In this document: one piece after another, positions 1 through 64,000 of the stretch
Layout: each line of letters opens with the position of its first letter
Position numbering within the stretch: position 1 is the first letter of the stretch
Sequence record: NC_135732.1
Length of the DNA stretch: 64,000 bases
Source: a phage
Direction: 5' to 3' (one strand)
Made by a program: the position numbers and the translations under genes
The notes under the pieces: model-generated
Told to the model about the DNA's origin: nothing
Seen by the model: the letters and a program-made list of their open reading frames with translations, nothing else
Database searches by the model: none

Positions 1-157
1 AGGTGACACAACAGAGTTCCACTCGGCGATGATTCCCGCATTCATACTGTCAAGATTGTGATCATACTGAGATCTGTGTTTTTGACATGAATCAAACTCC
101 ATGACCCGCTGGTGGAGAAAGTGTGTGTCGCTTGTTACAAAGTATTTCATACATTCC

Positions 158-568
158 TCATTTAAGTTTAATGCAGTTTTTAAGCTGGCGTTCCATACGA
201 TCCACAACCTTGTCTGGAACATCATGAATGCTTTTATTACCGTGGCGGTTTTCAACCACGATCACGGTATAACTATACCCATGACTGATTGCCATGTCAA
301 CATATTCCTGCACATGTTTTTCTTTTGTAAACGTATTACTTACCACGATACGGTCGTATCCCATACGCATCATATCTTCTACGTTATCTTTGCACCATTT
401 TGCTGCGAGTGTTACTTTACTTGCATCCCAGTTGTAATTGCCGTCATCGTCATACCAGAACATGTCGTTCTCAAAATGTGGATACAGACCCTCTAAAGAT
501 AGCGCATTTGCCAGTGTTGATTTGCCAGACCCTGGTAGACCACGCACGATATATAGCATTTTAGACAT
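158..568 (-). CDS. P-loop kinase, polynucleotide-kinase-like (kinase domain only)
   Basis: Walker A GLPGSGKST near N-terminus; track ORF 158..625 trimmed to ATG at 568 preceded by GGAGGG. Confidence 0.55.
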   Translation of the reverse strand: MSKMLYIVRGLPGSGKSTLANALSLEGLYPHFENDMFWYDDDGNYNWDASKVTLAAKWCKDNVEDMMRMGYDRIVVSNTFTKEKHVQEYVDMAISHGYSYTVIVVENRHGNKSIHDVPDKVVDRMERQLKNCIKLK

Positions 569-689
569 AGTGACCCTCCGTTTTAATTTCAACGGTAGTA
601 TACCTAACTGTTTTGTTAATTTCAAGTGTTGACACTAGGTTATTTGTGTGGCAGGATAGACTGACAAAATGACAAATGAGGAACGTATA

Positions 690-1604
690 ATGAAGTATTT
701 TAATGCAGACGACCTGGTTGACAAAGGTCTTGTAACCAGTAGGTATTACCCAGATCTCGGGTTAAAGATCTATAAATATGCTAGAAAAGTATTTTACAAC
801 AATTTATGGCATTTGTCCCCTCGTTTACTGGAGTGCCGAGGCATTGTTGTAGGTAATGAAGGAAATGTTGTGGCATGGCCCTTCACAAAAGTGTTTAACT
901 TGGGAGAAAACTCCACCAACCTGCCTGACAATAAGCTTGTGACTGCGGTAGAGAAAAAGAACGGATTCCTTGGTGTGGTATCATCTCATAAAGGTGACCT
1001 ATTGTTCTCAACAACCGGGTCTCTTGATTCTCCATATTGTAACCTTGCAAAGGAAACCATCCAAGAGCAATGTGGTAATTTAGATCTTATCAAGAAGGTT
1101 ATGGGCAATGAAAACATGACATTCATGTTTGAAATTTGTCACCCTTCAGATCCGCATATTGTTCAAGAAGACCATGGCGCATATTTGATAGGTTGCAGAT
1201 ATAATGATTCTGGAATAATGCTACCAGAAGCAGCTTTAGATGGGATTGCCAAATACCTTGGTGCAAAACGTCCTCACACTGTGCGTGAAATCCCGTTCAG
1301 CTATGCAAAAGAATTAGCCGCAGAAACAAGGGGCGAAGGGTATATGATCCGTAAGCCTTACTACCCTTATGACCTGCAGCTGAAGATCAAGTCTCCATAC
1401 TACCTGGCACGGAAGGCCGTAATGAGGGGTAAAGCTTGGAAGATTTGGGATGATGATATCTTTAAACGTGTTGACGAAGAGTTTTACGGCATGGTAAACT
1501 TCATTCGTAACAATTACACAGAAGATGTGTGGAACTGCCTCCTGGAGCAGGAACGCCGTGAGATACTTGATTACTATTTCCACAACGAGAACTATATGCA
1601 ATGA
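690..1604 (+). CDS. RNA ligase, T4 RnlA-like (Rnl1 family)
   Basis: LECRGI, KVFNLGEN and EKKNGF (KxxG nucleotidyltransferase lysine) match T4 RNA ligase 1 as recalled; ATG 690 has GAGGAA RBS, alternative ATG 669. Confidence 0.7.
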   Translation: MKYFNADDLVDKGLVTSRYYPDLGLKIYKYARKVFYNNLWHLSPRLLECRGIVVGNEGNVVAWPFTKVFNLGENSTNLPDNKLVTAVEKKNGFLGVVSSHKGDLLFSTTGSLDSPYCNLAKETIQEQCGNLDLIKKVMGNENMTFMFEICHPSDPHIVQEDHGAYLIGCRYNDSGIMLPEAALDGIAKYLGAKRPHTVREIPFSYAKELAAETRGEGYMIRKPYYPYDLQLKIKSPYYLARKAVMRGKAWKIWDDDIFKRVDEEFYGMVNFIRNNYTEDVWNCLLEQERREILDYYFHNENYMQ

Positions 1605-1951
1605 AGAAGTTGATTGTGTGGCTGGATGACTTGAGAGATCCGTCAAATTATGGGCTCCCAGACGCTATTTGGCTAAAGAATTCCTCCGAGTTTATAGATT
1701 TTATTAACGATAGGGGAAAGCTCTACAGACGCGTTTCTGAGTGGCACATGGACAACGACCTTGGAGAGTTGTTCGAAGGGTACGATTGCCTATCTATGTT
1801 GGAGGAAAAATTTGTATTTGGTAAGCCCCCTGTAGTTGACAACGTGAAGATTTTCGTGCATACTTCTAACCCATCAGCGGCTCGTAAATTCATGCTTGCA
1901 GCTGACTCGTTTAAAAAGTTTGGAATAGAGATTAAACAAAACATCTACTGA
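1601..1951 (+). CDS. hypothetical protein
   Basis: ATG overlaps ligase stop (ATGA coupling); 116 aa. Confidence 0.5.
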   Translation: MKKLIVWLDDLRDPSNYGLPDAIWLKNSSEFIDFINDRGKLYRRVSEWHMDNDLGELFEGYDCLSMLEEKFVFGKPPVVDNVKIFVHTSNPSAARKFMLAADSFKKFGIEIKQNIY

Positions 1952-1959
1952 GGACACTT

Positions 1960-2721
1960 ATGCGACGACTGATTATTATCTCCGGTGCTGGTTTGAGCGC
2001 TGAATCTGGTATTCCCACTTTCCGATCTGGTAGCACTGCAATGTGGGAGAATTTCAGCATCGATGAGGTGTGCAACATCCACACCTTTGCCAAGAACTAC
2101 TACAAGGTGCATGACTTTTACAATGCACGTCGTGTAGCTCTAGGCGGTGTTGAGCCTAACCTTGCACATCTTCGGATCGCTGAGTGGTATTCCCGCTGGT
2201 CTGGTCGTGTGATCAACCTTACCACCAATGTAGATGATTTGCTGGAGCGTGCTGGTGTAAAACATGAAGATATTTTACATGTTCACGGGTATTTGCCAGA
2301 AATAGTCTATGAGGACGATGAAGGAAGTGACGTCATTAAGGACATTGGATACTCTGAGGTAGATGCAGGAAAGTATACCTGGGTTAAACCTAATGTGGTG
2401 TTCTTCGGAGAAGTAGCTCCGAAGTATACAGACATGTATGACCTGTTGACTTCTCTTACAAGCAATGATATGGTTATCCTTGTAGGGTGTTCCAACACAG
2501 TTATCAATTTTAACTGGGAGCTATTCCCTGCCTGCAATAAGGGCACCAAACTGCTGATCGTTAACAAATACGACTCACAGCATCTAGAGGAGAATGGCAT
2601 TTCACGTAGTGATATTTACCAGTACGAGGATCGCGGCATCCCGGTTTGGTTTAACGGGGCGGTTGACGCTTTCTCTGATAAAACATTCATTGAGACCGTA
2701 GAAAACTTTATGGAACTTTAA
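1960..2721 (+). CDS. Sir2-family NAD-dependent deacylase / NADase
   Basis: N-terminal GAGLSAESGIPTFR Sir2 signature; GAGGA RBS. Confidence 0.8.
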   Translation: MRRLIIISGAGLSAESGIPTFRSGSTAMWENFSIDEVCNIHTFAKNYYKVHDFYNARRVALGGVEPNLAHLRIAEWYSRWSGRVINLTTNVDDLLERAGVKHEDILHVHGYLPEIVYEDDEGSDVIKDIGYSEVDAGKYTWVKPNVVFFGEVAPKYTDMYDLLTSLTSNDMVILVGCSNTVINFNWELFPACNKGTKLLIVNKYDSQHLEENGISRSDIYQYEDRGIPVWFNGAVDAFSDKTFIETVENFMEL

Positions 2722-2734
2722 AAGGAGACCTTTA

Positions 2735-3448
2735 ATGCTGAATACTAAACTGATCGACAACCTGGAAAAACTGTCTCAGCCTGAAAACTATCTTTGGTCT
2801 GCCAACTGGGTGGAAAACTGGAACCGTGTGGCAGCTAAAGTGAAAAAATCATACACACCATTCGAATTACAGCTTAGCTTCATTGAGGAAGAGTTCAATG
2901 AGGTTTTGGAAGAGCTGGAGAAAGGTGATGGTGGAGATCACCTGCTAAAAGAGGCCTGCGATCTTCACGTTGTCACAAGTTATGCCGCTTATCTTGTTAA
3001 TGATAATCACGAAAAGTGGTCAAACCTGTTTGATAATCCACGAGGTCTTAAGTTCAAGATCGGTGAGTTCTATGATACACTGATCGCTGCGAAAAACACA
3101 TCCAAGCAAAGAGCGTCAGCTTACCGCTTAGCGGAGTTGTCAACAGCTTTGCTGTTCCAGCTTCGCGGCGATGTGTGTGGGATGATGCGGAAGGTTCTCA
3201 AATCCAATGACAGCAAGTTTGCACGGATCAACCATCTACGATATTCTCACGGTGCCAGTGCAGATATGTCTACTGAATTGCTCATAGAGTTAGAGATTGA
3301 AGATCTTGAGCGTCGTTTTGGTGGTCGCTACGAAGGTTTCGTTGCTAAAGAGGAGTTCTACAACGGTAATAAAGTTATTATATTCCTTGACAGTAAAGGT
3401 AAGATTATGAAGCCTTCGAGCTTCAAGGATGTAACAGAGTATATTTAA
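2735..3448 (+). CDS. putative MazG-like nucleotide pyrophosphohydrolase
   Basis: EEEFNEVLEELEK ... KEACDLH acidic helix pattern resembling all-alpha NTP pyrophosphatases; AAGGAGA RBS. Confidence 0.4.
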   Translation: MLNTKLIDNLEKLSQPENYLWSANWVENWNRVAAKVKKSYTPFELQLSFIEEEFNEVLEELEKGDGGDHLLKEACDLHVVTSYAAYLVNDNHEKWSNLFDNPRGLKFKIGEFYDTLIAAKNTSKQRASAYRLAELSTALLFQLRGDVCGMMRKVLKSNDSKFARINHLRYSHGASADMSTELLIELEIEDLERRFGGRYEGFVAKEEFYNGNKVIIFLDSKGKIMKPSSFKDVTEYI

Positions 3449-3454
3449 CAACAT

Positions 3455-3476
3455 AGCCGGGATTACCCGGCTTTAC
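3455..3476 (+). terminator. rho-independent terminator
   Basis: AGCCGGG-ATTA-CCCGGCT hairpin followed by T-rich tract. Confidence 0.55.
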
Positions 3477-3510
3477 TTATTATGGAAAGTATGCAGTGAG
3501 GTAGTTAGTT

Positions 3511-3819
3511 ATGTACAAGCATTCCAGAGATCTTGAAAAAGATGCTGTGTTTGGCGACCAGATGAAGGAGCTGATCAAACTTATAGGTAGAATGGAAGAT
3601 AAGTTTGACACTAAAATCTACATCGATAGCAAGATCTTCAACCACAAAATATGGACAAATGTGTGTGTTGGGCTACATGGTGATAAAGATATTGTAAATT
3701 TGGTTGTAATAAAGTTCATAGTGTGGCAGAATAGGACTATACGTTATTCCGATCCACACTTACTTGTTTATCCTATAAAAGACCTACTACAGAAGGAGGA
3801 CTGCAATGCCGTTATTTAA
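3511..3819 (+). CDS. hypothetical protein
   Basis: ORF with GAGG RBS. Confidence 0.5.
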   Translation: MYKHSRDLEKDAVFGDQMKELIKLIGRMEDKFDTKIYIDSKIFNHKIWTNVCVGLHGDKDIVNLVVIKFIVWQNRTIRYSDPHLLVYPIKDLLQKEDCNAVI

Positions 3820-4075
3820 TCTTGCTAAACCTGTAGAAGCACACCAGTTTGATGGAAGCTCTTCATCAGTATCTGATCTGCAACGGTGGATTGATACAGG
3901 TGTGTTTACATCGTCACCTGTTCGGACCAGAGATATTCGTCGCATGTGTGAGCTTGTTGAGCCGTTTGGCAACTTGGTTTTGTACCAGGGAGATTGGTTA
4001 GTTGACTTTATGGGAGACTGGTTGGTAATGAGTAAAGAAGAGATGTTTAAAATTTTTAAGGAAGAGGCCGAGTAA
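3806..4075 (+). CDS. hypothetical protein
   Basis: AAGGAGG RBS before ATG. Confidence 0.55.
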   Translation: MPLFNLAKPVEAHQFDGSSSSVSDLQRWIDTGVFTSSPVRTRDIRRMCELVEPFGNLVLYQGDWLVDFMGDWLVMSKEEMFKIFKEEAE

Positions 4076-5358
4076 TGCATCAAATCAAAACAACACTGTA
4101 CGCACTGAACAAAGATGGCAGCTACCAACAGTGGAAAGTATTCACTGATGGCGAAAAGGTTATCGTAGAGTTTGGCAAGCTTGACGGTAAATTGCAGTAC
4201 AAAGAGACGGTATGTACACCTAAAAACGTAGGTCGTGCCAACGAGACTACAGCTGAGCAACAGGCCGAGCTTGAGGCTATCAGCAAGTGGGAAAAACAAG
4301 TCCGTCTGGGGTATGTTGAAAACATGGAAGATTGCGAGCAGGGTGTTGATCTTTTACCTATGCTGGTGCATGACTACCTGAAGCGTGGCAAGGCACTTAA
4401 ATTACCTTGCTGGATCTTGCGTAAGTTAGATGGCCTTCGTCTGCTTGTTGTTTTCCAAAATGGTGAGCCTAAATTTATTTCCCGTGGTAATAAGTCCTAC
4501 CCTATTCAAGGAAAGCTTTTAGAGCAACTTCGTTCTTTCCATTCTACCACTGGGATTAAACAACTTGATGGGGAACTATACATTCATGGTCTTCCTTTGC
4601 AGAAAATAGTGTCTCTTGCTAAACGGTGGCGCACACAGGAAGAGATTCAGGCCGAGATCGATAAAGACTATGAGGCAGATAAAAAACGCCGTCATGCAGC
4701 AATTAAGGCAGGCTTATCAACATACAAAAACTTCAACAAGGTAGATATTCCTGTCGATGTTGAGCCTGTTCGTGATGATTTGCGTTACGGTGGATACTGT
4801 AGCTACGATCTGGAGTATCACATTTTTGATATTCCTAGCGACAAGGTGTGGTGGGATCCAGAAACAGAGTCTGGACGCTGCAAGGATCTTATGGATGCAG
4901 AGGATACCGTTACCACTCTGATGCTTGATCATATCAAGGTTGTTGACGCAGAGCTTGCGTACACAGTTGATCATTGCGAAGAATCTGTTGGTATATTCAT
5001 GTCCGAAGGATATGAAGGTACTATCATGCGTAATTTCTGCGGTAAATATGAGTATGGTCAGCGAACATCTGAAGCATTGAAATGGAAAAAGTTCAACGAC
5101 GCAGAGGTGAAAGTTATTGACGTTGAGAAAGATAAGAATGATGAAGGTGTTCTTATCTGTGTTGACAAGGAAGGTGTTGTTGTTAAAATGAAGATGAAAG
5201 GCACGCACGAGGAGCGTAGCTATGACAGAATGCAGGAAATGATCGGCAAGTTTGTCACCTTCAAATATCAAGCAAGGACAGAAGACAACAACTACCAATT
5301 CCCTGTCGGTATCTGCGTCCGAAATGTTAACCCAGACACTTGGGAGGTGCTTGAATGA
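4075..5358 (+). CDS. ATP-dependent DNA ligase
   Basis: Motif I KLDGLR (adenylation lysine), 427 aa; ATG overlaps upstream stop. Confidence 0.85.
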   Translation: MHQIKTTLYALNKDGSYQQWKVFTDGEKVIVEFGKLDGKLQYKETVCTPKNVGRANETTAEQQAELEAISKWEKQVRLGYVENMEDCEQGVDLLPMLVHDYLKRGKALKLPCWILRKLDGLRLLVVFQNGEPKFISRGNKSYPIQGKLLEQLRSFHSTTGIKQLDGELYIHGLPLQKIVSLAKRWRTQEEIQAEIDKDYEADKKRRHAAIKAGLSTYKNFNKVDIPVDVEPVRDDLRYGGYCSYDLEYHIFDIPSDKVWWDPETESGRCKDLMDAEDTVTTLMLDHIKVVDAELAYTVDHCEESVGIFMSEGYEGTIMRNFCGKYEYGQRTSEALKWKKFNDAEVKVIDVEKDKNDEGVLICVDKEGVVVKMKMKGTHEERSYDRMQEMIGKFVTFKYQARTEDNNYQFPVGICVRNVNPDTWEVLE

Positions 5359-5481
5359 TGTAGGAAGGTTCAGTAGGTAACGGTAGCCAATTGAATGATG
5401 GTTTTCAATCGGCACCTACATAACCACACTGTGTAGTGTTGTTGATCGTGTTAGTTATGAGTAAACTGGAGAGTATGAAAA

Positions 5482-5952
5482 ATGAAACTTGATAAAAATG
5501 TTCAACGAAAAGCTTTCTTGGACATGATCGCATATTCGGAAGGCACAGATAATGGTAGGCAACCCACTAAGGATCGGGGATACGATGTCATAGTTGGTGG
5601 CAAGCTGTTTAGCGATTACAGCAAGCATCCAGGTGTGTACGTTAAGCTAAATGCTAAACTTACCTCCTCCGCTGCTGGTCGTTACCAGGTTTTGGAGAAG
5701 TTTGCTAAACACTACATGGAACAGTTAGGATTGCCAGATTTTGGCCCCGCCAGTCAGGACAAGATTGCGTTGCAACTGATCCGTGAGTGCAAGGCTCTCG
5801 CCGACATTGACGAAGGGCGTATCCACGAGGCTATCCATAAATGCCGTTCCCGCTGGGCTTCGTTACCTGGTGCTGGATATGGTCAGCATGAACAGAAGAT
5901 CGAGAAGTTGATCGAGGTGTTTAAAAAGGCAGGCGGTGTTGTCCTTGATTGA
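5482..5952 (+). CDS. endolysin, lambda R-like lytic transglycosylase
   Basis: Near-colinear with lambda R as recalled: QRKAFLDM, AYSEGTDNGRQ, GYDVIVGG, RWASLPGAGYGQ. Confidence 0.9.
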   Translation: MKLDKNVQRKAFLDMIAYSEGTDNGRQPTKDRGYDVIVGGKLFSDYSKHPGVYVKLNAKLTSSAAGRYQVLEKFAKHYMEQLGLPDFGPASQDKIALQLIRECKALADIDEGRIHEAIHKCRSRWASLPGAGYGQHEQKIEKLIEVFKKAGGVVLD

Positions 5953-6015
5953 TCATTGACATAACCACACGGACGTGGTATTGTTACCTCATAAAATGTT
6001 TAGGAGGGCTTAACC

Positions 6016-6222
6016 ATGAAAGATTTTCTGTTGGCAATTTTGTTCATGGTAGCATGTCTGTCCTGTGGTGTCGTGTTTGCAGGTGAAACAGCGTATCTTG
6101 TCGATGTATATCGGGACAATGGTAAACGTATTTGCCTTTATGAGACAAGTCAAGGTGAGCTCTACGAGCTTGTGAAACAAGGTGAGGCAGGTTCCTGCCC
6201 TCGCACCCATTTCTTTGAATGA
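6016..6222 (+). CDS. small secreted or lipoprotein-like protein
   Basis: N-terminal hydrophobic signal-like segment LLAILFMVACLSCG; AGGAGGG RBS. Confidence 0.5.
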   Translation: MKDFLLAILFMVACLSCGVVFAGETAYLVDVYRDNGKRICLYETSQGELYELVKQGEAGSCPRTHFFE

Positions 6223-6232
6223 GGGAGAACAC

Positions 6233-6697
6233 GTGGAAGACGGACGTTTAATGAAGTCTGAACGCAGGCTTATTGTGCAACTGATCCCAGAAACAGCTTG
6301 GTATAATAACCTCCGAAACGCTGTGAAGAAGAGTGAGTGGGATAAGATACGTAAGAAGTGCTATAGAGAAGCCAACTACACTTGTGAGGTGTGCGGCGGT
6401 AAAGGCAGCAAACACCCAGTGGAGTGTCATGAACTTTACACTTTCGAAGAGGGAGTGATCCGGCTTGTCGGACTGATAGCACTGTGCCCGGATTGTCACA
6501 CATCGGTGCATCCTGGGTTAGCAAATATCCGTGGAAAGTATGCTCAGGCAGTTAATCAGTTGGCTAAGGTGAATAAGATCACCAAGAGTATGGCAGAGGC
6601 GTATTACCGAGACTGCTTTGCAGAGTGGCGTGAGCTTAGTAAAGTTCCAGAATGGAAGACTGACTTTTCGTGGATAGAGGGTTACCTTGATGGCTAA
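6233..6697 (+). CDS. HNH-family endonuclease
   Basis: CEVCGG...ECHELY...CPDCH Cys/His pattern; GTG 6233 after GAGGGAG, alternative ATG 6251. Confidence 0.5.
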   Translation: MEDGRLMKSERRLIVQLIPETAWYNNLRNAVKKSEWDKIRKKCYREANYTCEVCGGKGSKHPVECHELYTFEEGVIRLVGLIALCPDCHTSVHPGLANIRGKYAQAVNQLAKVNKITKSMAEAYYRDCFAEWRELSKVPEWKTDFSWIEGYLDG

Positions 6698-6980
6698 GAG
6701 ACCTGTAAAAGAGAAATTCGATAAGACAGCTTTTGTATTCGATACACCTCTGGACGACATCATTAGAGGTATGCAATCATTGTATCGGAAGGCTGAATCT
6801 GAGCAGCTGTCGGAATCAGAACTTTACTGGCTCGGTTGGTGGGAGTTAAACCTGCCTAAAGCTGAAAGTTCTTCTCTGAGAACTGTTAAAACGTGCGCCC
6901 AAGAAAACGCTGCACTTGGAATCTACCACAAAAGGAAAAGATCAACAAAAAGCTCTCCAAGAAAGACTAAAAAGTCTTGA
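6690..6980 (+). CDS. hypothetical protein, basic C-terminus
   Basis: ATG 6690 overlaps upstream stop; track start 6687 is TTG. Confidence 0.5.
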   Translation: MAKRPVKEKFDKTAFVFDTPLDDIIRGMQSLYRKAESEQLSESELYWLGWWELNLPKAESSSLRTVKTCAQENAALGIYHKRKRSTKSSPRKTKKS

Positions 6981-7006
6981 CAAAAGTGTTATTAATCTGA
7001 TATTAT
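6977..7006 (+). promoter_or_regulatory. sigma70-like promoter
   Basis: TTGACA, 18-nt spacer, TATTAT. Confidence 0.55.
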
Positions 7007-7039
7007 CGGTCAGATATCTATAAACTAGGAGAACTAGAT

Positions 7040-7348
7040 ATGCTTAAAATTTTTATTGTTGAAGATAAAGATATTGTCCAGTTGTATGCAAACGAGAATC
7101 ATAAAGGTATGATTCTGAAGAAGGCAAGCAACCTTCATGAAAACACAATTCAACCTGGCGATGTAATTAAGATCTGTGGTTATATGATACCAGACTCCTT
7201 GATGAAAATAACCCACCACTGGGGGTCTAATCCGTTCCTTTTTGAAAAGTATTGGGATGTTGAGTCACTTATTGCAGAGAGTGATGATGCATTCCATTAC
7301 AGCATCCAACCATCTTGCAGAATAACTAACAGGAGGGTCTTTGAGTAG
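7040..7348 (+). CDS. hypothetical protein
   Basis: AGGAGAA RBS. Confidence 0.55.
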   Translation: MLKIFIVEDKDIVQLYANENHKGMILKKASNLHENTIQPGDVIKICGYMIPDSLMKITHHWGSNPFLFEKYWDVESLIAESDDAFHYSIQPSCRITNRRVFE

Positions 7349-8480
7349 AGAATATCCACTTATTGAGTCCATAGATTGTCTGGCTGATCTTCTTGAACCT
7401 GACGCTATAGTTTATTATGACTTCGATCAGGTTGCATATCAAGCTGCAGCAAGTTGTGAAAAAAGGACAATTGAGGTAACACACAAAGCCTCCGGACGTA
7501 AGAAGATGTTTAAAACACGAACAGAGTTCTGGGGGCGGCAGAAGAACACAGTTGGTGGTTGGTTAAAAGCTGAGAATACCAACCGTGAAGCTGCATGTAA
7601 AAAGGCTGGCAAGGAGTTTATTCCGTGGACACGAGAAGATTTCGATGTCTTGGATATCCAAACCCCTGATCCTGTAGAGAACTGCTTGCACACAATTAAG
7701 TGTAAAGCGAATGCAGTCCTTAATTATCTCGGTATTCCGGAAGATCGGTGCGTGGGGGTACTTGGAGGCACAGGTAATTTCAGACTAGATCTTCCCATGC
7801 CGGAAAGATATAAAGCCAACCGTAACAATACTCTTCGACCACTGCTGCTTGGAGATGCAAGACAGTATCTCCAAAAGCAGTATAATGCTCAAGTGATCAA
7901 CGGTATCGAGGCTGACGACTGGTTAGCTATCCAGCAATTTGAAGGTTGGAACCACTACCAAAAAACAGGTAAGTTCAACAAGTTTATTATCTCTATTGAT
8001 AAGGACCAAAGAACACTGCCGGGGCTTGTGTTCGATCCCATGCGAAACGATAAGGGAGATTTTGTAAGGGAAACCCCTATGCTGATCGATAACGGTATGG
8101 GGAACATCTTCATGAAGCCTAATGGAGAGGTTGGTGGTTACGGAATGCTGTTCTTCGGATACCAAATGCTGTGTGGTGACTCTGCCGACAATATCAAGCC
8201 GTATCAAGGACTTATCGGTAAGGGTAAGTTCGGGGATGCCTCAGCATTCTACCTACTGTCTCAGTGCAGCACTCCAAAGGAGATGTGGGTGGCTATTATT
8301 GATCAGTACAAGAAGTGGTTCCCGAAAGGTGTTGTTAAGTATACTGACTTCAATGGTGTTGATCGTAGAATTTCCGTAGGTCAATGGATGAGTATAATTT
8401 TTGACTGTTTGTATATGAAGCGAACATTCAATGATCAAACAAAACTTGTTAACGTTCTCAGAAATGTTGGAGCAATTTGA
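7341..8480 (+). CDS. 5'-3' exonuclease / flap endonuclease (FEN family)
   Basis: GIEADDWLA and GDSADNIKPY acidic motifs typical of phage 5' nucleases; TTG start after AGGAGGG. Confidence 0.6.
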   Translation: MSREYPLIESIDCLADLLEPDAIVYYDFDQVAYQAAASCEKRTIEVTHKASGRKKMFKTRTEFWGRQKNTVGGWLKAENTNREAACKKAGKEFIPWTREDFDVLDIQTPDPVENCLHTIKCKANAVLNYLGIPEDRCVGVLGGTGNFRLDLPMPERYKANRNNTLRPLLLGDARQYLQKQYNAQVINGIEADDWLAIQQFEGWNHYQKTGKFNKFIISIDKDQRTLPGLVFDPMRNDKGDFVRETPMLIDNGMGNIFMKPNGEVGGYGMLFFGYQMLCGDSADNIKPYQGLIGKGKFGDASAFYLLSQCSTPKEMWVAIIDQYKKWFPKGVVKYTDFNGVDRRISVGQWMSIIFDCLYMKRTFNDQTKLVNVLRNVGAI

Positions 8481-8812
8481 TGACTAAAAATTCTGTAGAT
8501 AGTGCAATTATGGAAGCTGTTTTTGAGGATGATCATACAACAGGGACACTTAAAACAAAAAATACATTCGTTGTTGCCACAGGTATGTGGCGGTTGTATG
8601 AAGATGACACCATTTCATACATCCTGTACACTGATGATTACGCAGATGACCGTGTATGGTCTGCTGTTTTAAAAGAGGATTGTGAACTGATTGAGGGCGA
8701 GCGGTTATGCATGTTCACCAGTGTGGAAACAGATGTTAAGCTTTGCTCTCTCGTCTTGTTCAAAGATAAGGCTTATGCTCCTGATGAAGGAGAGGAGGAT
8801 GAGGAAGTATGA
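8480..8812 (+). CDS. hypothetical protein
   Basis: ATG 8480 overlaps upstream stop; GGAG RBS. Confidence 0.5.
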   Translation: MTKNSVDSAIMEAVFEDDHTTGTLKTKNTFVVATGMWRLYEDDTISYILYTDDYADDRVWSAVLKEDCELIEGERLCMFTSVETDVKLCSLVLFKDKAYAPDEGEEDEEV

Positions 8813-9438
8813 GAGAGCGTCTATTATCCATAGACCAGTCGTTGACACACACAGCTTGCGTTGTATGGGACGATGGAAAGCCTGTTCATAAGGTTGTGTT
8901 ACGAACTCAAAGCTCATCTGCAAAAGAGAAGAAACCAGGGACGGTTTCTTTTGCAACAGCTGCTGAGCGTATTGACTGGATCTGCAAACAGGTCAGATAT
9001 TATATCCACACGCATGGAGTTGACACCGTGGTTATGGAAGGACTTTCCTTCGGATCTCGCGGGGATGCCACACGTGAACTGGCTGGGTTGTTTTACGGTC
9101 TCGAAGTTATGCTTTGGGATGCTTTAGCTGATTGTGAAAATGACGGCCTGTTTAAGGTTCACACAGTGACACCAACAACTGCCAAAAAGTTTGCTCGTAG
9201 TCATCTTCCTGAAGAACTTGCTTTTGAGGAGAAGAAAAAGCTTGACAAAAAGACAGGTAAAGAGCATACTGTGAAGAAACCTGTTACGATGGATAAAAAG
9301 TTGATGGTTAAGGCCTGCGAAGTATCTGAACCAGGGTTCCTAGATGGGATCAATTTGGTACAAGGTAAGGCCGATCTCGCAGATGCTTATTGGATAGGCA
9401 GGGCGCATCTGGAGGGGTTATCGCAAAGCGTAAAATAA
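8809..9438 (+). CDS. RuvC-like Holliday junction resolvase
   Basis: LSIDQS...VVMEGLSFG...DLADAYWIGRA resembles RuvC catalytic acidic residues; GAGGAGGA RBS. Confidence 0.5.
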   Translation: MRERLLSIDQSLTHTACVVWDDGKPVHKVVLRTQSSSAKEKKPGTVSFATAAERIDWICKQVRYYIHTHGVDTVVMEGLSFGSRGDATRELAGLFYGLEVMLWDALADCENDGLFKVHTVTPTTAKKFARSHLPEELAFEEKKKLDKKTGKEHTVKKPVTMDKKLMVKACEVSEPGFLDGINLVQGKADLADAYWIGRAHLEGLSQSVK

Positions 9439-9995
9439 GAAAGAAAGCTGTCAAAGCCCCCGTTCATAGCGGGTGGCTAAAAGATTCTAAGGACATAGCC
9501 AACTTTCGAAAAGAATTGTCAGAGGAGCAGGATGGTCTTGATCCGATCTTGTGCGAGCCACTTCGTAAGCCTTGTTTAGATCATGATCATCTGACTGGTC
9601 GTTGCAGGGGTGTTTTGTCTCAGTGCACTAATACCTTTGAGGGGTATGTGCTTAAATACTGGATGAAATACTGTAACGAGTATACAGATTGCAGTTTATC
9701 AGAGGCGTTGCGCCGGATGGCTGACTATCTGGAGAAAGACTACAGCGACTTCCCGCTCCACAAAAACTACAGAGATGATATGACAAAGTTCTTGAGGAGA
9801 TGCTCTAAAGCTACGATTATTGCACGAGCAGAATCAGATCTCAATCTTGTCATTAATCCAGAGTGCACCAAGCATGAGGCTATTGAGTCCTACATGCAGG
9901 AGTTTATAAAGAAAACTGAGGAGAGAGATTTCTATGGGGATGAAAAAGGTATTCAATCCTTGCGACTCAGTCCTGATCAGGATGAAATACCGTAA
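9390..9995 (+). CDS. recombination endonuclease VII-like
   Basis: CLDHDHLTGRCRGVLSQCTN matches the endo VII zinc/His motif; TTG start, overlaps upstream gene. Confidence 0.65.
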   Translation: MDRQGASGGVIAKRKIRKKAVKAPVHSGWLKDSKDIANFRKELSEEQDGLDPILCEPLRKPCLDHDHLTGRCRGVLSQCTNTFEGYVLKYWMKYCNEYTDCSLSEALRRMADYLEKDYSDFPLHKNYRDDMTKFLRRCSKATIIARAESDLNLVINPECTKHEAIESYMQEFIKKTEERDFYGDEKGIQSLRLSPDQDEIP

Positions 9996-10155
9996 CTGGA
10001 AAGGTGCTGTTGCAGATCGCTGCGTTACTGAGCCTAATTTATGGTTTGGCTCTACAGAGTATCATAAAGAAGAGCAGTGGTTGATGCATGCCTTTGATGT
10101 AGACAAGGGCGAATATCGTGACTTCGCTTTAAAAGACATTCTTCAGTTTTACTAA
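9934..10155 (+). CDS. hypothetical protein
   Basis: GAGGAGAGAG RBS; overlaps 3' end of upstream gene by about 60 nt. Confidence 0.4.
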   Translation: MGMKKVFNPCDSVLIRMKYRNWKGAVADRCVTEPNLWFGSTEYHKEEQWLMHAFDVDKGEYRDFALKDILQFY

Positions 10156-10167
10156 GGAATTTTGACG

Positions 10168-11151
10168 ATGATGACAAAGTTAACTCTTGAGCAAATTTTA
10201 ACACTAAAGCAGCAGGGATACACTAATAGACAAATTGCTCGTGAATTTTTAGGCCGTGAGTCACGTGAGAGTTGGATCCGACTACAGCTTAAACGTGCAC
10301 AAGAGAATATGTCAGAGATTGTAGGAGAAGCAACGGAGCGCTTCCTTGAAGAACACAAAGGAGCTAAAGTTTGGGTGTATGATACAGAAACATCACCAAC
10401 AAACGGCTGGTTCTTTGGGCACTATAAGACCAACATTCAAACCTGCGGTATTGAAATTATGCCCTATATGCTAACTTTCGCAGGTAAGTGGTTAGACAGT
10501 CCTAGTGTGGTTGACTGCGCTCTTCCCGATTACAAAATGTGGGATGATGATATTCACAATGACCTCGAATTGATTCAGGACTTGTGGTATTATCTTGATA
10601 AATGTGATGTCGCAGTAGCCCACAATTCAGGTTTTGACTGTGGGTGGGCAAACCAACGATTTGCATTTCACGGGTTGCCTCCAACAAGCCCATACAAAGA
10701 GGTTGACACCCTTAAAATGATCAAGAAGGCATTCCGTTTGAATGCAAACACTTTGGAGTATGCATGCAAATACTTCCAACTTGCCCGACAGAAACTGATT
10801 GACCACACATTTGAAATGTGGATCAAGTGTGTTCATGGTGATCTTGAGGCGTTTAAACAGATGCGGGAGTACAATGTTGGTGATATCCTATCTCTGGAAG
10901 GCCTGTATTTGCTGGCACGCCCGTTTGCTAAGCAGCACCCCAACATGTCATTGTACTACCAGGATGAGGAGCCAAAAGTTCGTTGCCCACGCTGCGGTGG
11001 AGAACACCTTCACGAGGAAGAAGCTTTGGCGTATACTCAACTGAGTGCATTTAAAACATATCGCTGCGAAGGTTGTGGATCTGTTGTTCGTGACCGTAAC
11101 AACATCCGTACCAGAGAAGAAATGAAAAACACCCTGATTCAGATAATCTAA
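10168..11151 (+). CDS. DEDD-family 3'-5' exonuclease with N-terminal HTH
   Basis: VYDTETS and AHNSGFD exonuclease motifs; N-terminal GYTNRQIAREF helix-turn-helix; track TTG start moved to ATG 10168. Confidence 0.55.
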   Translation: MMTKLTLEQILTLKQQGYTNRQIAREFLGRESRESWIRLQLKRAQENMSEIVGEATERFLEEHKGAKVWVYDTETSPTNGWFFGHYKTNIQTCGIEIMPYMLTFAGKWLDSPSVVDCALPDYKMWDDDIHNDLELIQDLWYYLDKCDVAVAHNSGFDCGWANQRFAFHGLPPTSPYKEVDTLKMIKKAFRLNANTLEYACKYFQLARQKLIDHTFEMWIKCVHGDLEAFKQMREYNVGDILSLEGLYLLARPFAKQHPNMSLYYQDEEPKVRCPRCGGEHLHEEEALAYTQLSAFKTYRCEGCGSVVRDRNNIRTREEMKNTLIQII

Positions 11152-11160
11152 TCAAGTATA

Positions 11161-11188
11161 GGGAGGCTTGCGCCTCCCTTTTCCTTTT
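11161..11188 (+). terminator. rho-independent terminator
   Basis: GGGAGGC-TTGC-GCCTCCC hairpin then TTTTCCTTTT. Confidence 0.7.
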
Positions 11189-11197
11189 GGAGGCACT

Positions 11198-12016
11198 TTG
11201 AGCAAGAAAGAGTCCAACGACAAATATTACACAAACCCTGAGTATGCAGAATATCTTGTTGGTAAAGTAAAAGATAAGTATGGAAATTGTGCATACGTTG
11301 AGCCTTCTGCTGGAAGGGGTTCTTTTTCAAAACTATTTTCAGAGATACTGTCTTACGATCTAGTACCAGATCCTGAATTTGAAGGACCAACACCGTGCAT
11401 TCAGGCAAACTTCTTGGAGGTGCATCCCAAGGCAGATGTCTTCATAGGTAACCCACCATTTGGCAAGAATTCATCTTTAGCTTGCAAATTCTTTAACCAT
11501 TGTGCATCATTGCTAGAGCTTGGAGGGGCTATAGCCTTCATCTTGCCACGGACATTTGAAAAAATATTTTTTGCAAACAAACTGGACATGTCGATGCACC
11601 TTGTCTACAGTGAAAGGTGCCCTAAGAACTCGTTTCTACTTAATGGCAAACCTTATGACGTGCCGTGTGTTTTCCAAATTTGGGAGAAAAAGGCGTGCAA
11701 CAGGGATCCTGTAGAGATTGGGGAGAATAAGTTATTTTCTTTTAGCACTCCAGATGACTACGACTTCTGTGTAAGACGTGTTGGGTATAATGCTGGAAAA
11801 GTATTGGGGGAGGATGACCCAAAATCTGAAGAATCAACATATTTCATAAAATCTTTAGTTGACGGTGTTGACAGAGTGTTTGCTGAATGCTATTCTTCTT
11901 TTCAAGAAGAAGCAGGTAAGACTGCCGGAATGAAGAGTATAGGTAAGAAAGAACTACAATACATTTTGGAGACTAGGTATGATCAAAAGCATAGACTTGA
12001 CCAAAGAACTTACTGA
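11198..12016 (+). CDS. DNA N6-adenine methyltransferase
   Basis: Motif I VEPSAGRGSF and motif IV IGNPPFG; TTG start 5 nt after GGAGG. Confidence 0.65.
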   Translation: MSKKESNDKYYTNPEYAEYLVGKVKDKYGNCAYVEPSAGRGSFSKLFSEILSYDLVPDPEFEGPTPCIQANFLEVHPKADVFIGNPPFGKNSSLACKFFNHCASLLELGGAIAFILPRTFEKIFFANKLDMSMHLVYSERCPKNSFLLNGKPYDVPCVFQIWEKKACNRDPVEIGENKLFSFSTPDDYDFCVRRVGYNAGKVLGEDDPKSEESTYFIKSLVDGVDRVFAECYSSFQEEAGKTAGMKSIGKKELQYILETRYDQKHRLDQRTY

Positions 12017-12437
12017 TGCAAAAGCTTTTGGTGAGACAGCGGTACAAAGGGGGCAGGCGATGGGACTGGCACTACCTTTCGTATTAAAAGAGCACTTTAC
12101 AGATTTTCAACTTATCAAGGGTGATAAGGGAATGCTTATCCTGGAGCATAAGTTGAGTAAGAAACGCTATAAAGTTGTTTTTAATTCTAAAGCTCCAACA
12201 AAACTGGGATTCAGAACTTACAATCTTAACCCATCCTACACTAAGGGTGTTGGAAGGGTAGAACAACAGCATTTCAGTGCCAGAGCTTCTTTAGCCCCTT
12301 TGATGCTAAATTTCTCAGGGGTGGCTTTAGGATACCTTGATAAGAAAAGAGTTCTTCATGTCCGTTTCACAGACTTTGTAACGCTTCTAGCCAACAACGA
12401 GGTTGATGAAAAGGGACGTGTAAAAACAAACTTCTAA
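11979..12437 (+). CDS. hypothetical protein
   Basis: ATG ORF overlapping upstream 3' end. Confidence 0.5.
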   Translation: MIKSIDLTKELTDAKAFGETAVQRGQAMGLALPFVLKEHFTDFQLIKGDKGMLILEHKLSKKRYKVVFNSKAPTKLGFRTYNLNPSYTKGVGRVEQQHFSARASLAPLMLNFSGVALGYLDKKRVLHVRFTDFVTLLANNEVDEKGRVKTNF

Positions 12438-12464
12438 TAACGCATAGTATGATTGGAGAACGCA

Positions 12465-12656
12465 ATGACACTAAAGTTAACAATTCCAGACAGCTTTTCA
12501 GAAGACTTTATCCCAGAAATGATGGGTAAGATGCGATCATTGCTTGATCAGATCGAGGAAGCTGTTTGGGAAGACGATGCTGTAGTGGCTAACGAGCTGG
12601 TAGATAAGTGTAAAAGTATTATTGATGCAGTTGAAGAATACCACGGAGGTTTTTGA
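12465..12656 (+). CDS. hypothetical small protein
   Basis: ATG after GGAGAA; track start was TTG. Confidence 0.45.
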   Translation: MTLKLTIPDSFSEDFIPEMMGKMRSLLDQIEEAVWEDDAVVANELVDKCKSIIDAVEEYHGGF

Positions 12657-13270
12657 TGGATATTATTGTTCTTAACGCCCCACCCAGCAGTGGTAAGGAT
12701 CACATTGCAGATCTCTTGTTGGAAGCTATTCCTAACTCACACCACCGTGAGGTTAAGGAGATGCTCTTCAGTGTGGCAATTAAGGCAGCTGGTGTAACTC
12801 CTCAACTCTGGAATGCACTTTATGACCGCCACTACAAAGAAGAGCCTTGCCCTTTCTTAATGATAGACGGCAAGCATGTTTCTCCGCGAGAATGGATGAT
12901 CCATTGTAGTGAAAATCTGATTAAACCTATCTTTGGTGAAGATGCTTTCGGTAAAGCCGCAGTCGCATCTTTGAAGAAAGATTTCCCTAAAGGTAAAGGG
13001 GTTGTTGTTTACTCTGATGGTGGATTCAAAGAGGAGCTGGCATGCCTTAGCGAGTACGCGTACAGCACAGGTGGAGATCTGTTGTTGTTCCGTATTCACC
13101 GTGTCGGATATGACTGGGGAAATGATTCCAGAACCTATCTAAGTCTGGAAAAGAACGGAATAAAAGGAATTGAGTTCGATGTTGTAAACCCTGAAGGTGC
13201 ACCTTGGGAATGTGCATCGGAGATTGTGTGCAAGTATATTGATGCTAAAGAGGCCCAAGAAGAATGTTAA
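12656..13270 (+). CDS. putative deoxynucleoside monophosphate kinase
   Basis: N-terminal P-loop-like LNAPPSSGKD; GGAGG RBS; context of nucleotide-metabolism genes. Confidence 0.45.
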   Translation: MDIIVLNAPPSSGKDHIADLLLEAIPNSHHREVKEMLFSVAIKAAGVTPQLWNALYDRHYKEEPCPFLMIDGKHVSPREWMIHCSENLIKPIFGEDAFGKAAVASLKKDFPKGKGVVVYSDGGFKEELACLSEYAYSTGGDLLLFRIHRVGYDWGNDSRTYLSLEKNGIKGIEFDVVNPEGAPWECASEIVCKYIDAKEAQEEC

Positions 13271-13857
13271 TCGGTATTGATGTAGATTTGACACTGGTAG
13301 ATTCAGGAACAGCATGGTGGGAGTGGTTGGAGCGTTTATATGGTCCAGCCAGTAAGACAGTCACTAAACCTTCTAATGGGTTAATGTATTACGATCTGTC
13401 AAAGTATTGGCCTGATCGCCCCAAAGAAAACATCATAGGGCCTTTTGATTTCTGGAGTGACCCGTTCCTCTACGACTTTCTTAAGCCTGAAGAGGGGGCT
13501 ATTGAGGTTATGAAAGATTTGGTGGCTCGTGGTCACAAGCTTGCATTTATCTCGGTATGCAAGAAAGGTCACCTTGCATCTAAATCAAGGTTCTTAAAGC
13601 GTTGGACTAGTGATTTTATGGATCTGGACGATCACACCCAGGGTCACGGCTTCTACGCCACGCATTTCAAGGGAAATGTGGCTGTAGATGTTATAATTGA
13701 CGACAGGCATGAATACCTGAACCAATTCGCTTCACGCCCTGAAGTTATTAAAATCCTAAAAGATACGCCTTATGAGCAATTTGAGGAGTTAAAGGTCAGT
13801 GTTGACTATACCGCTAATAGCTGGTATAAAATAGGAAAGTTTTTAGAAGGTATTTGA
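13264..13857 (+). CDS. HAD-superfamily phosphatase, putative 5'-deoxyribonucleotidase
   Basis: N-terminal GIDVDLTL (DxDxT HAD motif I). Confidence 0.5.
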   Translation: MLIGIDVDLTLVDSGTAWWEWLERLYGPASKTVTKPSNGLMYYDLSKYWPDRPKENIIGPFDFWSDPFLYDFLKPEEGAIEVMKDLVARGHKLAFISVCKKGHLASKSRFLKRWTSDFMDLDDHTQGHGFYATHFKGNVAVDVIIDDRHEYLNQFASRPEVIKILKDTPYEQFEELKVSVDYTANSWYKIGKFLEGI

Positions 13858-13858
13858 A

Positions 13859-14059
13859 ATGGGCAGATGTTCTAAAGGTGGCGATCCTGTAGTCAGATAC
13901 GGTGACTGGCTAGAGGTGTATGATCTGGGAGGTAAGCTGGTGTATGCCTCCAGGATCACCCAAGACATGTGCTCCGATATGTTCAACAGATACCTTGCAT
14001 TTAAGGCCAACATAAACCCAGACGAAATTTCCAAAATTAAAACAAGGAGAGCTAAATAA
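13859..14059 (+). CDS. hypothetical protein
   Basis: AGAAGG RBS. Confidence 0.45.
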   Translation: MGRCSKGGDPVVRYGDWLEVYDLGGKLVYASRITQDMCSDMFNRYLAFKANINPDEISKIKTRRAK

Positions 14060-15042
14060 TGCTAAAACTGTGCACTGCAAAGATCATTGCTGACAGCATT
14101 TCCGAGAAAGGTAAGCGCATCACAACTTTTGAGCTAGAGTATCCTCGAATTATTCACTCAGAGCTTATGACGCACCGAGTGTTCAGCCGAAACGCCATGT
14201 CTTCCCGTGCAGTGCCTGTCGGAAAGATGCTGCAACAGATTGTGGAGAATCCGGCAATGCCAGTTCGCTTCGGTGTAAATAAGCGAGGAATGGAAGATGG
14301 TGGGGAACACGATCAAAAGATCCGTGTAGAGTACACTGATATGGAGCTAACTCCGGAAGAGTTTTGGAAAGAAGCTGCAAAAAACGCCGCTTGGCATGCA
14401 GAGAAGTTTGCCCTTGCTGGTTACCATAAGCAAGTATGTAACCGCTTAGTGGAGCCTTTTCAGCGCATGAAAACAGTTGTAACAAGCACCGAGTGGAATA
14501 ATTTTTTCCACCTCCGTTGCTGGCACGATGCGGATCCTACGATTCAGATGTTAGCTAATTGTATGTGGGAGGCTCTTGTGAATAGCACTCCTGAAATCCT
14601 TAAACCGGGTCAATGGCACACTCCATATGTAGAGCACGTTTATTTGGACGGGGAGTTTAACTACGCTGTACGTGACACAGAAGGAAAGCTCTGCATTCTC
14701 GATACTAAAGAAGCTCTGTCTATCAGTGCTAGTTGCTGTGCACAAGTATCTTATCGAAATATTGACAGCACGTTTGAAAAGGCAGACAGTGTGGCTAAAA
14801 AATTGATTGGTGGGGATCGTATTCATGCAAGCCCTTACGAGCACCAGGCAACACCTATGGATCACGATAACGCAATGGAACGTTTAAACTACTACCTGTC
14901 TTCATGTGAAATCACACAAGACATCAGTACTTGGCAGGAAGGTGTAACCCATCAAGACCGTGATGGTAAATTCTGGTCTGCCAACTTTTGTGGGTGGGTT
15001 CAGCACAGACAACTGCTTAATAACCACTTCGTGAAAGGTTAA
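14059..15042 (+). CDS. putative flavin-dependent thymidylate synthase (ThyX-like)
   Basis: THRVFSRNAMSSR resembles ThyX RHRx7S signature (first Arg replaced by Thr). Confidence 0.4.
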   Translation: MLKLCTAKIIADSISEKGKRITTFELEYPRIIHSELMTHRVFSRNAMSSRAVPVGKMLQQIVENPAMPVRFGVNKRGMEDGGEHDQKIRVEYTDMELTPEEFWKEAAKNAAWHAEKFALAGYHKQVCNRLVEPFQRMKTVVTSTEWNNFFHLRCWHDADPTIQMLANCMWEALVNSTPEILKPGQWHTPYVEHVYLDGEFNYAVRDTEGKLCILDTKEALSISASCCAQVSYRNIDSTFEKADSVAKKLIGGDRIHASPYEHQATPMDHDNAMERLNYYLSSCEITQDISTWQEGVTHQDRDGKFWSANFCGWVQHRQLLNNHFVKG

Positions 15043-15071
15043 TCCTATCACAGCGATAGGTAACTTTTGTG

Positions 15072-15100
15072 TTGACTAATAGTATTAGATAATCTATAAT
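15072..15100 (+). promoter_or_regulatory. sigma70-like promoter
   Basis: TTGACT, 17-nt spacer, TATAAT. Confidence 0.6.
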
Positions 15101-15128
15101 AATGGCTCACTTTGTTGGTGAGCCAGAA

Positions 15129-15602
15129 ATGGAGACAGATATGAGTAATGTTATGATTCCTAAAAAGACATTTATTTCAGTTACTTTGGATTTCCTATCT
15201 ACCGTTCCCGGGTTTAACGTTCGCACACGAAACGGTCTCCGAGCTGCACTCTTTGCCGTAGGGTTTGATTTAAAAAGTATTGATGTTCTTCGTGGAAAAA
15301 ACGTTCGATGCAAAAATAAGCCAACACATTATCGAAAGGCAGATGTATTTGCTGGTGTCATGCGTGCAGACTTTAGATACCCGCAAATGTATAACGGTGT
15401 AGATATTTTAGATGTGGATAAAGCACCTGGTGAGGCAATGCTTGTTCAAGATCTTCCGTATGATATTCCTGTAGAGGATCGTGTTAATGTAAGAAAGTAT
15501 ACAAAACAATCTGAAAAGGCTGAAGATATTCATATTGTTGATGAACCTTTCAATTTTGAAGATCTGCATCGCCTGGAAAAATTATTCGGTATTGAAAGCT
15601 AA
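15129..15602 (+). CDS. hypothetical protein
   Basis: ATG after GGTGAG; alternative leaderless ATG 15102. Confidence 0.45.
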   Translation: METDMSNVMIPKKTFISVTLDFLSTVPGFNVRTRNGLRAALFAVGFDLKSIDVLRGKNVRCKNKPTHYRKADVFAGVMRADFRYPQMYNGVDILDVDKAPGEAMLVQDLPYDIPVEDRVNVRKYTKQSEKAEDIHIVDEPFNFEDLHRLEKLFGIES

Positions 15603-15612
15603 GGTGGTGAAG

Positions 15613-15843
15613 ATGAGTCATAACTCCAAGTGGAAGGATCTTGGTTTTGCAAGTCGGTCAGAGTATGTTGGTTGGCTTTGGTTCAACGGCCTGACAAACG
15701 ATATTAAAATGTATGATGATGTTTATTATGACGAGTATACAGGCAAAATTATAAATATCTCTGTAGAAGAGGATACCTTTATCCAGCAAGATACTGATAC
15801 CTGCCTTGATAAATACGTTGATGAAGTGGAGGAAGCAAATTGA
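15613..15843 (+). CDS. hypothetical small protein
   Basis: AAGGTGGTGA RBS then ATG; track ORF began upstream at a non-ATG codon. Confidence 0.5.
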   Translation: MSHNSKWKDLGFASRSEYVGWLWFNGLTNDIKMYDDVYYDEYTGKIINISVEEDTFIQQDTDTCLDKYVDEVEEAN

Positions 15844-18155
15844 TCACCAAGGTAATTAAAAGCAACGGATGTGAAGTGGCATTCGATCCAGAACGTTTAA
15901 ATAAGGCAGCTATTTTCGGTGACGACGGTAACGGCAATTGGTCACATATTGCACTGGATGCATACAAACGACTGTATGATGGATGTACAACCAAAGAAGT
16001 TAACCAAGCTATCATAGACTCCTGTGTTAGCCGTAAAGACGAAGCACATTCCCGTATGGCTGGTCGTGTTCTTATTGGTCAGATTTATAAAGAGGCTTTT
16101 GGAGGGTTTACAAAGATCCCTTCCTTACCATCATTTTACAACGACATGGTTGAGAAAGGGTATTGGGAGGATATGGGATATAGCTTTACCGAGCTAAACA
16201 CTTTAGACGCTGTTATTGACCACAGTAAAGATCTCGGTTATGGCTATGCAGTCCTTAAACAGTTTCGCGACAAATACGGGATCAAGGATACTCTTAAAGA
16301 CACCTTGTTTGAATCTCCCCAGATGATGTTTATGGGGATAGCAATGGCTGTCATGAAGAATATGCCGAAAGAACGTCGTATCAACGATGTTGTAAAATTA
16401 TACACTTATCTGTCCGACTTAAAGATCAATGCCCCGACACCGTACTTAAACGGGCTGCGCACAGGTAAGACAGGGTATGCATCTTGTTGTGTAATAAAAG
16501 CTGACGATACAGCAAAATCTATTGGTGTGGCACGTGAAGTTGCGTACACAATGACGGTTAACCAAGCAGGTATCGGCTACTATTTATCATCAAGATCTGC
16601 AGGTGATGGTGTTCGCGGTAACACTATTAAACACATGGGTAAGATTCCATATTATCGAGGTATTGATGCTGGTGTTAAGGAGAACAGACAACAATCACGT
16701 GGCGGTTCTGCAACAGTATCATTCCTTGCACTGGACCCGCAGATTGATGAGCTAATCCGTTTGAGAAACCCTATGACTGTTGCTTCAAAAAGAATCAACA
16801 CCATGGACTACTCCATCGGTATTAATAGGTCGTTTATCAACCGTGTGGCTAAGAATTTAGATTGGATGCTTGTTTCTTATAAGCACGCTCCTCAACTGCA
16901 TGAGGGTATCTTCACCATGTCTATGGAGGAGTTTGATGCAGAGGTTGATCGTATTGCTAAAGATGACAGTATCCCTAAAACATGGATCCGAGCCAGAGAT
17001 CTTGCTGTTGAACTGATCACGCAGCGTACTGAGGTGGGAAGGCTGTATGTATACTGGACAGATGAGATGAATAGACATACACCTTTTAAAGATGTGATCT
17101 ATTCAAGTAACCTGTGTGCAGAAATAGCCCTCCCTACAAAAGGCTATTCAGATATGCGTAATATCTTCAAGTACGATGCTGATGATGGAGAGGTTGCATT
17201 GTGCTTCCTGTCATCTCTTGTAGCTGGAAGGGTTACTCCAGAGGAGTATGAGGATGTTGCATACTACACGGTGCTTATGATTGACAATGTTATGGAAATC
17301 ATGACATATCCGTATGAAAATATGGAAAGCACAGTTAAAAAACGCAGATCCATCGGGGTTGGCCTTACCAATGTTGCACATTTTATTGCCAGCCACAAGG
17401 TTACTTACGGATCTCCTGAAAGTAAACAGCTTGTTCACGATCTTGCAGAACTTCACAGCTACAGCTTGCATAAGGCAAGTTTACGGTTGGCAAAAGAGCG
17501 TGGTGTCTGCGAGTGGATGCATAAAACAAAATATCCAGAAGGTTGGTTACCAATCGACACCTATAACAAAGAGGTCGATAGCGTGGTGAAAGATCCTTCT
17601 CTTAAACAGGATTGGGAAGGGTTACGTAAAGAAATTATTGAAAATGGTGGGCTACGTAATAGCGTTCTTGAAGCATATATGCCTAATGAAAGCTCTTCGC
17701 TGGCAACAGACACCACTAACGGGGTTTATCCTGTCCGTGAGCACATTATCTTTAAAAAGTCGCCACAAGGGCAGGTGCTGTTTATCGTTCCTGACTATGA
17801 TGAGTTGAAAGAGTATTACACCTCGGCTTGGGACGTTGATACTAACGACATGATCGATATGTATGCTGTGATTCAAAAATTTACAGGTCAGGCAATCAGC
17901 GCGGATTTATACATAGACTACACCAAGTTGAAAGATGGTAAAATTTCAATGAAGGAGCAGCTAGGGTACCTTATCCGTGCCACTAAATTCGGGATGAAGA
18001 CATGGTATTATTTAAACTCCAGGGTTGGTGCTGGTGACTCATTGGCAGAGGAACTTCATGCCAAGAAACAGGCTGAAGATGAAACCAGAAAGAACTACCC
18101 TTTGATTGCAGATAGTTCGGTTGAAGATCCGTATTGCGAAAGTTGTGCACTATAA
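15840..18155 (+). CDS. nrdA: ribonucleotide reductase class I large subunit
   Basis: N-terminal ATP-cone, SNLCAEIALP active-site motif, 771 aa; TTG start after GGAGGAAG. Confidence 0.9.
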   Translation: MITKVIKSNGCEVAFDPERLNKAAIFGDDGNGNWSHIALDAYKRLYDGCTTKEVNQAIIDSCVSRKDEAHSRMAGRVLIGQIYKEAFGGFTKIPSLPSFYNDMVEKGYWEDMGYSFTELNTLDAVIDHSKDLGYGYAVLKQFRDKYGIKDTLKDTLFESPQMMFMGIAMAVMKNMPKERRINDVVKLYTYLSDLKINAPTPYLNGLRTGKTGYASCCVIKADDTAKSIGVAREVAYTMTVNQAGIGYYLSSRSAGDGVRGNTIKHMGKIPYYRGIDAGVKENRQQSRGGSATVSFLALDPQIDELIRLRNPMTVASKRINTMDYSIGINRSFINRVAKNLDWMLVSYKHAPQLHEGIFTMSMEEFDAEVDRIAKDDSIPKTWIRARDLAVELITQRTEVGRLYVYWTDEMNRHTPFKDVIYSSNLCAEIALPTKGYSDMRNIFKYDADDGEVALCFLSSLVAGRVTPEEYEDVAYYTVLMIDNVMEIMTYPYENMESTVKKRRSIGVGLTNVAHFIASHKVTYGSPESKQLVHDLAELHSYSLHKASLRLAKERGVCEWMHKTKYPEGWLPIDTYNKEVDSVVKDPSLKQDWEGLRKEIIENGGLRNSVLEAYMPNESSSLATDTTNGVYPVREHIIFKKSPQGQVLFIVPDYDELKEYYTSAWDVDTNDMIDMYAVIQKFTGQAISADLYIDYTKLKDGKISMKEQLGYLIRATKFGMKTWYYLNSRVGAGDSLAEELHAKKQAEDETRKNYPLIADSSVEDPYCESCAL

Positions 18156-18161
18156 TTTTAA

Positions 18162-18183
18162 AGGGGCTTCGGCCCCATTTTAG
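18162..18183 (+). terminator. rho-independent terminator
   Basis: GGGGC-TTCG-GCCCC hairpin then ATTTT. Confidence 0.6.
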
Positions 18184-18194
18184 AGGTTAGAATA

Positions 18195-19283
18195 ATGGCT
18201 GTATTTAATGCTGAGAACACCGCTCATAAAACTGGTGACTATCCGCTGTTTCTAGGACAGCAAATGGGTATGTATGACTCTATCAACAAAAAATATCCAC
18301 AACTGTTTGAACTATACAAAAAACAAAAAGAGCAAGATTGGGCAGAGGATGAAGTGGATTTGTCGCAATCTATTTCAGATTTTGTAACATGCTCCAAGTC
18401 AACTTATGACGTGATGGTGCAGACCTTGATGTGGCAATGGGAGGCTGATAGCGTTGCGGCAAGATCGATCATCTGCCTCTTTTCACCATTCATCACTAAT
18501 AGTGAGCTTTTCACTCTATTGATGAAACAGTCAGAGATTGAAGTTCTTCACGCACTAACTTACTCAGAGATTGTTAGACAATGCCTCCCCAATGCCCGTG
18601 AGATTATAGAAGAGATTCAGGAAAACCAAAACGTTCTGAGCAGATCTGGCGTTATTGTCAAATACATGCAAGAGCTTGAGGTTATTGGTGCAAAATACCG
18701 ACTGGATCCTTCTAGTGTTGAAGAAGATATTGTGCGGAAATGCATTCTTAGAGCGCTTTTTGCACTTTTAGCCCTGGAAAGTATTGAGTTTATTGCAAGT
18801 TTTGCATGCACTTTCGCAGTAGCTGAACAGGGTATTTTTGTTCAGGTGGCGCAGCTTGTTCAAAAAATCATGCTTGACGAAATGCTACACTCGAAAGGTG
18901 ATTTTGCCATCATTGATATCCTGCTTAATGATCCCACATGGGAGAAAAGCTTCCTTGAGATAAAGGGGGAGTTAAAAGAGATTCTTGATGAAGTACGAAC
19001 CAAAGAGTACGGTTGGAGTGACTATATTTTCAGCGAAGGAAGGGCGATTATAGGTCTTAACTCACCGTTGCTTAAAGAATGGGTTGACTATAACTGCTCA
19101 CCGATTTATGATTACTACGACATCGACAAAGACTTTGTGCCGCCAACAAAGGACCCGCTACCGTTTATGCAGGTGTGGATGAAACCTTCATTGCAACAGA
19201 CGGCGAACCAAGAAATGTCGAACACTGACTACCGCGTCAACACAACTGTTAACGACGCTGAAGAAGAAATTTGGGAGTTTTAA
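18195..19283 (+). CDS. nrdB: ribonucleotide reductase class I small subunit
   Basis: R2-like layout, 362 aa, immediately downstream of nrdA. Confidence 0.85.
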   Translation: MAVFNAENTAHKTGDYPLFLGQQMGMYDSINKKYPQLFELYKKQKEQDWAEDEVDLSQSISDFVTCSKSTYDVMVQTLMWQWEADSVAARSIICLFSPFITNSELFTLLMKQSEIEVLHALTYSEIVRQCLPNAREIIEEIQENQNVLSRSGVIVKYMQELEVIGAKYRLDPSSVEEDIVRKCILRALFALLALESIEFIASFACTFAVAEQGIFVQVAQLVQKIMLDEMLHSKGDFAIIDILLNDPTWEKSFLEIKGELKEILDEVRTKEYGWSDYIFSEGRAIIGLNSPLLKEWVDYNCSPIYDYYDIDKDFVPPTKDPLPFMQVWMKPSLQQTANQEMSNTDYRVNTTVNDAEEEIWEF

Positions 19284-19286
19284 TAT

Positions 19287-19565
19287 ATGAGCTGCGAAAA
19301 ATCTTTTTTCATCATCATTTACGGTAAGGATAACTGCCCACATTGTGTCAGAGCAAAAGAATTTGCAATCAGCAAAGGTCTGCCTTTTGTATATAAGACA
19401 CTTGGCGAGGGCTACACAAAAGAAGAGCTTATTGAGAAGTGTAGTCCAATCGTCCCCCGAACGTTGCCGCAGATCTTCTTAGAAAGCGATCTTGACAGTA
19501 TCCATATAGGCGGTGCCGACGATTTCATCTCTTTTGTTAAGAATGGTTTTGGAGAGAAAAAGTGA
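19287..19565 (+). CDS. glutaredoxin / NrdH-like redoxin
   Basis: CPHC active site (YGKDNCPHCVRAK). Confidence 0.7.
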   Translation: MSCEKSFFIIIYGKDNCPHCVRAKEFAISKGLPFVYKTLGEGYTKEELIEKCSPIVPRTLPQIFLESDLDSIHIGGADDFISFVKNGFGEKK

Positions 19566-20422
19566 AAGTTGTAAAACGGGACGGTAGAGAAGAGTTCTAT
19601 AACGGAATTAAGGTGATCAAGGCGGCAGAGTCCGCCTTACTTGAGTCTGGACATACTGAAGAAGAAGCTTACCGGATCGCCTGCGCGGTTAATGAAGTTG
19701 TTGCTAACAATCTACCAACCGACCAGTGCACAATCTCTGTAAAAAATATCCATATCCTTGTTGAAGATGCTCTTATGGATATGGGTTTAAAATGTGCAGC
19801 CAGAGAATACATCCAGTATAGACAGACAAGAGATAATAACAGAGAGGCAGGTGGAAAACTGCTTGCAGATATTAGTGGCTTCTTGGATCGAACTTGTGAT
19901 GAATTTACAAAAGAAAACGCAAATAAGCCTACTAATCATGTACACACTCATCGCGACCTGCTTGCAGGTATTCTTAGCAAACACCTTGCATCAACACAGA
20001 TCCTGCCAGACCGTGTCTCCGAAGAGCACAATAAAGGCTTCATCCATGTGCATGATCTTGACTACTTGATCAGTCCGTTAACAAACTGTTGTTTGGTAAA
20101 TTATCCAGATATGTTGGAAAACGGATTCAACATTGGTAACGCCCATGTCAGTAAGCCGAAGTCAATAGGGGTTGCAACAACAATCCTTAGCCAAATCTCT
20201 AGTGCGGTAGCTAGTGCTCAATATGGGGGTCAGACTATGAGCCATATTGATCATTATCTGGCACAGTATGCTGAAGCGACCTATGAGAAGAACCTTAAAT
20301 TTTGCCAGGAACATTGGTTGCCAGATGCTGAGACTGTTGCAATGCAAATGACAGATAAAGACGTATTTGACAGCATGCAGACTTTGCTCTATCAAATCAA
20401 TACATTAACTTCTGTCAACGGT
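19562..20422 (+). CDS. nrdD: anaerobic ribonucleotide reductase NrdD, exon 1
   Basis: ATP-cone start MKVVKRDGREE (GTG start); frame ends at TAA 20423, which is the proposed first intron codon. Confidence 0.7.
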
Positions 20423-21219
20423 TAACAAACTGGCCGTTGTAAAACTCTCCTAACCTCATAAGAGGGGTCGGTAAATCCGGCTAACGGGGAACGCTAAGGC
20501 GAAAGCTATGCCAATCCCGTGACTAGTTCTTACAGGAGTTGGAACGGTTGTAACGACTAACGAAAGGCAGAAATGCTTGACAAACATTTCTGAACCAAGT
20601 AGTGTAGGGGTTAGTTGAAATACTAACTTCGAAATGGAGAGGCTCTATGAAAAAGATCATTCTTAATGGTGAAGAATCAAACTATGTGATTGATGAGGTT
20701 GGAAACGTATACGGAAAACGTGGAATGCTACACCCAATATTGTGGGGAGGTTATGGAAAAGGTAACAAGCATGTTAAACGCCGTTATATGTACTCTTTCG
20801 ACCACAAAGGTAAAAAGATTCGAATCCAAACCTCAAGGATTGTTGCCTTGTATTGTTTGCCGGATGTCCCAGAAGACCCTGAAAACTGGGAAGTGAATCA
20901 TAAAGATGGCAATACATTGAATGATCATCCGTCTAACCTAGAGTGGGTTTTGCCGGAAGATAATAAGAGACATGCTTTCCGAACAGGACTTTGTCCAGGT
21001 AAGTGCTATAGGAAAGTGCAGGCATACAAAGGGAAAACCTTGGTGGGTGAATATCCTTCACTCTATGCCTGTGCAAAAGCCTTAAATTTGAACGTAGGTA
21101 ACGTTCATAGGGCTATTGAAGGAAATGCCGAAGGTAAGCATCTCACAATAAAGGGTTATTATCTTATTGAAGTAGAGTAAGAGATAGTCTGGCCCTGTGG
21201 AAACACAGGGAGGAGACAG
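20423..21219 (+). mobile_element. group I self-splicing intron in nrdD (boundaries approximate)
   Basis: P/Q/R/S-like core elements AACGGGGAAC 20483-20492, CAATCCCGTG 20512-20521, GTAACGACTAACG 20550-20562, GAGATAGTCTGG 21181-21192; P9 hairpin 21193-21210; P1 pairing of exon CAACGGT with GCCGTTG 20433-20439. Confidence 0.65.
20647..21180 (+). CDS. HNH homing endonuclease (intron-encoded)
   Basis: VNHKDGNTLNDHPSNLEWV HNH motif; GGAGAGG RBS; inside the intron. Confidence 0.75.
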   Translation: MKKIILNGEESNYVIDEVGNVYGKRGMLHPILWGGYGKGNKHVKRRYMYSFDHKGKKIRIQTSRIVALYCLPDVPEDPENWEVNHKDGNTLNDHPSNLEWVLPEDNKRHAFRTGLCPGKCYRKVQAYKGKTLVGEYPSLYACAKALNLNVGNVHRAIEGNAEGKHLTIKGYYLIEVE

Positions 21220-22482
21220 CAGACTCCATTCATCACATTAAGTTTAGGACTGGATACCTCGGTCTTTGGTAGAATGATTACCAAAAATTACTTGAAAGTC
21301 CACAAAATGGGTCTTGGTGAAGAACGGATCACACCTGTGTTCCCTAAAGTGCTGTTCTTCCTAGAAGAGGGTGTCAACATGAACCCTGGAGATCCTAACT
21401 ATGATTTGAAACGATTAGCTCTGGAATGCTGTGCAGAACGTATCTATCCTGACTTCGTATCTGTACCACTAAATAGGAAAGTGACAGGCTCGACAGATGG
21501 CAAAGTAACGAGCATGGGTTGCCGGAGTTTTCTTAGCAAATACAATGACTTGGAAACAGGCGAGGAGAAATACCTTGGCAGATTTAACTTAGGCGTTGTT
21601 AGCCTTAACCTGCCAATGATTGCGGCAAAAGCTAAGACGGAAGGTGTTGATTTCTTTGCAGTTCTTGACGAATACTTGGATCTTGCATACGAGGCTCACC
21701 TTGTAAGGGTTAACCGTCTAAAAGGAACAAAGGCAGGGCAGAACCCCATCATGTGGTGTGAAGGCGCTCTTGCTCGCCTGGATCCTGAAGAAAGTATTGA
21801 TAAACTCTTCTATGATGGGTACGCTTCCATCAGCATTGGGTATATTGGTGTGTATGAAACCTGTCAGATTTTGGGCAGAGAAGGTGACAAGGCTTTAGCT
21901 CTTGGAATCCTTCAGCACATGAGAGATGCTTGTGAGCGGTACAAGAAGGAAAGTAGACTAGCATTTAGCTTGTACGGCACTCCTTCTGAGAGTCTATGCT
22001 ATAAAGCTGCAACCTGTCTGGATCGTGAATATCCTGAAGTGTTGAAGCACGAGCATGAATATCTCACCAACAGTTTCCATCAGCCAGTATGGATAAATAG
22101 CTCTCCTTTTGATAAGTGGGAGTATGAGGAAGGTTTTGCTATGATCTCCTCTGGTGGCAACATCGGATACGTAGAAACACCTAACCTGAAAAACAACCTG
22201 GATGCTTTAGAGGCTCTTGTTGACTTCGGGTATAAACACATTATGTATTTTGGTATTAACCAACCTGTGGATAAATGTCTCAAGTGTGGTTTCTCTGGTG
22301 AGTTCAGTGCAACAGCTAAAGGCTTTGTATGCCCAGAGTGTGGAAACCATGAAGAGGGAACGATCAGTGTAATTCGACGTGTGTCTGGATACCTTTCCAG
22401 TCCTAACTCCCGTCCTTACAATAAAGGTAAGCAAGCGGAAGTTATCGAGCGAGTTAAGCACTACGGAAGTTGTGGTTGCTGA
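21220..22482 (+). CDS. nrdD: anaerobic ribonucleotide reductase NrdD, exon 2
   Basis: C-terminal glycyl-radical region RRVSGYLSSP and Cys cluster CLKCG...CPECG; frame open from 21181; 3' splice site after G 21219 (alternatives 21210-21261). Confidence 0.65.
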   Translation, partial: QTPFITLSLGLDTSVFGRMITKNYLKVHKMGLGEERITPVFPKVLFFLEEGVNMNPGDPNYDLKRLALECCAERIYPDFVSVPLNRKVTGSTDGKVTSMGCRSFLSKYNDLETGEEKYLGRFNLGVVSLNLPMIAAKAKTEGVDFFAVLDEYLDLAYEAHLVRVNRLKGTKAGQNPIMWCEGALARLDPEESIDKLFYDGYASISIGYIGVYETCQILGREGDKALALGILQHMRDACERYKKESRLAFSLYGTPSESLCYKAATCLDREYPEVLKHEHEYLTNSFHQPVWINSSPFDKWEYEEGFAMISSGGNIGYVETPNLKNNLDALEALVDFGYKHIMYFGINQPVDKCLKCGFSGEFSATAKGFVCPECGNHEEGTISVIRRVSGYLSSPNSRPYNKGKQAEVIERVKHYGSCGC

Positions 22483-22545
22483 TTCTTGACAAAAGCCACA
22501 AGGATGTGGCATATTATTGACACACAGTGAGCTAGGAGGTGTAGT

Positions 22546-22662
22546 ATGTCATCAGGTATTTATAAAATTTGCAAGTGCGGCTGTAGTTGTAATCTTCGTT
22601 GGTGCAAGGCACTAGACGATTTTATTTGGCATTGCCCTAAATGTGATGCGGAGTATCTATGA
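22546..22662 (+). CDS. small Cys-rich peptide (38 aa)
   Basis: AGGAGG RBS then ATG; CKCGCSC...CPKC; stop overlaps nrdG start; below track length cut-off. Confidence 0.4.
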   Translation: MSSGIYKICKCGCSCNLRWCKALDDFIWHCPKCDAEYL

Positions 22663-23132
22663 ACATTGCTGGATACACAGAAATATCTTACACCGAAGGA
22701 CCAGGTATTAGAACTGCCTTGTGGGTATCTGGGTGCCCACACGCTTGCCCTGGTTGCTTTAATCAGGCATTTTGGTCAAAAGATAAGGGGAGGGAGTTCA
22801 CTGAAGAAGACTTGCAAAAAATCTTGTCAGATTTAGATAACCCGTCTGTGTGCGGTATCTCTCTACTGGGTGGAGAACCCTTAGCATACTATAATGAGCC
22901 AGATATTATTAGCCTGATGGAGAAAATTAAGGAAAAATTTGGTGACAAGAAAACTATTCTTGTATATACTGGGTTCACATTTGACCATATCTCTAGTGAT
23001 GTTCTTAAACTGGCTGATATCATCATTGACGGTAAGTATGTAAAAGATTTACCAACCAAGAAACCGTTCCGAGGCAGTGATAACCAAAGAATGTTTAAAA
23101 AAGTATCAGGCGGTTGGGTTCAGGTAGACTAG
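22659..23132 (+). CDS. nrdG: anaerobic RNR activating enzyme (radical SAM)
   Basis: GPGIRTALWVSGCPHACPGCFN cluster typical of NrdG. Confidence 0.85.
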   Translation: MNIAGYTEISYTEGPGIRTALWVSGCPHACPGCFNQAFWSKDKGREFTEEDLQKILSDLDNPSVCGISLLGGEPLAYYNEPDIISLMEKIKEKFGDKKTILVYTGFTFDHISSDVLKLADIIIDGKYVKDLPTKKPFRGSDNQRMFKKVSGGWVQVD

Positions 23133-23135
23133 TTG

Positions 23136-23165
23136 TTGACAAAGCTTTGTTGAGTTGGTTATAAT
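23136..23165 (+). promoter_or_regulatory. sigma70-like promoter
   Basis: TTGACA, about 18-nt spacer, TATAAT. Confidence 0.6.
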
Positions 23166-23194
23166 TGCCGTAATGAAAGCAGAGGAGGTGCCAA

Positions 23195-23308
23195 ATGGCT
23201 AAAAAAGCCTTGAAGAAGGCGTACAAGAAAGAGATTGCGCTTGAGCTTAAGAAAAAACACAAGCGTGAAAAGAAACATCATGAAGATGAAGAGGGGGTGC
23301 AACAGTGA
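23195..23308 (+). CDS. small lysine-rich basic peptide (37 aa)
   Basis: AGGAGG RBS, ATG 23195; stop overlaps GTG of next ORF; below track cut-off. Confidence 0.4.
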   Translation: MAKKALKKAYKKEIALELKKKHKREKKHHEDEEGVQQ

Positions 23309-23655
23309 CACAAGAACGTATCGATTTGGCTAATAAGTTTGTAGACCTCATTTTGCCACGGTTAGTTACTCAACATGCAGATGCTATTTCTACTAATCTT
23401 GATGGCTTACGCCTAATGCTGAATCGCACAGATGACCCTCGTATTCGGGCTGATTTAGAAGCCTCTGCCAACAAACTGGAAAAGTTCTTGCAAGTAGACA
23501 CGCAAGAAGCCTTGCACAAGATTATGGTGGAAGGTTTCTCTAAAGAATTTACCATTAAAGAGCTTAAGGAGCTGATCCACCAAGAAGAGATGAATATCCG
23601 AGTTCAGGCTGTTGCAAGCAGCATGGAAGCGGCTATTGAAAAACTGTTGCAGTAA
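23305..23655 (+). CDS. hypothetical protein
   Basis: GTG start after GAGGGGG. Confidence 0.5.
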   Translation: MTQERIDLANKFVDLILPRLVTQHADAISTNLDGLRLMLNRTDDPRIRADLEASANKLEKFLQVDTQEALHKIMVEGFSKEFTIKELKELIHQEEMNIRVQAVASSMEAAIEKLLQ

Positions 23656-23693
23656 AAGTACTTGGCACATCTCAATCTGAAAGGAGTCCCAAC

Positions 23694-24482
23694 ATGGGTC
23701 GAGCTAAAGAAACAAAACGCATGCGTGATGAAGCTAGAGAGGCTCGCAAATCTGATCGCCTGCGTAAGGCTGCTGAGAAATTTGCTGACGAAAGAGAGCA
23801 CACCGCTCCAGCTCTCCGACCAATGAATAAGAAGCAGCAAAAGTATCTTGATTATCTAGGGTCACGTAAGATTATTATTGTAAACGGTGTGTTTGGATCC
23901 GGTAAGACATTCATGGCATCTGCATATGCAGGTGATCTTCTGCGTAAGAACGAGATTGATAAGATTATTGTTGCACGTCCTTACGTTCAGACAGGAAAGA
24001 CTTCAGGATTTAAACCTGGAAATGCAATGCAGAAACTGTGGCCCTATCTTCGAAGCATGATGGACACGATTTGTCGTCGTGTTGGCAAAGGTGCTTTTGC
24101 CGCAATGCTGGGAGACGGTCAGAACAGCCGTATCGAGATTTGTGAAGTTGAAAGCATTCGTGGTCGTAGTTTCGATGAGCGATGCTTTGTCCTGATTGAC
24201 GAGGCACAGCAAACTAACCCTGAAGAAATGTTGTCAATTATCACAAGGATCTCTGATCAAGCCACCCTTGTAATTATGGGTGATAATAGCCAACGTGACA
24301 TCCCTGGTAAATCTGGCCTTGCATGGGTGACGGATTTCTTTACTCGTCATCCAGATCCTGAGGTTGGAATGATCAGCTTTGATAGTCCAGACGATGTCGT
24401 TCGTTCTGGGTTGGGCCGTCAGATCGCACTCAATCTTATTGAGGATCGTGCAAATCATATTTGGACCCCTGTTTCCGAGTAA
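23694..24482 (+). CDS. PhoH-like ATPase
   Basis: Walker A GVFGSGKTF and LIDEAQ Walker B; AAGGAG RBS. Confidence 0.7.
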   Translation: MGRAKETKRMRDEAREARKSDRLRKAAEKFADEREHTAPALRPMNKKQQKYLDYLGSRKIIIVNGVFGSGKTFMASAYAGDLLRKNEIDKIIVARPYVQTGKTSGFKPGNAMQKLWPYLRSMMDTICRRVGKGAFAAMLGDGQNSRIEICEVESIRGRSFDERCFVLIDEAQQTNPEEMLSIITRISDQATLVIMGDNSQRDIPGKSGLAWVTDFFTRHPDPEVGMISFDSPDDVVRSGLGRQIALNLIEDRANHIWTPVSE

Positions 24483-24526
24483 TACAGAAGGGTGGTTATT
24501 CCACCCTTAAATATCTAAAACAGTTG

Positions 24527-24555
24527 TTGACAAATAGGTAAGCTTTAGATATTAT
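24527..24555 (+). promoter_or_regulatory. sigma70-like promoter
   Basis: TTGACA, 17-nt spacer, TATTAT. Confidence 0.6.
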
Positions 24556-24583
24556 TATCGGACAAAACAGAGAGAAGGACAGT

Positions 24584-24895
24584 ATGGCTACAATACAAGA
24601 GAAACTGAATAAAATATACTGCCTGTTTGTCTATAACGGCGAGACAATTTTGGCAAATAAAGGATCCAAGAATGTGTGGATCAAGGACAGCGGTGGTAAC
24701 ATAATCAACTTAGCGTTGCTACGTGAGCGCCGACACAGATTCTTTATCGAGTCTCGAATTATTGAAAGCAGCATCTGCTACAGAACAGGCGATAAAGTAA
24801 TTGTTGACAATGATACGTGGTATGTGGTAGACTGGCAATCATTGAGTTGTGATGCTTCTGACAATCGTAAGTATTCCATAGTAATTGCTAAATAA
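24584..24895 (+). CDS. hypothetical protein
   Basis: AGAAGGA RBS. Confidence 0.5.
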   Translation: MATIQEKLNKIYCLFVYNGETILANKGSKNVWIKDSGGNIINLALLRERRHRFFIESRIIESSICYRTGDKVIVDNDTWYVVDWQSLSCDASDNRKYSIVIAK

Positions 24896-24955
24896 AGGTA
24901 AATGTGAATCAGGTTTAAATAAATAGCTTTCAACTTCCAATATTAAGGATTTCTC

Positions 24956-26005
24956 ATGAATTTAACACCTCGCAGCACCATGGTACACGGCATGAAAGAA
25001 AAACAGAACGGTTTCGAACCTATGAGTAATAAAATGTTTGGTATGCCGGGTGGTATTATGGAAACATACAGCTACCCAACACCTGTTGTTGACCACGTTC
25101 TTTATATCGACGATTTGGAGGACCTGCAGGATCATATGTCTCGTCTGCAGACGATCCGTATGGCTCAGCCGGAAGAAAGCATTCGTGTGATCATCAATAG
25201 CCCTGGGGGTTGCGTGCACATTGCAATGGCTTATCTACAGGCATTCCGCGAGTCTCAGGCAAGCGTTGTTGCACATGCTGAAGGGATGTGCTGCTCTGCT
25301 GGAACAATCCTATGGCTGGGTTGCAAAGAACGCACTGTGGCTCCGGACACAGAGTTTATGTTCCACTACTATCAAGGCGGCACTTATGGCAATGGTGTGA
25401 ACATGAATACTCAGGTCAGCTACTGGAAAAAACGTTTCGAACGCCTGATCGAAAAATACTACGGTTGGGTGCTGACAGAAGATGAGATCGCATCCATCAC
25501 AGCGGGTGGCGAAGTGTGGTTGGACGGAGAGGAGCTGGCAGCTCGAACTGGAGCTATCATTCTGGATGAAGGCAACATACAACGCATCCAGAACGGACAA
25601 AAACCTAAAAAGCTTTTGGCAAAAGGTGATGAAGAAGGTGTGCTAGGTGAAGCAGGTCTTCCGGAGATTCACCAGTGCACCTCTTTAGATGAGCTAGTTC
25701 ATGCTGTTGAATCTGCAAAAGCGGGTGGTTCGAAAGGTGATGTTCACACTGTGTTCCTGAACCTGCAGATGGAAAGTGGTGAGACCGTTAAGATTGCCTT
25801 AGGCGAGATTACCTCAGAAGATCTGCAGCGATTCTCTGTCGTTGAACTTCAAGACATTCTGTCCCAATTGAAGACAACCCTGAACGGCGGTGAAGAGGTT
25901 AAGGTAAAAGATAAGACTCGCAAGCGTCTGGTGGACAATATTATTAAAACAGCAAAAGAGCTCAATGAAAAAATCCTGGGTGCAGGAATTGTCGAAGAAG
26001 CTTAA
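24956..26005 (+). CDS. ClpP-like serine protease with C-terminal extension
   Basis: INSPGG motif, candidate nucleophile in GMCCSAG and His in FMFHYYQG; roughly 150-aa acidic C-terminal extension. Confidence 0.55.
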   Translation: MNLTPRSTMVHGMKEKQNGFEPMSNKMFGMPGGIMETYSYPTPVVDHVLYIDDLEDLQDHMSRLQTIRMAQPEESIRVIINSPGGCVHIAMAYLQAFRESQASVVAHAEGMCCSAGTILWLGCKERTVAPDTEFMFHYYQGGTYGNGVNMNTQVSYWKKRFERLIEKYYGWVLTEDEIASITAGGEVWLDGEELAARTGAIILDEGNIQRIQNGQKPKKLLAKGDEEGVLGEAGLPEIHQCTSLDELVHAVESAKAGGSKGDVHTVFLNLQMESGETVKIALGEITSEDLQRFSVVELQDILSQLKTTLNGGEEVKVKDKTRKRLVDNIIKTAKELNEKILGAGIVEEA

Positions 26006-26016
26006 ACATTAATTCT

Positions 26017-26040
26017 AAAGCCCTCTTCGGAGGGCTTTTA
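26017..26040 (+). terminator. rho-independent terminator
   Basis: AAGCCCTC-TTCG-GAGGGCTT hairpin then TTTA. Confidence 0.55.
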
Positions 26041-26056
26041 TGATCTGGAGATTTGC

Positions 26057-26590
26057 ATGACTTGTGCTCGAAAACCTGATGAACAACGTAACGCCTACGA
26101 TGAGTATGTGACACCGGAGTGGTGTGCAGAAGGGCTGTATGACCTTATTCCGTTCCCAGAAGACTGGACCTACTTAGAGCCTTGCAGGAATAGTGCCTCA
26201 GGTGTGTTCTACTCCCGTATGCCGTTAGGATCTGCATGGGGAGAAATCCAAGAAGGTGTTGACTATCTGAATACAGAATACAACCATGTTGACTGTATTA
26301 TCACCAACCCACCATACAGTTTGGCTCGTGAGTTTGTAGACAAGGCGTTGAAAGATGCTGACGTAGTTATTATGCTTTTGCGTCTTAATTTTCTGGAAAG
26401 CAAAGCCAGATTTGAATGGTGGCTTGATAATGCACCTACCACTGTGATCACAATATCTAAGCGTCCATCTTTTCAATCAAATGGCAGAACTGACGGGCAA
26501 GCATATGCATATTTTGTGTGGGATAAGAAAAACCGTTTAGGCTTGCCGCCATTTATGTGGTTGGCACCACCAGAGGTAGACCTGAAATGA
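26057..26590 (+). CDS. putative DNA methyltransferase (NPPY motif)
   Basis: DCIITNPPYS motif IV; small 177 aa. Confidence 0.45.
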   Translation: MTCARKPDEQRNAYDEYVTPEWCAEGLYDLIPFPEDWTYLEPCRNSASGVFYSRMPLGSAWGEIQEGVDYLNTEYNHVDCIITNPPYSLAREFVDKALKDADVVIMLLRLNFLESKARFEWWLDNAPTTVITISKRPSFQSNGRTDGQAYAYFVWDKKNRLGLPPFMWLAPPEVDLK

Positions 26591-26871
26591 AAATGAGTGC
26601 TAAGGACAAATTACACCAGTTAGCGCTAAAACGTCCTGTAACGCTCCCTGACGAGCTTAACTCCATTTATGATGCGATTGTAGGGGAGATACAAAATAAA
26701 GCGTTAGCAGGCTTTCTGGGGTGCGGATTTTCGATAAATCTACCCTCGCATCTCTCAGATTACTTCCCGCACATTGTTGGAGATTTAAGGGCAGGAGGTC
26801 TGCAGGTAGATGTTGTTGGCATCTCCCCAGAGAAAAATAATACGGTTGCCTACTTGACAGTAACCTGGTAG
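26587..26871 (+). CDS. hypothetical protein
   Basis: ATG overlaps upstream stop. Confidence 0.45.
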   Translation: MKMSAKDKLHQLALKRPVTLPDELNSIYDAIVGEIQNKALAGFLGCGFSINLPSHLSDYFPHIVGDLRAGGLQVDVVGISPEKNNTVAYLTVTW

Positions 26872-26907
26872 TTGTGTATTGTTGTTTTCAACAAGAGGGG
26901 GTCATTT

Positions 26908-27147
26908 ATGTACAAGTCATTTTCAATCTACTCAAGACAGGCGAAACACTACACAGAGATCCTGATCACTCAGAAAAAATCTGTGGAAGGTGAGTGGGAA
27001 TATCACCATAAAATGTTGCGTCCAGACTGGGTTTTTGATAGACTTATTGCTATGATCCCTCTCGGAGAAGTATACCCTCTGACAGCCCATCGCGATGCTT
27101 GGGATTTAATTGATTACATAGATTCATTTAAGGAGCCTAGATTATGA
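26908..27147 (+). CDS. hypothetical protein
   Basis: AGAGGGGG RBS then ATG. Confidence 0.45.
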   Translation: MYKSFSIYSRQAKHYTEILITQKKSVEGEWEYHHKMLRPDWVFDRLIAMIPLGEVYPLTAHRDAWDLIDYIDSFKEPRL

Positions 27148-27542
27148 AGATTGAGATTACTAAAGAAGGTAAGAAAGTGTCCGGCAACTATGCAACAGTA
27201 ATTCGGGATTTAATGTTTGAAGCCACCAAGATCGGTACATCTAAAGTTGGTCAAACTGTTAGTGTGAAAAGTAATATCGCCACAGGAGAGAAGGTATTCA
27301 TTGTGGTCAAAGGGCAGGATCCCGTGGAAGGAACAGTGGGCCGAGGTGGCTACCTGTGCATTTCTGAAGAGCCGCGTATGTTAGTGGCTGACGCTACTAT
27401 GGGTGGGAAACGTGTGTGCGAGGCGGATGAGGTAATGATTATCCAACCTGTTGATCCAGATGACCCAGCAACTTGGGTGGTAGGAAATGAAATCTTCTCT
27501 TTAGAAGAGTTATCCTTCCCAGCACCGCGCTCTGTTCAGTAA
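27144..27542 (+). CDS. hypothetical protein
   Basis: AAGGAG RBS. Confidence 0.5.
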   Translation: MKIEITKEGKKVSGNYATVIRDLMFEATKIGTSKVGQTVSVKSNIATGEKVFIVVKGQDPVEGTVGRGGYLCISEEPRMLVADATMGGKRVCEADEVMIIQPVDPDDPATWVVGNEIFSLEELSFPAPRSVQ

Positions 27543-27579
27543 TAATTTATCTTACCAGGGACGGTAGGTAGGAGGTAGC

Positions 27580-27813
27580 ATGAAAGTTAAATTTCTTACA
27601 GATTTAGGGTACCCTTCCTTGGTTGACTGTGTTGGTAAAATTGTGGAAGCAAAACGGCTATCTGCAAACGAGAATGTTGTCCTGGTTAAAGGGAAGGATT
27701 TACTAGCTGCAGGTGCAGAGTCTGGCAGGATCTCTCCTGATTATATGTATTACCTATCTTTAAGTAATCTGCCAGAGCGAGGCGGTAAAGGCCTTGAAGT
27801 TGTGGAGGAGTGA
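27580..27813 (+). CDS. small acidic protein, MKVK...VEIVEE paralog family
   Basis: AGGAGG RBS; KGKDLLAAGAESG and C-terminal LEVVEE shared with 31239 and 31453 ORFs. Confidence 0.55.
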   Translation: MKVKFLTDLGYPSLVDCVGKIVEAKRLSANENVVLVKGKDLLAAGAESGRISPDYMYYLSLSNLPERGGKGLEVVEE

Positions 27814-27818
27814 CAGGT

Positions 27819-28343
27819 ATGCTTCTGATTAACTGGGAAGACCTCTATGGGGACAAAGACCCTGTTGCGTTTGTTGATCGTAGGTGGAGATACACTGAAG
27901 AACAACTGGCGGCAAAAAATTTAACTGCAAAACGCAGAAAGATCATCCAGTGCAAGTACAAATACGCACAGTTTGCTGCAAAAGTGTCTCCACAAATCGA
28001 GAGCTTTGTGCTTAAATTGTATGACGAGTACCTCAAATTCAAATTGGATTTTGTGCAGGTGTACCGTGCACAGGTACGACCAGATACCAACATATGTAGA
28101 TGGGAGGTTGTTTGTGAAGGTAAAGATTTGCCGCTCAGCTTGACAATTGAGTGGCGTTATGGGTATCATGAGTGTGGTCTGTATGATATTTGGGATGTCA
28201 TTGTAGATCCTGCTAAGCATCTGAACACAGAGGAGCTGGAATATATCAATAAGGTTATTCTCGATATGTTTTTCAGCTACACACATGAAAACTCTGAGAA
28301 AGAACGGGATAATTTTCTTGACACCCTCAGCGACCATTTGTAG
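27819..28343 (+). CDS. hypothetical protein
   Basis: GGAGGAG RBS then ATG. Confidence 0.5.
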   Translation: MLLINWEDLYGDKDPVAFVDRRWRYTEEQLAAKNLTAKRRKIIQCKYKYAQFAAKVSPQIESFVLKLYDEYLKFKLDFVQVYRAQVRPDTNICRWEVVCEGKDLPLSLTIEWRYGYHECGLYDIWDVIVDPAKHLNTEELEYINKVILDMFFSYTHENSEKERDNFLDTLSDHL

Positions 28344-28373
28344 TATACAATTTAACCTACAAAGGGAGGACCA

Positions 28374-28601
28374 ATGAGTATAAATGTTGTGCTAATAGGT
28401 TACCTGGTAATGTCCGTTATAACAGCGGTATTCTTGACAGGTGTATGCATCGTGTCCAGACGAAGGGTGAAGTTTGATGATTTTATCACCATCATCACTG
28501 CTGCACCTTTTTGGCCTGTTGTTATCTTCATCGTAATAATGTGCCTAGTTGATTACTACAAGAATATCAGGAAGGAGAGTAGGGATGGAGACCGCACCTA
28601 A
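28374..28601 (+). CDS. small membrane protein (two hydrophobic segments)
   Basis: AGGGAGGA RBS; hydrophobic helices. Confidence 0.5.
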   Translation: MSINVVLIGYLVMSVITAVFLTGVCIVSRRRVKFDDFITIITAAPFWPVVIFIVIMCLVDYYKNIRKESRDGDRT

Positions 28602-28737
28602 AACTATCTATACTGTTCTTAAAGAGATTGCGTTCTACGCAGATCTTAGCCAGGCACCTTTATGGGAAAAGAGCATGTATTTAAAATGGTGCGTTAATTT
28701 AGGGAGACCTTCCAGTGTTTCAAGCCATGTTTATTGA
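28585..28737 (+). CDS. hypothetical small protein
   Basis: AAGGAGAG RBS then ATG; overlaps upstream gene. Confidence 0.35.
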   Translation: METAPKTIYTVLKEIAFYADLSQAPLWEKSMYLKWCVNLGRPSSVSSHVY

Positions 28738-28820
28738 GATGCTATCTGGGATATTGTTACTGGTAGCCATCTTAGGTGGTGCAGTTCTGATGTATAACTA
28801 TCTTGAAAAAGGAGACAGCA

Positions 28821-29006
28821 ATGGTAAAAAATAAATCTTTAGAGCAGGCTGAAAACCTTCTCCACGAGCTGGTAAAGGAGTGGAAAGTTGAATACTCAGA
28901 TTTTAATGCACGAGAGGGTGAAGATTATTGGCCTACGGAGCGCTCAGAGGGCGAATGGTATCAAGATTTTATAGAGTGGTTATATCAGACGTGCGATGAG
29001 GGGTGA
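28821..29006 (+). CDS. hypothetical small protein
   Basis: AAAGGAGA RBS then ATG. Confidence 0.45.
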   Translation: MVKNKSLEQAENLLHELVKEWKVEYSDFNAREGEDYWPTERSEGEWYQDFIEWLYQTCDEG

Positions 29007-29008
29007 CG

Positions 29009-29473
29009 ATGTTTGTTAAATATGTAAAAACGTGCCTCAACAGTCTTGGCAGAGAGCATTGGTACACCTTGCTTGAAAAAGGGGAAATTTTAACAAAATC
29101 TGGAAAGATAACTTTGATACCTCTTGATAGTAAAGGTAAAGACCCGTCACGACTTGTTATAGATGATTACGTTACAGGTGTGACGTTCGAGGTCTCTGTG
29201 GAGAGGTTAATACGCAGAGCTGGCGGCCCTTATGACCGAAGAGAGTATGTTTTCGATTCCGTTACAGAGATGGGGGAGCATCCGTCTTTAATGTTCAGGA
29301 TGGTAATCAGAGATATGAGGTCATCTATAGATAGGATCGTAAAGGACATTAAGGAACCTTTTAGAGTAAAAGTTAAGAAGTTTTTCGATTCTAAGATTAA
29401 CATACTCGCCGTTGCACTAGGTGTAGTTCAACTTCTGTTAATTTTGCACTATTTTGAACTACTATTTAAGTAG
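29009..29473 (+). CDS. hypothetical protein, C-terminal hydrophobic segment
   Basis: GAGGGG RBS then ATG. Confidence 0.5.
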   Translation: MFVKYVKTCLNSLGREHWYTLLEKGEILTKSGKITLIPLDSKGKDPSRLVIDDYVTGVTFEVSVERLIRRAGGPYDRREYVFDSVTEMGEHPSLMFRMVIRDMRSSIDRIVKDIKEPFRVKVKKFFDSKINILAVALGVVQLLLILHYFELLFK

Positions 29474-29535
29474 TAGTTGAGATATGGCACAAAGGATGTG
29501 CCATAGTGAAATAAACTAAGAAAGAGGTAGAGAGA

Positions 29536-29883
29536 ATGCCAAAGATTAAAACGTTATTACTGTGGGTAGCTGTTTTAGCTTTTATAGGGTACTGGACTTG
29601 GGAAACTGAATTAAAAGATATCGGATATACCAGTCTTGAGAGCAAGGCGTGCATTGGCATAACCGATGCGTTCAGGCAAAATGCTCTGGATCACGAATGT
29701 GTTGATGCAGATATAGATGAGAAACTGTCTAAGGACAAAGATTTTTACCATGGGCATGCTTTACTTGATAGTGGTGACACTGTAGAGTTCTGGTCGTGGT
29801 TTCGTGAAGATGGAACAATAAAAACAGCAGTAAAGATCTCTAACAAAGAGTTAATGCTGTTGCAGCAAAAGGAGGCTCAATGA
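29536..29883 (+). CDS. hypothetical protein, N-terminal membrane anchor
   Basis: RBS; N-terminal LLLWVAVLAFIGYW. Confidence 0.5.
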   Translation: MPKIKTLLLWVAVLAFIGYWTWETELKDIGYTSLESKACIGITDAFRQNALDHECVDADIDEKLSKDKDFYHGHALLDSGDTVEFWSWFREDGTIKTAVKISNKELMLLQQKEAQ

Positions 29884-30167
29884 TCTGGATATCCTATGCT
29901 GATGGCACCATGCTGTATACTGCAGGTACCAGATATGAAGTTCAGGAGAACGATAAAAAATTTATCGTAAAAACATTTGACAAGGACGACAACCTTTTGC
30001 TAGAATTGACTTACAAAGTTGGAGAGGTATCCAATATCCAGTTGGATTGTGGTCATAAAGATAATCCACTCAAAAAACCTGGAGTAGGTAAGGCTTCAGA
30101 AGAACGTCTGTCTCGTATTGCAGAAAGCGTTTCTCCCCAAAAATCTAAGAAGAGGACTAGAAAATGA
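29880..30167 (+). CDS. hypothetical protein
   Basis: AAGGAGG RBS. Confidence 0.5.
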   Translation: MIWISYADGTMLYTAGTRYEVQENDKKFIVKTFDKDDNLLLELTYKVGEVSNIQLDCGHKDNPLKKPGVGKASEERLSRIAESVSPQKSKKRTRK

Positions 30168-30358
30168 AAAACTTACGTTTTAACACTTATTACTACAACA
30201 CATTGAATGATTTGTATTATATTGTTCGAAGTAAAAGTCCTGAAACAGTCCTATTCTGCCGCGAACCTTTCAAAGGGGAGGAAGTAGAGTCTGAGATGAA
30301 TGTTAGCCAGATCACCTCTTTGTTGCTCTCAGGCGCAATGGAAGAAGCAATATTCTAA
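30164..30358 (+). CDS. hypothetical small protein
   Basis: AGAGGA RBS. Confidence 0.45.
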   Translation: MKNLRFNTYYYNTLNDLYYIVRSKSPETVLFCREPFKGEEVESEMNVSQITSLLLSGAMEEAIF

Positions 30359-30377
30359 ACCGGGCGGGAGGGTTTTT

Positions 30378-30563
30378 ATGAAGCACTATTGTCTGTCTGG
30401 TAGAATGGGTGCAGATTGTGATTGGGTTTTCTTAAAACTTGTCAGTATTCGAGAGTTCATCCCAGAGGAAGAGCAAGAAAGTGAGCTGATGTCATGGATC
30501 AACCATTACGGTAACACTTTTCGGCATGTTAAGGTAGAAGAGTTGCCAGGCGAGGCTGATTGA
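30378..30563 (+). CDS. hypothetical small protein
   Basis: GGGAGGG RBS then ATG. Confidence 0.45.
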   Translation: MKHYCLSGRMGADCDWVFLKLVSIREFIPEEEQESELMSWINHYGNTFRHVKVEELPGEAD

Positions 30564-30658
30564 CTATGATTGCATCAATATTAACGTTTATGGGTGGCGT
30601 GTCATTCGGATTCATTGTTTGCCTATTTATAGTGATTATGTCTATGCGGGGCTGAATT

Positions 30659-30955
30659 ATGAAACTTTTTGAGTGGTTTAAAAAGTTTAAATATAAAGCT
30701 GTAGCCATCGTGCCGTGGTCAATTCAGTGGGTTGATGAAGGTGGTCTACCGATACCTGGTGACAAAGATACTGGGTACTGGATTATGATGGAGAACGGGT
30801 TTGGAAAGCGAAAGTATACGTGCACAAACTCTACTCGATCTGCACTTAATAGAGTGCCTGGTTATAAACTTATGGTTGTGTGGAAAATGTCAGGCGTGCC
30901 TCCAGCCAATGCTCAATTTCTTACTGACAATCCGACCACGGTAGAGGGAGATTGA
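30659..30955 (+). CDS. hypothetical protein
   Basis: ORF with ATG start. Confidence 0.45.
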   Translation: MKLFEWFKKFKYKAVAIVPWSIQWVDEGGLPIPGDKDTGYWIMMENGFGKRKYTCTNSTRSALNRVPGYKLMVVWKMSGVPPANAQFLTDNPTTVEGD

Positions 30956-30957
30956 TA

Positions 30958-31239
30958 ATGAAAAAGATTAACAGTAGTGAAGTAGAGTTTAAACTTGTCG
31001 GAAAAGGCACTTACTGGGAAGTTCGTCAAAAGGTATATTTGTTCGGTCTTATTCCCTACTGGTCTAAATTCTACTGGGGAGCTAACGAGTGGGGAAGATA
31101 CGCCACCAAATCAATGGCACTTGTTGGTATAGCAGAGTACATTGCAGCCCGAGATAGGGTTGGAACCACTTATTACTACACTGCTGACGATATTCGTAAC
31201 AGTGTTTACGTCCCACAACCGCCTGAGGGAGACCGTTGA
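30958..31239 (+). CDS. hypothetical protein
   Basis: GAGGGAG RBS then ATG; track start was TTG. Confidence 0.5.
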   Translation: MKKINSSEVEFKLVGKGTYWEVRQKVYLFGLIPYWSKFYWGANEWGRYATKSMALVGIAEYIAARDRVGTTYYYTADDIRNSVYVPQPPEGDR

Positions 31240-31463
31240 TGAAAGTTAAAGTTTTAGATTCAAGCTTCTATATTGGTCAGGAGCCCTTAGTGGGGAAAGT
31301 GTTTACCGCTATCCCTAACGAAGATTATCCTGACCTTTTAAAAATAAAAGGTGCAGATCTTATTGCCGCTGGTGCATCTCAGGACTGCTTTGACAGCCAG
31401 TGGACCTACAACTTTGCCCTTGGTGAGGATGTAGAGATAGTGGAGGACGAGAATGAAGGTTAA
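31239..31463 (+). CDS. small acidic protein, MKVK...VEIVEE paralog family
   Basis: GAGGGAGA RBS; KGADLIAAGASQD and DVEIVEDE tail. Confidence 0.55.
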   Translation: MKVKVLDSSFYIGQEPLVGKVFTAIPNEDYPDLLKIKGADLIAAGASQDCFDSQWTYNFALGEDVEIVEDENEG

Positions 31464-31707
31464 AATTCTTGATTCTAACGTCTACTTGGGACAATCCTTC
31501 CTGAAGGGAAAGGTTGTACCTGCGGTGTACTTTGAATGGTTGCCTGACAACGATCCTGTGCGTCAGAAGCATTCCACTGTATCACACGGTGTGGTATTTA
31601 TTCGCGGGTTAGATCTGATCAAAGCGGGTGTCCCCAAGTATTACTTTGGGGAAGAACATTACTATGCCTTCGGTGTAGGAACAGACGTAGAGATTGTAGA
31701 GCGGTAG
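31453..31707 (+). CDS. small acidic protein, MKVK...VEIVEE paralog family
   Basis: GGAGGA RBS; MKVKILDSNVYLGQ and DVEIVER tail. Confidence 0.55.
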   Translation: MKVKILDSNVYLGQSFLKGKVVPAVYFEWLPDNDPVRQKHSTVSHGVVFIRGLDLIKAGVPKYYFGEEHYYAFGVGTDVEIVER

Positions 31708-31708
31708 T

Positions 31709-32107
31709 ATGAAGAACAAGCTTTTCAAAGTAACAATGAAAATTCGCGGAGCTTGGAGCGTAAAGCAAGGGCGTATTCCGGAATTTGAGAAAGACTTCTA
31801 CGTAGTCTCCACCTCGGAGGAGGCTGCATGCTGGCAGGCTGGCTATGCCTATGCAAGAACCTGGTACGAAGGATACCAGACTGGGGGCTATGACGGAGAA
31901 ATTATCAGCAAGGGTGTAGAAGAAATTAATGTGTTGACAAGTGAAAAAGTTTTTGTTATAGTGCATCCAGATTCCAGAGTGAAGCATTACTGGAATGCCA
32001 GAACAAAAACTTGGACACCGTTTGCAGATTCTGCTACGCCACTTTTAAACCAGAAAGCTCTTGACTCTGCCCCAAGTTATGGGGTTGTTGAAGAAAAGCT
32101 AAACTGA
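31709..32107 (+). CDS. hypothetical protein (paralog of 33919 ORF)
   Basis: VIVHPDSRVKHYWNARTKTWTPF resembles VMRHPHSNIAYYWDVLNNEWTPDL in 33919 ORF. Confidence 0.5.
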   Translation: MKNKLFKVTMKIRGAWSVKQGRIPEFEKDFYVVSTSEEAACWQAGYAYARTWYEGYQTGGYDGEIISKGVEEINVLTSEKVFVIVHPDSRVKHYWNARTKTWTPFADSATPLLNQKALDSAPSYGVVEEKLN

Positions 32108-32124
32108 AACAGTGAGGTGTCACC

Positions 32125-32415
32125 ATGATGGATTTAATTCTAAATATTGATAACGCAGAAGAGTTTAAAGACGATGGTGTAACAAGCATGGACAAACCCT
32201 GCTCTGCTAAGGTTGACTCAAAATGGACCTACAAGTTTGACGGAGAGATCTTCGCAAATGATGAGAAGGTTGTAGATGCTGCAGCCATTTTAAACGCTCT
32301 AGGGTACGACCCTGTGAATTCTTTGATCAAGGATCCTGTTGAGTTTGCAGAGTATGTTCGAAAAATGGCAGATCTTGCTGTGGATATTTTAAAAACTATC
32401 GACAACAAGCTGTAA
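32125..32415 (+). CDS. hypothetical protein
   Basis: GTGAGGTG RBS. Confidence 0.5.
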   Translation: MMDLILNIDNAEEFKDDGVTSMDKPCSAKVDSKWTYKFDGEIFANDEKVVDAAAILNALGYDPVNSLIKDPVEFAEYVRKMADLAVDILKTIDNKL

Positions 32416-32421
32416 AAACTG

Positions 32422-32450
32422 TTGACACAACGCTTCAGATTTAGTATCAT
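32422..32450 (+). promoter_or_regulatory. sigma70-like promoter
   Basis: TTGACA, 17-nt spacer, TATCAT. Confidence 0.5.
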
Positions 32451-32499
32451 TGTTTTCAAAGAGAGATAGTTATTCCCTCTTCCTTAAAAGGAACACGTT

Positions 32500-32820
32500 A
32501 TGCAAATTGAAATCACTGGCAACAATGTAGAAATCACAGAAGGTATGGTATCTTTTATTTCCCGCAAAATGTCCAAGCTGGAGCGTTTACATCCCTCTGT
32601 TAACTATGCACGTGTGAGTGTAAAAGTTGAAAATGATCACCAGGAAGTTATGGCGTTCATTTTTGACAATTCTGGAAAAGAAGTTATTGCCAAGGCTAAA
32701 GGCAGTGATGCTTACGAGGCAACTGACCGTATGGTAGATGTTGCAGCACGTCAGCTGGCTAAATGCGGTGGAAAGAAAGGTAAGGGGAAAGGCAAAGTAA
32801 AGATTGACTTTGGAGAATGA
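32500..32820 (+). CDS. hpf: ribosome hibernation promoting factor homolog (HPF/RaiA family)
   Basis: MQIEITGNNVEITEGM...VSVKVEN...ARQLAK matches E. coli HPF as recalled; AAAGGAAC RBS. Confidence 0.7.
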   Translation: MQIEITGNNVEITEGMVSFISRKMSKLERLHPSVNYARVSVKVENDHQEVMAFIFDNSGKEVIAKAKGSDAYEATDRMVDVAARQLAKCGGKKGKGKGKVKIDFGE

Positions 32821-32957
32821 GGTGCTACAATGGGTGTGATTAAGAAATTAGTCCCAAATGTAGAGATTGCATGCTTTGAAATTATGTTTGCAATCGCAGT
32901 TGTAGTTAATGTGTTAGGTTACGGCTATTAATATCAAATAATTGAGGAGACCTCTAA

Positions 32958-33227
32958 ATGAAAATTAAATTATTCAAAACTGAGCTGGCAGACAAAAATT
33001 GTGGTCTGGTTGAAGGCATGATTGTTGAAGCACAACCAGTGGACTATATGAAGGTGGTTCGTGATGCCCTGGGTGAAGGTTTTGATCTGATGGAGCCAGC
33101 TCTGCGAGAAGATGTTATCGAGATGGCTAAAAAGCACACACCTGAGGGTTTGGTGGTGTTTGTTGCACCTGGTAATGGAGAAGAGTTGATTGTAACTCCT
33201 GATGTGTATGAGATTGTAGAGGAATAA
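32958..33227 (+). CDS. small acidic protein (VEIVEE-tail family)
   Basis: GAGGAGA RBS; C-terminal DVYEIVEE. Confidence 0.5.
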   Translation: MKIKLFKTELADKNCGLVEGMIVEAQPVDYMKVVRDALGEGFDLMEPALREDVIEMAKKHTPEGLVVFVAPGNGEELIVTPDVYEIVEE

Positions 33228-33318
33228 TCCTGCTTGGATTAGCATACTTCCTCGCTAAGGAAGATTTGTAATTATTTGTGGGAAAGGAATCCCAATATCT
33301 TACCAGAGGTGATATTAT

Positions 33319-33582
33319 ATGATTGTTTATTTTAAAACTTCAGGTGGATACCCTGATTCTCAAAGCTTGATCGGAAAAACGTGCACAGCATACTCACCTC
33401 TTGATGAGGAGGTAAGTGATATTCTACGAAATATGTATCGGATTGACCCCCAAGAAGCTTTTGATCAAAACCTTGTATTTGTCAAGGGCTCAGACATGAA
33501 GTCTTTGGGAGCATTCCCTGAAGCAGATGATGATGCCGTTTATTCGTTCATGACTCCTTTTGAAGCTATGGTTGTTGGGTGA
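33319..33582 (+). CDS. small acidic protein (family-like)
   Basis: GAGGTGA RBS; LVFVKGSDMKSLGAF resembles family core. Confidence 0.5.
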   Translation: MIVYFKTSGGYPDSQSLIGKTCTAYSPLDEEVSDILRNMYRIDPQEAFDQNLVFVKGSDMKSLGAFPEADDDAVYSFMTPFEAMVVG

Positions 33583-33586
33583 TAAT

Positions 33587-33919
33587 ATGAAAGTACGCTT
33601 TATTGGTGAAACAATTCCTGTGCATCTCCGGTCTCCTGAGGATTCTGCAGATCTTGCATCTCAAAAGGCGAGAGGTTATGATAAGAAAGTAACCTCAACC
33701 GATGTAGTGCTTGAGGCTACTAGTCTACCTGACCCTGCTGCATTCTTTAATCATTATGGGTACTATTTCAGCAATCTGATGAATATCGGTGAGCTTGTGT
33801 TTATTAGTGGTGGAGAAATTGTTAGCAAGCTTGGCGGAGATCCGGATGTCTTTCATGAAACCTGTCCTTTTGCATTTGTGGTGGGTTCAGATGTGGAAGT
33901 TATTGAGGAGGTGCGGTAA
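33587..33919 (+). CDS. small acidic protein (VEIVEE-tail family)
   Basis: ATG 33587 (MKVRFIG); C-terminal DVEVIEEVR. Confidence 0.5.
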   Translation: MKVRFIGETIPVHLRSPEDSADLASQKARGYDKKVTSTDVVLEATSLPDPAAFFNHYGYYFSNLMNIGELVFISGGEIVSKLGGDPDVFHETCPFAFVVGSDVEVIEEVR

Positions 33920-34314
33920 TGGTAAGCCTATACCGTGTTGAGTATAGCTCAGATACTGTATACAACGTAAGAAGCAAAGATCGCAGCGACAGAGTGCAAG
34001 AAATGTACGTTCTTGCCGACAGTCCGTTATCTGCAGCGTTCAAGGCAGGGGCTCTTGCATCTCGTTGGAAATTTGAAGGTGGATCTTTCTATGAAGAAAC
34101 CCTTGAAGATTCTGTTGTTATTTCTTCTGTAGAGGTTTCAGATGACTACGAAGGGAAAAAGTTCGTAATGCGGCACCCACACAGCAATATTGCGTACTAC
34201 TGGGATGTTCTGAACAACGAGTGGACCCCAGATCTTCAGAAGGCTACTGTGCTAACACCGTTTTTGGCAGATAAGTTCCCACCAGAAGGTAATTTATCTG
34301 CACTGTTTCAGTAA
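33919..34314 (+). CDS. hypothetical protein (paralog of 31709 ORF)
   Basis: GAGGAGG RBS; shared HP..YW...WTP motif. Confidence 0.5.
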   Translation: MVSLYRVEYSSDTVYNVRSKDRSDRVQEMYVLADSPLSAAFKAGALASRWKFEGGSFYEETLEDSVVISSVEVSDDYEGKKFVMRHPHSNIAYYWDVLNNEWTPDLQKATVLTPFLADKFPPEGNLSALFQ

Positions 34315-34393
34315 TTTTCTTGCACACAGGTGTTGACAACGCCAACCCTGTGTGAAATAATACCTTCATCTTAACAAGACAGGAGACCGATTG

Positions 34394-34651
34394 ATGAAGA
34401 TTAAATTGAAAAACCTTGAAACGGCAGAGATTCAGGACGGTGTTGATTTCCGTTCTAAAGATGGTGACATCTTAGAGGTAAATATTCCAACCTACGAGCT
34501 GATCAAAGGTTTTGGCAACGTCCCCGAGGAAGGTATCGCAGACGTTCTTCTAATGTTAATCGTTAGTGGGACAGTGTTCTTGGGTGAAGGTGAGAACGCT
34601 ATTGCAATCCCAAGCCATTTTTATGAAGTAGTTGACGAAGAGGTGCTGTAA
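34394..34651 (+). CDS. small acidic protein (VEIVEE-tail family)
   Basis: ATG after TTG; C-terminal FYEVVDEEVL. Confidence 0.5.
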   Translation: MKIKLKNLETAEIQDGVDFRSKDGDILEVNIPTYELIKGFGNVPEEGIADVLLMLIVSGTVFLGEGENAIAIPSHFYEVVDEEVL

Positions 34652-35002
34652 ATGAAAGTAGAAATTACTGGTTTTGATGTGAATGTGGTTCCGGAAGATA
34701 TTTTAGCTAAACTCCCGGAAGGTTTTGGTAACGGTGTTGTGGTGGATGCTGTTCCTCCTACCAAAGACATTCTGCTGCAGTATGGTGTAGCAGAGGAAGA
34801 TGTCGATAAAGTTCTTACAATGATGGCAATCGATCGTGTTGTCGTTGTTAAAGGTCTCGATAATTTTGAGAGTGATCCCCTGATTATTCGTGGAGATGAC
34901 TATAAAATCATCGATAATGAAGGCCAAGAGTTCTATGAGCCTTGTGCAGAAGATATTCTTAGCTTATTACTGGAAGCAGGTACCGAAGAGGAGGACGAAT
35001 AA
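34652..35002 (+). CDS. small acidic protein
   Basis: GAGGTG RBS; MKVEITGFDV. Confidence 0.5.
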   Translation: MKVEITGFDVNVVPEDILAKLPEGFGNGVVVDAVPPTKDILLQYGVAEEDVDKVLTMMAIDRVVVVKGLDNFESDPLIIRGDDYKIIDNEGQEFYEPCAEDILSLLLEAGTEEEDE

Positions 35003-35331
35003 TGAAGATTGACCCGTTACTGAAGGCTCGTGCAGAAAAAGCGTACACCATTAAGCTGACCAACCTGGTTCCTACTTGTCATCCAGATGTAGGTTGGCCT
35101 GAAGGTCTGGTAGAGGGGACTGTAACAGCTGCATACCTCCCTAACATCAAATACCTTATGGAAATCTTGGAGCTGGATGAGGAAACGGCAGAAGAGTTCC
35201 AGTTGGACATGAAACAAAGTGGGACTCTGGTTATTCACGGGTGGTATAATACTAAAGACGCAGAAGACCCTCTTGTAACTTCTAATCTGGCATATGAAAT
35301 CTTAGGACCTTTGAACCTGGGGGAAGACTAA
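35002..35331 (+). CDS. hypothetical acidic protein
   Basis: GAGGAGGA RBS. Confidence 0.5.
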   Translation: MKIDPLLKARAEKAYTIKLTNLVPTCHPDVGWPEGLVEGTVTAAYLPNIKYLMEILELDEETAEEFQLDMKQSGTLVIHGWYNTKDAEDPLVTSNLAYEILGPLNLGED

Positions 35332-35618
35332 TGAAAGATCTGGTTAAGATTAAGATTAAAGATACCAACGGCGAACTCAGCCATTTTGGAATTAATGATG
35401 GTGACGAGCTGATCGCACACCTGCCTACCAAGGAAGTTGTAAGCAAAGCAGTTGCCGGAGAAGAAGATGCAATGCAGGCTGCAGGTGTGGATGAAAACTA
35501 TGTAGCCATGTGCATGTGCCGAGACCAGGTTGTTCTGTATAAAGCGTATCGACCAAACGGAGCCACGGAGTGGCTTGTATTCCGACCCGAAGGATATGAA
35601 ATCTTAGAGGCACTATGA
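35331..35618 (+). CDS. hypothetical acidic protein
   Basis: GGGGGAAG RBS. Confidence 0.5.
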   Translation: MKDLVKIKIKDTNGELSHFGINDGDELIAHLPTKEVVSKAVAGEEDAMQAAGVDENYVAMCMCRDQVVLYKAYRPNGATEWLVFRPEGYEILEAL

Positions 35619-35707
35619 TAAATCTTGCCAAGGTTGCAACGGTACTGTTAATTATTTGCTGGTCAGTAACCTTAACACTGTGTCTTGTATTTCAGTAAGG
35701 TGCTTAT

Positions 35708-35971
35708 ATGAACATCCTGATGTGGGTTGTAGCAGTGGCGTTTGTTGCATGTTTTTGCTGCTGGGTTGCGGTGAGGATTTCTGTAGCTACCCTTCGGAAG
35801 TTGGGGTTCTCAGAGTGGGATATTAATATCCTTTCTTTTCGCAATGAAACAATCTCAGCCGCCCTGCTCTGTAAGAAATTCAAGTGGGAACCTTGCGAGG
35901 TCATGAACTATCTAAGAACGGGAGATATCCCTGAAAGATTTAAAAAAGTTCTTGACGACAAGGATAAATGA
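35708..35971 (+). CDS. small membrane protein
   Basis: AAGGTG RBS; N-terminal hydrophobic helix. Confidence 0.45.
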   Translation: MNILMWVVAVAFVACFCCWVAVRISVATLRKLGFSEWDINILSFRNETISAALLCKKFKWEPCEVMNYLRTGDIPERFKKVLDDKDK

Positions 35972-36126
35972 TAGTATAGTGACTAACAAGAGGTGAGGAA
36001 TGACTGATTTTACTGAAGCTTTAATGATGGCCTTGTCTGTTTTAGCGCTATCGGTGTGTTTTGGGGCGTTATTCACATCTCTGGTTAAAGTTTTACATAC
36101 AGTATTATTACCCAAGGAGCGCAGTA

Positions 36127-36378
36127 ATGACGAAGATTGACTTGAATGCTGGCGATCATGTTGTTGTCAAATGCATTGGAGATTATCTTGGATTCACAAT
36201 CGGCAATACTTACGAGGCGGTAGTGGCGAAGGTTTACTATGATAAAGTCCTCAGTCTTGTATTTGACTGCGATGATGATGGGGATGACCGATACGTCTGT
36301 GAGGTGCTGGCACGAGACGATAGTGAAGACCAGAAATTCCTGGTTATTGAACTGAACGGTATTTTTGTAGAACGTTAA
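36127..36378 (+). CDS. hypothetical small protein
   Basis: AAGGAG RBS then ATG 36127; track ORF started upstream. Confidence 0.45.
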   Translation: MTKIDLNAGDHVVVKCIGDYLGFTIGNTYEAVVAKVYYDKVLSLVFDCDDDGDDRYVCEVLARDDSEDQKFLVIELNGIFVER

Positions 36379-36406
36379 TTTAAAACAACATAAGGAGACT
36401 CTTACT

Positions 36407-36712
36407 ATGGCTAAATCTAAAGTTGAACTGTTCACCTCTCTTCCTTCTGACACTGCAGAGCGTGATCGCCTTCGCAAAACAATCGAAGAACTGGTAGAAC
36501 TCCAACTTCAGATTAAAGATCTGAAAGATGCCATTAAGGATATCATTCTCGTTGAGAAGCAGGATCACCTGTATTCTCCTAAATTCATCAAATCTCTGGT
36601 GGCTACCGAGTTCGATATTCGCTATGAGGCTGAAAAACGTCGCGCTAAAATCGAAGAAGAGGTTGAGCACATGTCTGAGGCAGACATTCTGTTCAAACGC
36701 TCTGTAGAATAA
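36407..36712 (+). CDS. hypothetical protein (charged, helical)
   Basis: AAGGAGA RBS. Confidence 0.5.
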   Translation: MAKSKVELFTSLPSDTAERDRLRKTIEELVELQLQIKDLKDAIKDIILVEKQDHLYSPKFIKSLVATEFDIRYEAEKRRAKIEEEVEHMSEADILFKRSVE

Positions 36713-36718
36713 TGACAA

Positions 36719-36746
36719 AGAGGGGGGCTTGGGCCCCTCTTTTTTC
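36719..36746 (+). terminator. rho-independent terminator
   Basis: GAGGGGGG-CTTG-GGCCCCTC hairpin then TTTTTTC. Confidence 0.7.
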
Positions 36747-36767
36747 TATCTATGAAGGAGATTTGAG

Positions 36768-37094
36768 ATGGGTATACCGATTACTGTAAAAGAGCTAAAT
36801 GAACGTGATGCAGGTGGTCTATGGCCTGCACGAAAAATCCGCTGCGTCTATATGAAAGAGAATCTTGAACATCTTGATCAACAGATAAAGGTCGGCGATA
36901 TTTTCGAGGTCTTCTATTCCAATCGTCGCAACTGGGAAACCATTCAACCTTCCGGTTTTGTTCTTGCTAAGCTCGACACTGGAGAAGTGATTATCCCAGG
37001 GTTGGATATTGTCTTCGAAATTATCCAGGAGTGGGATCCGGATAAGATTAGATACGAAGAGTTATTCGGTAAAGGTATTATCAAACCTGTGTGA
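36768..37094 (+). CDS. hypothetical protein
   Basis: GAAGGAGA RBS. Confidence 0.5.
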   Translation: MGIPITVKELNERDAGGLWPARKIRCVYMKENLEHLDQQIKVGDIFEVFYSNRRNWETIQPSGFVLAKLDTGEVIIPGLDIVFEIIQEWDPDKIRYEELFGKGIIKPV

Positions 37095-37402
37095 GGTGGA
37101 TTATGTCTACAAAGGCGGCTAAATACTCTTACATGCCATCAACCTCTGCAGAGGTAGACTTTAGTTTCGATGTGTTTCCACTGTTTGAGGTGGTTCTGGC
37201 ATACCCAACAATACTATCTACTCCTGAATCACTTGTGCCTGTTAAATTGCAGAACGCTATGCATTCTATGCACTACAACAATAAATGTAGGCACAGATGG
37301 TGTCAGGACGAGGAAAAAGATTTAGATAGTTTGAGAGATTTTGACAGTCACCTTTTGACACCTTTCAGCTACTCCAACCTTGATAAGCCCTCATGGGTAT
37401 AG
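37091..37402 (+). CDS. hypothetical protein
   Basis: GAGGTGGA RBS. Confidence 0.45.
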   Translation: MRWIMSTKAAKYSYMPSTSAEVDFSFDVFPLFEVVLAYPTILSTPESLVPVKLQNAMHSMHYNNKCRHRWCQDEEKDLDSLRDFDSHLLTPFSYSNLDKPSWV

Positions 37403-37427
37403 CAAAATATCAAATTTAAGACACCTA

Positions 37428-37455
37428 GGACGCTCTGTGGCGTCCTTTTCTTTAT
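37428..37455 (+). terminator. rho-independent terminator
   Basis: AGGACGC-TCTGTG-GCGTCCT hairpin then TTTCTTT. Confidence 0.7.
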
Positions 37456-37615
37456 CTGGTGCACGATTGCATACCTTGGACAGATAATCTCATTACAGAG
37501 CGTTTAAGAGCTTCCTACAAACAAATCTCTCTTTCGAGCGTAGCGAGAACGCACGTCCGTTTTGACCCAAATCACCATACGCTCGGATTTTAACCAAACC
37601 CTCGCGGCGTTTCTG

Positions 37616-37644
37616 TTGACACATTACCGCTCTCGTGATAGTAT
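37616..37644 (+). promoter_or_regulatory. sigma70-like promoter
   Basis: TTGACA, 17-nt spacer, TAGTAT. Confidence 0.5.
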
Positions 37645-37664
37645 CCACACATCGTTTGGAGAAT

Positions 37665-37766
37665 ATGGAATACACAATGAGAACATTGTCTGAAGTTTTA
37701 GTGGTGATCCTGATGATCATTACATCCATAGCGGCTGTTGCCGGAATACTCACAGGTGGAACATGA
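37665..37766 (+). CDS. small hydrophobic peptide (33 aa)
   Basis: GGAG RBS; MEYTMRTLSEVLVVILMIITSIAAVAGILTGGT; stop overlaps next ATG; below track cut-off. Confidence 0.35.
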   Translation: MEYTMRTLSEVLVVILMIITSIAAVAGILTGGT

Positions 37767-37978
37767 TCAACACACATGCATCTGAAGAGACATCCGAAGG
37801 AGTGACGACCATATGTAACCTGGCTGAGCCAGTGAAAGAGGAAAACTTCGATTCTGAAGATTCTCCATCTTCGCTCCAGGTAGACCCTGAGGCTGATGAC
37901 CTGACGTGGGAGGACATCGTAGACATCTGGTTCTCTATTATGCCTGAGCACGAAGAGTTCAGAGGTGGTAGACTATGA
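37763..37978 (+). CDS. small acidic protein
   Basis: GGTGGA RBS; ATG overlapping upstream stop. Confidence 0.45.
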   Translation: MINTHASEETSEGVTTICNLAEPVKEENFDSEDSPSSLQVDPEADDLTWEDIVDIWFSIMPEHEEFRGGRL

Positions 37979-38098
37979 AGCACCGAGCCCACACAGGTTC
38001 CTCATGCTAAAGCATGACCTGAAGAGGCAAACGTGCATAATTCCTGTGCATTGAAACGTATAAACCCTGTTCACACTCTCATTCACAGAGGAGATTTC

Positions 38099-38314
38099 AT
38101 GAAGATAGAAATATTTGGTGGGGCTGACAACACTCGTGGCCTGATTTACCTTGAATTCGATGAATCATACCTGCCAGAGGTGTTAAATATAGACTCTGTT
38201 GCTGAGGCTTTGGGAGTAAACCCTAAAGAACTCCACTCTTGTGCTGAGATCGATGGTTGGGAAGAGACCATGAACATTGATTTCAGTGAAGTAGAGGATG
38301 AACCGCTGGACTGA
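38099..38314 (+). CDS. small acidic protein (MKIEI family-like)
   Basis: AGGAGA RBS then ATG 38099; track ORF started upstream. Confidence 0.5.
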   Translation: MKIEIFGGADNTRGLIYLEFDESYLPEVLNIDSVAEALGVNPKELHSCAEIDGWEETMNIDFSEVEDEPLD

Positions 38315-38443
38315 CACACAATTAGCTGCCCGGCTAAAGTGCTGGAAGCGCACCTATAACACATATTTCAACTAAATTTCCCACCACCACAATCACTTAC
38401 CTACCACACGTGACTGTTTGCTTGTTTAGTGAGCAGTCATGCC

Positions 38444-38471
38444 TTGACATTCTTGCCTATCCTGATAAAAT
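38444..38471 (+). promoter_or_regulatory. sigma70-like promoter firing into non-coding region
   Basis: TTGACA, 16-nt spacer, TAAAAT; no credible ORF downstream. Confidence 0.4.
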
Positions 38472-39791
38472 TAAGTTCTTCTCTTTTCTTTTACCGAGTA
38501 ATTCGGGTTTTCTGTTCTCTTCGGTTTGAAGGGGTATGGAGATACACCTGAGTGAACAGGGTGAACAACCGAACCATTAGCTATGGCATTAGCATGGCGA
38601 AGCGGACGGGTGACGAAAGAGGGGCCGGAGGACACCAGTCACTGCCATATGATATATGGGTGATAACCTGAAGAGTCTGAATAAGTGTTTAAGTACCAGT
38701 CAGAGGAAAAGGTGAATGGTAGCCGAAGGGGGAGGGGGGGTTTCTTGTATCTTTAATTTGTATATTATGTATACACTTGTAAACCAATTTCATATGAATC
38801 TGTTTACCACACAAAGTGGATTGAGACAAATATTACCTATTAAACTTGAATTATTTATAGAAAATACCACAACACACCTTAAGTCTTTGATTTTACACAT
38901 AAATCTTACAGATATTCAACCTCCATATTTAACATACTTGTAACATATCCTATACCACACCTGCCTGATCAATTCCCCCAACTACATCCTCTATATTTTC
39001 CCTGTCTGTACTACCCCATCCCCGCCGGGAGTCCCGTCATATCTGGCTTTCCAGCAAATATCACACCCACAAATATCATTGCCTGAAGAGGGTTTCATCC
39101 TCTAATACCTGCCTTACCTGAAGAGCGCTTCATACACCACGTAAATTTTTTAATTGACCTGCAATTTTCCCGTCATGACCCCCTGCCCCGCCGGAGAGGT
39201 TGGCTTTTCCCACACAGACCTGAAGAGTCAGCCAGAAATATCTGAACAGGCCCAATTCTACCACGATTTTGACCTGACCTACAGGAGTGCTGCCAGGCGG
39301 ACGAAATGGGAATACTTCTCATTCTTATAATAATTCTCAAATATCGAGGCAGTGAAGCAAATTAATAGGTGAGGCCGTTCACATAGTGGCACAACATTTG
39401 CAATCTATTTTGTGTGGGGGAATGAGAATACCTATCATTGTGAGAACTGTTATCATTACGGGCAATTTAACATAATACCCATTATGCGCACCACTGGCGA
39501 TACATACAGGGATTGATAACATGAGTTACTGTTTACGCATATAACAATTATATTTATTACTATTTGTGTGGGATATAGTTAGCAGCCGATAGATTAGATA
39601 TTGACCTGCGGACTTCTGACCGTCTAGACGTCTAAACGCCCACACAGCAAGAGTTATACATACATCGCTGAATGTAAACAGGGCCGCAAAAATGCTACCA
39701 TACCAGTTTGTAAATTTTTCATGCAGCACTTGACAAAGAGGAGAAAAACTTGTCTGACATAATGTGACCTAACTGACACAACATGACACTT

Positions 39792-39875
39792 TTACACACC
39801 TATTAGTTTACACACTGGATTGTTTACATTCCTGATTGTTCACATGCTAACCATTTACATGATTGACTGTTTACA
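39792..39875. repeat. iteron-like array of TTTACA(C/T)A motifs
   Basis: Six copies at about 15-16 bp spacing (39792, 39807, 39823, 39838 variant, 39854, 39870). Confidence 0.6.
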
Positions 39876-39888
39876 CACCGATAATCAG

Positions 39889-40138
39889 CCATGCCATTCG
39901 TTTGCATGACAATAATTATACATGACAATAATCGCACTGATTATAATTAGCATGACATAATATAAAAGCAGGGCAACTATTAGCAGATCTATAGTTGCCT
40001 TGCTTGTTATGTCATGATTAACTAAATACAAGGCAACTATGATCTGATTAATAGTTTGCAGACAAACTATCACGGGGGTGATGGTTACTGCTTTTATATT
40101 ATGTCGCGACTCCGTCGCGCCATGCCATTCGTTTGCAT
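39889..40138. repeat. symmetric element: 18-bp direct repeats flanking inverted repeats
   Basis: CATGCCATTCGTTTGCAT at 39890 and 40121; inverted arms 39950-39971 and 40089-40111; internal hairpin 39971-39998. Confidence 0.6.
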
Positions 40139-40763
40139 AGTTGCCTTATTGTTACAGATAAAATAATTGTATTGTTAATTATTTCTTATCTTTCTATTAG
40201 TCATCTAATGATTTCAGTTAATATAGTAACGTACAGTAAACATTAGACGACTAAAGATTTCTCTGCTTATGGTAACCTAACGTGACAATTCCAGACTGTT
40301 TACGAAAAATGTTGACACCTGGGCCGATTTATGTTATGCAGTTTACACGAATAATTATTTTATGCAGGTATTGACTATTCCGTTATTCTACGGTTGGAAT
40401 AAATGCTTAGCAGGCTATAGAATGGCGAGCGTACGTAAATTCTGAGATCTGGCGGCTATAGTTATACTCGATTTTTCACGTAGAAAACGCTTTTGTAGTT
40501 ATGTAAGTGTATGACTTATAAGAATTTTTAGTTGTTGACAAGCTATTGAAGATATGCATCAGGTTAAATTTTGTGCAAATGCTGCATTACGTGCAATTTT
40601 GGAAGGAAAAACGTGTAAAAATGGCCCTGCTACCACACAATGAAAAATTATGCAATAGTTATTTTATATGTATGTTTGTACAGTGGGGTTAATTGCTGGC
40701 TTGTTGATTATTCCATTTGCCAGGCGGGGCCATTTGTGGTAGGAAAAGAGGAGACAAAAAGAA

Positions 40764-40788
40764 AGGGGCTTTAAGCCCCTGACCGTGC
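40764..40788 (-). terminator. rho-independent terminator for minus-strand block
   Basis: GGGGC-TTTAA-GCCCC hairpin followed on the minus strand by TTTCTTTTT. Confidence 0.6.
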
Positions 40789-40799
40789 ACCTTGTTGTA

Positions 40800-41064
40800 T
40801 TATTTGTTGCTCATCCAGTTTTCCCAAGCTGCCTGATAATCTGCCTCACTACGGCGGATCTCTTCTTGCTCTTCAAGGCGGATCTCTTCTTCCAGGTACC
40901 CCAAGATGTCAGCCTTTTTGGTCTGGCGTAACATCCAATCATCTTTTTTTACGAGTGAAGATCTTATAAGCTTTCTCGCAAACCTCTTTTTTGCTACCTT
41001 TCTGGACTTCAAGAATTCTGTAGGCCATGTACTGAACTAATTTAAGCTGATCCAGACGTTTCAT
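40800..41064 (-). pseudogene. small basic protein gene with apparent 1-nt frameshift at an A7 tract
   Basis: ATG 41064 frame stops at 40939; downstream frame (track ORF 40800..41012, TTG start) continues; junction at homopolymer 40944-40950. Confidence 0.4.
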
Positions 41065-41141
41065 GATGTTTCCTCTTTATGTGGTTCGTTTTGATTAGTT
41101 GATAATACAGCAGTTCGCAGATCAGTCTTTAGCAATTCATG

Positions 41142-41360
41142 CTATTTACTCACAACGGTGTCGAAAACAAATTTTTCTTTATTGTCTAAACTCACGTATC
41201 CGATTCGACCACGCAAGCCGCAAGTAGTGCCGTACTCGTAACCATTAAGGCCTTTAACCTTCCAATCCGTACCCATTAAAACCGCATTATATTCCTGACC
41301 AACTACAAAAGCGCCCCCAGTCGATTCAATGCAAACAACTTTAATTTTACGGGTTGTCAT
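41142..41360 (-). CDS. hypothetical protein
   Basis: ATG 41360 with AGAAAG upstream. Confidence 0.5.
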   Translation of the reverse strand: MTTRKIKVVCIESTGGAFVVGQEYNAVLMGTDWKVKGLNGYEYGTTCGLRGRIGYVSLDNKEKFVFDTVVSK

Positions 41361-41420
41361 TTTCTTTCTCTCTTTGTGTGGTTCTGATTAGTGGGCCTTT
41401 TGGCCCGTGTCATTATCTTA

Positions 41421-41693
41421 TTACTTACGGCGGCAGAATTCAAGCGTTTTTAATTGATAATCTTCCTCAGCCTGGAGTACAACCGCCTCGATCATTTCGT
41501 TGGCATTGTTGAAGCCATACCCTTTAGCGAACTCATCCGCACCACCTTCGTGATCATGTTCTGCGTTCATCGCTTCCACGAAATGGAATTCAAGATTATT
41601 GAGATAAGGGCTTGATGTTCCGTCCTCTTTTTCGATGAGATCCCAAATAGCATTAAAACGTGATTCGACTTCTTGATTAATCCAGCTTGACAT
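41421..41693 (-). CDS. hypothetical acidic protein
   Basis: GAGGAAAAC RBS. Confidence 0.5.
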   Translation of the reverse strand: MSSWINQEVESRFNAIWDLIEKEDGTSSPYLNNLEFHFVEAMNAEHDHEGGADEFAKGYGFNNANEMIEAVVLQAEEDYQLKTLEFCRRK

Positions 41694-41946
41694 AATGTTT
41701 TCCTCTCTTCTGGTTGTTGTGTGGGCACTTTTGCCCCTTCAAGATAAATGTTACCCCACCCCATGGCAGATGTCAACGGTTTTTATAGTTCTTATATGAC
41801 AGGCAGGCCCGGTGATTTGCGATCATAGTGATTCCTCCAGATCTTCCCGAACCTTTTCGGTTTATTCAGTTTATTGTTACGCTGGCGGCGTTCTGGCAGC
41901 TCTTCGGAATCGTGGGGGCGCTTTACAATTTTTTCGAAATTAATTT

Positions 41947-42294
41947 TCATAAATTTCCCCCTTTACTAATTTCAATATTTGCCTGAATCGCCCGGATACG
42001 ACGTTTTATGACCTCCTGATCCTTGCAATCATATCCCCAAAAGTCTACGATCTTTGCGCCTCCGGCCTTTAGGCGGTATAGTGTTTCCTGCATCTTGTAA
42101 GCTGGGATCGGTCGCGGTGTTACCTGGTCGCCTCTCTCATCTTTGTACTTGATTATGTAGTCTTCGTTGTCGTTGAATACCCAAAATGGGTATTCTGTGA
42201 GCGCGTTGCTATCTTTTTCGTTTTTAGATTGGATCTTGTTTACAATTAAAGCCGTAGCAATAGCGCCAATAATAAAACTTGCCCCGCTGATCAT
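41947..42294 (-). CDS. hypothetical protein, N-terminal membrane anchor
   Basis: ATG 42294; N-terminal hydrophobic helix. Confidence 0.5.
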   Translation of the reverse strand: MISGASFIIGAIATALIVNKIQSKNEKDSNALTEYPFWVFNDNEDYIIKYKDERGDQVTPRPIPAYKMQETLYRLKAGGAKIVDFWGYDCKDQEVIKRRIRAIQANIEISKGGNL

Positions 42295-42368
42295 GTACTT
42301 TCTCCTTTCATGGTGTTAATAAATTATCTTTATAGATGGCCCTGCAACCAGGACCACCGAAAAAATAA

Positions 42369-42614
42369 CTATTTCACAATGCCTACAAAACAGATCCCGC
42401 CTTCACCTATATAAGCAATATCGGTCACTTTATAACTTGTCAAGATCTGCTTATTTAGTTCATTAATAAAATCGGTCATTGCGTTGGTGTAGTTGTCTTC
42501 CGTGTCTAAGGCATAATCCCAAGTGTACACCTTTTTACGTCCGAAGCCTTTTACCATGATACGGGCGCTTTTGGTGTTGGTAGGGGCATAATATTTGGTG
42601 ATTAGTGCTGCCAT
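42369..42614 (-). CDS. hypothetical protein
   Basis: GGAG RBS. Confidence 0.5.
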   Translation of the reverse strand: MAALITKYYAPTNTKSARIMVKGFGRKKVYTWDYALDTEDNYTNAMTDFINELNKQILTSYKVTDIAYIGEGGICFVGIVK

Positions 42615-42703
42615 GGTTTTAACTCCTATGCATTAGTTCAGTGTTAACAGTATAAAGTTTACTTTATTGATGGCCCTGGTGTCAAGGCCATCTAAAAATA
42701 AGC

Positions 42704-43045
42704 TTACTCGTTTTCTTCCAGCTCCGCAAGCTCTTCTTTTGCTTCTTCTAACTCTGTCTGTAATTCCTGGTATTCTTCATCGTCCTCAATATCCAGGCTG
42801 TCGATGTAGTCGCTAAATCCGCAGCGGTAAGCGATAGGATCTAGCTCCTTGAGGATACGCGACGGAAGAAAAGAAATGTTTCCGATCATAATTTCGCCGT
42901 AGATCTCGTCTAACCATTCATCATAGTTTTCGTCGTACTTGTCCTCGTCGATTTCAAAGTTATCGATCTTATTCTCAAGGTCTGCGATCTGTTTTTTCAG
43001 TTCAGCGATCTGCATAGCTTTTTCTGAGGCGGTCATAGTAGTCAT
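42704..43045 (-). CDS. acidic coiled-coil protein
   Basis: AAGGAGAAAAAC RBS; heptad-like QIAELKKQIADLENKI and acidic C-terminus. Confidence 0.5.
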   Translation of the reverse strand: MTTMTASEKAMQIAELKKQIADLENKIDNFEIDEDKYDENYDEWLDEIYGEIMIGNISFLPSRILKELDPIAYRCGFSDYIDSLDIEDDEEYQELQTELEEAKEELAELEENE

Positions 43046-43096
43046 GGTGTTTTTCTCCTTTTGTGTGTTCTGGGAAGTTTTCCCGTTTATGTGCTT

Positions 43097-43124
43097 ATTA
43101 TATCGATTTAAGTTAGCTTGTCAA
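43097..43124 (-). promoter_or_regulatory. sigma70-like promoter (minus strand)
   Basis: Minus-strand TTGACA, 16-nt spacer, TATAAT upstream of 43045 gene. Confidence 0.55.
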
Positions 43125-43307
43125 TTAAAAGTTTAAGAAAAATTTTGCGACACCGTTGGCGCTACCCATCAACATTTGCGCCAGGATGTACCCAATGATG
43201 CAAACGATGATGGTTACCTTTGTGTGCTGGCGGGAAACATTCCCGCCTTTTGTGTCTAGTTTACTTAAATTTTGCAGCGTGTCAATGATTTTTATTCGTG
43301 GGCGCAT
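43125..43307 (-). CDS. small membrane protein
   Basis: ATG 43307 with no clear RBS, possibly coupled; hydrophobic core. Confidence 0.35.
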   Translation of the reverse strand: MRPRIKIIDTLQNLSKLDTKGGNVSRQHTKVTIIVCIIGYILAQMLMGSANGVAKFFLNF

Positions 43308-43690
43308 GTTACAATGTGCTTTTTATAGCCCAGGTGGTCAGCAAGTGCCGACAAAAACTCTTCTTCGTAGATCCAGCCGTCGGCAGTGATCCCCATAGCA
43401 TTTAATGCGCTCTCAAGTGCTGCGTTAGCTTTATCATAACCGTGACCGCTCGCCTTGCCGCCAGTATAGCCGTACTTATTGTTCTTGTTGTCGTGAATCC
43501 AAAACACGCAGTAGTGAGTGTTCCCGCTGGCGGCGGCATAATACCGGATCTCAGCTACTTCGTGCAAATTATTGTCATCGTCCAGGCCCACCAGATTATA
43601 AGCCTTGTAAAATCCACGATCACGGCGGCAGTTCTTGACATCAGAAAAAGAAAAGTCCGCATTATCAAAATTAAAGGTAGTGGTTTTCAT
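43292..43690 (-). CDS. hypothetical protein
   Basis: AAGAGGA RBS; GYTGGKASGHGYDK motif, function unknown. Confidence 0.5.
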   Translation of the reverse strand: MKTTTFNFDNADFSFSDVKNCRRDRGFYKAYNLVGLDDDNNLHEVAEIRYYAAASGNTHYCVFWIHDNKNNKYGYTGGKASGHGYDKANAALESALNAMGITADGWIYEEEFLSALADHLGYKKHIVTCAHE

Positions 43691-43754
43691 GATTTTATCC
43701 TCTTAGTGTCTTTTGTGCTTTTAGTGTATTTGGTGTCGGACTATATGTCAATAC

Positions 43755-43952
43755 TTATTTTTTATTAAACCAGTGGTTGATCTGTCCTTTTGTCAGGGCG
43801 CAACGATTAAGCTGTTGCCGGGTATAGCTCTGACCGCGACGGAATTTATAAAGGCCTTGCCCGTTGTTGATGGTTACGTCCACCTGGCAAACCATTTGAT
43901 CGGTGACCACCTGGCGAGTGTTGCGACGTACTTTGATCCCGTATGCGTTCAT
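43755..43952 (-). CDS. hypothetical small basic protein
   Basis: AGAGGA RBS then ATG 43952; track ORF extended upstream to a TTG. Confidence 0.45.
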   Translation of the reverse strand: MNAYGIKVRRNTRQVVTDQMVCQVDVTINNGQGLYKFRRGQSYTRQQLNRCALTKGQINHWFNKK

Positions 43953-44392
43953 AAATTTATCCTCTTTACTGGTTAGTGCGGTGTTGTTCACCTTGTAGGG
44001 TAATAATACCATGATTAACCTTGTTGTCAACGATTATTTTAAATTATTTTTATGATAGAATCCACCTGCCGCCCCCGCCAGGTTAACCACCATTTTTCGT
44101 ACTCTTCTTTATGTTCCCGCGCTTCTGTATCATTAATCACTACATTTCCCAGGTGAGTAGCATTACCTTTCATTTTTGTACCTCCTCTTCAATTGTTTAC
44201 CCTACAGCATGGGCCTACCAGGTTTGCAAGATTTCACCCTCTCCCACCTGGTCAGTTAGGTCCTGCCAGGCTGGCCCCGCCAGGTTGCAACGGTTAGCGC
44301 ATCAGGTTAGAAAAATTTTTTGAAAAGGTGTTGACAGCGGCCCCGCCAGGGGGCACAATATACCTATCGAAAGGACGGCAGGCACCGGTGAC

Positions 44393-44590
44393 GGGGGAGA
44401 CAACCACCGGGGATGGGCGCTGCATAAAATGAGAACGGTTATCATTATCATTTAAAAATTTATGCAAAAAATCCTTGCCTTCTTTGTCCTGTGTGATACT
44501 ATAATAACAAGCCGGGGCAACAGGGGCCGGGAGACAATCACCGGGCCTGCCCGTTATTCTGCAAACGAGAATGATTATCATTCAAAATTC
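44393..44590. repeat. two copies of a roughly 65-nt repeat
   Basis: GAGACAA(C/T)CACCGGG...GAGAA(C/T)G(G/A)TTATCATT...AAAATT at 44393-44460 and 44527-44590. Confidence 0.55.
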
Positions 44591-44786
44591 TAAATGAGAA
44601 CTCCTCGCATTTAATAAATTTAATTAGCATGCTAATTACCCTCCGTAACAATTTCCTATAAAACAGTATCCCATAAAATATTCCCATATAGAAATTTTAA
44701 AAATCCATTTCTGAAAACGAAAAATCGATTTCGTCCCCAAAAATTTCAGGTCGAGAGCTGGAACGATTTCCAGAAAATCCGATTCA

Positions 44787-44882
44787 GAAAACGAAAAACA
44801 GATCGAGTACTTGGAAATTTATCGAGAAAAATTTTCAGAAAATTCAATCTTTGAAACGAAAAACAGATCGAGTACTTGGAAA
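44787..44882. repeat. tandem direct repeats, about 66-bp period
   Basis: AACGAAAAACAGATCGAGTACTTGGAA identical at about 44790 and 44856; degenerate third copy near 44711. Confidence 0.6.
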
Positions 44883-45187
44883 GCTGTACCGCAACTTCAA
44901 GATAGTGGTTAGATTATTACCATAAAAGGTCAAGGGTAAGTGGAGGAAGTTCTAGTAGAAGGATGTGAGCATGTGCGGGAAATCTGTAATGGTGGTCTGG
45001 AATATGGTGCAAACGATAGGATGAGCGATTCAGCTTGTCGCGCCTACTCTGAAAAATCCATTTTAGTTTTCGATCCATTTTCTGATTTTCTAAGAATTTT
45101 AAAATATCTGGTCCGGTTAAATATCAAAAGGAGGAAATCCATTTTAGAAATCCTCCTGATCTCTAGCAACCTGATAACTTAAAAATA

Positions 45188-45520
45188 TCAGGTGCCCAGT
45201 TTGTTCTTTCCTTTATACAACCGTAAGGGTATAGTTTTTGTAACAGTCCATCTCCCCAGCCCTTCCCAGTTCCAGTTGTAGGCATGGTACCCGGTTACGC
45301 ATGCACTGCTAGAGTGGTCATAGGCATAAGAGAACGCTATACGCACCAAATGGAACCAGTCTTTCCACGGTTGTGGTCCGTAAGCTTTTCTCCAACACCG
45401 ACACAAACTAAATGTCTCAAGAATAGGCAGGATAACAAATCCATACACCGCCACCAGAATAGCCAACGCAATGATTGTCAGGAATACATACCCTGCAGTT
45501 GAAACGATGATCTCTGTCAT
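45188..45520 (-). CDS. membrane protein
   Basis: GGGGA RBS; N-terminal transmembrane helix. Confidence 0.5.
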   Translation of the reverse strand: MTEIIVSTAGYVFLTIIALAILVAVYGFVILPILETFSLCRCWRKAYGPQPWKDWFHLVRIAFSYAYDHSSSACVTGYHAYNWNWEGLGRWTVTKTIPLRLYKGKNKLGT

Positions 45521-45715
45521 TTGTCGTCCCCTTTCTTACGGATATAGATGTGAGAGCCTGCCTGTATATAAATTTCTCGACCATCTTCTGCAAAGATATG
45601 AAATACACGATCACCTTCATACTCGATACGTGATATCTTCATAATGGTCTTTCCACCTGGGATGCGGATCTCGTCCCCCACAGCGATGTTCCATGCAGAT
45701 TTAAGCTTAAACATC
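45517..45715 (-). CDS. hypothetical small protein
   Basis: GGAGG RBS then ATG 45715; track start was GTG. Confidence 0.5.
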
Positions 45716-45952
45716 TGCACCCTCCTTTGGGAGCTCTAACTCTGGCATAGCCATATACGCCACAACAGGGTTGTAATCAAAGTAGAAATGGCCGTTAATT
45801 ATCCCAGTTTTGTGAGCATAGTCACCAGATCCTGCAAGAACAACCTCGCAAACTCCGAAATCCACCTTGCCATTCTCATCTGCCATGGCTACAATATACT
45901 TTCCTAGAGGCATGTTTTCAACGCCGTCTACAAATGTCCACCCTTTGTTCAT
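45707..45952 (-). CDS. hypothetical protein
   Basis: AGGAGA RBS. Confidence 0.5.
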   Translation of the reverse strand: MNKGWTFVDGVENMPLGKYIVAMADENGKVDFGVCEVVLAGSGDYAHKTGIINGHFYFDYNPVVAYMAMPELELPKEGADV

Positions 45953-45972
45953 ACTTTATCTCCTGCATTCTC

Positions 45973-46305
45973 TTAAGGTAACCAGTAAACAATCTCGCCT
46001 TTCAGCTTCATGTCGTTTCCAACATAAATTTGCCAGCCATCCATCTTAGCAGCTGCAGGCCCAAAGTCATCCGCACCCCTTACCTCTTTCCAGGCCCAGT
46101 AGTCAGGCTGCCAGATGTAAAATCCACCTTCTTTGTCCCATGCTCCATACACTACGTTTAACAAGTTTCCCATTGCAACAATAGTGGGCCGTGGGAACAA
46201 TGCATCTACAGATGCGCCACAATTTCTGGTATCTTTTAAGTTGCAATCCCAAAAGATGTCTGCCAGTGTGGCGGCGATAGCTTTACGTCTTTCCAATGTT
46301 ACCAT
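45973..46305 (-). CDS. hypothetical protein
   Basis: ATG ORF, weak RBS. Confidence 0.45.
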   Translation of the reverse strand: MVTLERRKAIAATLADIFWDCNLKDTRNCGASVDALFPRPTIVAMGNLLNVVYGAWDKEGGFYIWQPDYWAWKEVRGADDFGPAAAKMDGWQIYVGNDMKLKGEIVYWLP

Positions 46306-46312
46306 ATCATAC

Positions 46313-46504
46313 TCACTTGTTGTTAATAAGTTCTAAAACTTTCTGTCTTACTTTGTCAAGGTCTGTGGATTCAAAAACTGTACGGTATCCCCAACTTTGC
46401 CCATAGGAGTGACTGCAATCCCCGTAGCACCATTGCTCAATTTGATAGTATTCAAGGAACGGGTGCTGTCTAACTATGATACTATCCCGGTTAAAAATTA
46501 CCAT
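46313..46504 (-). CDS. hypothetical small protein
   Basis: ATG ORF. Confidence 0.45.
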   Translation of the reverse strand: MVIFNRDSIIVRQHPFLEYYQIEQWCYGDCSHSYGQSWGYRTVFESTDLDKVRQKVLELINNK

Positions 46505-46567
46505 AATACATCGCTCTCTGTTAGTTTATGCGTATATTATACACTGCAGTTTTCAGATGTCAACCTC

Positions 46568-46762
46568 TTACAGATTGCTCCAGTACAATCGGCATTTACA
46601 TTTTGGGCAATGAGGTTCTTTTATGTAATAACCATCAGTCTTTGGAACACTTTTTGGTGCAGTTTTAAGATTGTACCTGGTAAAACATCGGAAGCAGGTT
46701 ACCTCTCCCACCTGTTGATCGTTGATCCACTCACCAGAGTAAAGCTCTTTCTTGTTTCTCAT
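46568..46762 (-). CDS. small zinc-ribbon-like protein
   Basis: GGAGAG RBS then ATG 46762; CFRC...CPKC pairs. Confidence 0.5.
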   Translation of the reverse strand: MRNKKELYSGEWINDQQVGEVTCFRCFTRYNLKTAPKSVPKTDGYYIKEPHCPKCKCRLYWSNL

Positions 46763-47013
46763 AATTCTCTCCCAAATCATCTGCAATCTTATACCAAAAT
46801 CTCCAGCCAGAAAGCACACGGGAACACTTTGAGGATTGAATCTTTACTTGGCTCGGAAGTTCTTTTTCCGTATGGTAGGTAGAAATACCCTCCTGCAGAT
46901 TCGAATATAGCTCCTTCGGTTGTATCTACCACAGCAAGAATTAAGATTTTAGTCTCCACAGTGCTCTCCTCTCTTAGTTGTTGTGGAAACTATATCACCT
47001 CAGAAGATGGTCG

Positions 47014-47472
47014 TCAACACTTTTTGTACTCCACCACGATAATATCCATATCAAAAGTGGCAAGGTTAATAACGTCCTCTACGTGCTCCCACTTCAAACC
47101 GCCTATGCCGCACCCGATCTTAGGGATGTAGAATGGTAAAGTCGATCCACCGAATACCTCGTTGACTAGCTCAAAGCCTTTCAGGATTGAGAAATATTCA
47201 GCATTAGGTCCTGGGTAGAACTGAGTATACAGATTGATTCCGTAGACAATACCTCTCGGAGATAAGTGCTCCCATCGGGAGAATGCACCCAGTTTACTTA
47301 GGCAACCGTGTCTAGTCTCTTTGTCGGCTGACAATGCTTGAGGGAACTCACGGGCAATATCTTTCGCTATGCCTGCACCCATTGTGTGAAAGCAGTTACA
47401 ACCGTGGATCATGTGTCCTGCCCCTTTCTTGAAAAGGGAGATTAGATCTCCTTCTACAGTATCAATAATCAC
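47014..47472 (-). CDS. macro-domain protein (ADP-ribose binding / processing)
   Basis: VEGDLISL...MIHGCNCFHTMGAGIAKDI...PKIGCGIGGL resemble macro-domain motifs; start uncertain (GTG 47472 overlapping upstream stop; alternatives ATG 47553, GTG 47571). Confidence 0.55.
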   Translation of the reverse strand: MIIDTVEGDLISLFKKGAGHMIHGCNCFHTMGAGIAKDIAREFPQALSADKETRHGCLSKLGAFSRWEHLSPRGIVYGINLYTQFYPGPNAEYFSILKGFELVNEVFGGSTLPFYIPKIGCGIGGLKWEHVEDVINLATFDMDIIVVEYKKC

Positions 47473-47887
47473 GGTATGCCAGCTCCTCTTCCGCAATTTC
47501 AAAAAACTCAGTCCAGCACTGTGGCATATTGGAGTTACCGAAGTGGCTTTCATAGTAAAGGTTCTCACCACTCGGGAGATAGAAATCTGTTACCTCATAG
47601 AATCCACAATCGTCGCACTCACCTTCTTCAAACTTGGCCTCGACCTTAATACCGAGGAAGGTGAAAAGTTTATGGATATCTTCAGTTTCGAACTCCCAGT
47701 GAATGTTGTTTTCCGCATCGGTGTAGAACTGGATCAGCAGACCATTGTCCAGTTTACCAAAATACTCTGTGAAGTAACTTCCTTCCCAGAAATCTTTATG
47801 ACAAATAATATCCATGCGTTTGCCCATAATAATGGTGTGAGCGTTTTGGGCATCATCACGAATCAGTTTTGGCATTTCATAGATCAT
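47462..47887 (-). CDS. hypothetical protein
   Basis: GGAG RBS. Confidence 0.5.
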   Translation of the reverse strand: MIYEMPKLIRDDAQNAHTIIMGKRMDIICHKDFWEGSYFTEYFGKLDNGLLIQFYTDAENNIHWEFETEDIHKLFTFLGIKVEAKFEEGECDDCGFYEVTDFYLPSGENLYYESHFGNSNMPQCWTEFFEIAEEELAYRDY

Positions 47888-47955
47888 CTTAGTTCTCCGG
47901 GTTCAACAGGTGGTGGTGCTACAGGAAGATCATAAAACATGGCTATCACAGTCTC

Positions 47956-48153
47956 TTACACAGGAATTGCTTCAAATAGACCGTTATCTATACCGTCCTT
48001 CAGATAGAGATTATATTCTATATCGGTATCTGTATAAAGGGCAGCATCCAGCATTCTATCTGTGAGTCCATCCATCGGGTGGAGAAACCACCACCCACGC
48101 CAGTCAAAGTAACAGCCTGGTGCATCTTCTCTTACACGGATTCTATAAATCAT
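47956..48153 (-). CDS. hypothetical small protein
   Basis: AGGAGG RBS. Confidence 0.5.
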   Translation of the reverse strand: MIYRIRVREDAPGCYFDWRGWWFLHPMDGLTDRMLDAALYTDTDIEYNLYLKDGIDNGLFEAIPV

Positions 48154-48249
48154 GGGCAGTGGCCTCCTGTTAGTTATACATCCCAGTTTTCTTCGTTCAT
48201 CACGTCCTCCCGTTCTATGAAGTTATAATTACACACCTTTCAACTTGTG

Positions 48250-48666
48250 TCAACAGAAAACTTCAACAAATTCTTCCACAGTTTTAATGTCGTGTGAAAA
48301 AGGTTTACGGCTATAACGGGCAATAGCACTATCAACCACCGCCCGGTACTCCAAATCTTCAGAATATTTCATGAAGCATTGCAGCGTCTCTGGGCAGATA
48401 GCTAAATAGCTCCACCACCCCTCTTCAGATTGGTAGTCGAATCCCATACTCTCCAACCATGAAGCATATACGCCTGCACCCTCAAGCCAGTGAGTATTTT
48501 CATCCAGAAACTTGTTAATAGACATGTGAGCTTCTAAGCATTTATCCAGCTCTTTTCCGTTAACCAGCCACGCACTGACCGTGGCGCATCCAAAGTCTAC
48601 AGATTGAGTTGACAGGTTGTATTGGTCATAGTTCTCAGGTTTAACAATGATATCTTCTAATGTCAT
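48250..48666 (-). CDS. hypothetical protein
   Basis: AGGAGA RBS. Confidence 0.5.
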   Translation of the reverse strand: MTLEDIIVKPENYDQYNLSTQSVDFGCATVSAWLVNGKELDKCLEAHMSINKFLDENTHWLEGAGVYASWLESMGFDYQSEEGWWSYLAICPETLQCFMKYSEDLEYRAVVDSAIARYSRKPFSHDIKTVEEFVEVFC

Positions 48667-48685
48667 TTTTCAGATCTCCTTATAC

Positions 48686-48714
48686 AAAAATGCCCCACCC
48701 TTTCGGGCAGGGCT
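48686..48714 (-). terminator. rho-independent terminator (repeated element)
   Basis: Minus-strand CCCTGCCC-GAAA-GGGTGGGG hairpin then U-run; same 20-nt core recurs at 59681-59700. Confidence 0.6.
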
Positions 48715-48728
48715 ATGTTAACTAGATG

Positions 48729-49955
48729 TTAGAATGGGATGTCATCATCAAAGGCGTACTGTGCTGGATTCTGATCCATCGGGTCATCTTCCTCGTCATT
48801 TACAGGAGGAGCGTCTACAGTATTTTGCTGTGAAGCAGCTTCCTGTTTGGCAGCTTGAGGTTCTTGATGGTCAGTGGACCCAGCACCGTTCTTGATCCAA
48901 TCGTACAACGGCTCAGCCAGATTAGTCAAGACATCTTTTGCTTCTGCAGTAATTGCCGCTGCAAAATCATCAACTTTCGTTTTCTTGTCAATACGGCGAC
49001 AAGCGTTCAACACCGCATTACCGACACTGGCACCTACTTCATCTTCAGTTCGGTTGGTGGCTTGAGCATACTCTTTCTTAAGCTCAATAGTGACTACGTG
49101 CAGTGTTTTAGCCACACCTAGTGGGTCGTCTACCTTAAACCCGCGATCCAGGATGATTTGCAACGCATTGATGCTATGTCCCGTCTCCACACCAATAGGG
49201 TCGTAAGAGGATTTACGCTTGCCACCAGAGCCTTGAGTGCCGTTCTCTGCCTTAGGTGGATAGGCTTTGAAACCACTGATAATGTTTCCGGTGTCTTTGT
49301 CAACAATGGCTGCAACACGACCACCTACCACCAGGTCTTTAAGCTGCTCATCAGTAACAACCATGGCACCTTCGCCAATCTTGTGGTCATTAACAGTAAC
49401 CACGTTGCCAACAATCTGAGTCACATCGCCATAGATGCGTAAAACGTCCTGATTGGCATTCTGCTGAGGTTTCTGCTTCTGGCCTTGTGATTGTGCACCT
49501 TGTTGCTGTTTTTGCTGCTGAGTCGCTGCTGGAGCCTCTCCTGCACCCAGCTTGACCATCTTAGCCAGTGAGCCTTTGTAATAGGTCTTACCGTTATGCT
49601 CGTTTGCCTTCAAAGGGATATTTACGATCCATCCCGGCGTTACGGTTTCCCACTTGTCATCAATCTTAACAGAGACAGAGTCTTGATGACCAGGTTTAAG
49701 CAGCTTATCACCCATACTGATCCAAACTTCTTCACCACCTTGAAGCAGGTTATCAGAGGAATCCAGTTCAGAAATCAGTAAAGAGATGGTGTGGCTGGAT
49801 TCAATTTTCTTACCTTGCCACACAGTGGTTTTAATACCTGTTGTAGGATCAGCACCTTTGATAGGTTTGATGCTGACACGTTTAATCATGCCGTGAGCCA
49901 GTAAAACAGTTTCACGCGGATTCATCGGGTTAGCGAATTGTTGAATAACGCTCAT
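48729..49955 (-). CDS. SSB-like protein with C-terminal acidic DDDIPF tail
   Basis: C-terminus ...AFDDDIPF as in bacterial SSB; Gln-rich linker; AGGAGA RBS; N-terminal domain not assigned. Confidence 0.5.
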   Translation of the reverse strand: MSVIQQFANPMNPRETVLLAHGMIKRVSIKPIKGADPTTGIKTTVWQGKKIESSHTISLLISELDSSDNLLQGGEEVWISMGDKLLKPGHQDSVSVKIDDKWETVTPGWIVNIPLKANEHNGKTYYKGSLAKMVKLGAGEAPAATQQQKQQQGAQSQGQKQKPQQNANQDVLRIYGDVTQIVGNVVTVNDHKIGEGAMVVTDEQLKDLVVGGRVAAIVDKDTGNIISGFKAYPPKAENGTQGSGGKRKSSYDPIGVETGHSINALQIILDRGFKVDDPLGVAKTLHVVTIELKKEYAQATNRTEDEVGASVGNAVLNACRRIDKKTKVDDFAAAITAEAKDVLTNLAEPLYDWIKNGAGSTDHQEPQAAKQEAASQQNTVDAPPVNDEEDDPMDQNPAQYAFDDDIPF

Positions 49956-50320
49956 TATTTGTCTCCTTGTTCTTCGTTAGTGTTTGCCGTGTGTGCAAAC
50001 CCTGCTTGAATTAATTTGTCCTGAACTTGAGCCAACAGGCCCATTGCAAAACTTGTGGTCCCAGAGAGGGCCATCAACATATCTCGTTGTTGAGCTACCC
50101 AACCTAAGGCATAGTCCAAACGACGATATTTTTCTTCTTCACGCAGAGCCTGAAATAATTGTTCAGCCTCCGGTTGTTGTGTGAGCTCCTGAAGTCTTCC
50201 CATGAAAGAAGAAAGCACTAGCAAAAGAGACACTTGATCTTTACTTAACCCTAAGAAAAATTCTTGAGGTTGTTCTTGCTCGTTCATCGCAACCGACGCT
50301 TGATCGTTCATTTGTTCCAT
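49955..50320 (-). CDS. hypothetical protein
   Basis: GGAGA RBS. Confidence 0.5.
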   Translation of the reverse strand: MEQMNDQASVAMNEQEQPQEFFLGLSKDQVSLLLVLSSFMGRLQELTQQPEAEQLFQALREEEKYRRLDYALGWVAQQRDMLMALSGTTSFAMGLLAQVQDKLIQAGFAHTANTNEEQGDK

Positions 50321-50403
50321 TATGGAATCTCCGATTTTATTTGAACAACATAGAAGGAGACACTATTTTAGCATCCCCTTCTGTAAATTACAATAGATAT
50401 TTG

Positions 50404-50649
50404 TTAGCCAATCACTTCAAAAGTTCCCCAATTCCCGTCCAGCAGGCAGGTGATCGGATCCCCATCGTCGTCAAAGATTTCAAAGTTTTCAGCATCCAGG
50501 ATGTGGCCCTCGAACACAATACTTTCGTCGCCACCACCAGAAATAACAGCGTATTCCTTACCTTGAGTCAAGTTTTGACACCCTTTGCCACCAAAACCTA
50601 CTTCAACACAACGTACTTTCTGTCCTGCGCGAGCAACTACTCCAGTCAT
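50404..50649 (-). CDS. hypothetical protein
   Basis: AGGAGA RBS. Confidence 0.5.
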   Translation of the reverse strand: MTGVVARAGQKVRCVEVGFGGKGCQNLTQGKEYAVISGGGDESIVFEGHILDAENFEIFDDDGDPITCLLDGNWGTFEVIG

Positions 50650-50666
50650 CTTAAGGTCTCCTGATA

Positions 50667-50969
50667 TTAATCGTCAAGTTCAAAATAGATTTTAACAGCT
50701 TCATCAAAGATTGGAATCCCGATGTTGTTGATAAGCTGCCAAACTACCATATCTTTACCTGGGTCTGGGAGAATGTCAACCTTTCTCCATGCGCTGTATA
50801 TCCAGTTCGGACCACCTTCTGCACTAACTGGCAGATTTTCACCAGCCTCCTGCAGATACTTATACAGCAAAAGATATTCTGGATACTCTAGAACACTGTC
50901 CTCTGTAGTATATAGCAGTTCACGGTATACTTTTAAGAACCCTGCGGGGGTGATGTTTTCAGTCTTCAT
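50667..50969 (-). CDS. hypothetical protein
   Basis: AGGAGA RBS then ATG 50969. Confidence 0.5.
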   Translation of the reverse strand: MKTENITPAGFLKVYRELLYTTEDSVLEYPEYLLLYKYLQEAGENLPVSAEGGPNWIYSAWRKVDILPDPGKDMVVWQLINNIGIPIFDEAVKIYFELDD

Positions 50970-51348
50970 TTGCTGCTTCTCCTGCATTCATCAGATCTGC
51001 CATAGCGTCACCCACGAAGAGAACAACCACATCGTTGATCGCGTCAGCATCATCTTTGTTGACGTTGCTGAATTTAGGACACACAGCAATGATCATATAG
51101 ACACCGTTACCAACCTGGACTGTCCGTGTGGTGCACATCATGGCGGTATTTGTGCCTTCTTTGAAGGCGAAGCCTTGAAGACGCTCCTCTAAAGTGTTAC
51201 CGGTAGATTTCAGAAGCGCCAGCTCGTCCAAGGCATAGATGATATCTCCGGAAGTTAGTGTTGCCTTGCCATCAGACACCATAATCACTCCATCAGCACC
51301 GTCAAGCTTAGAGGCTTCAAAGATATCAATATCCCAAATATTTTTCAT
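50959..51348 (-). CDS. hypothetical protein
   Basis: GAGGAA RBS. Confidence 0.5.
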   Translation of the reverse strand: MKNIWDIDIFEASKLDGADGVIMVSDGKATLTSGDIIYALDELALLKSTGNTLEERLQGFAFKEGTNTAMMCTTRTVQVGNGVYMIIAVCPKFSNVNKDDADAINDVVVLFVGDAMADLMNAGEAANED

Positions 51349-51620
51349 TACGCTTCCTCGTCGTCTAAGTAATCATCAAGAGAGGTGAAGATTTCACCGA
51401 AGTATTCTAAGATTGCTAGCTCACGTGTGGTGCAGCAAACATAATCGCCTTGGTCGTCCTTAATAGTGGCCTCTTTACCCAGAACATGCACTTCAAATTC
51501 ATCGTTCAGCAGGACGGCCCCTGTGTAAACTTTGTCAGCTGTGCAGTCCCGAAAAGCAGAGTCCTTTTCCAGATAGTCTGGCTTAACCTTGGCTTTAATT
51601 CGTTGATATTGTTTGGTCAT
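51348..51620 (-). CDS. hypothetical protein (paralog of 51684 ORF)
   Basis: GGGGA RBS then ATG 51620; AFRDCT and KDDQGDYVCCT shared with neighbour. Confidence 0.5.
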   Translation of the reverse strand: MTKQYQRIKAKVKPDYLEKDSAFRDCTADKVYTGAVLLNDEFEVHVLGKEATIKDDQGDYVCCTTRELAILEYFGEIFTSLDDYLDDEEA

Positions 51621-51683
51621 TGCTGTGGTCCCCTTTCGTTTTGATAGGGCCATTATATTAGGCCCTATCACTGTTGTCAAGTA

Positions 51684-51938
51684 TTAATGTTCAGGTTTTA
51701 CAAAAACTACTTCATTAACAGTGCACCAGACAGAGTCTCCTTCGTCATCTTTAAAGGTAAGGCACTGTGCTGAGTTTTCCAGCTCATCAATCTCTTCTTG
51801 TGATAAAGGAGCCCCTTCTTCCAGAAGGGCTTTTACCAAAGGGTTCTCACAAAACTCTGCTTCATAAACTACACCGATTGTGCAATCTTTAAAAGCTCGG
51901 TCATTTTCAACGCATTCTGGCTTCAGAGTAATTTTCAT
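51684..51938 (-). CDS. hypothetical protein (paralog of 51348 ORF)
   Basis: AGGAGA RBS; AFKDCT and KDDEGDSVWCT. Confidence 0.5.
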   Translation of the reverse strand: MKITLKPECVENDRAFKDCTIGVVYEAEFCENPLVKALLEEGAPLSQEEIDELENSAQCLTFKDDEGDSVWCTVNEVVFVKPEH

Positions 51939-52014
51939 CTTGGCAGTCTCCTTAATTATTTAAAAATCAACTCTTTGTTTGTGTGAAACATCTTATACCT
52001 AATCTTACTTCTTG

Positions 52015-52386
52015 TCAACGACTATTTTCAATCATCCACCAAGGATCAAGGTAGGTTTGTTGACTTTTTGCCCACTGGCAAACATCTTCGTACATCTGAA
52101 CTTCGTTTTCAGTCAGTTCGCGAATAGGCTCATCTATACCCTCATTTTTGTGGTAATCCCAGCTGGCATCGATTTCCCATAGCCACGGTTTGTTATTTCC
52201 ACGTTTACGTACACAGAAGTCACCGGGACGGCCTGCCAATGCATTTAAGAACTCGTTCTCCGCTCGCTCCTGAAGAATACTAAGGAGCAAAACGTTGGAG
52301 CATGACCGTAAAATATGCTTCAGCTCACAATCATCAATCTCAACTTCAATACGTTGTTTGACTGTGTGGGTACCTTTTACTAACAT
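52015..52386 (-). CDS. hypothetical protein
   Basis: AGGAGG RBS then ATG 52386. Confidence 0.5.
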   Translation of the reverse strand: MLVKGTHTVKQRIEVEIDDCELKHILRSCSNVLLLSILQERAENEFLNALAGRPGDFCVRKRGNNKPWLWEIDASWDYHKNEGIDEPIRELTENEVQMYEDVCQWAKSQQTYLDPWWMIENSR

Positions 52387-52396
52387 CCTACCTCCT

Positions 52397-52591
52397 CTAA
52401 ACGAACTCTGCAAGGGTTGTGTTGTTCACTGCACCGCAGTAAATGGAGTATCCCAGCCCATTAGAGTGCAGAAACCACGGCGTGCCGAAATTATCTTTCA
52501 CGTAGACATCGCCGTTGCTTGTAAAGGGCCAATATTCTTCACCAAGGGTGAAATACCTACTCATACCCTCAGCCAGATACTTTACTTTCAT
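52397..52591 (-). CDS. hypothetical small protein (three-member paralog set)
   Basis: GAAGAGGA RBS; WFLHSNGLGYSIY resembles neighbours. Confidence 0.5.
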   Translation of the reverse strand: MKVKYLAEGMSRYFTLGEEYWPFTSNGDVYVKDNFGTPWFLHSNGLGYSIYCGAVNNTTLAEFV

Positions 52592-52815
52592 AGGTCCTCT
52601 TCAACAGCTACAAACTTGGCAAGCAGGGTGGTTCCGTAGATATGATACTCACCGTTTGCCAGATGGGAGATAAACCAGGCAATCCCTTCCTCGTCTTTAA
52701 TCATCTTGTTTGCACGATTTTTATCGTAATAAACCTCGTAGGTCTTTCCTTCTTTAAAGAAGGACAGGTCTGTCATCTTTTCTTCTACAAAAGTAGCTTT
52801 AACCAAAGTTGTCAT
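52588..52815 (-). CDS. hypothetical small protein (paralog set)
   Basis: AAGGAGA RBS; WFISHLANGEYHIY. Confidence 0.5.
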   Translation of the reverse strand: MTTLVKATFVEEKMTDLSFFKEGKTYEVYYDKNRANKMIKDEEGIAWFISHLANGEYHIYGTTLLAKFVAVEEDL

Positions 52816-53096
52816 TGATCGGTCTCCTTCTTGTTAAGTCTGAATACTGCAATAATAGCATTCCCAAGGTGCAGTGTCAAATCATTTCCAAGATACCACA
52901 GCATCCCACGGTCATCTTTAATGAAAGGGTGACAATCTGGTGCCTTCCAGACATTGTACACTTTCCCAACCTGAAAGAAATCAGGCCCTGTCGGGATTTT
53001 GGTGCCTGGCCACACTTGAGATACCTGAACACACTCCACCTGCATAATAACAGGGATAGTCATGGATGTAAATGTTTTTGTTGGCTCTACTACCAT
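52812..53096 (-). CDS. hypothetical protein (paralog set)
   Basis: AAAGAGGAGA RBS then ATG 53096; track start was GTG 53186. Confidence 0.5.
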   Translation of the reverse strand: MVVEPTKTFTSMTIPVIMQVECVQVSQVWPGTKIPTGPDFFQVGKVYNVWKAPDCHPFIKDDRGMLWYLGNDLTLHLGNAIIAVFRLNKKETDQ

Positions 53097-53145
53097 AAAA
53101 GTCTCCTCTTTGCTCAACAACACTTCCATGTGTTGATAGTTTACA

Positions 53146-53499
53146 TTAGTGACAATCACCCCAATTACGACCACACAAGTATTCACCTGTGATCTGGAAC
53201 GGGACTCCCATCATTTTAGAAGCTTGCCAGAAGCAATGCACCACCATTTCACCCACCGGGCTCCAGATAAGTTCAAGCTTCCCGTCATCGTTCAGGATAG
53301 GATCGTACACCGTGTTTCCGTCTCTGTCAACCACTTCGTTTCCGTTCTCATCCTTGCGTGCCTTTTTGTACTTATGACCGTCAAACACATGAAGTTTGGC
53401 TTCCTGCTCTGCCTTAAATGCTTCCAATTCTTCAATTGTGTCGAAGGTGTACACAGTCTTATACTTAGGCGTGTCAGGGACCTGAAGTTGGTACTCATC
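53146..53499 (-). CDS. DNA polymerase family A, exon 2
   Basis: Begins DEYQ (completes motif C YHDE with exon 1); ends ...VPFQITGEYLCGRNWGDCH like Pol I / T7 gp5 C-termini; no in-frame ATG. Confidence 0.7.
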   Translation of the reverse strand, partial: DEYQLQVPDTPKYKTVYTFDTIEELEAFKAEQEAKLHVFDGHKYKKARKDENGNEVVDRDGNTVYDPILNDDGKLELIWSPVGEMVVHCFWQASKMMGVPFQITGEYLCGRNWGDCH

Positions 53500-54341
53500 C
53501 AATAGTTCAGGTAGGTCGTTAAGCTACCCCGCACCATTACGTGCACAGCCATACGGTTTCCTGTATGGATCGGACTATCTCACTACCTTGTTACCAAGGC
53601 ACCTCTCATTTCGACCGCACTTGCTGGCCTACTCTACTCGCTTCTTCACACCAAACTATGTTGGAGCTATGCTTTCGATAGTCTCTGAACGTTACTACCA
53701 GGTGTAGTTTTTAGAGATATGTTTCCACTGTCTTCTTTGCTTTATGGCTCTGACCGTCTCATAAGGATACCCAAGATCCCTAATCTCGCATTGTCGTAGA
53801 CCACTCTGCAACAGTTCGCAAATCTCCGTTACCTCATCCTCGGTCAGCACAGCGTTGGCATTATACTCACCGACTGGCCTTACTCTGAGTTCATTATCGT
53901 AGGCGTGTTTGATATTTCCACCAGGGGTAGTCCATTCCAGGTTCCAGTGTGCATTGTTGTACTTATTTCCATCCTTATGGTTCACCCATGTGAGCTTTTC
54001 AGGATCAGGGTTCGGTACAAAGCATTCAGCAACCAAGTGGTGGACACCTTTTGTGCACTGCTTCCCCTCGATGAGCATGGTTACGCAAAGGTAACCTCTA
54101 CCATTATCAAAACAAAACATTGTTGTATGATCACGTTTCGATAAAGGTATTGTTCCATCATCAAACACGGTATACCCGTGATAATCAGCTGATCTAGCCA
54201 TTTTAACTACACCCCTTTAGTCTTCGCTGCGGATTAGCATATTAAGCTTTTACCATGTTCAGGTGTAAAAGTCAACTTAGCCTTCCCGTCAATTAAAGAG
54301 GTTTTCGACGTGCATCACTGCACGAAGCCACAATGTTATTT
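53500..54341 (-). mobile_element. group I self-splicing intron in DNA polymerase gene
   Basis: Minus-strand P AATTGACGGGAAGG (54294-54281), Q TAATCCGCAGCG (54236-54225), R GTTCAGAGACTATC (53690-53677), S GAGATAGTCC (53581-53572), P9 hairpin with GAAA loop; guide sequence CATTGTGG (54335-54328) pairs exon 1 end CCAT and exon 2 start GATG. Confidence 0.75.
53695..54201 (-). CDS. HNH homing endonuclease (intron-encoded)
   Basis: HHLVAECF...VNHKDGNKYNNAHWNLEW HNH motif; AAGGGGTG RBS; between Q and R elements. Confidence 0.75.
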   Translation of the reverse strand: MARSADYHGYTVFDDGTIPLSKRDHTTMFCFDNGRGYLCVTMLIEGKQCTKGVHHLVAECFVPNPDPEKLTWVNHKDGNKYNNAHWNLEWTTPGGNIKHAYDNELRVRPVGEYNANAVLTEDEVTEICELLQSGLRQCEIRDLGYPYETVRAIKQRRQWKHISKNYTW

Positions 54342-56765
54342 ATGGTAATAAATAATACGACGAACACCTTCATCGTACCACCCGCGCTTCACCATTTGGT
54401 GGTGCATGAGTATCCCAACTAAGTCACACAACGATGCACCACCATTCTGTTGGTATGCATTAAGTAAAGAGTGTTTAGATCGGGTCCAGATAGCATGACC
54501 ATCAAAAGAGTAGATAAACTTCTTACCCGTTGCTTCCCAGAATTTCTCCAGATCTTCTTTACGCCCCTTAAGACCGGGGTTGGCATCCCAAAGTGCATCG
54601 ATTACCCTTTGTCCCAACTCTGGGGAGATATCCAGCATGTCTGCAACTTTGTCTTTTTGTGCCCCATACATAACCCCATACGTGATAGGTTTACCGTCGT
54701 TACGAGACACCTCTCTGCCTGCTACTTTTGTATATGCCTCAGCATTGTTTTGGTGTGCGTCCCCGTTACTTACAACATCATAATACAAGCCGTTGTCGAA
54801 CTCAAAGGCACCCCAAGCCCCGATAAGCTGCTCTAAGTTGGACCCGTCAATACCGATCTCAAAGTATCCCGGAGGAACACCCCACAGACTACGCATCTCT
54901 TTACCCATAACAACTTTAGGAGATGGTTTAGGCATGTTTGCACAAATACTGTGTTTCTGTCTGGAAGTGTTTGTTAATCCAGAGCTTTTAGCAGGAAGCT
55001 TATGGTCAATCTTCAAACGTGGGTGATTAAGAAGACCAGTGTCAACCTTATCCTCCTTGATTGGATCAAGTACCGATCTGCGGTTTCGCAATGATAACCA
55101 CAAGACGATATCTTTAGCCATCTCTCCGTTCAATTTTTCAAGATTCGGGCACAGGTGTCCAAACGTATCTTTCAGTTGCGGAGAAGTAATAAGTGCCCTA
55201 GCTTTTCTACGTATTTTCCCGAATACTTCCTTTTTAATCCTTTCGGAGTTAGGAAAGCTTCGGAACTTGTGCACGGTTGTCTGGAACTTAGCATCAGTTT
55301 TGTTCCAGAAGTTGATAATTAGATCACAATACTCTGACTCTAAAAGCTCGTCCATATATGCATATACTCGTGCATCAACATCTGCATCAGGTAGAGCTTT
55401 CTTCTTGCTGTCTTTAGTTACATCCTTAGTTCTCCACATTGTCGGAAGCCAACCAGCACTGATCAGATACCGCTTAATGTCGTCCTGATTGCTGATTTTC
55501 ATAGGTATCTTGCAGTCCGGCATTCGCTTCTGCTGTAGATCACTTATTGCCTGATCCATTAGCTCTTTAGGTAAAGGTTGTGGTGTGGAGGTGCCCTTAA
55601 TATAGCCTCTCAAGAAATCAGCCATCTTATCTGGGTCTTTGCAGCCCATCTCTTCACACCATTTTATCCCCATCTTACTGACATCTCCTGTGGAGGTAAA
55701 TGCTCGCTTAGGCGGGGCTTTGAACTCTAAAGCACTCATGTCTACAGGATAGCCAAGCTTATCTTTTAACCATTTCCAACCATTATTGGAAATTGTCCCA
55801 TCTTGGTTAAATGGCTTTTCAGGGAACTTGGGCCGCTGAGACATTGACAGCTCTTTTAAAGGTAGTTGTGGTTCAACACGATCAGCGATTTCTTTCATCC
55901 ACGCATCGCAACGGTCACGTAAAGCAATAGCTCCATCTATGTCAAAATACACACCCTGACGGGCCTGCAGCTCCATCAGGAAGTGCTGCAGCATGCCTCG
56001 GCGCAATGCGTTCTTCCAGGTGATTTTCTTGAACCCTTTCGGCTTCTCTTTGGCTGGATCGTACATAAAGTTCTGCATGTCAGATTTGCCGTAGAATACA
56101 CCTTTTGATTCCGCTACCAGCTCTTTCCAGAGCAGCTCCTGGATGATAACGTCCTCGAATACACGATCCACATACTTCCACAACGGAAGATCGCGCCAGT
56201 CATCAATTTGAACTTTCTGGTTACCAAGGGCGTAGCCCCATGCCATAAGGCCGTGAGGACCAACAGGCTGCATTTTCTTAGTAACCGGGTTGAATACAGA
56301 GTCCGGACAACCTTTTGGTAAAGGGCGATCAGGCCACAAGATTCTGCTCATCGCCAACGTATCAAACAGGTTAACCTGGTGGTCGTTGATAGTCCCCATG
56401 CATTTAGGATCACGGAACATATCAAAATGAATACCGGATAATCTTTCCATCAGCATAAAGTCATAACTGTAGCAGTTATGGCAGTTCAAAGCTGTTGGTG
56501 ACCAGTCGGAATTGCCTGTAAGCCAACCTTCCAACTCCGAAAAATCTGCTATGCGAACTTCAAAATCTTTATGAAGAGTTTTCTTTGCCAGAATAAAGTT
56601 CTTAGCCTTCTCTATATCCTCTTCGGAGTAGTGTGTGCGGTCATTTAGAGGAAGGAACAGCATAAAACGGTTCTTATTCAGCTCTTTAAACAGGCCGCAG
56701 TGATAATAAAGATCTGGATCTTCCAGCAAACCGGATGACTCAAAGTCGAACGACCACATGCTCAT
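54342..56765 (-). CDS. DNA polymerase family A, exon 1
   Basis: Motif A FEIGIDGSNLEQLI, motif B RNDGKPITYGVMYG; AAGGAGA RBS; frame reaches stop 2 codons into the intron. Confidence 0.8.
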
Positions 56766-56823
56766 ATACAGTTCTCCTTAAAGGGGAGGCGGTTGTACTA
56801 CCCCTCCCACTCTTTGTTAAACA

Positions 56824-58902
56824 TTAAAAAGGTGTTTCATCATCCTCAAAACCAGGGACCGGATCAGAGGATGGATCATCGTATTGGAGGTCTTCCTGCG
56901 TGTCAATAGGCTTGACAGTGGGTGTTACAACCTTATCAGCCACAACCTTGCCCATAGGTGTTTCTACAACTGCATGCTCCTGATCCTCAAACATAGCCTG
57001 AGGTCTCCAAACAACCTCCCCACCTTCTCCGTCTGTAAACATCTGCATTTCTTTGTCCCAGTACCAATTACTGGCATCATGGAACTTACCTGTATGCGGA
57101 TCCATAACTAAAGTGTCAGCAATACCTAAAGTTTTTGCTGGACGGTTTTTAAGACCTACCAGACGGACACGTCCACGAGAACGATCCACCATTTCTTCGG
57201 CCTCGACACCTATGACTACCCAACTCAACTGTTCAAGCCCAGCCGATCCTCGCAAATTCTCTTTTCGCACAGGATACCAGAAAGGTAATGGGTTACCATC
57301 CTTGTCCTTAGGGGGCACAATCTCTGTACGTTTGAGGTGAGCGATCACCAAGATAAACACGTTAAACTGCTTACAAAACGCAGCCAGTTGGGTCATAGCC
57401 ATGTCCAGTTCTTTTCGCTCATCCTTAACATTAAGCCCTGAAATTACCATGGACAGGTGATCCAGCACAATATAACGACAATGGTACAGGCAAACCATTT
57501 GCTTAAGCTTGGTAATCAACTCGTCCACTGGAATAGACCCGAAATGTTTGAACACTTTGATTTTTCCAGCTTTTGCCCATGATTGGTGAATCTCTGCGTG
57601 TTCTTGATCAGTTAAAAACTGGCTAGGATCTTCAACAAACTCTTTAACATCAAACCCTAACTGGTTTGCATACAAGGAGTTAATTGCTTCCTCTGGGTCC
57701 TCCTCAAGATGGATCATACATAGACGATCATCCTCTTCATAGTCATCAGCCTTCGGGCATGTTGGGTCCATTAGGTATCTTGCAATACAATGTTCCAGTT
57801 TTTTAGCTACGGTTGTTTTACCGCCACCTGATGGGCCTGTAAGCATTACAAGTGTCCCCTTGTGCAAGCCTTTTAACATTTTTTGCAGTTTTGGGAACTC
57901 TGCACTGATATCTACCCCGTTGGAAGTCTTTTTCCGCAAAGACTCGATAGAGAAGTCTTCTAAGTCCGACACAGCATCAGGCACATATTTAACAGGATGC
58001 CGGAACATGTTGACAATATCTTCCAGCTTTTTAGCCTTCAGCATGTCACGGATATCTTTTACCCCGTCAGGGTCATTTACTTCACCAGGGTATTCTACGT
58101 GGTAAACGTTATCAGCCATCAAAAATGCTGCGATATTGTGCGTGGCCTCAACACCTTTAATGACGTGTTTTTGCTTCTCTACCTCGTTGGCTGCATCGTT
58201 ATCCATTGCCAGCACAACTGTTCCATAGCTACGGATAAACTTCTCATTGTTTGCAAAAGTATCTACTGCGTTTGCACATCCACAGTTAATTCCAACAAAA
58301 GGTAGGCAGGGTTTTCCTGCCAGATCACCACCGTTGATAACTGCATCGATCCCGTCCTGGACCTCTTTAGCCCACTGTTTCACCTTTGCCGGGGCTTTAG
58401 CATTGGTGAGAATCCCTTTTACTTGTATCTGATATGCAGCCTGCCATGCTGCAATAACATCGCCTTCCCCCTCACAAACGTTAATCTGCTTACGGTTGTT
58501 AGAAGATGCACACAGCTTTTGCCCAAACATTTGGGAGTTAGCCTTTACGATCCCAACCGTCGTAAAGTGCCCACGTTGCTCTTTGGGGATCGTCCAGTCA
58601 CGCTTTTTGAAACCGGACAGATTCCCGTAGCGGTCGTAATATGGGAAATATGTTGCAGTAACTGTCACACCGTCTTCTTGGGACAATGCTGATCGCACAC
58701 CAAAATATTGTGCAGCCATCAGACCGATATTTTGTTGTGGGACAGGGACAATTTTAGTATTTTCTAAAACAGTCTCTACAGTTTCAACTTCTTTTTCATC
58801 ACGATAGTCTCGTTTCACACTTCCCCCACTTTTATACTTAGTTGCTTTCGGGTTTGGCTCACCGAAACGGTTGTATGCAGATGCCATAAATTTACTTCCC
58901 AT
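56824..58902 (-). CDS. primase-helicase (T7 gp4-like)
   Basis: TOPRIM-like CEGEGD and AMDNDAANE, Walker A LTGPSGGGKTT, Walker B IVLDHL; acidic tail ending DDETPF. Confidence 0.8.
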   Translation of the reverse strand: MGSKFMASAYNRFGEPNPKATKYKSGGSVKRDYRDEKEVETVETVLENTKIVPVPQQNIGLMAAQYFGVRSALSQEDGVTVTATYFPYYDRYGNLSGFKKRDWTIPKEQRGHFTTVGIVKANSQMFGQKLCASSNNRKQINVCEGEGDVIAAWQAAYQIQVKGILTNAKAPAKVKQWAKEVQDGIDAVINGGDLAGKPCLPFVGINCGCANAVDTFANNEKFIRSYGTVVLAMDNDAANEVEKQKHVIKGVEATHNIAAFLMADNVYHVEYPGEVNDPDGVKDIRDMLKAKKLEDIVNMFRHPVKYVPDAVSDLEDFSIESLRKKTSNGVDISAEFPKLQKMLKGLHKGTLVMLTGPSGGGKTTVAKKLEHCIARYLMDPTCPKADDYEEDDRLCMIHLEEDPEEAINSLYANQLGFDVKEFVEDPSQFLTDQEHAEIHQSWAKAGKIKVFKHFGSIPVDELITKLKQMVCLYHCRYIVLDHLSMVISGLNVKDERKELDMAMTQLAAFCKQFNVFILVIAHLKRTEIVPPKDKDGNPLPFWYPVRKENLRGSAGLEQLSWVVIGVEAEEMVDRSRGRVRLVGLKNRPAKTLGIADTLVMDPHTGKFHDASNWYWDKEMQMFTDGEGGEVVWRPQAMFEDQEHAVVETPMGKVVADKVVTPTVKPIDTQEDLQYDDPSSDPVPGFEDDETPF

Positions 58903-59656
58903 TAATTCTGCTCCTTACTACAGGCTCGTTTGCTAAGAATACGGCTTTTGCCCAGCCACGTGGTGTGAGGCTTCGGATCATCTTCGTTCTTGCACTCTTC
59001 CCACCCAGCTTGGCGTGTTGCATGGAATACCCGCTAACCGCGTCAACTATTTGCGGGACAGGTTTTGTGGCCGGGATTATAAATCCATTACCTATCCAGC
59101 CGCAAGTTATTTTTGGATAGGCATCACGTGGAGCTATAAATTCAGGAAACCAGGGGTTTACATCATCCTCCGGTAAATACCCGCCATAGTCAGAAGGATG
59201 AAAACGGTAATCAGGTTTGCGCCACAGTGTGGACATAACACCAACAGGATTCTCTACATGCCACGGGCAATCGTAAATCTCTCCCAGCTCTTCCGCAACC
59301 CGAGCATCCTTTACAGCATTAATTTGGATCAAAGGATCCTTAGCCAGCTTTTTCTTAAAATGTGCAGCACCTGATACCGCTAAATGCGTGCACGGAGGAA
59401 ATGCAAGAATAAAGTCTGGAGCTGGATACATGCAAAAAGTTTCCTGAGGGAACCATGGGTCAATCCAATAATCCACATAGTGAATGTTAGGATGATCGGT
59501 TATCACCTCTGCATAACTGCCGTGGTCAGCACCTTCTGCATTAAAGCACAGGCACAGGTACCCAGCTTTTGCCCAGTCAATAACTGCACCACCAGACCCG
59601 TCAAATAGACTCCACACAACACCTTTGTGGTAGTGTTCTTTGTAGATGAATTTCAA
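58892..59656 (-). CDS. DNA cytosine-5 methyltransferase-like
   Basis: Motif I LFDGSGG, motif IV FPPCTH, motif VI HVENPVG; start uncertain: track GTG 59686 lies inside terminator hairpin, TTG 59656 follows GGAG. Confidence 0.5.
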   Translation of the reverse strand: MKFIYKEHYHKGVVWSLFDGSGGAVIDWAKAGYLCLCFNAEGADHGSYAEVITDHPNIHYVDYWIDPWFPQETFCMYPAPDFILAFPPCTHLAVSGAAHFKKKLAKDPLIQINAVKDARVAEELGEIYDCPWHVENPVGVMSTLWRKPDYRFHPSDYGGYLPEDDVNPWFPEFIAPRDAYPKITCGWIGNGFIIPATKPVPQIVDAVSGYSMQHAKLGGKSARTKMIRSLTPRGWAKAVFLANEPVVRSRINGK

Positions 59657-59673
59657 TTTGCTGTCTCCTAATG

Positions 59674-59702
59674 CAAAAAGCCCCACCCTTTCGGGCAGGG
59701 CC
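59674..59702 (-). terminator. rho-independent terminator (second copy of repeated element)
   Basis: Same CCCTGCCC-GAAA-GGGTGGGG hairpin then U-run as at 48693. Confidence 0.6.
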
Positions 59703-59707
59703 TAGTG

Positions 59708-60190
59708 TTAAACCCGGATACCTATTGTATACTCGGTGGATACCAATGTCAAATCTAAATTTAAAATTTCTTGCATCTCATAATATGCGTCCAGGGTTAG
59801 ATACATTTCCCCATCCTTTTCTACATACTTGTCCAAGTGCTTGAGGCATTTCGGATAACTATCAAGTGCAGCTTTCAGGCACTCAAACTCTGTGCTGTTG
59901 ATGAATCCTTCCATCTTGGCTACCCGTTCTGGGGTAATGATAGCACTGTAGTGAGATTTAGCTTCCTGAATGCAATGGGTCCAAGCATCAACCTTCTCTT
60001 CGAAAAGTCCAAAGAACTTCTTTTTGGTGAGCTTCAGATTCTTTAAGTGCTTAAGCACTCGGTTGCCGATTACAGCCACATCACGAAACTTAAGGATCAC
60101 CTTGTCGATATCCTCGCGGCCTATTTTCACAAAGCAGGCTTCGCACATTTCAGGGGCTGCGTAACCTACTTTCCACATAAAATCTGACAT
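59708..60190 (-). CDS. hypothetical protein
   Basis: AAGGAGAAGG RBS. Confidence 0.5.
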   Translation of the reverse strand: MSDFMWKVGYAAPEMCEACFVKIGREDIDKVILKFRDVAVIGNRVLKHLKNLKLTKKKFFGLFEEKVDAWTHCIQEAKSHYSAIITPERVAKMEGFINSTEFECLKAALDSYPKCLKHLDKYVEKDGEMYLTLDAYYEMQEILNLDLTLVSTEYTIGIRV

Positions 60191-60202
60191 ACCGCCTTCT
60201 CC

Positions 60203-60598
60203 TTATTCCTTAAAAGCTATGATATCATAGGAACTTGCAGATGATTCTGGTGAAGAATGACTCCAGTCCAGGTCATCAGAATAGTCAGCGTACTGTGCAC
60301 CACTACGTAGTTTATATTTTACCCACTTACCTGGTGCAGGGTTTTCACCACCTTCCCATACTTCCCAGCCTTCTGGCAGGCCGTCCTGGGGATAGTCATC
60401 CACCTCACTAATAATCTTAGGGTTTGGCACCAAGATCCCTGCAGGCTCTTCCTTCCGGATAAGTGTCCACACAACGTAGGTGTCTGAGCAGGCGCATGAT
60501 AGCAAAGTATATCCACTATTCAGAACTTCTGCAAGCTCTTTTTCAGCATCTTCCAATTTGGTTAAGTGGTATTGGATAATCTTCACACCTGTAATCAT
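60203..60598 (-). CDS. hypothetical protein
   Basis: GGGAGG RBS. Confidence 0.5.
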   Translation of the reverse strand: MITGVKIIQYHLTKLEDAEKELAEVLNSGYTLLSCACSDTYVVWTLIRKEEPAGILVPNPKIISEVDDYPQDGLPEGWEVWEGGENPAPGKWVKYKLRSGAQYADYSDDLDWSHSSPESSASSYDIIAFKE

Positions 60599-60903
60599 CA
60601 GAAACCTCCCACTTCTTCAGCAAATGCAGCTGCTGTCGTCGCTGCATCCAGATAGGACTCTAGTTCACGGGCTGCACGTTTGTAAATTGAGTGGCGCATA
60701 TCGTTTGGCAGTTGGTGGAAGTCCACCTCTTCACCGTTGTGGTAAACATGCACATCGGTGATTTGTCTAAATCCGTAACAGTCAACATCAGAATCCCGGC
60801 ACTCCGGATCTGGCAACTGAACAACTGCCTGAGCTTCCACAGTAAACATATCGTCAAGTTCGAAATCGATTTCAAAAGTGTATGGTTTATAACGTTTCAT
60901 CAT
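60598..60903 (-). CDS. hypothetical protein
   Basis: ATG ORF, likely coupled to upstream gene. Confidence 0.45.
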   Translation of the reverse strand: MMKRYKPYTFEIDFELDDMFTVEAQAVVQLPDPECRDSDVDCYGFRQITDVHVYHNGEEVDFHQLPNDMRHSIYKRAARELESYLDAATTAAAFAEEVGGF

Positions 60904-60916
60904 TTGATTGTACTCT

Positions 60917-62242
60917 TTATTGATCAGAATTATCTTTCGTAATTAAGGTCTGGGTAAGTTTGTAATAGCGGAAGCCACCGCCACCTTGCCAGCTTGCAGA
61001 CTTAGAAATACCACCTTGATCTTCACCATCAATCACTTTTTGCAAGCGAGGGATAATATGGGTATGACAATGATCACCCAGTTCGATCAAGATCCAACGT
61101 CTTTTCATCTTGTGGGCTACAGCAGCAGTAGTTCCCGAACCGCCGAATGAATCCAATACCAAATCACCTTCTCGCGTACACATTTCGAGAATCCGCTTCA
61201 AAAGCGCTTCTGGTTTTTTTCCATTTTTGAAACTAACGCCGCCTTCATTTGCTATTCCATTCCAACTAATGTCTGTCCAAACATCAGTTATTAGTTCCGC
61301 AGGTTGCATCTCACCGTCAATTTCCAAAAGCCTGTTGGAGTAAAAGACCATTTGCCTACCATTTGCGATATAAAATCCTTCAACATCCTCATTCGGATGT
61401 ACATAAACCTTATCCCTATCTTTCTTTGACTTCTCGATAGTTTCTTTTCTCTTTATTTTAGCGCCACCACCAATTGCAACAGATTGAAATACACGTTCTG
61501 CATTATCAATTGCGAATTGTGCTAATTCATCATCGAATGTGTCAGGCAGTTTTTTCTTAGCTTCTTTTGCATCTTTATAGCCATTGGCCTTTGCAAACGC
61601 ATCGGCAATACCGCACCACGTCCAATTTTTATAATGGTCATCCGGGTTTAATAGGTATTTGTTATATCCTGTATCATACCCTTTAGTTATATAGATTTTG
61701 TTAAGCGGTTTCTGGTTGCGATCTTTTGCATATACAAGCAAAAAGTTTGCTGTGGAGAAAACTGTGGCTCCTGTTGCCTTAAATCCCGAAGGGGAATTTG
61801 TGGTCATCGATATGGTATTTAGCTGATTTGCACGACCAAAAATCTCGTCCATCAAAACTTTTAAATACGCCATTTCGCAACCATCTAAGTGAACGAATAT
61901 TACCCCATCATCACTCAGAAGATTACGAATTATTTCTAACCTATCCCTCATTAAGCCCAGCCAAATGGAATGCTCCAGACTATCATCGTAGTGCTCAAAA
62001 GCCCTTCCGGTATTGAATGGTGGGTCTATGTAAACACACTTCACTTTGCCTGCATACTCTTGCTCTAGCGCCTTCAATGCTAATAAGTTATCTCCAAAAA
62101 TCAGCTTATTATCAAAAATATCGTTTTCGGTCACTTTCTGGCTGTGGTAAGACTTGCTCGAATCTTCTAACAAAGTGTGCGGCTCTAGCTTTTTGCGCTC
62201 GTTTTTACCTATCCAGGTGAGTTCTAATTTGGTTTTGCTCAT
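60917..62242 (-). CDS. DNA amino-methyltransferase (N6-adenine or N4-cytosine, beta class)
   Basis: Motif IV VYIDPPFNTG precedes motif I DSFGGSGTT (circularly permuted order). Confidence 0.7.
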   Translation of the reverse strand: MSKTKLELTWIGKNERKKLEPHTLLEDSSKSYHSQKVTENDIFDNKLIFGDNLLALKALEQEYAGKVKCVYIDPPFNTGRAFEHYDDSLEHSIWLGLMRDRLEIIRNLLSDDGVIFVHLDGCEMAYLKVLMDEIFGRANQLNTISMTTNSPSGFKATGATVFSTANFLLVYAKDRNQKPLNKIYITKGYDTGYNKYLLNPDDHYKNWTWCGIADAFAKANGYKDAKEAKKKLPDTFDDELAQFAIDNAERVFQSVAIGGGAKIKRKETIEKSKKDRDKVYVHPNEDVEGFYIANGRQMVFYSNRLLEIDGEMQPAELITDVWTDISWNGIANEGGVSFKNGKKPEALLKRILEMCTREGDLVLDSFGGSGTTAAVAHKMKRRWILIELGDHCHTHIIPRLQKVIDGEDQGGISKSASWQGGGGFRYYKLTQTLITKDNSDQ

Positions 62243-62303
62243 AGTTTGGTGCTCTCCTTAGTTTTTGTGGGGAGGAGTGCCTCCCCTTTAGACTCACATC
62301 TTA

Positions 62304-62645
62304 CTACTGAAGGTCTTCACAGTCAAGCTCAAAAAGAATCAAACTGTGCATGCCTGCAGAGAGATCGACACACCCTGCAACAATAAGGGTCTGATAGTAA
62401 GGTTCAGCACCCTCGATGTCTTCGTTAAAATCCACAACAAGATAGTCACCTTTGTTAAAGGTGTATTTGTCCGATGTAAACGCAAAACCTGCCCAGTCCC
62501 CTACTGCAGGATCTTTATCAGTCACCTTTGTCAGCAGTAGATCTTTTTCACGAGATCTTTTAGTAAAATCGTGAATCACAACATCCTTCTCCTCAGGAGT
62601 TGGATTGCCACACACGTAGTTAACTATATTTCTCCACAAACTCAT
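62304..62645 (-). CDS. hypothetical protein
   Basis: ATG ORF overlapping helicase stop. Confidence 0.5.
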   Translation of the reverse strand: MSLWRNIVNYVCGNPTPEEKDVVIHDFTKRSREKDLLLTKVTDKDPAVGDWAGFAFTSDKYTFNKGDYLVVDFNEDIEGAEPYYQTLIVAGCVDLSAGMHSLILFELDCEDLQ

Positions 62646-63961
62646 ACGTCCCCCTCTTCTGCTCTGGTTTCAAAATCTTTCCTGACAATTTTGTCTAAGT
62701 CAGGAAAGGTTGTATTGTAAAACTCTACGACTCGCGGGTCAACAATAATGTCAACTTCTCTTAGTGGACGCAACAAGTTTATTCCTTGTATTGTCTTAAC
62801 TCGACTCAAAGCAACATACGTCATCCCAGGAGAGAAAGCTCCGTTCTTTCCAAGGTCCAGGTTGTAACAATCTAGCGTAAGTCCTTGACTTTTATGAGAT
62901 GTTACGGCGTACCCAGATTTCAGAGGGAGTTGCTTGTATGATCCAATCACTACCCTCTCTATAAACTTCTCCATCTTCCTTTCTGCAATGTTGTATCTTT
63001 GAGATGGCTTATACTCGTTATTCTCCCACAACCTTTGTTCTATGTCAACCTGTGTTCCATCTTCAAGCTCCACCACCACCGCCTTGTTCTTAAATTTAAC
63101 AATTGTGGCACGTGTTCCGTTAACATAATAAGGTACTTTGTGCGTCGGGTCAACATCGTTGGCGGTTATCATAACTTTCATGCCAATTTTCAACTTCATC
63201 TCCTGCTCAACTGGCAAGGTGGAGGGAAACTTACCCTTCATTTCACCAGTGTATACCTTCTCTGGGGCGTTGATGGCATCATAGAACCTTCTGTTCACTT
63301 CCTCTGCTTGTTTGTTGGTGGCGCAAATTGTGAGAGCGTCTGTTGGTACACCTCCTTTGTAACAGCGAGCATTAAGTTCTGCTACAACCTCTTTTATACG
63401 ACGACCCTCACGAACACAGTTGAGCATTGTAGCAAATCGAATAGACTCCTGTCGGAACTGATCTATTAGGGCTATGTTGTGGAGGTCAAGCTCTTTCCAA
63501 GATTCGGTATAGCAACACAAGTCCGTATGGTAGAAGTTGAAGTAGGCTTCCTTCTCCATAGAAGAGACAACAGGAGGTGCCTGGTAAAAATCGCCAAACA
63601 ATATGACCTGTATGCCTCCGAAAGGTTTGTCATTTTTTCGAAGGAAGCGGAGTTTCCTATCCATCTCTATAAACTTATCAGCACGGATCATAGAGATTTC
63701 ATCGATAATTAGGATGGTAAATGCCTTGCTTTTCAAAGGCTTTGCTGTTTTTGCCCTTATTGCGGTCCAGTCCGACTCCATGCTCACACCTGCTGCAAGA
63801 TCGAAGGTTCGGTGTGCTGTTGCTCCATTAACGTTTAAAGCGGCTACCCCTGTCGGGGCAACCGTTATGCAAGAGTCTCCATACATTGACTGGATCATGT
63901 TGATGAGGTACGTCTTCCCACAACCTGCGGGTCCTGAAACGAAGACATTCTCACCGCTCAT
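62642..63961 (-). CDS. SF1 DNA helicase, Dda/RecD-like
   Basis: Walker A VSGPAGCGKT, Walker B ILIIDEISM, GDFYQAPPV and VTSHKSQG motifs. Confidence 0.75.
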   Translation of the reverse strand: MSGENVFVSGPAGCGKTYLINMIQSMYGDSCITVAPTGVAALNVNGATAHRTFDLAAGVSMESDWTAIRAKTAKPLKSKAFTILIIDEISMIRADKFIEMDRKLRFLRKNDKPFGGIQVILFGDFYQAPPVVSSMEKEAYFNFYHTDLCCYTESWKELDLHNIALIDQFRQESIRFATMLNCVREGRRIKEVVAELNARCYKGGVPTDALTICATNKQAEEVNRRFYDAINAPEKVYTGEMKGKFPSTLPVEQEMKLKIGMKVMITANDVDPTHKVPYYVNGTRATIVKFKNKAVVVELEDGTQVDIEQRLWENNEYKPSQRYNIAERKMEKFIERVVIGSYKQLPLKSGYAVTSHKSQGLTLDCYNLDLGKNGAFSPGMTYVALSRVKTIQGINLLRPLREVDIIVDPRVVEFYNTTFPDLDKIVRKDFETRAEEGDV

Positions 63962-64000
63962 GATTGCAACGAGGGCAGCATCTGTGCCTACATCATACTG

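What the first reader, a model, noticed from the sequence alone, without database searches (positions are those of the whole stretch)
47014..47472. Phage macro-domain protein in the minus-strand early block
Macro domains bind or hydrolyse ADP-ribose, O-acetyl-ADP-ribose (the Sir2 product) and ADP-ribosylated proteins or nucleic acids. A phage copy could reverse host ADP-ribosylation-based defence (DarT-like toxins) or process the product of the phage's own Sir2 at 1960. The start is unresolved: a GTG overlaps the upstream stop codon, and an RBS-supported internal ATG would truncate the domain.
Basis: partly seen in the sequence, partly recalled or inferred. Interest (0 to 1): 0.6.

Follow-up and report, generated by a model that had tools for sequence, protein, structure and literature searches.

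The report
Phage macrodomain, T4 Tk.4/AdfM homologue
This is a real 152-residue macrodomain gene of an rV5-like E. coli phage and a clear homologue of phage T4 Tk.4 (AdfM), so it most likely strips ADP-ribose off phage DNA to defeat the bacterial DarTG2 defence; it is a well-supported but ordinary member of a known family.

Summary
Window 47014-47472 (minus strand) encodes a 152-aa macrodomain. The window is a Vequintavirus (rV5-like) genome, and relatives annotate the same 459-nt CDS as "macro domain protein" or "phosphatase".

The AlphaFold model (pLDDT 96) is closest to BT1257/SCO6735, DarG, Poa1p and TARG1.

The protein aligns end to end at 40% identity with T4 Tk.4. A 2025 preprint named Tk.4 AdfM and showed T4 needs it to resist DarTG2. 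A 68%-identical copy sits in the tk.4 slot of a Krischvirus.

The start is settled. The GTG at 47472 is conserved and is an ATG in the Krischvirus. The internal ATG is Leu in close relatives and would remove strand beta1.

One added nuance: this family has an invariant Gln (Q84) where DarG, TARG1 and PhiKZ AdfM have the catalytic Lys. That matches SCO6735, an active thymidine-ADP-ribose DNA hydrolase whose Gln85 is essential.

The link to the phage's own Sir2 is not supported. T5 has the Sir2 orthologue, lacks this macrodomain and is DarTG2-sensitive.

Verdict: new member of a known kind. Activity in this phage is untested. Interest is low to moderate.

The parts
47014..47472 (-). Macrodomain CDS, 152 aa plus stop; Tk.4/AdfM-family stand-alone macrodomain
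47470..47472 (-). GTG start codon
   Evidence: Conserved as GTG in rV5_ev168, I29, APECc02 and PMBT16. It is ATG at the same position in Krischvirus Brandy, which has an in-frame TGA five codons upstream. T4 Tk.4 aligns from M1.
47483..47488 (-). Shine-Dalgarno-like GAGGAG, 10 nt before the GTG, inside the end of the upstream gene
   Evidence: Read from the sequence; conserved in the four Vequintavirus relatives. Function inferred.
47410..47412 (-). Internal ATG (Met21); rejected as the start
   Evidence: CTG (Leu) in rV5_ev168, I29 and APECc02, and TTA in Brandy. It lies inside strand E20-26, and using it would delete beta1 (E2-8) and helix H10-16 of the model.
47395..47397 (-). Codon of Asn26, invariant active-site Asn (H-G-C-N-C)
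   Evidence: Invariant in 109 homologues. Aligns with SCO6735 Asn27 in the HVCN motif, whose N27S mutant is almost inactive (PMC9411070). The PhiKZ AdfM catalytic-site Asn mutant has reduced activity (PMC13309987).
47221..47223 (-). Codon of Gln84 (N-x-Y-T-Q motif), at the position of DarG Lys80 / TARG1 Lys84 / SCO6735 Gln85
   Evidence: Invariant in 109 homologues. Aligned to the Gln of SCO6735 and BT1257 and to the Lys of DarG and TARG1. SCO6735 Q85A is inactive (PMC9411070).
47098..47115 (-). G120-C-G-I-G-G125 diphosphate-binding loop
   Evidence: G120 and G122 invariant, G125 at least 90% conserved. Aligns with the GCGLAGG / GVGNGG / GCGLDR loops of SCO6735, DarG and TARG1.
47462..47887 (-). 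Upstream gene, 141 aa, acidic (pI 4.3), overlaps the macro CDS by 11 nt; function unknown
   Evidence: phrog_8157 E=3e-82. No Pfam, NCBIfam or PADLOC hit. Found only in Vequintavirus and, at about 35% identity, in Krischvirus, where the one mapped copy (JSE) lies about 10 kb from the coordinates of the macro hits in other Krischvirus records. pI.
46789..46959 (-). Downstream small gene (56 aa), same transcription direction
   Evidence: phrog_15268 E=3.5e-43; annotated in relatives.
48225..48253 (-). Nearest upstream strong sigma-70-like promoter match (TTGACA-17-AATTAT with TG); candidate promoter of the unit that contains the macro gene
   Evidence: Consensus scan, 10 of 12 matches. Consensus match only, not shown to function.
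48692..48713 (-). Intrinsic-terminator-like hairpin (9 pairs, 7 G-C, followed by a T run) upstream of the unit
   Evidence: Consensus match only.

Best explanation
The gene encodes a stand-alone macrodomain enzyme of the T4 Tk.4 (AdfM) family.

Proposed mechanism:
1. It is made from the leftward block of small genes, probably early and by host RNA polymerase.
2. It binds ADP-ribose that the host toxin DarT2 has attached to thymidine in single-stranded phage DNA.
3. It hydrolyses that linkage, releasing ADP-ribose and restoring thymidine, so replication can continue. It therefore acts as an orphan, DarG-like 'antitoxin' carried by the phage.

The catalytic centre is of the SCO6735 type, not the DarG type. 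Asn26 and the invariant Gln84 would position the distal ribose. The G-x-G loops at 32-34 and 120-125 would hold the diphosphate. No Lys nucleophile is present.

Shown here: the gene, its start, the confidently predicted macro fold, its place in the TARG1/DarG/SCO6735/Poa1p structural class, its homology to T4 Tk.4, and the invariant residues.

Inferred: enzymatic activity, the DNA-thymidine substrate, the anti-DarTG2 role in this phage, and early timing.
For: - 40% identity (E=1e-40) from M1 to the C-terminus with T4 Tk.4.
- tk.4 was the single significant hit in a T4 transposon screen on a DarTG2 host, and a clean knockout sensitised T4 to DarTG2 (preprint 10.1101/2025.11.20.689424).
- A 68%-identical copy occupies the tk.4 slot (regB - vs.1-sized gene - vs - macro - ... 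- tk) in Krischvirus Brandy.
- NCBIfam and PADLOC DarG models match residues 5-148, i.e. the macro part only.
- AF2 model: pLDDT 96.2, pTM 0.91.
- G24, N26, G34, T83, Q84, G120 and G122 are invariant in 109 homologues.
- Q84 aligns with SCO6735 Gln85. SCO6735 removes DarT-made thymidine-ADP-ribose from DNA, and Q85A and N27S abolish or nearly abolish this activity (PMC9411070).
- A distant phage macrodomain, PhiKZ gp104, removes DarT2 marks from DNA in vitro (PMC13309987).
- T5 lacks this macrodomain and is restricted by DarTG2 (PMC11825919; preprint).
Against: - No experiment exists on any Vequintavirus copy.
- The T4 evidence is genetic, comes from a preprint and includes no biochemistry.
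- 40% identity does not guarantee the same substrate.
- The DarG catalytic Lys is absent.
- The longer Lys-bearing mobile loop that the SCO6735 authors link to DNA processivity is also absent.
- The protein is not basic (pI 6.0).
- By fold score it is as close to Poa1p, a small-molecule phosphatase, as to DarG, and it shares Poa1p's H-x-C-N-C motif and a Ser/Thr at position 30.
Confidence: 0.68

Rival explanations
1. It processes small ADP-ribose derivatives rather than DNA. It would act as an ADP-ribose-1''-phosphate phosphatase (like Poa1p) or an O-acetyl-ADP-ribose deacetylase, cleaning up products of the phage's own Sir2 / cREC / RNA-ligase repair module at 158-2721.
For: - The window encodes a SIR2-family protein, a cREC domain protein, a T4 Rnl1-like ligase and a kinase. 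Iyer et al. predict this set works like KptA and yields ADPr>P or Appr1p (PMC9503650).
- Poa1p is a top structural match.
- His23 and Thr30 match the Poa1p residues mutated in PDB entries 6lfs (H23A) and 6lft (S30A).
- Public records call the protein 'phosphatase' or 'Poa1p-like'.
Against: - The genes are 45 kb apart on opposite strands.
- Iyer et al. note that this sirtuin clade is not coupled to an adjacent macro gene.
- T5 carries the Sir2 orthologue (58% identity) without the macrodomain. T4 carries the macrodomain without a sirtuin (own knowledge, not tested here).
- The 'phosphatase' label comes from the old A1pp domain name (T4 note 'contains A1pp phosphatase motif'), not from an assay.
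- The Poa1p Phe152 position is Gly, and Poa1p's long insertion of roughly 20 residues is absent.
- The T4 homologue has a DarTG2 phenotype.
Confidence: 0.12
2. It reverses ADP-ribosylation of proteins or RNA, made either by other host toxins and defence ADP-ribosyltransferases or by a phage enzyme. This could be instead of, or in addition to, acting on DNA.
For: - TARG1 and SCO6735, close structural relatives, also de-modify proteins (PMC9411070).
- Macrodomains act on many substrates (PMC9503650).
- The active-site residues are conserved.
Against: - No ADP-ribosyltransferase or NADAR domain turned up in the Pfam scans of 26 ORFs (20 of them 130 aa or longer and otherwise unassigned). Many smaller ORFs and the ORFs already assigned from relatives' annotation were not scanned.
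- The TARG1 Lys84/Asp125 dyad used for protein de-modification is absent.
- The only phenotype known for the family is against DarTG2.
Confidence: 0.14
3. It is a non-catalytic binder (sponge or reader) of ADP-ribose or ADP-ribose-derived immune signals.
For: Some macrodomains only bind ligand (PMC9503650). The binding loops are intact.
Against: The residues needed for catalysis in the closest active enzyme, Asn26 and Gln84, are invariant across 109 sequences. A pure binder would not need that. A single small gene protects T4 from an enzyme toxin, which fits catalytic turnover better than stoichiometric binding.
Confidence: 0.04

Closest known systems
T4 Tk.4 = AdfM (anti-DarT factor macrodomain), bioRxiv 10.1101/2025.11.20.689424
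   Same: Same length class (152 vs 155 aa). 40% identity from the first to the last residue. Same HGCNCFHTMG, NLYTQ and PxIGxGIG motifs, including Gln at the DarG-Lys position. Both are stand-alone macrodomains in a block of small non-structural genes.
   Different: Different phage family (Vequintavirus vs Tequatrovirus) and different neighbours: here an acidic 141-aa gene lies upstream in place of vs. The window copy is untested; only the T4 gene has a DarTG2 phenotype.
Streptomyces coelicolor SCO6735 / Bacteroides BT1257 (PDB 5e3b, 2fg1/2afc)
   Different: About 21-26% identity. The motif is T-Q, not G-Q. The mobile loop after the Gln is shorter by several residues and lacks the Lys89/Lys94 pair. 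The host is a bacterium, not a phage.
DarG2 antitoxin macrodomain (M. tuberculosis / T. aquaticus; PDB 5m3i, 5m31; NCBIfam NF048014)
   Different: No C-terminal DarT-binding domain. Score 40.9 against the family cut-off of 250. Catalytic Lys80 is replaced by Gln. No adjacent DarT.
PhiKZ gp104 AdfM (PMC13309987)
   Same: A phage-encoded stand-alone macrodomain, shown to remove DarT2 marks from DNA. It shares the name AdfM.
   Different: Only 21% identity in a local alignment. T4 Tk.4 and gp104 share only a 23-residue BLASTP match. gp104 keeps the DarG-type T-K motif. It is a separate lineage and is imported into the phage nucleus.
Yeast Poa1p (PDB 6lfq) and human TARG1/OARD1 (PDB 4j5s)
   Different: Poa1p has T-S at the key position, a Phe in the second loop and a long insertion of roughly 20 residues. 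TARG1 uses a Lys84/Asp125 dyad that is absent here.

Membership tests
Macro domain superfamily (Pfam PF01661) | Profile score above Pfam's gathering threshold | tested here: met
   25.6 bits vs 22. The score is split over two stretches, so it is modest for the single sequence. The profile of 109 homologues hits macrodomain structures at E=1e-13 to 1e-15.
Macro domain superfamily (Pfam PF01661) | Three-layer alpha/beta macro fold | tested here: met
Macro domain superfamily (Pfam PF01661) | Glycine-rich ADP-ribose/diphosphate loops (G-x-G after beta2; G-x-G-x-x-G before the last helix) | tested here: met
   M31-G32-A-G34-I-A36 and G120-C-G122-I-G-G125, invariant or at least 90% conserved.
T4 Tk.4 / AdfM family | Full-length sequence homology to T4 Tk.4 | tested here: met
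   40% identity, E=1e-40, residues 1-150 vs 1-152. Relatives are annotated 'T4 GC 1557'.
T4 Tk.4 / AdfM family | Orthologous genomic slot in T4-like phages | tested here: met
   The closest non-Vequintavirus copy (68%, Krischvirus Brandy) lies between the vs and tk homologues.
T4 Tk.4 / AdfM family | Protects the phage from DarTG2 | not testable with these tools
   Needs plaque assays. Known only for T4.
DarG2 antitoxin (NCBIfam NF048014 equivalog) | Score above the curated cut-off; two-domain architecture with a C-terminal DarT-binding domain | tested here: not met
   40.9 bits vs cut-off 250. Only profile positions 3-141 of 338 are matched. The protein is 152 aa. The neighbouring genes show no DarG similarity.
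DarG2 antitoxin (NCBIfam NF048014 equivalog) | Catalytic Lys80 (T-K motif) | tested here: not met
   Gln84 at that position, invariant in 109 homologues.
SCO6735-type (Gln) thymidine-ADPr DNA hydrolases | Gln at the Lys80/Lys84 position, held by the conserved Asn | tested here: met
   Q84 aligns with Gln85 and N26 with Asn27 in the HMMER profile alignment. The functional importance of these residues comes from PMC9411070. MAFFT placed the SCO6735 loop differently, so the Q-Q equivalence rests on HMMER plus the published structural alignment.
SCO6735-type (Gln) thymidine-ADPr DNA hydrolases | Extended mobile loop with Lys89/Lys94 for DNA binding | tested here: not met
   The window has QFYPGPNAEY where SCO6735 has QHGMKTGSKGAPVRY. 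The window loop is shorter and has no Lys.
Poa1p-like ADP-ribose-1''-phosphate phosphatase | Poa1p residues probed by mutation in the PDB entries (His23, Ser30, Phe152) | tested here: inconclusive
   His23 is present, Thr30 replaces Ser30, and Gly stands at the Phe152 position. The Poa1p structure paper was not in the library, so the roles of these residues were not checked.
Poa1p-like ADP-ribose-1''-phosphate phosphatase | Appr1p phosphatase activity | not testable with these tools
   Enzyme assay needed.
TARG1/OARD1 | Lys84/Asp125 catalytic dyad | tested here: not met
   Gln84 and Gly124 at the aligned positions.

The most novel reading that the evidence does not exclude
The T4 Tk.4 / rV5 macrodomains could be a distinct Lys-less, Gln-type lineage of phage ADP-ribose erasers that works by the water-mediated SCO6735 mechanism, separate from the Lys-type PhiKZ AdfM. 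In rV5-like phages it might have a second job: clearing ADP-ribose-1''-phosphate or related products of the phage's own sirtuin-based RNA repair. One small enzyme would then serve both counter-defence and RNA-repair housekeeping.
Probability: 0.12. Interest if true: 0.5.

Novelty: new member of a known kind. Interest (0 to 1): 0.3.

Why it matters
If the assignment is right, rV5-like phages, which are used in therapy cocktails and are present in the BASEL collection, carry a built-in eraser of DarT2 DNA ADP-ribosylation. That helps predict their host range on DarTG2-positive E. coli.

The comparison also shows that the two phage proteins now both called AdfM, T4 Tk.4 and PhiKZ gp104, are distant lineages with different residues at the catalytic position (Gln vs Lys). 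This matters for mechanism and for annotation.

It also corrects the inherited 'phosphatase' label and the inconsistent start sites in public records.

Tried and rejected
1. Upstream acidic gene (47462-47887) as a mimic of the DarG C-terminal domain. There were no NCBIfam or PADLOC hits, including the DarG models. Its only other homologues are in Krischvirus; the one whose position I compared (JSE, about 42.7 kb) lies about 10 kb from where the macro gene sits in related Krischvirus records, though macro and partner were never mapped in the same Krischvirus record. Most small genes in this block are equally acidic. I ran no further search on it.

2. The longer 185-aa ORF from GTG 47571, and the 165-aa start used in the PMBT16 record. 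Both are rejected: T4 and Brandy begin at the position of 47472, and Brandy has an in-frame stop five codons upstream.

3. The internal ATG start. Rejected.

4. A search for a partner ADP-ribosyltransferase, NADAR or Nudix gene. Pfam scans of 20 further ORFs of at least 130 aa found only an HNH endonuclease. Smaller ORFs were not scanned.

5. The ICP1 'antitoxin mimic' AdfB (PMC11481870). It mimics DarG's C-terminal domain, not the macrodomain, so it is not relevant.

6. The CmdTAC paper. It says nothing about phage macrodomains.

7. MAFFT alignment A2 misplaced the SCO6735/BT1257 loop. For that column I relied on the HMMER profile alignment and the published structural alignment.

8. The Poa1p structure paper was not found in the library.

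Full report
**What is there.**
The minus strand carries an ORF ending at 47014. Read from the GTG at 47472-47470 it encodes 152 residues:

MIIDTVEGDLISLFKKGAGHMIHGCNCFHTMGAGIAKDIAREFPQALSADKETRHGCLSKLGAFSRWEHLSPRGIVYGINLYTQFYPGPNAEYFSILKGFELVNEVFGGSTLPFYIPKIGCGIGGLKWEHVEDVINLATFDMDIIVVEYKKC.

The window is an rV5-like phage (Vequintavirus). The 1.5 kb around the gene is about 96% identical to rV5_ev168, I29, APECc02 and more than 100 other records. Those records annotate the same 459-nt CDS as one of:
- 'macro domain protein';
- 'phosphatase';
- 'T4-like protein ... with Macro domain, Poa1p_like family, T4 GC 1557'.

**Is it a macrodomain?**
Yes, on all three lines of evidence.
- Single sequence. 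It passes Pfam Macro narrowly (25.6 bits, cut-off 22). It matches phrog_335 at E=1.8e-58 and the macro half of the DarG models of NCBIfam and PADLOC at about 1e-10.
- Profile. A profile of 109 homologues (A1) hits the solved structures BT1257, M. tuberculosis DarG, SCO6735, TARG1 and Poa1p at E=7e-15 to 7e-13.
- Predicted structure. AlphaFold2 with that alignment gives pLDDT 96.2 and pTM 0.91.
  - Foldseek returns the same five proteins first.

The protein therefore belongs to the structural class that PMC9411070 calls ALC1-like.

**The start codon.**
Three candidates exist: GTG 47571 (185 aa, the longest ORF), GTG 47472 and ATG 47412. Comparison settles it for 47472.
- T4 Tk.4 aligns residue 1 to residue 1 (MIVKYIKGD vs MIIDTVEGD).
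- Krischvirus Brandy (68% identical) has ATG exactly where the window has GTG, the same MIIDTV N-terminus, and an in-frame TGA five codons upstream.
- The GTG is conserved in four Vequintavirus relatives.
- The internal ATG is CTG (Leu) in rV5_ev168, I29 and APECc02, and TTA in Brandy.
- Codons 2-21 are under the same purifying selection as the rest of the gene (pN/pS 0.15 against rV5_ev168).
- In the model, residues 2-8 form strand beta1 and residues 10-16 a helix, at pLDDT about 97. Met21 lies inside strand 20-26.
- Truncation would also remove the G8-D9 motif. By general knowledge of macrodomains (for example Asp20 of Af1521, Asp22 of SARS-CoV-2 Mac1) this motif contacts the adenine. That last point is inference.

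A GAGGAG sequence lies 10 nt upstream of the GTG (47488-47483). The CDS overlaps the upstream gene by 11 nt, and the upstream stop is TGA 47464-47462. The PMBT16 record uses a start 13 codons further upstream; the comparisons above argue against it.

**What family, precisely.**
Homologues occur in 2,792 phage records, mostly T4-like phages, and also in Felixounavirus-size, Vi1-like and other large myoviruses. One database hit is named 'Tk.4'. T4 tk.4, whose RefSeq note reads 'contains A1pp phosphatase motif', is 40% identical over the full length.

The closest copy outside Vequintavirus is 68% identical. It sits in Krischvirus Brandy in the tk.4 slot:
- regB is annotated upstream;
- the upstream gene is a vs homologue;
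- the downstream 198-aa gene is thymidine kinase, 54% identical to T4 tk.

The window gene is thus an orthologue, or a horizontally exchanged copy, of tk.4.

**What is known about the family.**
- A November 2025 preprint (10.1101/2025.11.20.689424) screened a T4 transposon library on a DarTG2 host. tk.4 was the only significant hit. A clean knockout became DarTG2-sensitive, and the authors named the gene adfM. No biochemistry was reported.
  - The same study made a library of the Vequintavirinae phage Bas54. In the passages read, the DarTG2 screen is described only for T4.
- Independently, PhiKZ gp104, also named AdfM, was shown to remove DarT2 marks from a DNA oligonucleotide and to rescue DarT2 toxicity (PMC13309987).
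- T4 lacking its two other anti-DarT factors remains DarTG2-resistant, and T5 is strongly restricted by DarTG2 (PMC11825919).

**Active site: a nuance.**
Thirteen residues are invariant in the 109-sequence alignment: G24, N26, C27, G34, A36, D50, N80, Y82, T83, Q84, P117, G120 and G122.

Q84 (motif N-L-Y-T-Q) occupies the position of the catalytic lysine. The residues at that position are:

| Protein | Motif |
|---|---|
| Window, T4 Tk.4, Brandy, LilPanda | T-Q |
| DarG (FPTKK, Lys80), TARG1 (LITKK, Lys84), PhiKZ gp104 (FPTKD) | T-K |
| SCO6735, BT1257 (NMIGQH) | G-Q |
| Poa1p | T-S |

The Poa1p sequence was verified against 6lfq.

SCO6735 efficiently hydrolyses thymidine-linked ADP-ribose on DNA and protects against DarT. 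Its Q85A mutant is dead and its N27S mutant nearly so. Its authors propose a backbone- and water-mediated mechanism in which Gln positions the distal ribose (PMC9411070).

The window protein has the matching Asn26 and Gln84. It lacks the longer Lys-bearing loop of SCO6735.

The Tk.4 family is therefore a Gln-type enzyme. PhiKZ AdfM is a Lys-type enzyme and only distantly related:
- 21% local identity to the window protein;
- a 23-residue BLASTP match to Tk.4;
- hhalign probability 97%.

**The Sir2 idea.**
Window 1960-2721 is a genuine SIR2-family gene (E=5.5e-27). Next to it lie a cREC domain gene (1601-1951), a T4 Rnl1-like RNA ligase (669-1604) and a kinase (158-625, minus strand). This is the neighbourhood that Iyer et al. 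describe for 'Escherichia phage V5'. They predict a KptA-like RNA-repair system and note that it has no adjacent macro gene (PMC9503650).

A macrodomain could in principle clear Appr1p from such a pathway, and the fold is as close to Poa1p as to DarG. Several points argue against this:
- The two genes are 45 kb apart on opposite strands.
- T5 has the Sir2 orthologue (58% identity, E=3e-99) but no Tk.4-type macrodomain. The best tblastn hit has E=3.6 and the best HMM hit E=0.037, against 1.5e-59 for the window control.
- T4 has the macrodomain and, to my knowledge, no sirtuin (not tested here).

I keep this as a minor rival.

**Context.**
The gene lies in a roughly 30-kb leftward block of small genes, mostly unannotated, downstream of rIIB, helicase, primase/helicase and DNA polymerase.

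Sigma-70-like promoter matches are about twice the shuffled expectation between 44 and 52 kb (29 vs 14.4, sd 3.8). Most are on the minus strand, including perfect consensus sites at 51680-51652 and 46563-46536. A strong terminator-like hairpin lies at 48713-48692. Early expression by host polymerase is plausible but not shown.

The overlapping upstream gene (141 aa, pI 4.3) has no recognisable domain and no similarity to DarG. It is shared only with Krischvirus. The one Krischvirus copy whose position I compared (JSE, about 42.7 kb) lies about 10 kb from where the macro gene sits in related records, but both genes were never mapped in the same record.

**Verdict.**
This is a real, conserved macrodomain gene whose start is now fixed. 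It most likely acts as an anti-DarT2 DNA ADP-ribosylglycohydrolase of the T4 Tk.4/AdfM family with a Gln-type active site (confidence about 0.7). It is a new, untested member of a known kind. Interest is low to moderate.

Noticed in passing
window 158-2721: A compact RNA-repair-like module: AAA_33 kinase (158-625, minus strand), T4 Rnl1-like RNA ligase (669-1604), cREC 'cyclic-phosphate processing' domain (1601-1951) and a SIR2-family protein (1960-2721). It matches the sirtuin-centred neighbourhood predicted for phage V5 in PMC9503650. That prediction has not been tested experimentally, as far as the papers read here show.
   Followed up: partly
window 48729-49955 (minus strand): A 408-aa protein with no Pfam hit. 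It has a Gln-rich low-complexity middle and ends in ...FDDDIPF, the same last six residues as the C-terminal tip of E. coli SSB (from memory). It may be the phage single-strand DNA-binding protein, or it may compete for SSB-interacting host proteins.
   Followed up: partly
window 47462-47887 (minus strand): An acidic 141-aa gene (pI 4.3, phrog_8157, unknown function) overlaps the macro gene by 11 nt. Homologues occur only in Vequintavirus and, at about 35% identity, in Krischvirus. The macrodomain's closest outside relative (68%) is also in Krischvirus, which suggests gene exchange between these two phage groups.
   Followed up: partly
public records MG065654.1, MG065658.1 and others: Sixteen records named 'Campylobacter phage' (host given as C. 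jejuni) are at least 80% identical in DNA (most hits overall fall at 90-99%) to this E. coli rV5-like region. One encodes a 100% identical copy of the upstream protein. This is probably a host mislabel or contamination in those deposits.
   Followed up: no
L007 (PMBT16, PP554575.1) 562-1059; window 47473-47571: Public annotations disagree on the start of the macro gene. PMBT16 starts 13 codons upstream, and the mechanical ORF in the window extends 33 codons upstream. RefSeq still labels the T4 and APECc02 proteins 'phosphatase', a relic of the A1pp domain name.
   Followed up: yes
window 46536-46563 and 51652-51680 (minus strand): Two perfect 12-of-12 sigma-70 consensus promoters (TTGACA, 16 or 17 nt, TATAAT) in the leftward small-gene block. 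Promoter-like sites overall are about twice the shuffled expectation.
   Followed up: no
window 20647-21180: An HNH_3 homing-endonuclease-like ORF, apparently among the nucleotide-metabolism genes by position relative to the I29 annotation.
   Followed up: no
literature (PMC11825919): Some Vequintavirinae (Bas60-62) carry a NADAR protein, AdfN, that counters DarTG1. No NADAR domain was seen among the window ORFs of at least 130 aa that were scanned, but smaller ORFs and the rest of the genome were not checked.
   Followed up: partly

Follow-up and report, generated by a model that had tools for sequence, protein, structure and literature searches.

The locus examined here raises the question of why two proteins of one phage replication module both end in an acidic tail with a terminal Phe, and what one of them, a 408-aa protein with a tip like that of bacterial SSB, does for the phage. 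The window (the whole 64,000-nt stretch analysed, NC_135732.1) comes from a Vequintavirus (rV5-like) E. coli phage, and positions 48729-58902, which an earlier note had singled out, proved to be its entire module of T7-style replication genes rather than one feature. The unit is bracketed by two copies of a terminator-like hairpin:

48692..48713, minus strand: terminator-like hairpin GCCCTGCCCGAAAGGGTGGGGC followed by a T-run, directly 3′ of the stop codon of the SSB-like gene
48729..49955, minus strand: SSB-like gene, 408 aa, orthologue of Bas52_0087 and member of phrog_4477 (E 4.5e-173, residues 1-408)
49955..50320, minus strand: 121-aa gene, phrog_7310, whose stop codon overlaps the ATG of the SSB-like gene (TAATG)
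53146..53499, minus strand: DNA polymerase exon 2, starting DEYQLQV (motif C); phrog_8888 positions 185-295
53500..54341, minus strand: candidate group I intron of 842 nt in the polymerase gene; Rfam RF00028, 33.2 bits (gathering score 50), E 2.7e-5
53695-54201, minus strand: HNH homing-endonuclease ORF inside the polymerase intron, with an HNH_3 domain
54342..56765, minus strand: family A DNA polymerase exon 1, ending ...RRIIYYH
56824..58902, minus strand: gp4-like primase-helicase, 692 aa, phrog_239, with DnaB_C and AAA_25 domains
56827-56847, minus strand: acidic tail end of the primase-helicase, EDDETPF
59678..59703, minus strand: second copy of the hairpin at 48692-48713, upstream of the methylase and primase-helicase genes

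The order primase-helicase, polymerase, small genes and SSB-like gene is kept in three distant contigs. The TAATG overlap may couple translation of the 121-aa gene to that of the SSB-like gene; whether the former is part of the system is uncertain. Sequences, conservation, synteny and the homology to gp4 and Pol A were established directly here.

The T7-like replisome proposed in the earlier note was borne out, in that the 692-aa protein is homologous to T7 gp4 and the polymerase belongs to family A. The primase-helicase shares 25% identity with gp4 over 522 aa (BLASTP E 5e-22; gp4 residues 111-540) and matches DnaB_C (SF4 helicase) at E 1.8e-13, and its best PDB matches are all gp4 (6n7i, 5ikn and 1q57). 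Its TOPRIM/RNA-polymerase region aligns from gp4 residue 111 onwards, with the EGE and DxD motifs present as VCEGEGD and LAMDNDA. Pfam Toprim was not detected in the 692-aa protein; its homologues from contigs L005 and L006 do have a recorded Toprim_2 domain. The N-terminal Cys4 zinc-binding domain, which gp4 needs for template-directed priming, is absent: residues 1-87 are free of cysteine and fall outside the gp4 alignment.

Judged from its sequence, the polymerase gene is probably interrupted by a group I intron, a feature new in this analysis. With splice sites placed according to uninterrupted homologues, the predicted junction lies after U and brings back the motif C sequence ...YYH|DEYQ..., and the predicted spliced product has 925 aa. 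In Bas52 the same intron lacks the ORF, and the polymerase is annotated as a join. We also considered a split polymerase of two subunits and rejected it in favour of the intron, given the Bas52 annotation, the RF00028 match and the restored motif C.

Re-translation of the two ORFs placed ...NPAQYAFDDDIPF (FDDDIPF) directly before the stop codon of the 408-aa protein (48729-49955, minus strand) and ...PVPGFEDDETPF (EDDETPF) before that of the primase-helicase (56824-58902, minus strand). The six frames of the whole window contain 246 ORFs of 60 aa or more; 16 of them end in F and 2 in PF, the latter being these two genes. Both tails, claimed from the letters alone in the earlier note, are thus present, and both are conserved in distant homologues. 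A PF end was found in 155 of the 203 SSB-like homologues collected, most of them reading D-D-D-[ILV]-P-F, and an alignment of 25 sequences, reaching down to 30% identity, shows no change at P407 or F408. For the primase-helicase, 112 of 120 homologues end in PF and 116 in an aromatic residue; Vibrio phage homologues with about 42% identity still have the PF end. Homologues without PF are mostly fragments or alleles with a homing-endonuclease extension.

The tip of the 408-aa protein, likened to bacterial SSB in the earlier note, is identical to that of E. coli SSB over 7 residues. Several family members carry EPPMDFDDDIPF, an exact copy of the E. coli SSB C-terminus over 12 residues, and the end of the family profile aligns with the E. 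coli SSB C-terminus PMDFDDDIPF. The likeness to T7 that had been drawn holds for acidity and the terminal Phe; the tails are not of T7 type, since gp2.5 ends ...DEDGDF and gp4 ...SNDTDF. By their residues, both are of bacterial SSB-Ct type (xPF). The helicase tail forms a different sub-motif, with T, S, E or C at position -3, where 124 of 131 distinct SSB-like tails have I, L or V; this conserved, distinct helicase sub-motif is new in this analysis. Three more distant phages keep the SSB-like tip and have no helicase PF tail; the pairing of the two tails is thus not obligatory, which weighs against the reading favoured below.

In relatives, both genes carry homing-endonuclease cassettes inserted exactly after the Phe codon of the tip, an arrangement likewise new in this analysis. 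The cassettes belong to one Zn-finger/HNH-EndoVII family. Vequintavirus and Phapecoctavirus have them in the SSB-like gene, between the Phe codon and the terminator-like hairpin; in Seunavirus it is the primase-helicase gene that carries the insertion. The stop codon gives way to the cassette, and the protein gains about 15 residues (APIGLQY…) that mask the terminal Phe; these are translated in frame from the RBS and ATG leader belonging to the cassette itself. We rejected the idea that the extension is a group I intron which splices back to IPF-stop, as the insert is almost wholly endonuclease ORF; an Rfam search of the insert gave no match, even with E values as high as 1 allowed. Over their last 24 coding nucleotides the SSB-like and helicase genes agree at 13 positions, a figure neutral as to a common endonuclease target. 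Partner binding by E. coli SSB and T7 gp2.5 requires a free Phe carboxylate. Extension alleles are common in viable relatives, among them rV5 itself, EmilHeitz and DrSchubert, while Bas52 and WalterGehring have alleles without the extension; the free carboxylate therefore cannot be strictly essential, which counts against the reading favoured below.

The fold of the 408-aa protein bears directly on its role. The earlier note had recognised no OB fold in the N-terminal domain by eye; structure prediction yields one with confidence, its nearest folds being SSB and PriB. The predicted layout, with coordinates in the window, is:

49542..49955, minus strand: residues 1-138, N-terminal OB-fold domain, the predicted ssDNA-binding core
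49446..49541, minus strand: residues 139-170, Q-rich linker, predicted to be disordered (pLDDT below 50 at residues 140-169)
49260..49445, minus strand: residues 171-232, small second beta-barrel (predicted secondary structure b1-b2-b3-helix-b4-b5)
48891..49199, minus strand: residues 253-355, predicted family-specific four-helix bundle
48732..48872, minus strand: residues 362-408, acidic tail, predicted to be disordered (pLDDT below 50)
48732-48755, minus strand: last 8 residues, AFDDDIPF, a tip of E. coli SSB-Ct type

The second barrel, which a preprint describes as a second OB fold (bioRxiv 10.64898/2026.04.29.721553), is absent from family members of 260-310 aa (P0052-P0056). The phrog_4477 family is widespread in phages, with 253 clusters at 50% identity, none of which has a Pfam model. 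Sequence-profile kinship to known SSBs was sought in vain, a PDB profile search included: only the tail matches. Pfam, NCBIfam and PDB sequence searches with the 408-aa protein gave no match, nor did a Pfam search of 112 family members, and no PF00436 profile match was found for the OB domain. No similarity to gp2.5 appeared in tblastn or HHalign. HHalign of the family against E. coli SSB and T7 gp2.5 gave probabilities below 1% with shallow templates (0.2% against the E. coli SSB alignment). All homologues retrieved with the OB domain of E. coli SSB had >92% identity, and the SSB template profile is therefore too shallow for a fair HHalign test. Structural matches in BFVD to DUF2815 and "helix destabilizing" proteins were weak (E 8e-3 to 5e-2).

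The SSB-like protein itself is already known. It is identical at 405 of 408 positions to Bas52_0087 of Escherichia phage RudolfGeigy/Bas52 (QXV84166.1), which is syntenic, shares the FDDDIPF tip as well as D252 and Y351, and shows no difference of note in the protein itself. Bas52_0087 was reported in April 2026 as a predicted SSB-like protein, the trigger of DRT10 (UG17) defence and the genetic determinant of its activation; the predicted architecture has two OB folds and a disordered C-terminus whose tip is like that of E. coli SSB, and oligomerisation was inferred from the model alone (bioRxiv 10.64898/2026.04.29.721553). The same work links the protein genetically to ExoI/SbcB dosage and proposes competition with SbcB, finds it not toxic when expressed alone, and describes D252V and Y351C as mutants that escape DRT10. 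In the predicted layout, Y351 lies inside the four-helix bundle and D252 one residue before it. The helicase tail, the distribution across the family, the treatment of the bundle as a fold of its own and the tail extensions brought by endonucleases are not discussed in the preprint.

We consider the 408-aa protein to be, with fair probability, the phage's own replicative single-stranded-DNA-binding protein. In about 125 kb of a 137-kb Vequintavirus genome no other SSB is annotated or was found by BLAST, and the rV5 genome paper lists none; this makes a replicative role the most likely one. Of the two options offered in the earlier note, a partner-recruiting SSB is favoured over an SSB-tail mimic or decoy, given the predicted OB fold and the position in the replication module. 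Missing from this reading, and counting against it, is a sequence-profile link to any SSB family. As a replicative SSB, the protein would coat the lagging-strand template with its N-terminal OB fold (and, in the long form, the second small barrel) as that template is exposed by the gp4-like helicase from the same hairpin-bracketed gene unit. The four-helix bundle probably serves self-association or partner contact. The host-type tip would engage the pockets that read the E. coli SSB-Ct, for example in ExoI/SbcB, and probably also the phage polymerase. The helicase bears an acidic xPF tail that is related but distinct, and that may act by analogy with T7 gp4 and gp5. ssDNA binding, oligomerisation and every tail-partner contact are what we infer for the two proteins from the evidence above.

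In T7, the tails of gp2.5 and gp4 both dock on the front basic patch of gp5, a precedent that speaks for the favoured reading. Counterparts in the phage polymerase were found for 2 of the 6 basic residues of that patch, which counts against it. In its favour, this polymerase lineage has kept a KK corresponding to T7 R590/R591; T7 K587/K589 fall in a T7-specific insertion. The polymerase-like protein of contig L005 is not of family A, and its row in this alignment carries no meaning.

The protein could instead serve mainly as a decoy, its host-type C-tip titrating or redirecting host SSB partners such as ExoI/SbcB, RecQ, PriA and RecJ, so that phage DNA ends are protected or host repair is subverted, with the OB domains needed for localisation only. 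The match to the host SSB-Ct over 7-12 residues speaks for such a decoy, as do the orthologue's tie to SbcB dosage, the proposed competition with SbcB and the lack of toxicity of the protein alone (10.64898/2026.04.29.721553). We nevertheless think it unlikely as the main job, because the predicted OB fold is confident and closest to SSBs, the place within replication modules is kept across distant phages, the search described above found no alternative phage SSB, and two barrels with a helical bundle would be superfluous for a decoy. The two roles can coexist.

A recombination mediator or single-strand annealing protein, whose tip loads it onto SSB-coated DNA or recruits recombination partners, with the replication fork left to host SSB, appears decidedly improbable. 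It could be likened to the annealing activity of T7 gp2.5, which is annotated as an ssDNA-binding and annealing protein; phage annealases and mediators that use or read SSB tails are known, and exonuclease-like genes lie nearby in distant contigs. Against this, no annealase-family similarity was found in Pfam, PHROGs or PDB, and readers of SSB tails normally have no tip of their own. Equally improbable is a coincidental, electrostatic resemblance, in which generic acidic tails regulate their own proteins' DNA binding in cis with no shared receptor: the systematic difference at position -3, the loss of the helicase tail in distant phages retaining the SSB-like tip, the viable extension alleles and the known folding back of SSB acidic tails onto their own OB domain fit this idea, but a terminal P-F invariant in both families over wide divergence goes far beyond charge needs, the two proteins are the sole PF-ending ORFs of the window, and in T7 both tails have a common receptor.

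If the favoured reading of a replicative SSB with a recruiting tip is correct, the tethering of both SSB and helicase through acidic tails with a terminal Phe, known from T7, extends to large rV5-like myophages and their relatives. Use of the host's own SSB tip sequence suggests that these phages gain direct access to the host SSB-interaction network. The natural tail-masked alleles offer ready-made tests of tip function. A bolder scheme, which we put forward as a tentative and rather doubtful proposal, takes the tip-coding DNA (…D-D-x-P-F-stop) as a portable homing site in two unrelated replisome genes and the family as a new SSB class combining an OB fold, a four-helix bundle and a host-type tip. 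In this scheme, should the free Phe carboxylate be needed, the selfish insertions would act as natural on/off switches of host-factor recruitment and possibly of DRT10-type sensing. The analysis also places the recently reported DRT10 trigger in a replisome context and defines its family. For annotation, phrog_4477 would become a putative SSB and the two polymerase exons a join.

The module resembles the T7 replisome in combining a gp4-homologous primase-helicase, a family A polymerase and an SSB with a predicted OB fold, and in that SSB and helicase both bear acidic tails with a C-terminal Phe. It differs in that the T7 tails end in DF and those described here in PF, the helicase has no Zn-binding domain, the SSB-like protein is unrelated to gp2.5 in sequence, the polymerase is about 220 residues longer and its gene contains the putative group I intron, and the gp5 front patch is matched only in part, by the KK. 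Relative to E. coli SSB (PF00436), the OB core has no detectable sequence homology, a predicted beta-barrel and four-helix bundle are added, and the linker is Q-rich and acidic where that of E. coli SSB is rich in Gly, Pro and Gln. What the two have in common is an OB fold (predicted here), a long disordered linker and the acidic tip D-F-D-D-D-I-P-F, whose identity covers 7 residues in the 408-aa protein and 12 in some members of its family.

Both ORFs were re-translated, and the earlier note's claim that the SSB-like protein and the primase-helicase carry acidic tails with a terminal Phe was borne out: the 408-aa product of 48729-49955 (-) ends …NPAQYAFDDDIPF and the 692-aa product of 56824-58902 (-) ends …PVPGFEDDETPF. 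A terminal Phe was found on 16 of the 246 six-frame ORFs of 60 aa or more in the window, and Pro-Phe on these two only. A word-indexed search recovered 56 SSB-like homologues, and an exhaustive profile search recovered 253 clusters at 50% identity. The PF terminus was found in 155 of the 203 SSB-like homologues collected and in 112 of 120 primase-helicase homologues, down to approximately 42% identity (Vibrio phages). Given these ORF-end counts and this conservation, the two-tail observation is genuine and far exceeds what chance would give. P407 and F408 do not vary in an SSB-like alignment that extends down to 30% identity, and several family members end EPPMDFDDDIPF, identical to the final 12 residues of E. 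coli SSB; among PDB sequences, the family profile matched E. coli SSB only via the tail. The two tails read as distinct sub-motifs: at position -3, 124 of the 131 distinct SSB-like tails have I/L/V, and 40 of the 43 helicase tails have T/E/S/C. An aromatic residue is common at position -7 of the SSB-like tail (e.g., DFDDDIPF).

The window matches 128 phage records, nearly all from rV5-like myophages of the genus Vequintavirus, with Escherichia phage ime 98.4% identical to the region; the 408-aa gene is labelled "hypothetical protein" in all deposited records examined. Two copies of a terminator-like hairpin, GCCCTGCCCGAAAGGGTGGGGC followed by a T-run, bracket one replication gene unit, in the order methylase, primase-helicase, polymerase, about a dozen small genes and the SSB-like gene. 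The unit and its surroundings include the following:

48692-48713 and 59678-59703, minus strand: the two hairpin copies
49955-50320, minus strand: 121-aa gene of unknown function (phrog_7310), ending TAATG and overlapping the SSB-like start codon
47014-47571, minus strand: 185-aa ORF just downstream of the unit; its Macro-domain match is weak and confined to residues 55-86 (E 2e-5)
53146-56765, minus strand: polymerase gene (exon 1, 54342-56765; putative intron, 53500-54341; exon 2, 53146-53499)
53695-54201, minus strand: HNH homing-endonuclease ORF inside the putative polymerase intron

The TAATG overlap suggests translational coupling of the 121-aa gene, for which neither Pfam nor NCBIfam gave a family match, with the SSB-like gene. 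Three distant metagenomic contigs also have the primase-helicase first, then the polymerase, a few small genes and the SSB-like gene; their SSB-like proteins show only approximately 30-35% identity. These proteins keep DDDIPF, and the corresponding helicases end …NYG, …KDF or …GSY. Of the two features, the SSB tip is older and under tighter constraint, and the PF tail of the helicase is confined to the rV5/PVP-SE1/phi92/Vibrio-phage lineage. In one of these contigs (L005), the polymerase is not family A; the gene directly upstream of its SSB-like gene (9837-10001) has a Pfam match to Phage_T7_Gp5_9, the family of the T7 RecBCD inhibitor.

The 408-aa protein had no sequence match in Pfam, NCBIfam or PDB and belongs to phrog_4477, annotated "unknown function". 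Structure prediction with AlphaFold2, built on a 25-sequence alignment, corrects the remark that by eye no OB fold is recognisable in its N-terminal domain. The model has three confident domains with disorder between them:

residues 1-138: beta domain
residues 171-232: small beta-barrel, strand order b1-b2-b3-helix-b4-b5
residues 253-355: four-helix bundle
residues 362-408: disordered tail

The middle barrel is absent from most family members (260-310 aa). Modelled alone, the bundle reached pLDDT 92.6 and had no informative structural neighbour. A few records, namely Mt1B1_P17 (L011 570-1502), NC_047776.2, PQ571307.1 and PP919962.1, label family members 'single-stranded DNA-binding protein'. 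In one such member, only the last ~40 residues (the tail) matched the NCBIfam SSB model, and these labels probably derive from the tail rather than the OB domain.

The core of this finding has already been described, by prediction only, because the protein is near-identical (405/408 residues) and syntenic to Bas52_0087. A preprint dated April 2026 reported D252V or Y351C in the Bas52_0087 protein of Bas52 mutants that escape DRT10, a reverse-transcriptase defence, predicted with Phold and AlphaFold2 an SSB-like architecture of two OB folds plus a C-terminus in disorder, likened its FDDDIPF terminus to the E. coli SSB C-tip, a binder of ExoI/SbcB among others, and found DRT10 defence to be modulated by SbcB dosage (bioRxiv 10.64898/2026.04.29.721553); it does not mention the helicase tail. 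Both D252 and Y351 are present in the window protein, where the model places D252 one residue ahead of the bundle's first helix and Y351 within its last helix. No other SSB was found in the manually annotated Bas52 genome (125 of 137 kb read), the rV5 genome paper lists none, and when E. coli SSB and T7 gp2.5 were used as tblastn queries, the tail of the SSB-like gene was the only match. On the observed tails, conservation, synteny and gp4/Pol A homology, together with the modelled folds, the 408-aa protein, of the phrog_4477 family, is most likely a replicative SSB; its DRT10-triggering role comes from the genetics of others. The OB domain would bind ssDNA, the four-helix bundle would serve oligomerisation or partner contact, and host SSB-interacting proteins would take up the tip in their hydrophobic and basic pockets.

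A reading of the polymerase as two split proteins (809-aa and 118-aa ORFs), annotated as two separate genes in many deposited records, was rejected in favour of an interruption at motif C (YYH|DE) by a probable group I intron of 842 nt. Joining 54342 to 53499 recreates …IIYYH|DEYQLQV…, as in uninterrupted homologues (…YIHDEYQF…), and the last base of the 5' exon is U. Rfam matched a group I intron at 53550-54351 (33.2 bits, E 2.7e-5), below the gathering threshold; the Bas52 polymerase is annotated as a join, and its intron is otherwise identical but lacks the HNH ORF. Among relatives, the Mangalyan polymerase ORF (L002 7606-11004) is 1132 aa long, whereas exon 1 in the window encodes 809 aa, and many primase-helicase homologues (P0062-P0064 and P0103-P0151; 974-1025 aa) are approximately 300 aa longer than the 692-aa form, which suggests intein-like or other insertions in some of them.

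Fourteen SSB-like and two helicase homologues continue for approximately 15 residues (APIGLQY…) past PF. In these genes a homing-endonuclease cassette sits exactly after the Phe codon, in place of the stop, and its own leader (RBS and CAATATG start) is read in the host-gene frame, so that the tail is extended; an intron reading of the insert was rejected. The cassette occupies the SSB-like gene in rV5, Mangalyan, about 30 other Vequintavirus records and Phapecoctavirus Mt1B1_P17, and the primase-helicase gene in the Salmonella phage KE23 (Seunavirus), that is, two unrelated genes in three genera. The cassettes share an N-terminal Zn-finger module and differ in nuclease domain. The junctions are as follows:

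L002 1953-2010: Mangalyan
L010 1440-1560: KE23
L011 1440-1600: Mt1B1_P17

The window has no cassette at the equivalent site, 48729-48731. In a second cassette variant at this site, from Vequintavirus WalterGehring/Bas51 (L012 230-340), …DDSIPF-stop is kept and the endonuclease begins 8 nt downstream; because the native stop is retained, tail-masking and tail-preserving insertions both circulate in Vequintavirus. As a more speculative reading, tip-coding DNA may serve as a shared homing site, with the endonuclease masking the tip. Since phages with extended tails, rV5 among them, are viable, they can do without a free Phe at the C-terminus, and this speaks against an absolute T7-like requirement; alternatively, the extension is the tolerated cost of a selfish element. 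The extended alleles are natural experiments on tip function.

The T7-like character claimed for the replisome is upheld by its family A polymerase and by the 692-aa protein, which aligns as a true gp4 homologue: it matches T7 gp4 residues 111-540 at 25% identity (E 5e-22), spanning the TOPRIM region and SF4 helicase, and its closest solved structures are all gp4. It lacks the N-terminal zinc-binding domain (Cys4); residues 1-87 (58642-58902, -) do not align to gp4 and contain no cysteines. In T7, the gp2.5 tail is anchored on a front basic patch of gp5 (K587, K589, R590, R591, K594, R599), and the gp4-tail peptide DTDF has been seen on gp5 (PDB 6P7E); by analogy, both window tails would dock on the phage polymerase. 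In the alignment of the spliced 925-aa polymerase to gp5, only a conserved KK corresponds to R590/R591, and K587 and K589 fall within a 12-residue T7-specific insertion. The earlier interpretation is partly supported: it holds for the gp4/Pol A homology and the conserved tails, but not for the tips. T7 tails end in DF (…DEDGDF, …SNDTDF), whereas both window tails end in PF, the bacterial SSB-Ct signature, which on the helicase is lineage-specific. By sequence, this replisome with its two tails joins the T7 kind as a new member whose tips are of bacterial type.

Follow-up and report, generated by a model that had tools for sequence, protein, structure and literature searches.

The polymerase gene and its interruption

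The window, i.e., the whole stretch of 64,000 nucleotides of sequence record NC_135732.1 that was analysed, belongs to a Vequintavirus, an rV5-like E. coli myophage. On its minus strand, a family A DNA polymerase gene lies in two exons on either side of an insert that carries an endonuclease gene (Table 1). Exon 1 encodes the exonuclease region and the polymerase motifs A (GIDGSNLE) and B (RNDGKPITYGVMYGAQ). Left unspliced, its frame adds two codons, AAA TAA (54341..54336), and terminates: the open reading frame as listed (56765..54336, 809 aa) ends in ...RRIIYYH-K-stop, position 54342 being the T of CAT. Exon 2 opens with the codons GAT GAG TAC CAA (DEYQ), which complete motif C (H/DE), and its last residues are NWGDCH-stop. 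It contains no ATG, and the sole start found by the ORF lister is a TTG made of the last three intron bases. The open reading frames and their coordinates therefore bear out the original prediction of a polymerase frame with motifs A and B that stops two codons past its final histidine, a gap of 842 nt, and an ATG-less continuation.

Joining the exons yields a family A polymerase of 925 aa, in which motifs A, B and C with their catalytic Asp residues lie in one chain and the predicted junction peptide reads ...IIYYHDEYQLQVPDTPK. PHROG 17 hits exon 1, and the match to PHROG 8888 takes in both exons, running end to end over the junction; Pfam DNA_pol_A reaches 27.9 bits with exon 1 alone, under its cut-off of 34.3. 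The proposed comparison of the spliced product with T7 gp5 gave an alignment that runs across the junction (E 1.6e-13), with YYH/DEYQ opposite WVHDEIQV. Since the match to VHDEIQ spans the two exons, neither exon alone provides a complete active site. The same boundaries are fixed by intron-less relatives: in Murica, the exons abut with 0 nt in between (...TATTACCAT/GATGAGTAC...), and its single, uninterrupted 925-aa CDS (AKU44295.1) is identical at every residue to the predicted spliced protein. The predicted ligated-exon DNA (317 nt) is found unbroken in many relatives (94-98.7% identity), so that the expected in-frame restoration of YHDE has its counterpart in contiguous exon DNA.

Table 1. 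Positions in the window of the polymerase exons, the intron with its RNA elements, and the endonuclease gene.
Feature	Position	Strand	Remarks
Exon 1, family A DNA polymerase gene	56765..54342	minus	808 codons, end ...RRIIYYH
Group I (IA2-type) intron	54341..53500	minus	842 nt; exon U (54342) before, omega G (53500) last
P1	54345..54340	minus	exon-1 CCAU + intron AA paired to UUGUGG; U.G at splice site (G at 54331)
Internal guide sequence CAUUGUGG	54335..54328	minus	serves P1 and P10
P2 hairpin CGUGCA-GUGA-UGCACG	54324..54309	minus	compensatory changes in 6/6 pairs among homologs
Core, 5' half	54301..54225	minus	P3-P6 5' part; Rfam match + homolog alignment
P3 5' strand CCUCU	54301..54297	minus	
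P4 5' strand UG(A)CGG	54291..54286	minus	
P5 extension	54282..54236	minus	
P4 3' strand CCGCA	54232..54228	minus	
P6 5' strand GCG	54227..54225	minus	
ORF-loop closing stem, 5' strand GGUGUAGUU	54213..54205	minus	whole-intron MFE fold
HNH homing-endonuclease ORF	54201..53695	minus	168 aa, looped out of P6a; I-HmuI-like
ORF-loop closing stem, 3' strand AACUACACC	53709..53701	minus	last ORF codons; whole-intron MFE fold
Core, 3' half	53691..53573	minus	Rfam match + homolog alignment
P6 3' strand CGU	53691..53689	minus	
R element GUUCAGAGACUA	53690..53679	minus	
P7 5' strand GACUAU	53683..53678	minus	
P7.1 + P7.2	53677..53613	minus	GUA linker ahead of P7.2
P3 3' strand AGAGG	53606..53602	minus	
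P8 hairpin	53601..53584	minus	
S element GAGAUAGUCCG	53581..53571	minus	
P7 3' strand AUAGUC	53578..53573	minus	
Peripheral 3' hairpins P9, P9.1, P9.2, then GAACUAUUG	53568..53500	minus	ends in omega G (53500)
P9 hairpin	53568..53549	minus	GAAA loop
P9.1	53545..53530	minus	
P9.2	53528..53510	minus	
P10	53499..53496 (exon 2)	minus	GAUG paired to guide CAUU
Exon 2, polymerase gene	53499..53146	minus	117 codons + stop

A group I intron of subgroup IA2

The insert is a group I intron, and all of its core helices pair in the sequence of the window. As anticipated, a single guide sequence pairs with both exons: P1, with its U.G pair at the cleavage site, is unchanged across 12 homologs, P10 is present, and the homologous introns all place their terminal G just before GATGA. 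In the 12 homologous introns, which come from several phage genera, 55 pairs in 11 helices are paired at 98.3%, compared to 34-42% with slid partners. Two-sided changes affect 23 pairs (P2-P9.2, n=12) vs 0-5 when partners are slid, a number reached by 0/500 shuffles, with the caveat that these counts are inflated by shared ancestry, the 12 sequences representing ~6-7 independent lineages. Such changes occur in P3, P6, P7 and P8, and so also in the P3/P7 pseudoknot. MAFFT mis-registers P4 where the bulged base is absent; the three inner P4 pairs were excluded from the count and checked separately, which revealed a G-C to U-A covariation. Introns of subgroup IA2 are characterized by an extra P7.1 and P7.2, joined by G-U-A, that separate P7 from the P3 3' strand (PMC3428280). 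Here, 53677..53613 lies between P7 and P3', with an invariant GUAG ahead of P7.2. P7.2 (GGCC with GGUC) covaries between C-G, G-C and A-U. As their P7.1, rV5 and PBES02 have a short GNRA hairpin; that of the window is extended.

A covariance-model search had been suggested as a check, and it succeeded in part: RF00028 gave a full-model match at 54351..53550 (E 2e-6 local, 1e-4 over the whole window), but its 33.2 bits stay under the curated gathering score of 50 bits, and Rfam at gathering threshold returned no match in the whole window. The 510-nt ORF inserted in P6 accounts for this shortfall, and because of it a routine covariance-model scan at default settings would miss the intron. At the same site, alleles without the ORF score well above the threshold (19-1-2, 91.2; K460, 77.3; JEP1, 73.7; rV5, 64.7 bits), the JEP1 core being identical to that of the window at 306/314 positions; the intron-less Murica locus gives no RF00028 match. 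Together, the full-model match, the ORF-less alleles above gathering and the covariation uphold the group I elements P, Q, R and S and the GAAA-capped P9 of the original prediction. Scanning the intron for promoters and terminators gave 5 promoter-like sites (2.5 expected), none of them ahead of the HNH ORF, and 0 terminators.

The endonuclease gene and its closing stem

The open reading frame within the intron is flanked by P4' (Q) and R and preceded, 8 nt upstream, by the Shine-Dalgarno sequence GGGGUG; its product matches PHROG 59 (E 8e-38), in agreement with the predicted HNH homing-endonuclease gene with a ribosome-binding site of its own. The best solved structure is I-HmuI (1U3E, E 2.8e-5; aligned VHHLVAECF...VNHKDGNKYNNAHWNLEW), with which the HNH (beta-beta-alpha-metal) motif residues line up; Pfam HNH_3 reaches 19.8 bits, under its cut-off of 24.8. 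The HNH domain is N-terminal, and the C-terminal region is kept in orthologs, which share 50-72% identity and the same intron position (Av-05, PBES02, K54_rec4, A5-4 and the Pseudomonas phage SPA01). The frame is intact: the exact 168-aa sequence occurs on 35 contigs, and the 90%-identity cluster has 155 members. By its sequence, the protein is a putative homing endonuclease, and the intron-less polymerase site is its candidate target.

In the MFE fold of the whole intron, the stem closing the ORF loop covers GGUG of the Shine-Dalgarno sequence. Pairing of ACUA (54221..54218) with UAGU (53697..53694) lengthens this stem toward P6, and in Av-05 it carries a compensatory G-C to A-U change. According to this fold model, translation of the HNH ORF might be damped by sequestration of its Shine-Dalgarno sequence.

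Alleles, distribution and mobility

Related phages display four states at this one polymerase site: empty, this intron, an ORF-less intron, and an intron with a different HNH gene. ORF-less derivatives are found in JEP1 (328 nt), rV5 (276 nt), 19-1-2 and K460, and presence or absence of the intron is patchy among near-identical phages; the BASEL phage HeinrichReichert, for instance, has it and JohannBauhin lacks it. Introns at the motif C site occur in Vequintavirus, Avunavirus and Certrevirus, in Klebsiella and Vibrio phages, and in Pseudomonas Pakpunavirus; the same element is present in ~30 phage isolates that form plaques. In C7, C9 and A112b, the intron is 97.4% identical to that of the window, whereas the whole polymerase region is just 86.6% identical. 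An intron that is far better conserved than its exons in diverged phages indicates recent lateral spread.

These observations bear on the possibility that the intron still splices but carries its HNH gene as a decaying passenger, the element being immobile and vertically inherited. The repeated loss of the endonuclease gene in the four ORF-less derivatives would fit such a scenario, which nevertheless appears unlikely given the intact and widely shared frame, the agreement of its HNH motif residues with I-HmuI, and the recent lateral spread.

Other introns encountered

The window holds a second such intron, in nrdD (20423..21219). Its 3' splice site at 21219/21220 is confirmed by intron-less relatives; a site at 21276/21277 was rejected, as ~20 conserved NrdD residues would be lost. 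Salmonella phage S.Kent 1-2-1, a weak match considered as a T7-like PhiI type, was set aside as well: its intron occupies a different polymerase site (...SASNP/).

Proposed mechanism and alternatives

The interpretation put forward here, to which a probability of about 0.93 is assigned, is that of a group I intron (subgroup IA2), mobile and self-splicing, that separates the codons for the His and the Asp of motif C in the polymerase gene of a Vequintavirus. Both exons and the intron would be transcribed as a single pre-mRNA, whose intron part would fold into a P1-P10 ribozyme. An external guanosine would attack 3' of the last U of exon 1, which forms a wobble pair with G in P1, and the freed 3'-OH of exon 1 would then attack past the terminal G, aligned by P10, so that exon ligation would give the mRNA for an active 925-aa polymerase. 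Homology and the essential role of the polymerase suggest that splicing takes place in this phage. The ribosome-binding site of the HNH gene would be partly hidden in the ORF-loop closing stem. In a mixed infection, the HNH enzyme would be expected to attack polymerase alleles that lack the intron, nicking or cutting them close to the exon junction, and repair of the cut allele would copy the intron in (homing).

It is conceivable that the polymerase is naturally split, i.e., that two polypeptides assemble around a free-standing HNH gene with no RNA splicing, as has reportedly been seen for the NrdA of Aeh1, which is split by mobE. Many GenBank records list three separate CDSs, a TTG immediately precedes exon 2, and one HNH-containing insertion of phage CB7, in another gene, was found not to splice (PMC7344957). 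However, the TTG lacks a Shine-Dalgarno sequence and sits at the intron end, where it closely follows the P9.2 hairpin, the break separates the His from the Asp of the catalytic motif C, and the homologous intron of CB7 does splice (PMC7344957). The competing scenario named in the original prediction itself was a polymerase naturally in two pieces, its endonuclease free-standing and conserved RNA structure lacking; the full, covarying group I core and the intron-less alleles, which make the identical protein as one chain, contradict it and leave it very improbable. Least credible of all is a splicing-defective intron in a polymerase pseudogene of a defective or mis-assembled genome: the Rfam score under the gathering threshold, which would speak for it, is accounted for by the ORF in P6, all helices are retained in the core, of which only 8/314 positions differ from that of the high-scoring JEP1 intron, both exons are intact with a product identical to that of a working allele, and the same element resides in phages that form plaques.

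A broader and rather doubtful extension of the mobile-intron reading is that the H/DE site hosts one old intron-endonuclease partnership that spread over unrelated phage groups, with the conserved stem between Shine-Dalgarno sequence and last codons coupling ribozyme folding to the shut-off of endonuclease translation. The T7-like intron of PhiI and W31 perhaps belongs to the same lineage. Judging from the alleles, the Vequintavirinae site may have kept all stages of the homing cycle: empty, HNH intron, ORF-less, and invaded anew by another HNH gene elsewhere in the core. If true, this would offer a handy natural system for models of the intron and HEG life cycle and of 'collaborative homing' in culturable E. 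coli phages.

Implications for annotation

The main value of the finding lies in annotation. While the polymerase is already annotated as a two-piece join in BASEL phage records (97.5%-identical GenBank records), most GenBank records of these phages have three entries: a 'DNA polymerase' that is truncated, the 'HNH endonuclease', and either a 'hypothetical protein' or another 'DNA polymerase'. A single joined CDS and an intron should replace them. Otherwise, this is a textbook case of a selfish intron that occupies an essential gene at its most conserved codons, and it opens no new question. The allelic series (empty, occupied, ORF-less, different ORF) might still be a practical homing system in culturable E. 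coli phages.

Comparison with known systems

That a mobile intron splits a phage DNA polymerase gene at motif C is already known, as earlier descriptions support. An element of this kind, at this very codon, was reportedly described by Bonocora and Shub in 2004. In Klenow numbering, we take site 881 to be His881/Asp882 of motif C, the same H/DE position as that of the intron in the window. PMC3428280 assigns the PhiI and W31 (I-TslI) intron to 'site 881' (E. coli Pol I numbering), reports its self-splicing as demonstrated, and describes it much like the intron of the window: a family A polymerase host gene, subgroup IA2 with P7.1 and P7.2, and an HNH ORF in P6a. The likeness to the PhiI and W31 introns (AY769989, AY769990) is one of description, resting on shared site, subgroup and ORF position (PMC3428280). 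Their hosts are podoviruses of ~40 kb, whereas the phage group of the window comprises 137-kb myoviruses.

A close counterpart is the intron of the Pectobacterium phage CB7 (Certrevirus; CB7_49/50/51), for which splicing was shown by RT-PCR and Sanger sequencing (PMC7344957). CB7 is likewise a member of the Vequintavirinae, and its intron shares the insertion ...YYH/DEYQ, the guide AUUGUGG and an alignable P2-P9.2 core. However, it measures 687 nt rather than 842 nt, is only ~75% identical in the 3' core, and bears a different, 127-aa HNH ORF that begins inside the P5 loop and extends across P4' and P6; its protein resembles that of the window around the HNH motif only.

The I-HmuI-type introns have in common with the intron of the window the subgroup IA2, the family A polymerase gene of a phage, and HNH homing endonucleases, which nick. 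They differ in that they sit at the conserved Pol I position 674, in the fingers (PMC3428280), and in their Gram-positive hosts; the HNH protein of the window is ~40% identical to tblastn matches in Bacillus phage genomes.

Finally, the T4 td intron resembles that of the window as a phage group IA2 intron with an endonuclease ORF looped out of P6a and an in-frame stop just inside the intron. In the td intron, RNA structure occludes the ribosome-binding site of the I-TevI ORF, as is proposed for the ORF in the window. The two differ in their host genes, which encode thymidylate synthase and DNA polymerase, respectively, and in their endonucleases, I-TevI being of the GIY-YIG type and that of the window of the HNH type.

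The Polymerase Gene and Its Splice Junction

Identity of the polymerase region is 98.5% with Escherichia phage I29, and it ranges over 92-98% among dozens of rV5-like myophages (Vequintavirus). The original prediction held in both observation and interpretation: a family A DNA polymerase gene is interrupted by a group I intron with exact boundaries, a covarying ribozyme core and an HNH gene. As described there, the frame carrying motif A (GIDGSNLE) and motif B (RNDGKPITYGVMYGAQ) stops two codons past RRIIYYH, the T of the His codon lying at 54342, and exon 2 lacks an ATG. The sole start in the ORF listing is a TTG from the last three bases of the insert. When 54342 is joined to 53499, a single open frame of 925 codons results. 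In the comparison with T7 gp5 that had been proposed as a check, the C-terminal 305 residues of this product align with E 1.6e-13, and YYH|DEYQ is placed over WVHDEIQV of T7; the break therefore falls between the motif C His and the catalytic Asp, and splicing would restore motif C in frame, as anticipated. Exon 1 covers profile positions 1-185 of PHROG 8888 and exon 2 positions 185-295, end to end across the junction.

A 317-nt probe spanning the junction, with 159 nt from the end of exon 1 and 158 nt from the start of exon 2, occurs without interruption in many relatives at 94-98.7% identity, e.g., Murica, JohannBauhin, rV5_ev156 and naam. In the intron-less phage Murica, the 30-mers on either side of the junction abut each other (0 nt apart), a single CDS of 2778 nt is annotated for the polymerase, and an exact-sequence look-up identified the predicted 925-aa spliced product with its protein AKU44295.1 from first to last residue. 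The uninterrupted probe and the identical Murica protein imply that the boundaries 54342|54341 and 53500|53499 are exact, as judged from sequence comparison.

Features of the polymerase and nrdD loci, predicted helices of the polymerase intron, and related elements in other phages
Feature	Sequence	Coordinates	Strand	Remark
DnaB-type primase/helicase gene	window	58902..56824	minus	upstream of polymerase locus
Polymerase exon-1 ORF	window	56765..54336	minus	809 aa, end ...RRIIYYH-K-stop
Insert (intron)	window	54341..53500	minus	842 nt
HNH ORF	window	54201..53695	minus	168 aa, inside polymerase intron
Polymerase exon 2	window	53499..53146	minus	GAT GAG TAC CAA (DEYQ) to NWGDCH-stop
P1	window			CCAU|AA with UUGUGG
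P2	window			CGUGCA-GUGA-UGCACG
P3	window			CCUCU with AGAGG
P4	window			UG(A)CGG with CCGCA
P6	window			GCG with CGU
P7	window			GACUAU with AUAGUC, pseudoknotted with P3
P7.2	window			GGCC with GGUC
P8	window			UGCCUUG-GUAA-CAAGGUA
P9	window			CCAUAC..GAAA..GUAUGG
P9.1	window			UGCAC with GUGCG
P9.2	window			GGUAG with CUACC
nrdD, whole	window	19562..22482	plus	
nrdD exon 1	window	19562..20422	plus	end ...TSVNG
nrdD intron	window	20423..21219	plus	797 nt
nrdD-intron HNH ORF	window	20647..21180	plus	177 aa, in P8 loop; Pfam HNH_3 E 6.7e-7
nrdD exon 2	window	21220..22482	plus	start QTPFITLSLGLDTS
ORF-less intron, JEP1	L001	3505..3832		
ORF-less intron, rV5	L004	1660..1935		
Intron, CB7	L014	956..1642		
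Intron, phiTE	L012	407..1093		
Polymerase-site element, SPA01	L016	859..1632		
Intein-like insertion, JEP1	L001	2125..3093		
Intein-like insertion, Mangalyan	L002	2514..3482		

The Insert as a Group IA2 Ribozyme

At gathering thresholds, no match to RF00028 or any other Rfam family was obtained in the whole window, and a default Rfam scan overlooks the polymerase intron. With E-value thresholds, the covariance-model search yielded the expected group I intron: RF00028 aligns along its whole length (model positions 1-253) to 54351..53550(-) with 33.2 bits (E 2e-6 local, 1e-4 over the whole window), a score that is low because the alignment carries a 510-nt insertion in P6. In the relative JEP1, the allele at the same site has its ORF swapped for a 14-nt CAUCC-GAGA-GGAUG hairpin; its core is identical to that of the window at 306/314 positions. 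This allele scores 73.7 bits, above the gathering score of 50 bits, as do the ORF-less alleles of 19-1-2 (91.2), Vibrio phage K460 (77.3) and rV5 (64.7). The intron-less Murica locus gives no RF00028 match.

Introns were gathered from 13 phages, every one inserted at ...(Y/S)YH|DE...: Vequintavirus (the window, JEP1, Mangalyan, HeinrichReichert, rV5), Avunavirus (Av-05, 19-1-2), Certrevirus (PBES02, phiTE, CB7), and A5-4, Klebsiella phage K54_rec4 and K460. All 13 start with AA(A/G)(U/C)AA.AUUGUGGCUU and end with ...G|GAUGA. Twelve were aligned with their ORFs cut out, and the structure was drawn from the window sequence. Over 55 pairs in 11 helices, 98.3% of cells are paired, compared to 34-42% in controls in which the 3' partners were slid by 1-3 columns. 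Both sides changed in 23 pairs (0-5 in slid controls), a count that overstates the number of events, given related sequences from perhaps six or seven independent lineages; the slid controls keep this relatedness, yet fail to match the observed pairing, and the observed covariation was reached in 0 of 500 shuffles. P2 covaries at every pair, P3, P6, P7, P7.2, P8, P9, P9.1 and P9.2 each show at least one double change, and P4, which MAFFT puts out of register, shows a G-C to U-A change once put in register. P1 does not vary, nor does its U.G wobble at the splice site; this is uninformative either way because the coding sequence constrains P1. The proposed P10, exon-2 GAUG with guide CAUU, is present as predicted. 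Between P7 and P3' lie P7.1/P7.2, with an invariant GUA ahead of them; such extra GUA-preceded helices are the signature of IA2 introns (PMC3428280), and by its predicted structure the polymerase intron is group IA2.

The HNH Gene and Intron Mobility

The predicted HNH ORF is clearly recognized by PHROG 59 “HNH endonuclease” (E 8e-38), its top solved structure is I-HmuI (1U3E, E 2.8e-5), and Pfam HNH_3 matches weakly (E 6e-4, below cut-off). The identical protein occurs on 35 contigs, and its 90%-identity cluster holds 155 sequences. Orthologs (50-72% identity) lie in the same intron at the same P6a position in Av-05, PBES02, K54_rec4 and A5-4. A further ortholog (50% identity) lies in an intron at the polymerase H|DE site of Pseudomonas phage SPA01 (Pakpunavirus, 93 kb), which reads ...AYH|...LL|DEAQ; here, the likeness is known from the ORF and the insertion site. 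The homologous introns of CB7 and phiTE carry a different, 127-aa HNH protein, alike only around the motif, whose ORF starts in the P5 loop and runs through P4' (the P4 3' strand) and P6, so that coding sequence overlaps core helices. Unlike HNH genes in the two alleles imply that the same ribozyme core was colonised at least twice; a second endonuclease gene has thus invaded it independently in CB7/phiTE.

The MFE fold of the whole 842-nt intron recovers P2, P8, P9 and P9.1, and contains a 9-bp long-range stem of GGUGUAGUU (54213..54205) with AACUACACC (53709..53701), by which the ORF loop is closed. Part of the Shine-Dalgarno sequence (GGUG), which lies 8 nt ahead of the AUG, is included in this stem; Av-05 keeps the stem through a G-to-A change opposite a synonymous C-to-U. 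In T4 td/I-TevI, folding of the ribozyme damps translation of the endonuclease. Sequestration of the Shine-Dalgarno sequence in the closing stem might similarly damp translation from the folded intron.

Within one genus, the site exists in four states: empty, with the 842-nt intron, with the 328-nt ORF-less copy of JEP1, and with the diverged 276-nt ORF-less copy of rV5, in which P5 and P7.1 are shortened. ORF-less copies of 317 nt (19-1-2) and 254 nt (K460) occupy the identical site, and the full element is found in about 30 records. C7, C9 and A112b share 97.4% identity with the window in the intron but only 86.6% over the whole 3.6-kb polymerase region, as lateral transfer by homing predicts.

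We infer endonuclease activity and a cut site for the HNH protein; an endonuclease that is inactive, though its gene is still in place, is possible. The original prediction had named as refuting scenario a genuinely split polymerase whose endonuclease is free-standing; the conserved ribozyme in the insert, the break inside a catalytic motif, an exon 2 without a preceding ribosome-binding site and the identical allele encoding a single chain all contradict it. The intact core and the many viable phages that carry the intron contradict the reading that it is dead. By its sequence features, the element is a standard mobile intron of group IA2, with a gene for an HNH homing endonuclease.

Other Introns and an Intein in These Phages

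Another mobile group I intron in the window interrupts nrdD, the gene for anaerobic ribonucleotide reductase. Its junction was derived from P1 (CAACGGU with GCCGUUG, including a U.G pair), P10 and NrdD conservation, and is contiguous in intron-less relatives including I29 and Murica (up to 99.0% identity). An ORF caller would start exon 2 at an ATG 54 nt downstream of its 5' end, and RF00028 gives 27.7 bits with a misplaced alignment. Some relatives have a 257-nt insertion at this site, presumably an ORF-less copy.

In JEP1 and Mangalyan, an insertion of 969 nt keeps polymerase exon 1 in frame and encodes an intein-like sequence of 323 aa (C...GN|C), which follows ...NGDAH, starts with Cys, ends ...VAVCGN and weakly matches Pfam Hint_2 (E 7e-5). 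The next residue is Cys in these phages and Gln in the window, where the insertion is absent and the site empty after codon 671 (...SNGDAH|QNN, about 54753/54752). An intein-like insertion and an intron in one gene indicate that the polymerase of this phage group is a target for both.

A 51-nt stretch of the JEP1 core (P4'-P6-P7) recurs with 94% identity in other Vequintavirus genomes; in the annotated JohannBauhin record, the matching segment lies in the terminase large subunit gene (1241..1292), a gene described as intron-containing in the rV5 paper. This likeness points to an exchange of sequence among the introns of a genome. Rfam scan and pattern searches found neither such a segment nor a third intron within the window. 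Salmonella phage S.Kent 1-2-1 (42.6 kb; L015) carries, at another polymerase site (...RLSASNP|...), an intron whose 3' end is similar; together with SPA01, it indicates that related intron RNAs occur at several sites in the polymerase gene and in several families of phages.

Annotation and Comparison With Known Introns

The site and host gene were described previously, and the element is already known from annotated near-identical genomes: the BASEL records of HeinrichReichert (97.5% identical to the window) and RudolfGeigy give the polymerase as a two-piece join, with intron boundaries set through comparative annotation (BASEL paper). The rV5 genome paper describes introns in the terminase gene only, and RefSeq rV5 divides the polymerase into two CDSs and places the spurious ORFs gp221 and gp222 in the 276-nt intron. 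In the records of PBES02, K54_rec4, A5-4, phiTE and CB7 (L009-L012, L014), “exon 2” is a separate protein starting at an ATG in the intron P9 region (MATRNGVG...KLL|DEYQ...), with about 17 residues added from intron RNA, a recurring annotation artefact. The practical lesson is one of annotation, as most related records still divide the polymerase gene into unrelated CDSs.

I-HmuI, the best structural match to the 168-aa protein, is a nicking homing endonuclease and comes from the polymerase intron of SPO1. Motif C of Klenow comprises His881, Asp882 and Glu883, which makes Pol I site 881 the H|DE position interrupted in the window's polymerase. A published summary covers HNH-carrying IA2 introns in the family A polymerase genes of phages, with those of SPO1, SP82, Bastille and Pf-WMP3 at Pol I site 674, that of phiL7 at site 676, and those of the T7-like PhiI and W31 at site 881 with the ORF in P6a (PMC3428280). 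The window's intron is likened to those of PhiI and W31 by published description and insertion site, and homology to them is a lead, not a result. For CB7, the HNH-containing intron between CB7_51 and CB7_49 is reported to splice, as seen by RT-PCR and Sanger sequencing (PMC7344957). Sequence comparison places this spliced intron at the same codon as a homolog of the window's, the two differing in their HNH proteins of 127 and 168 aa, respectively.
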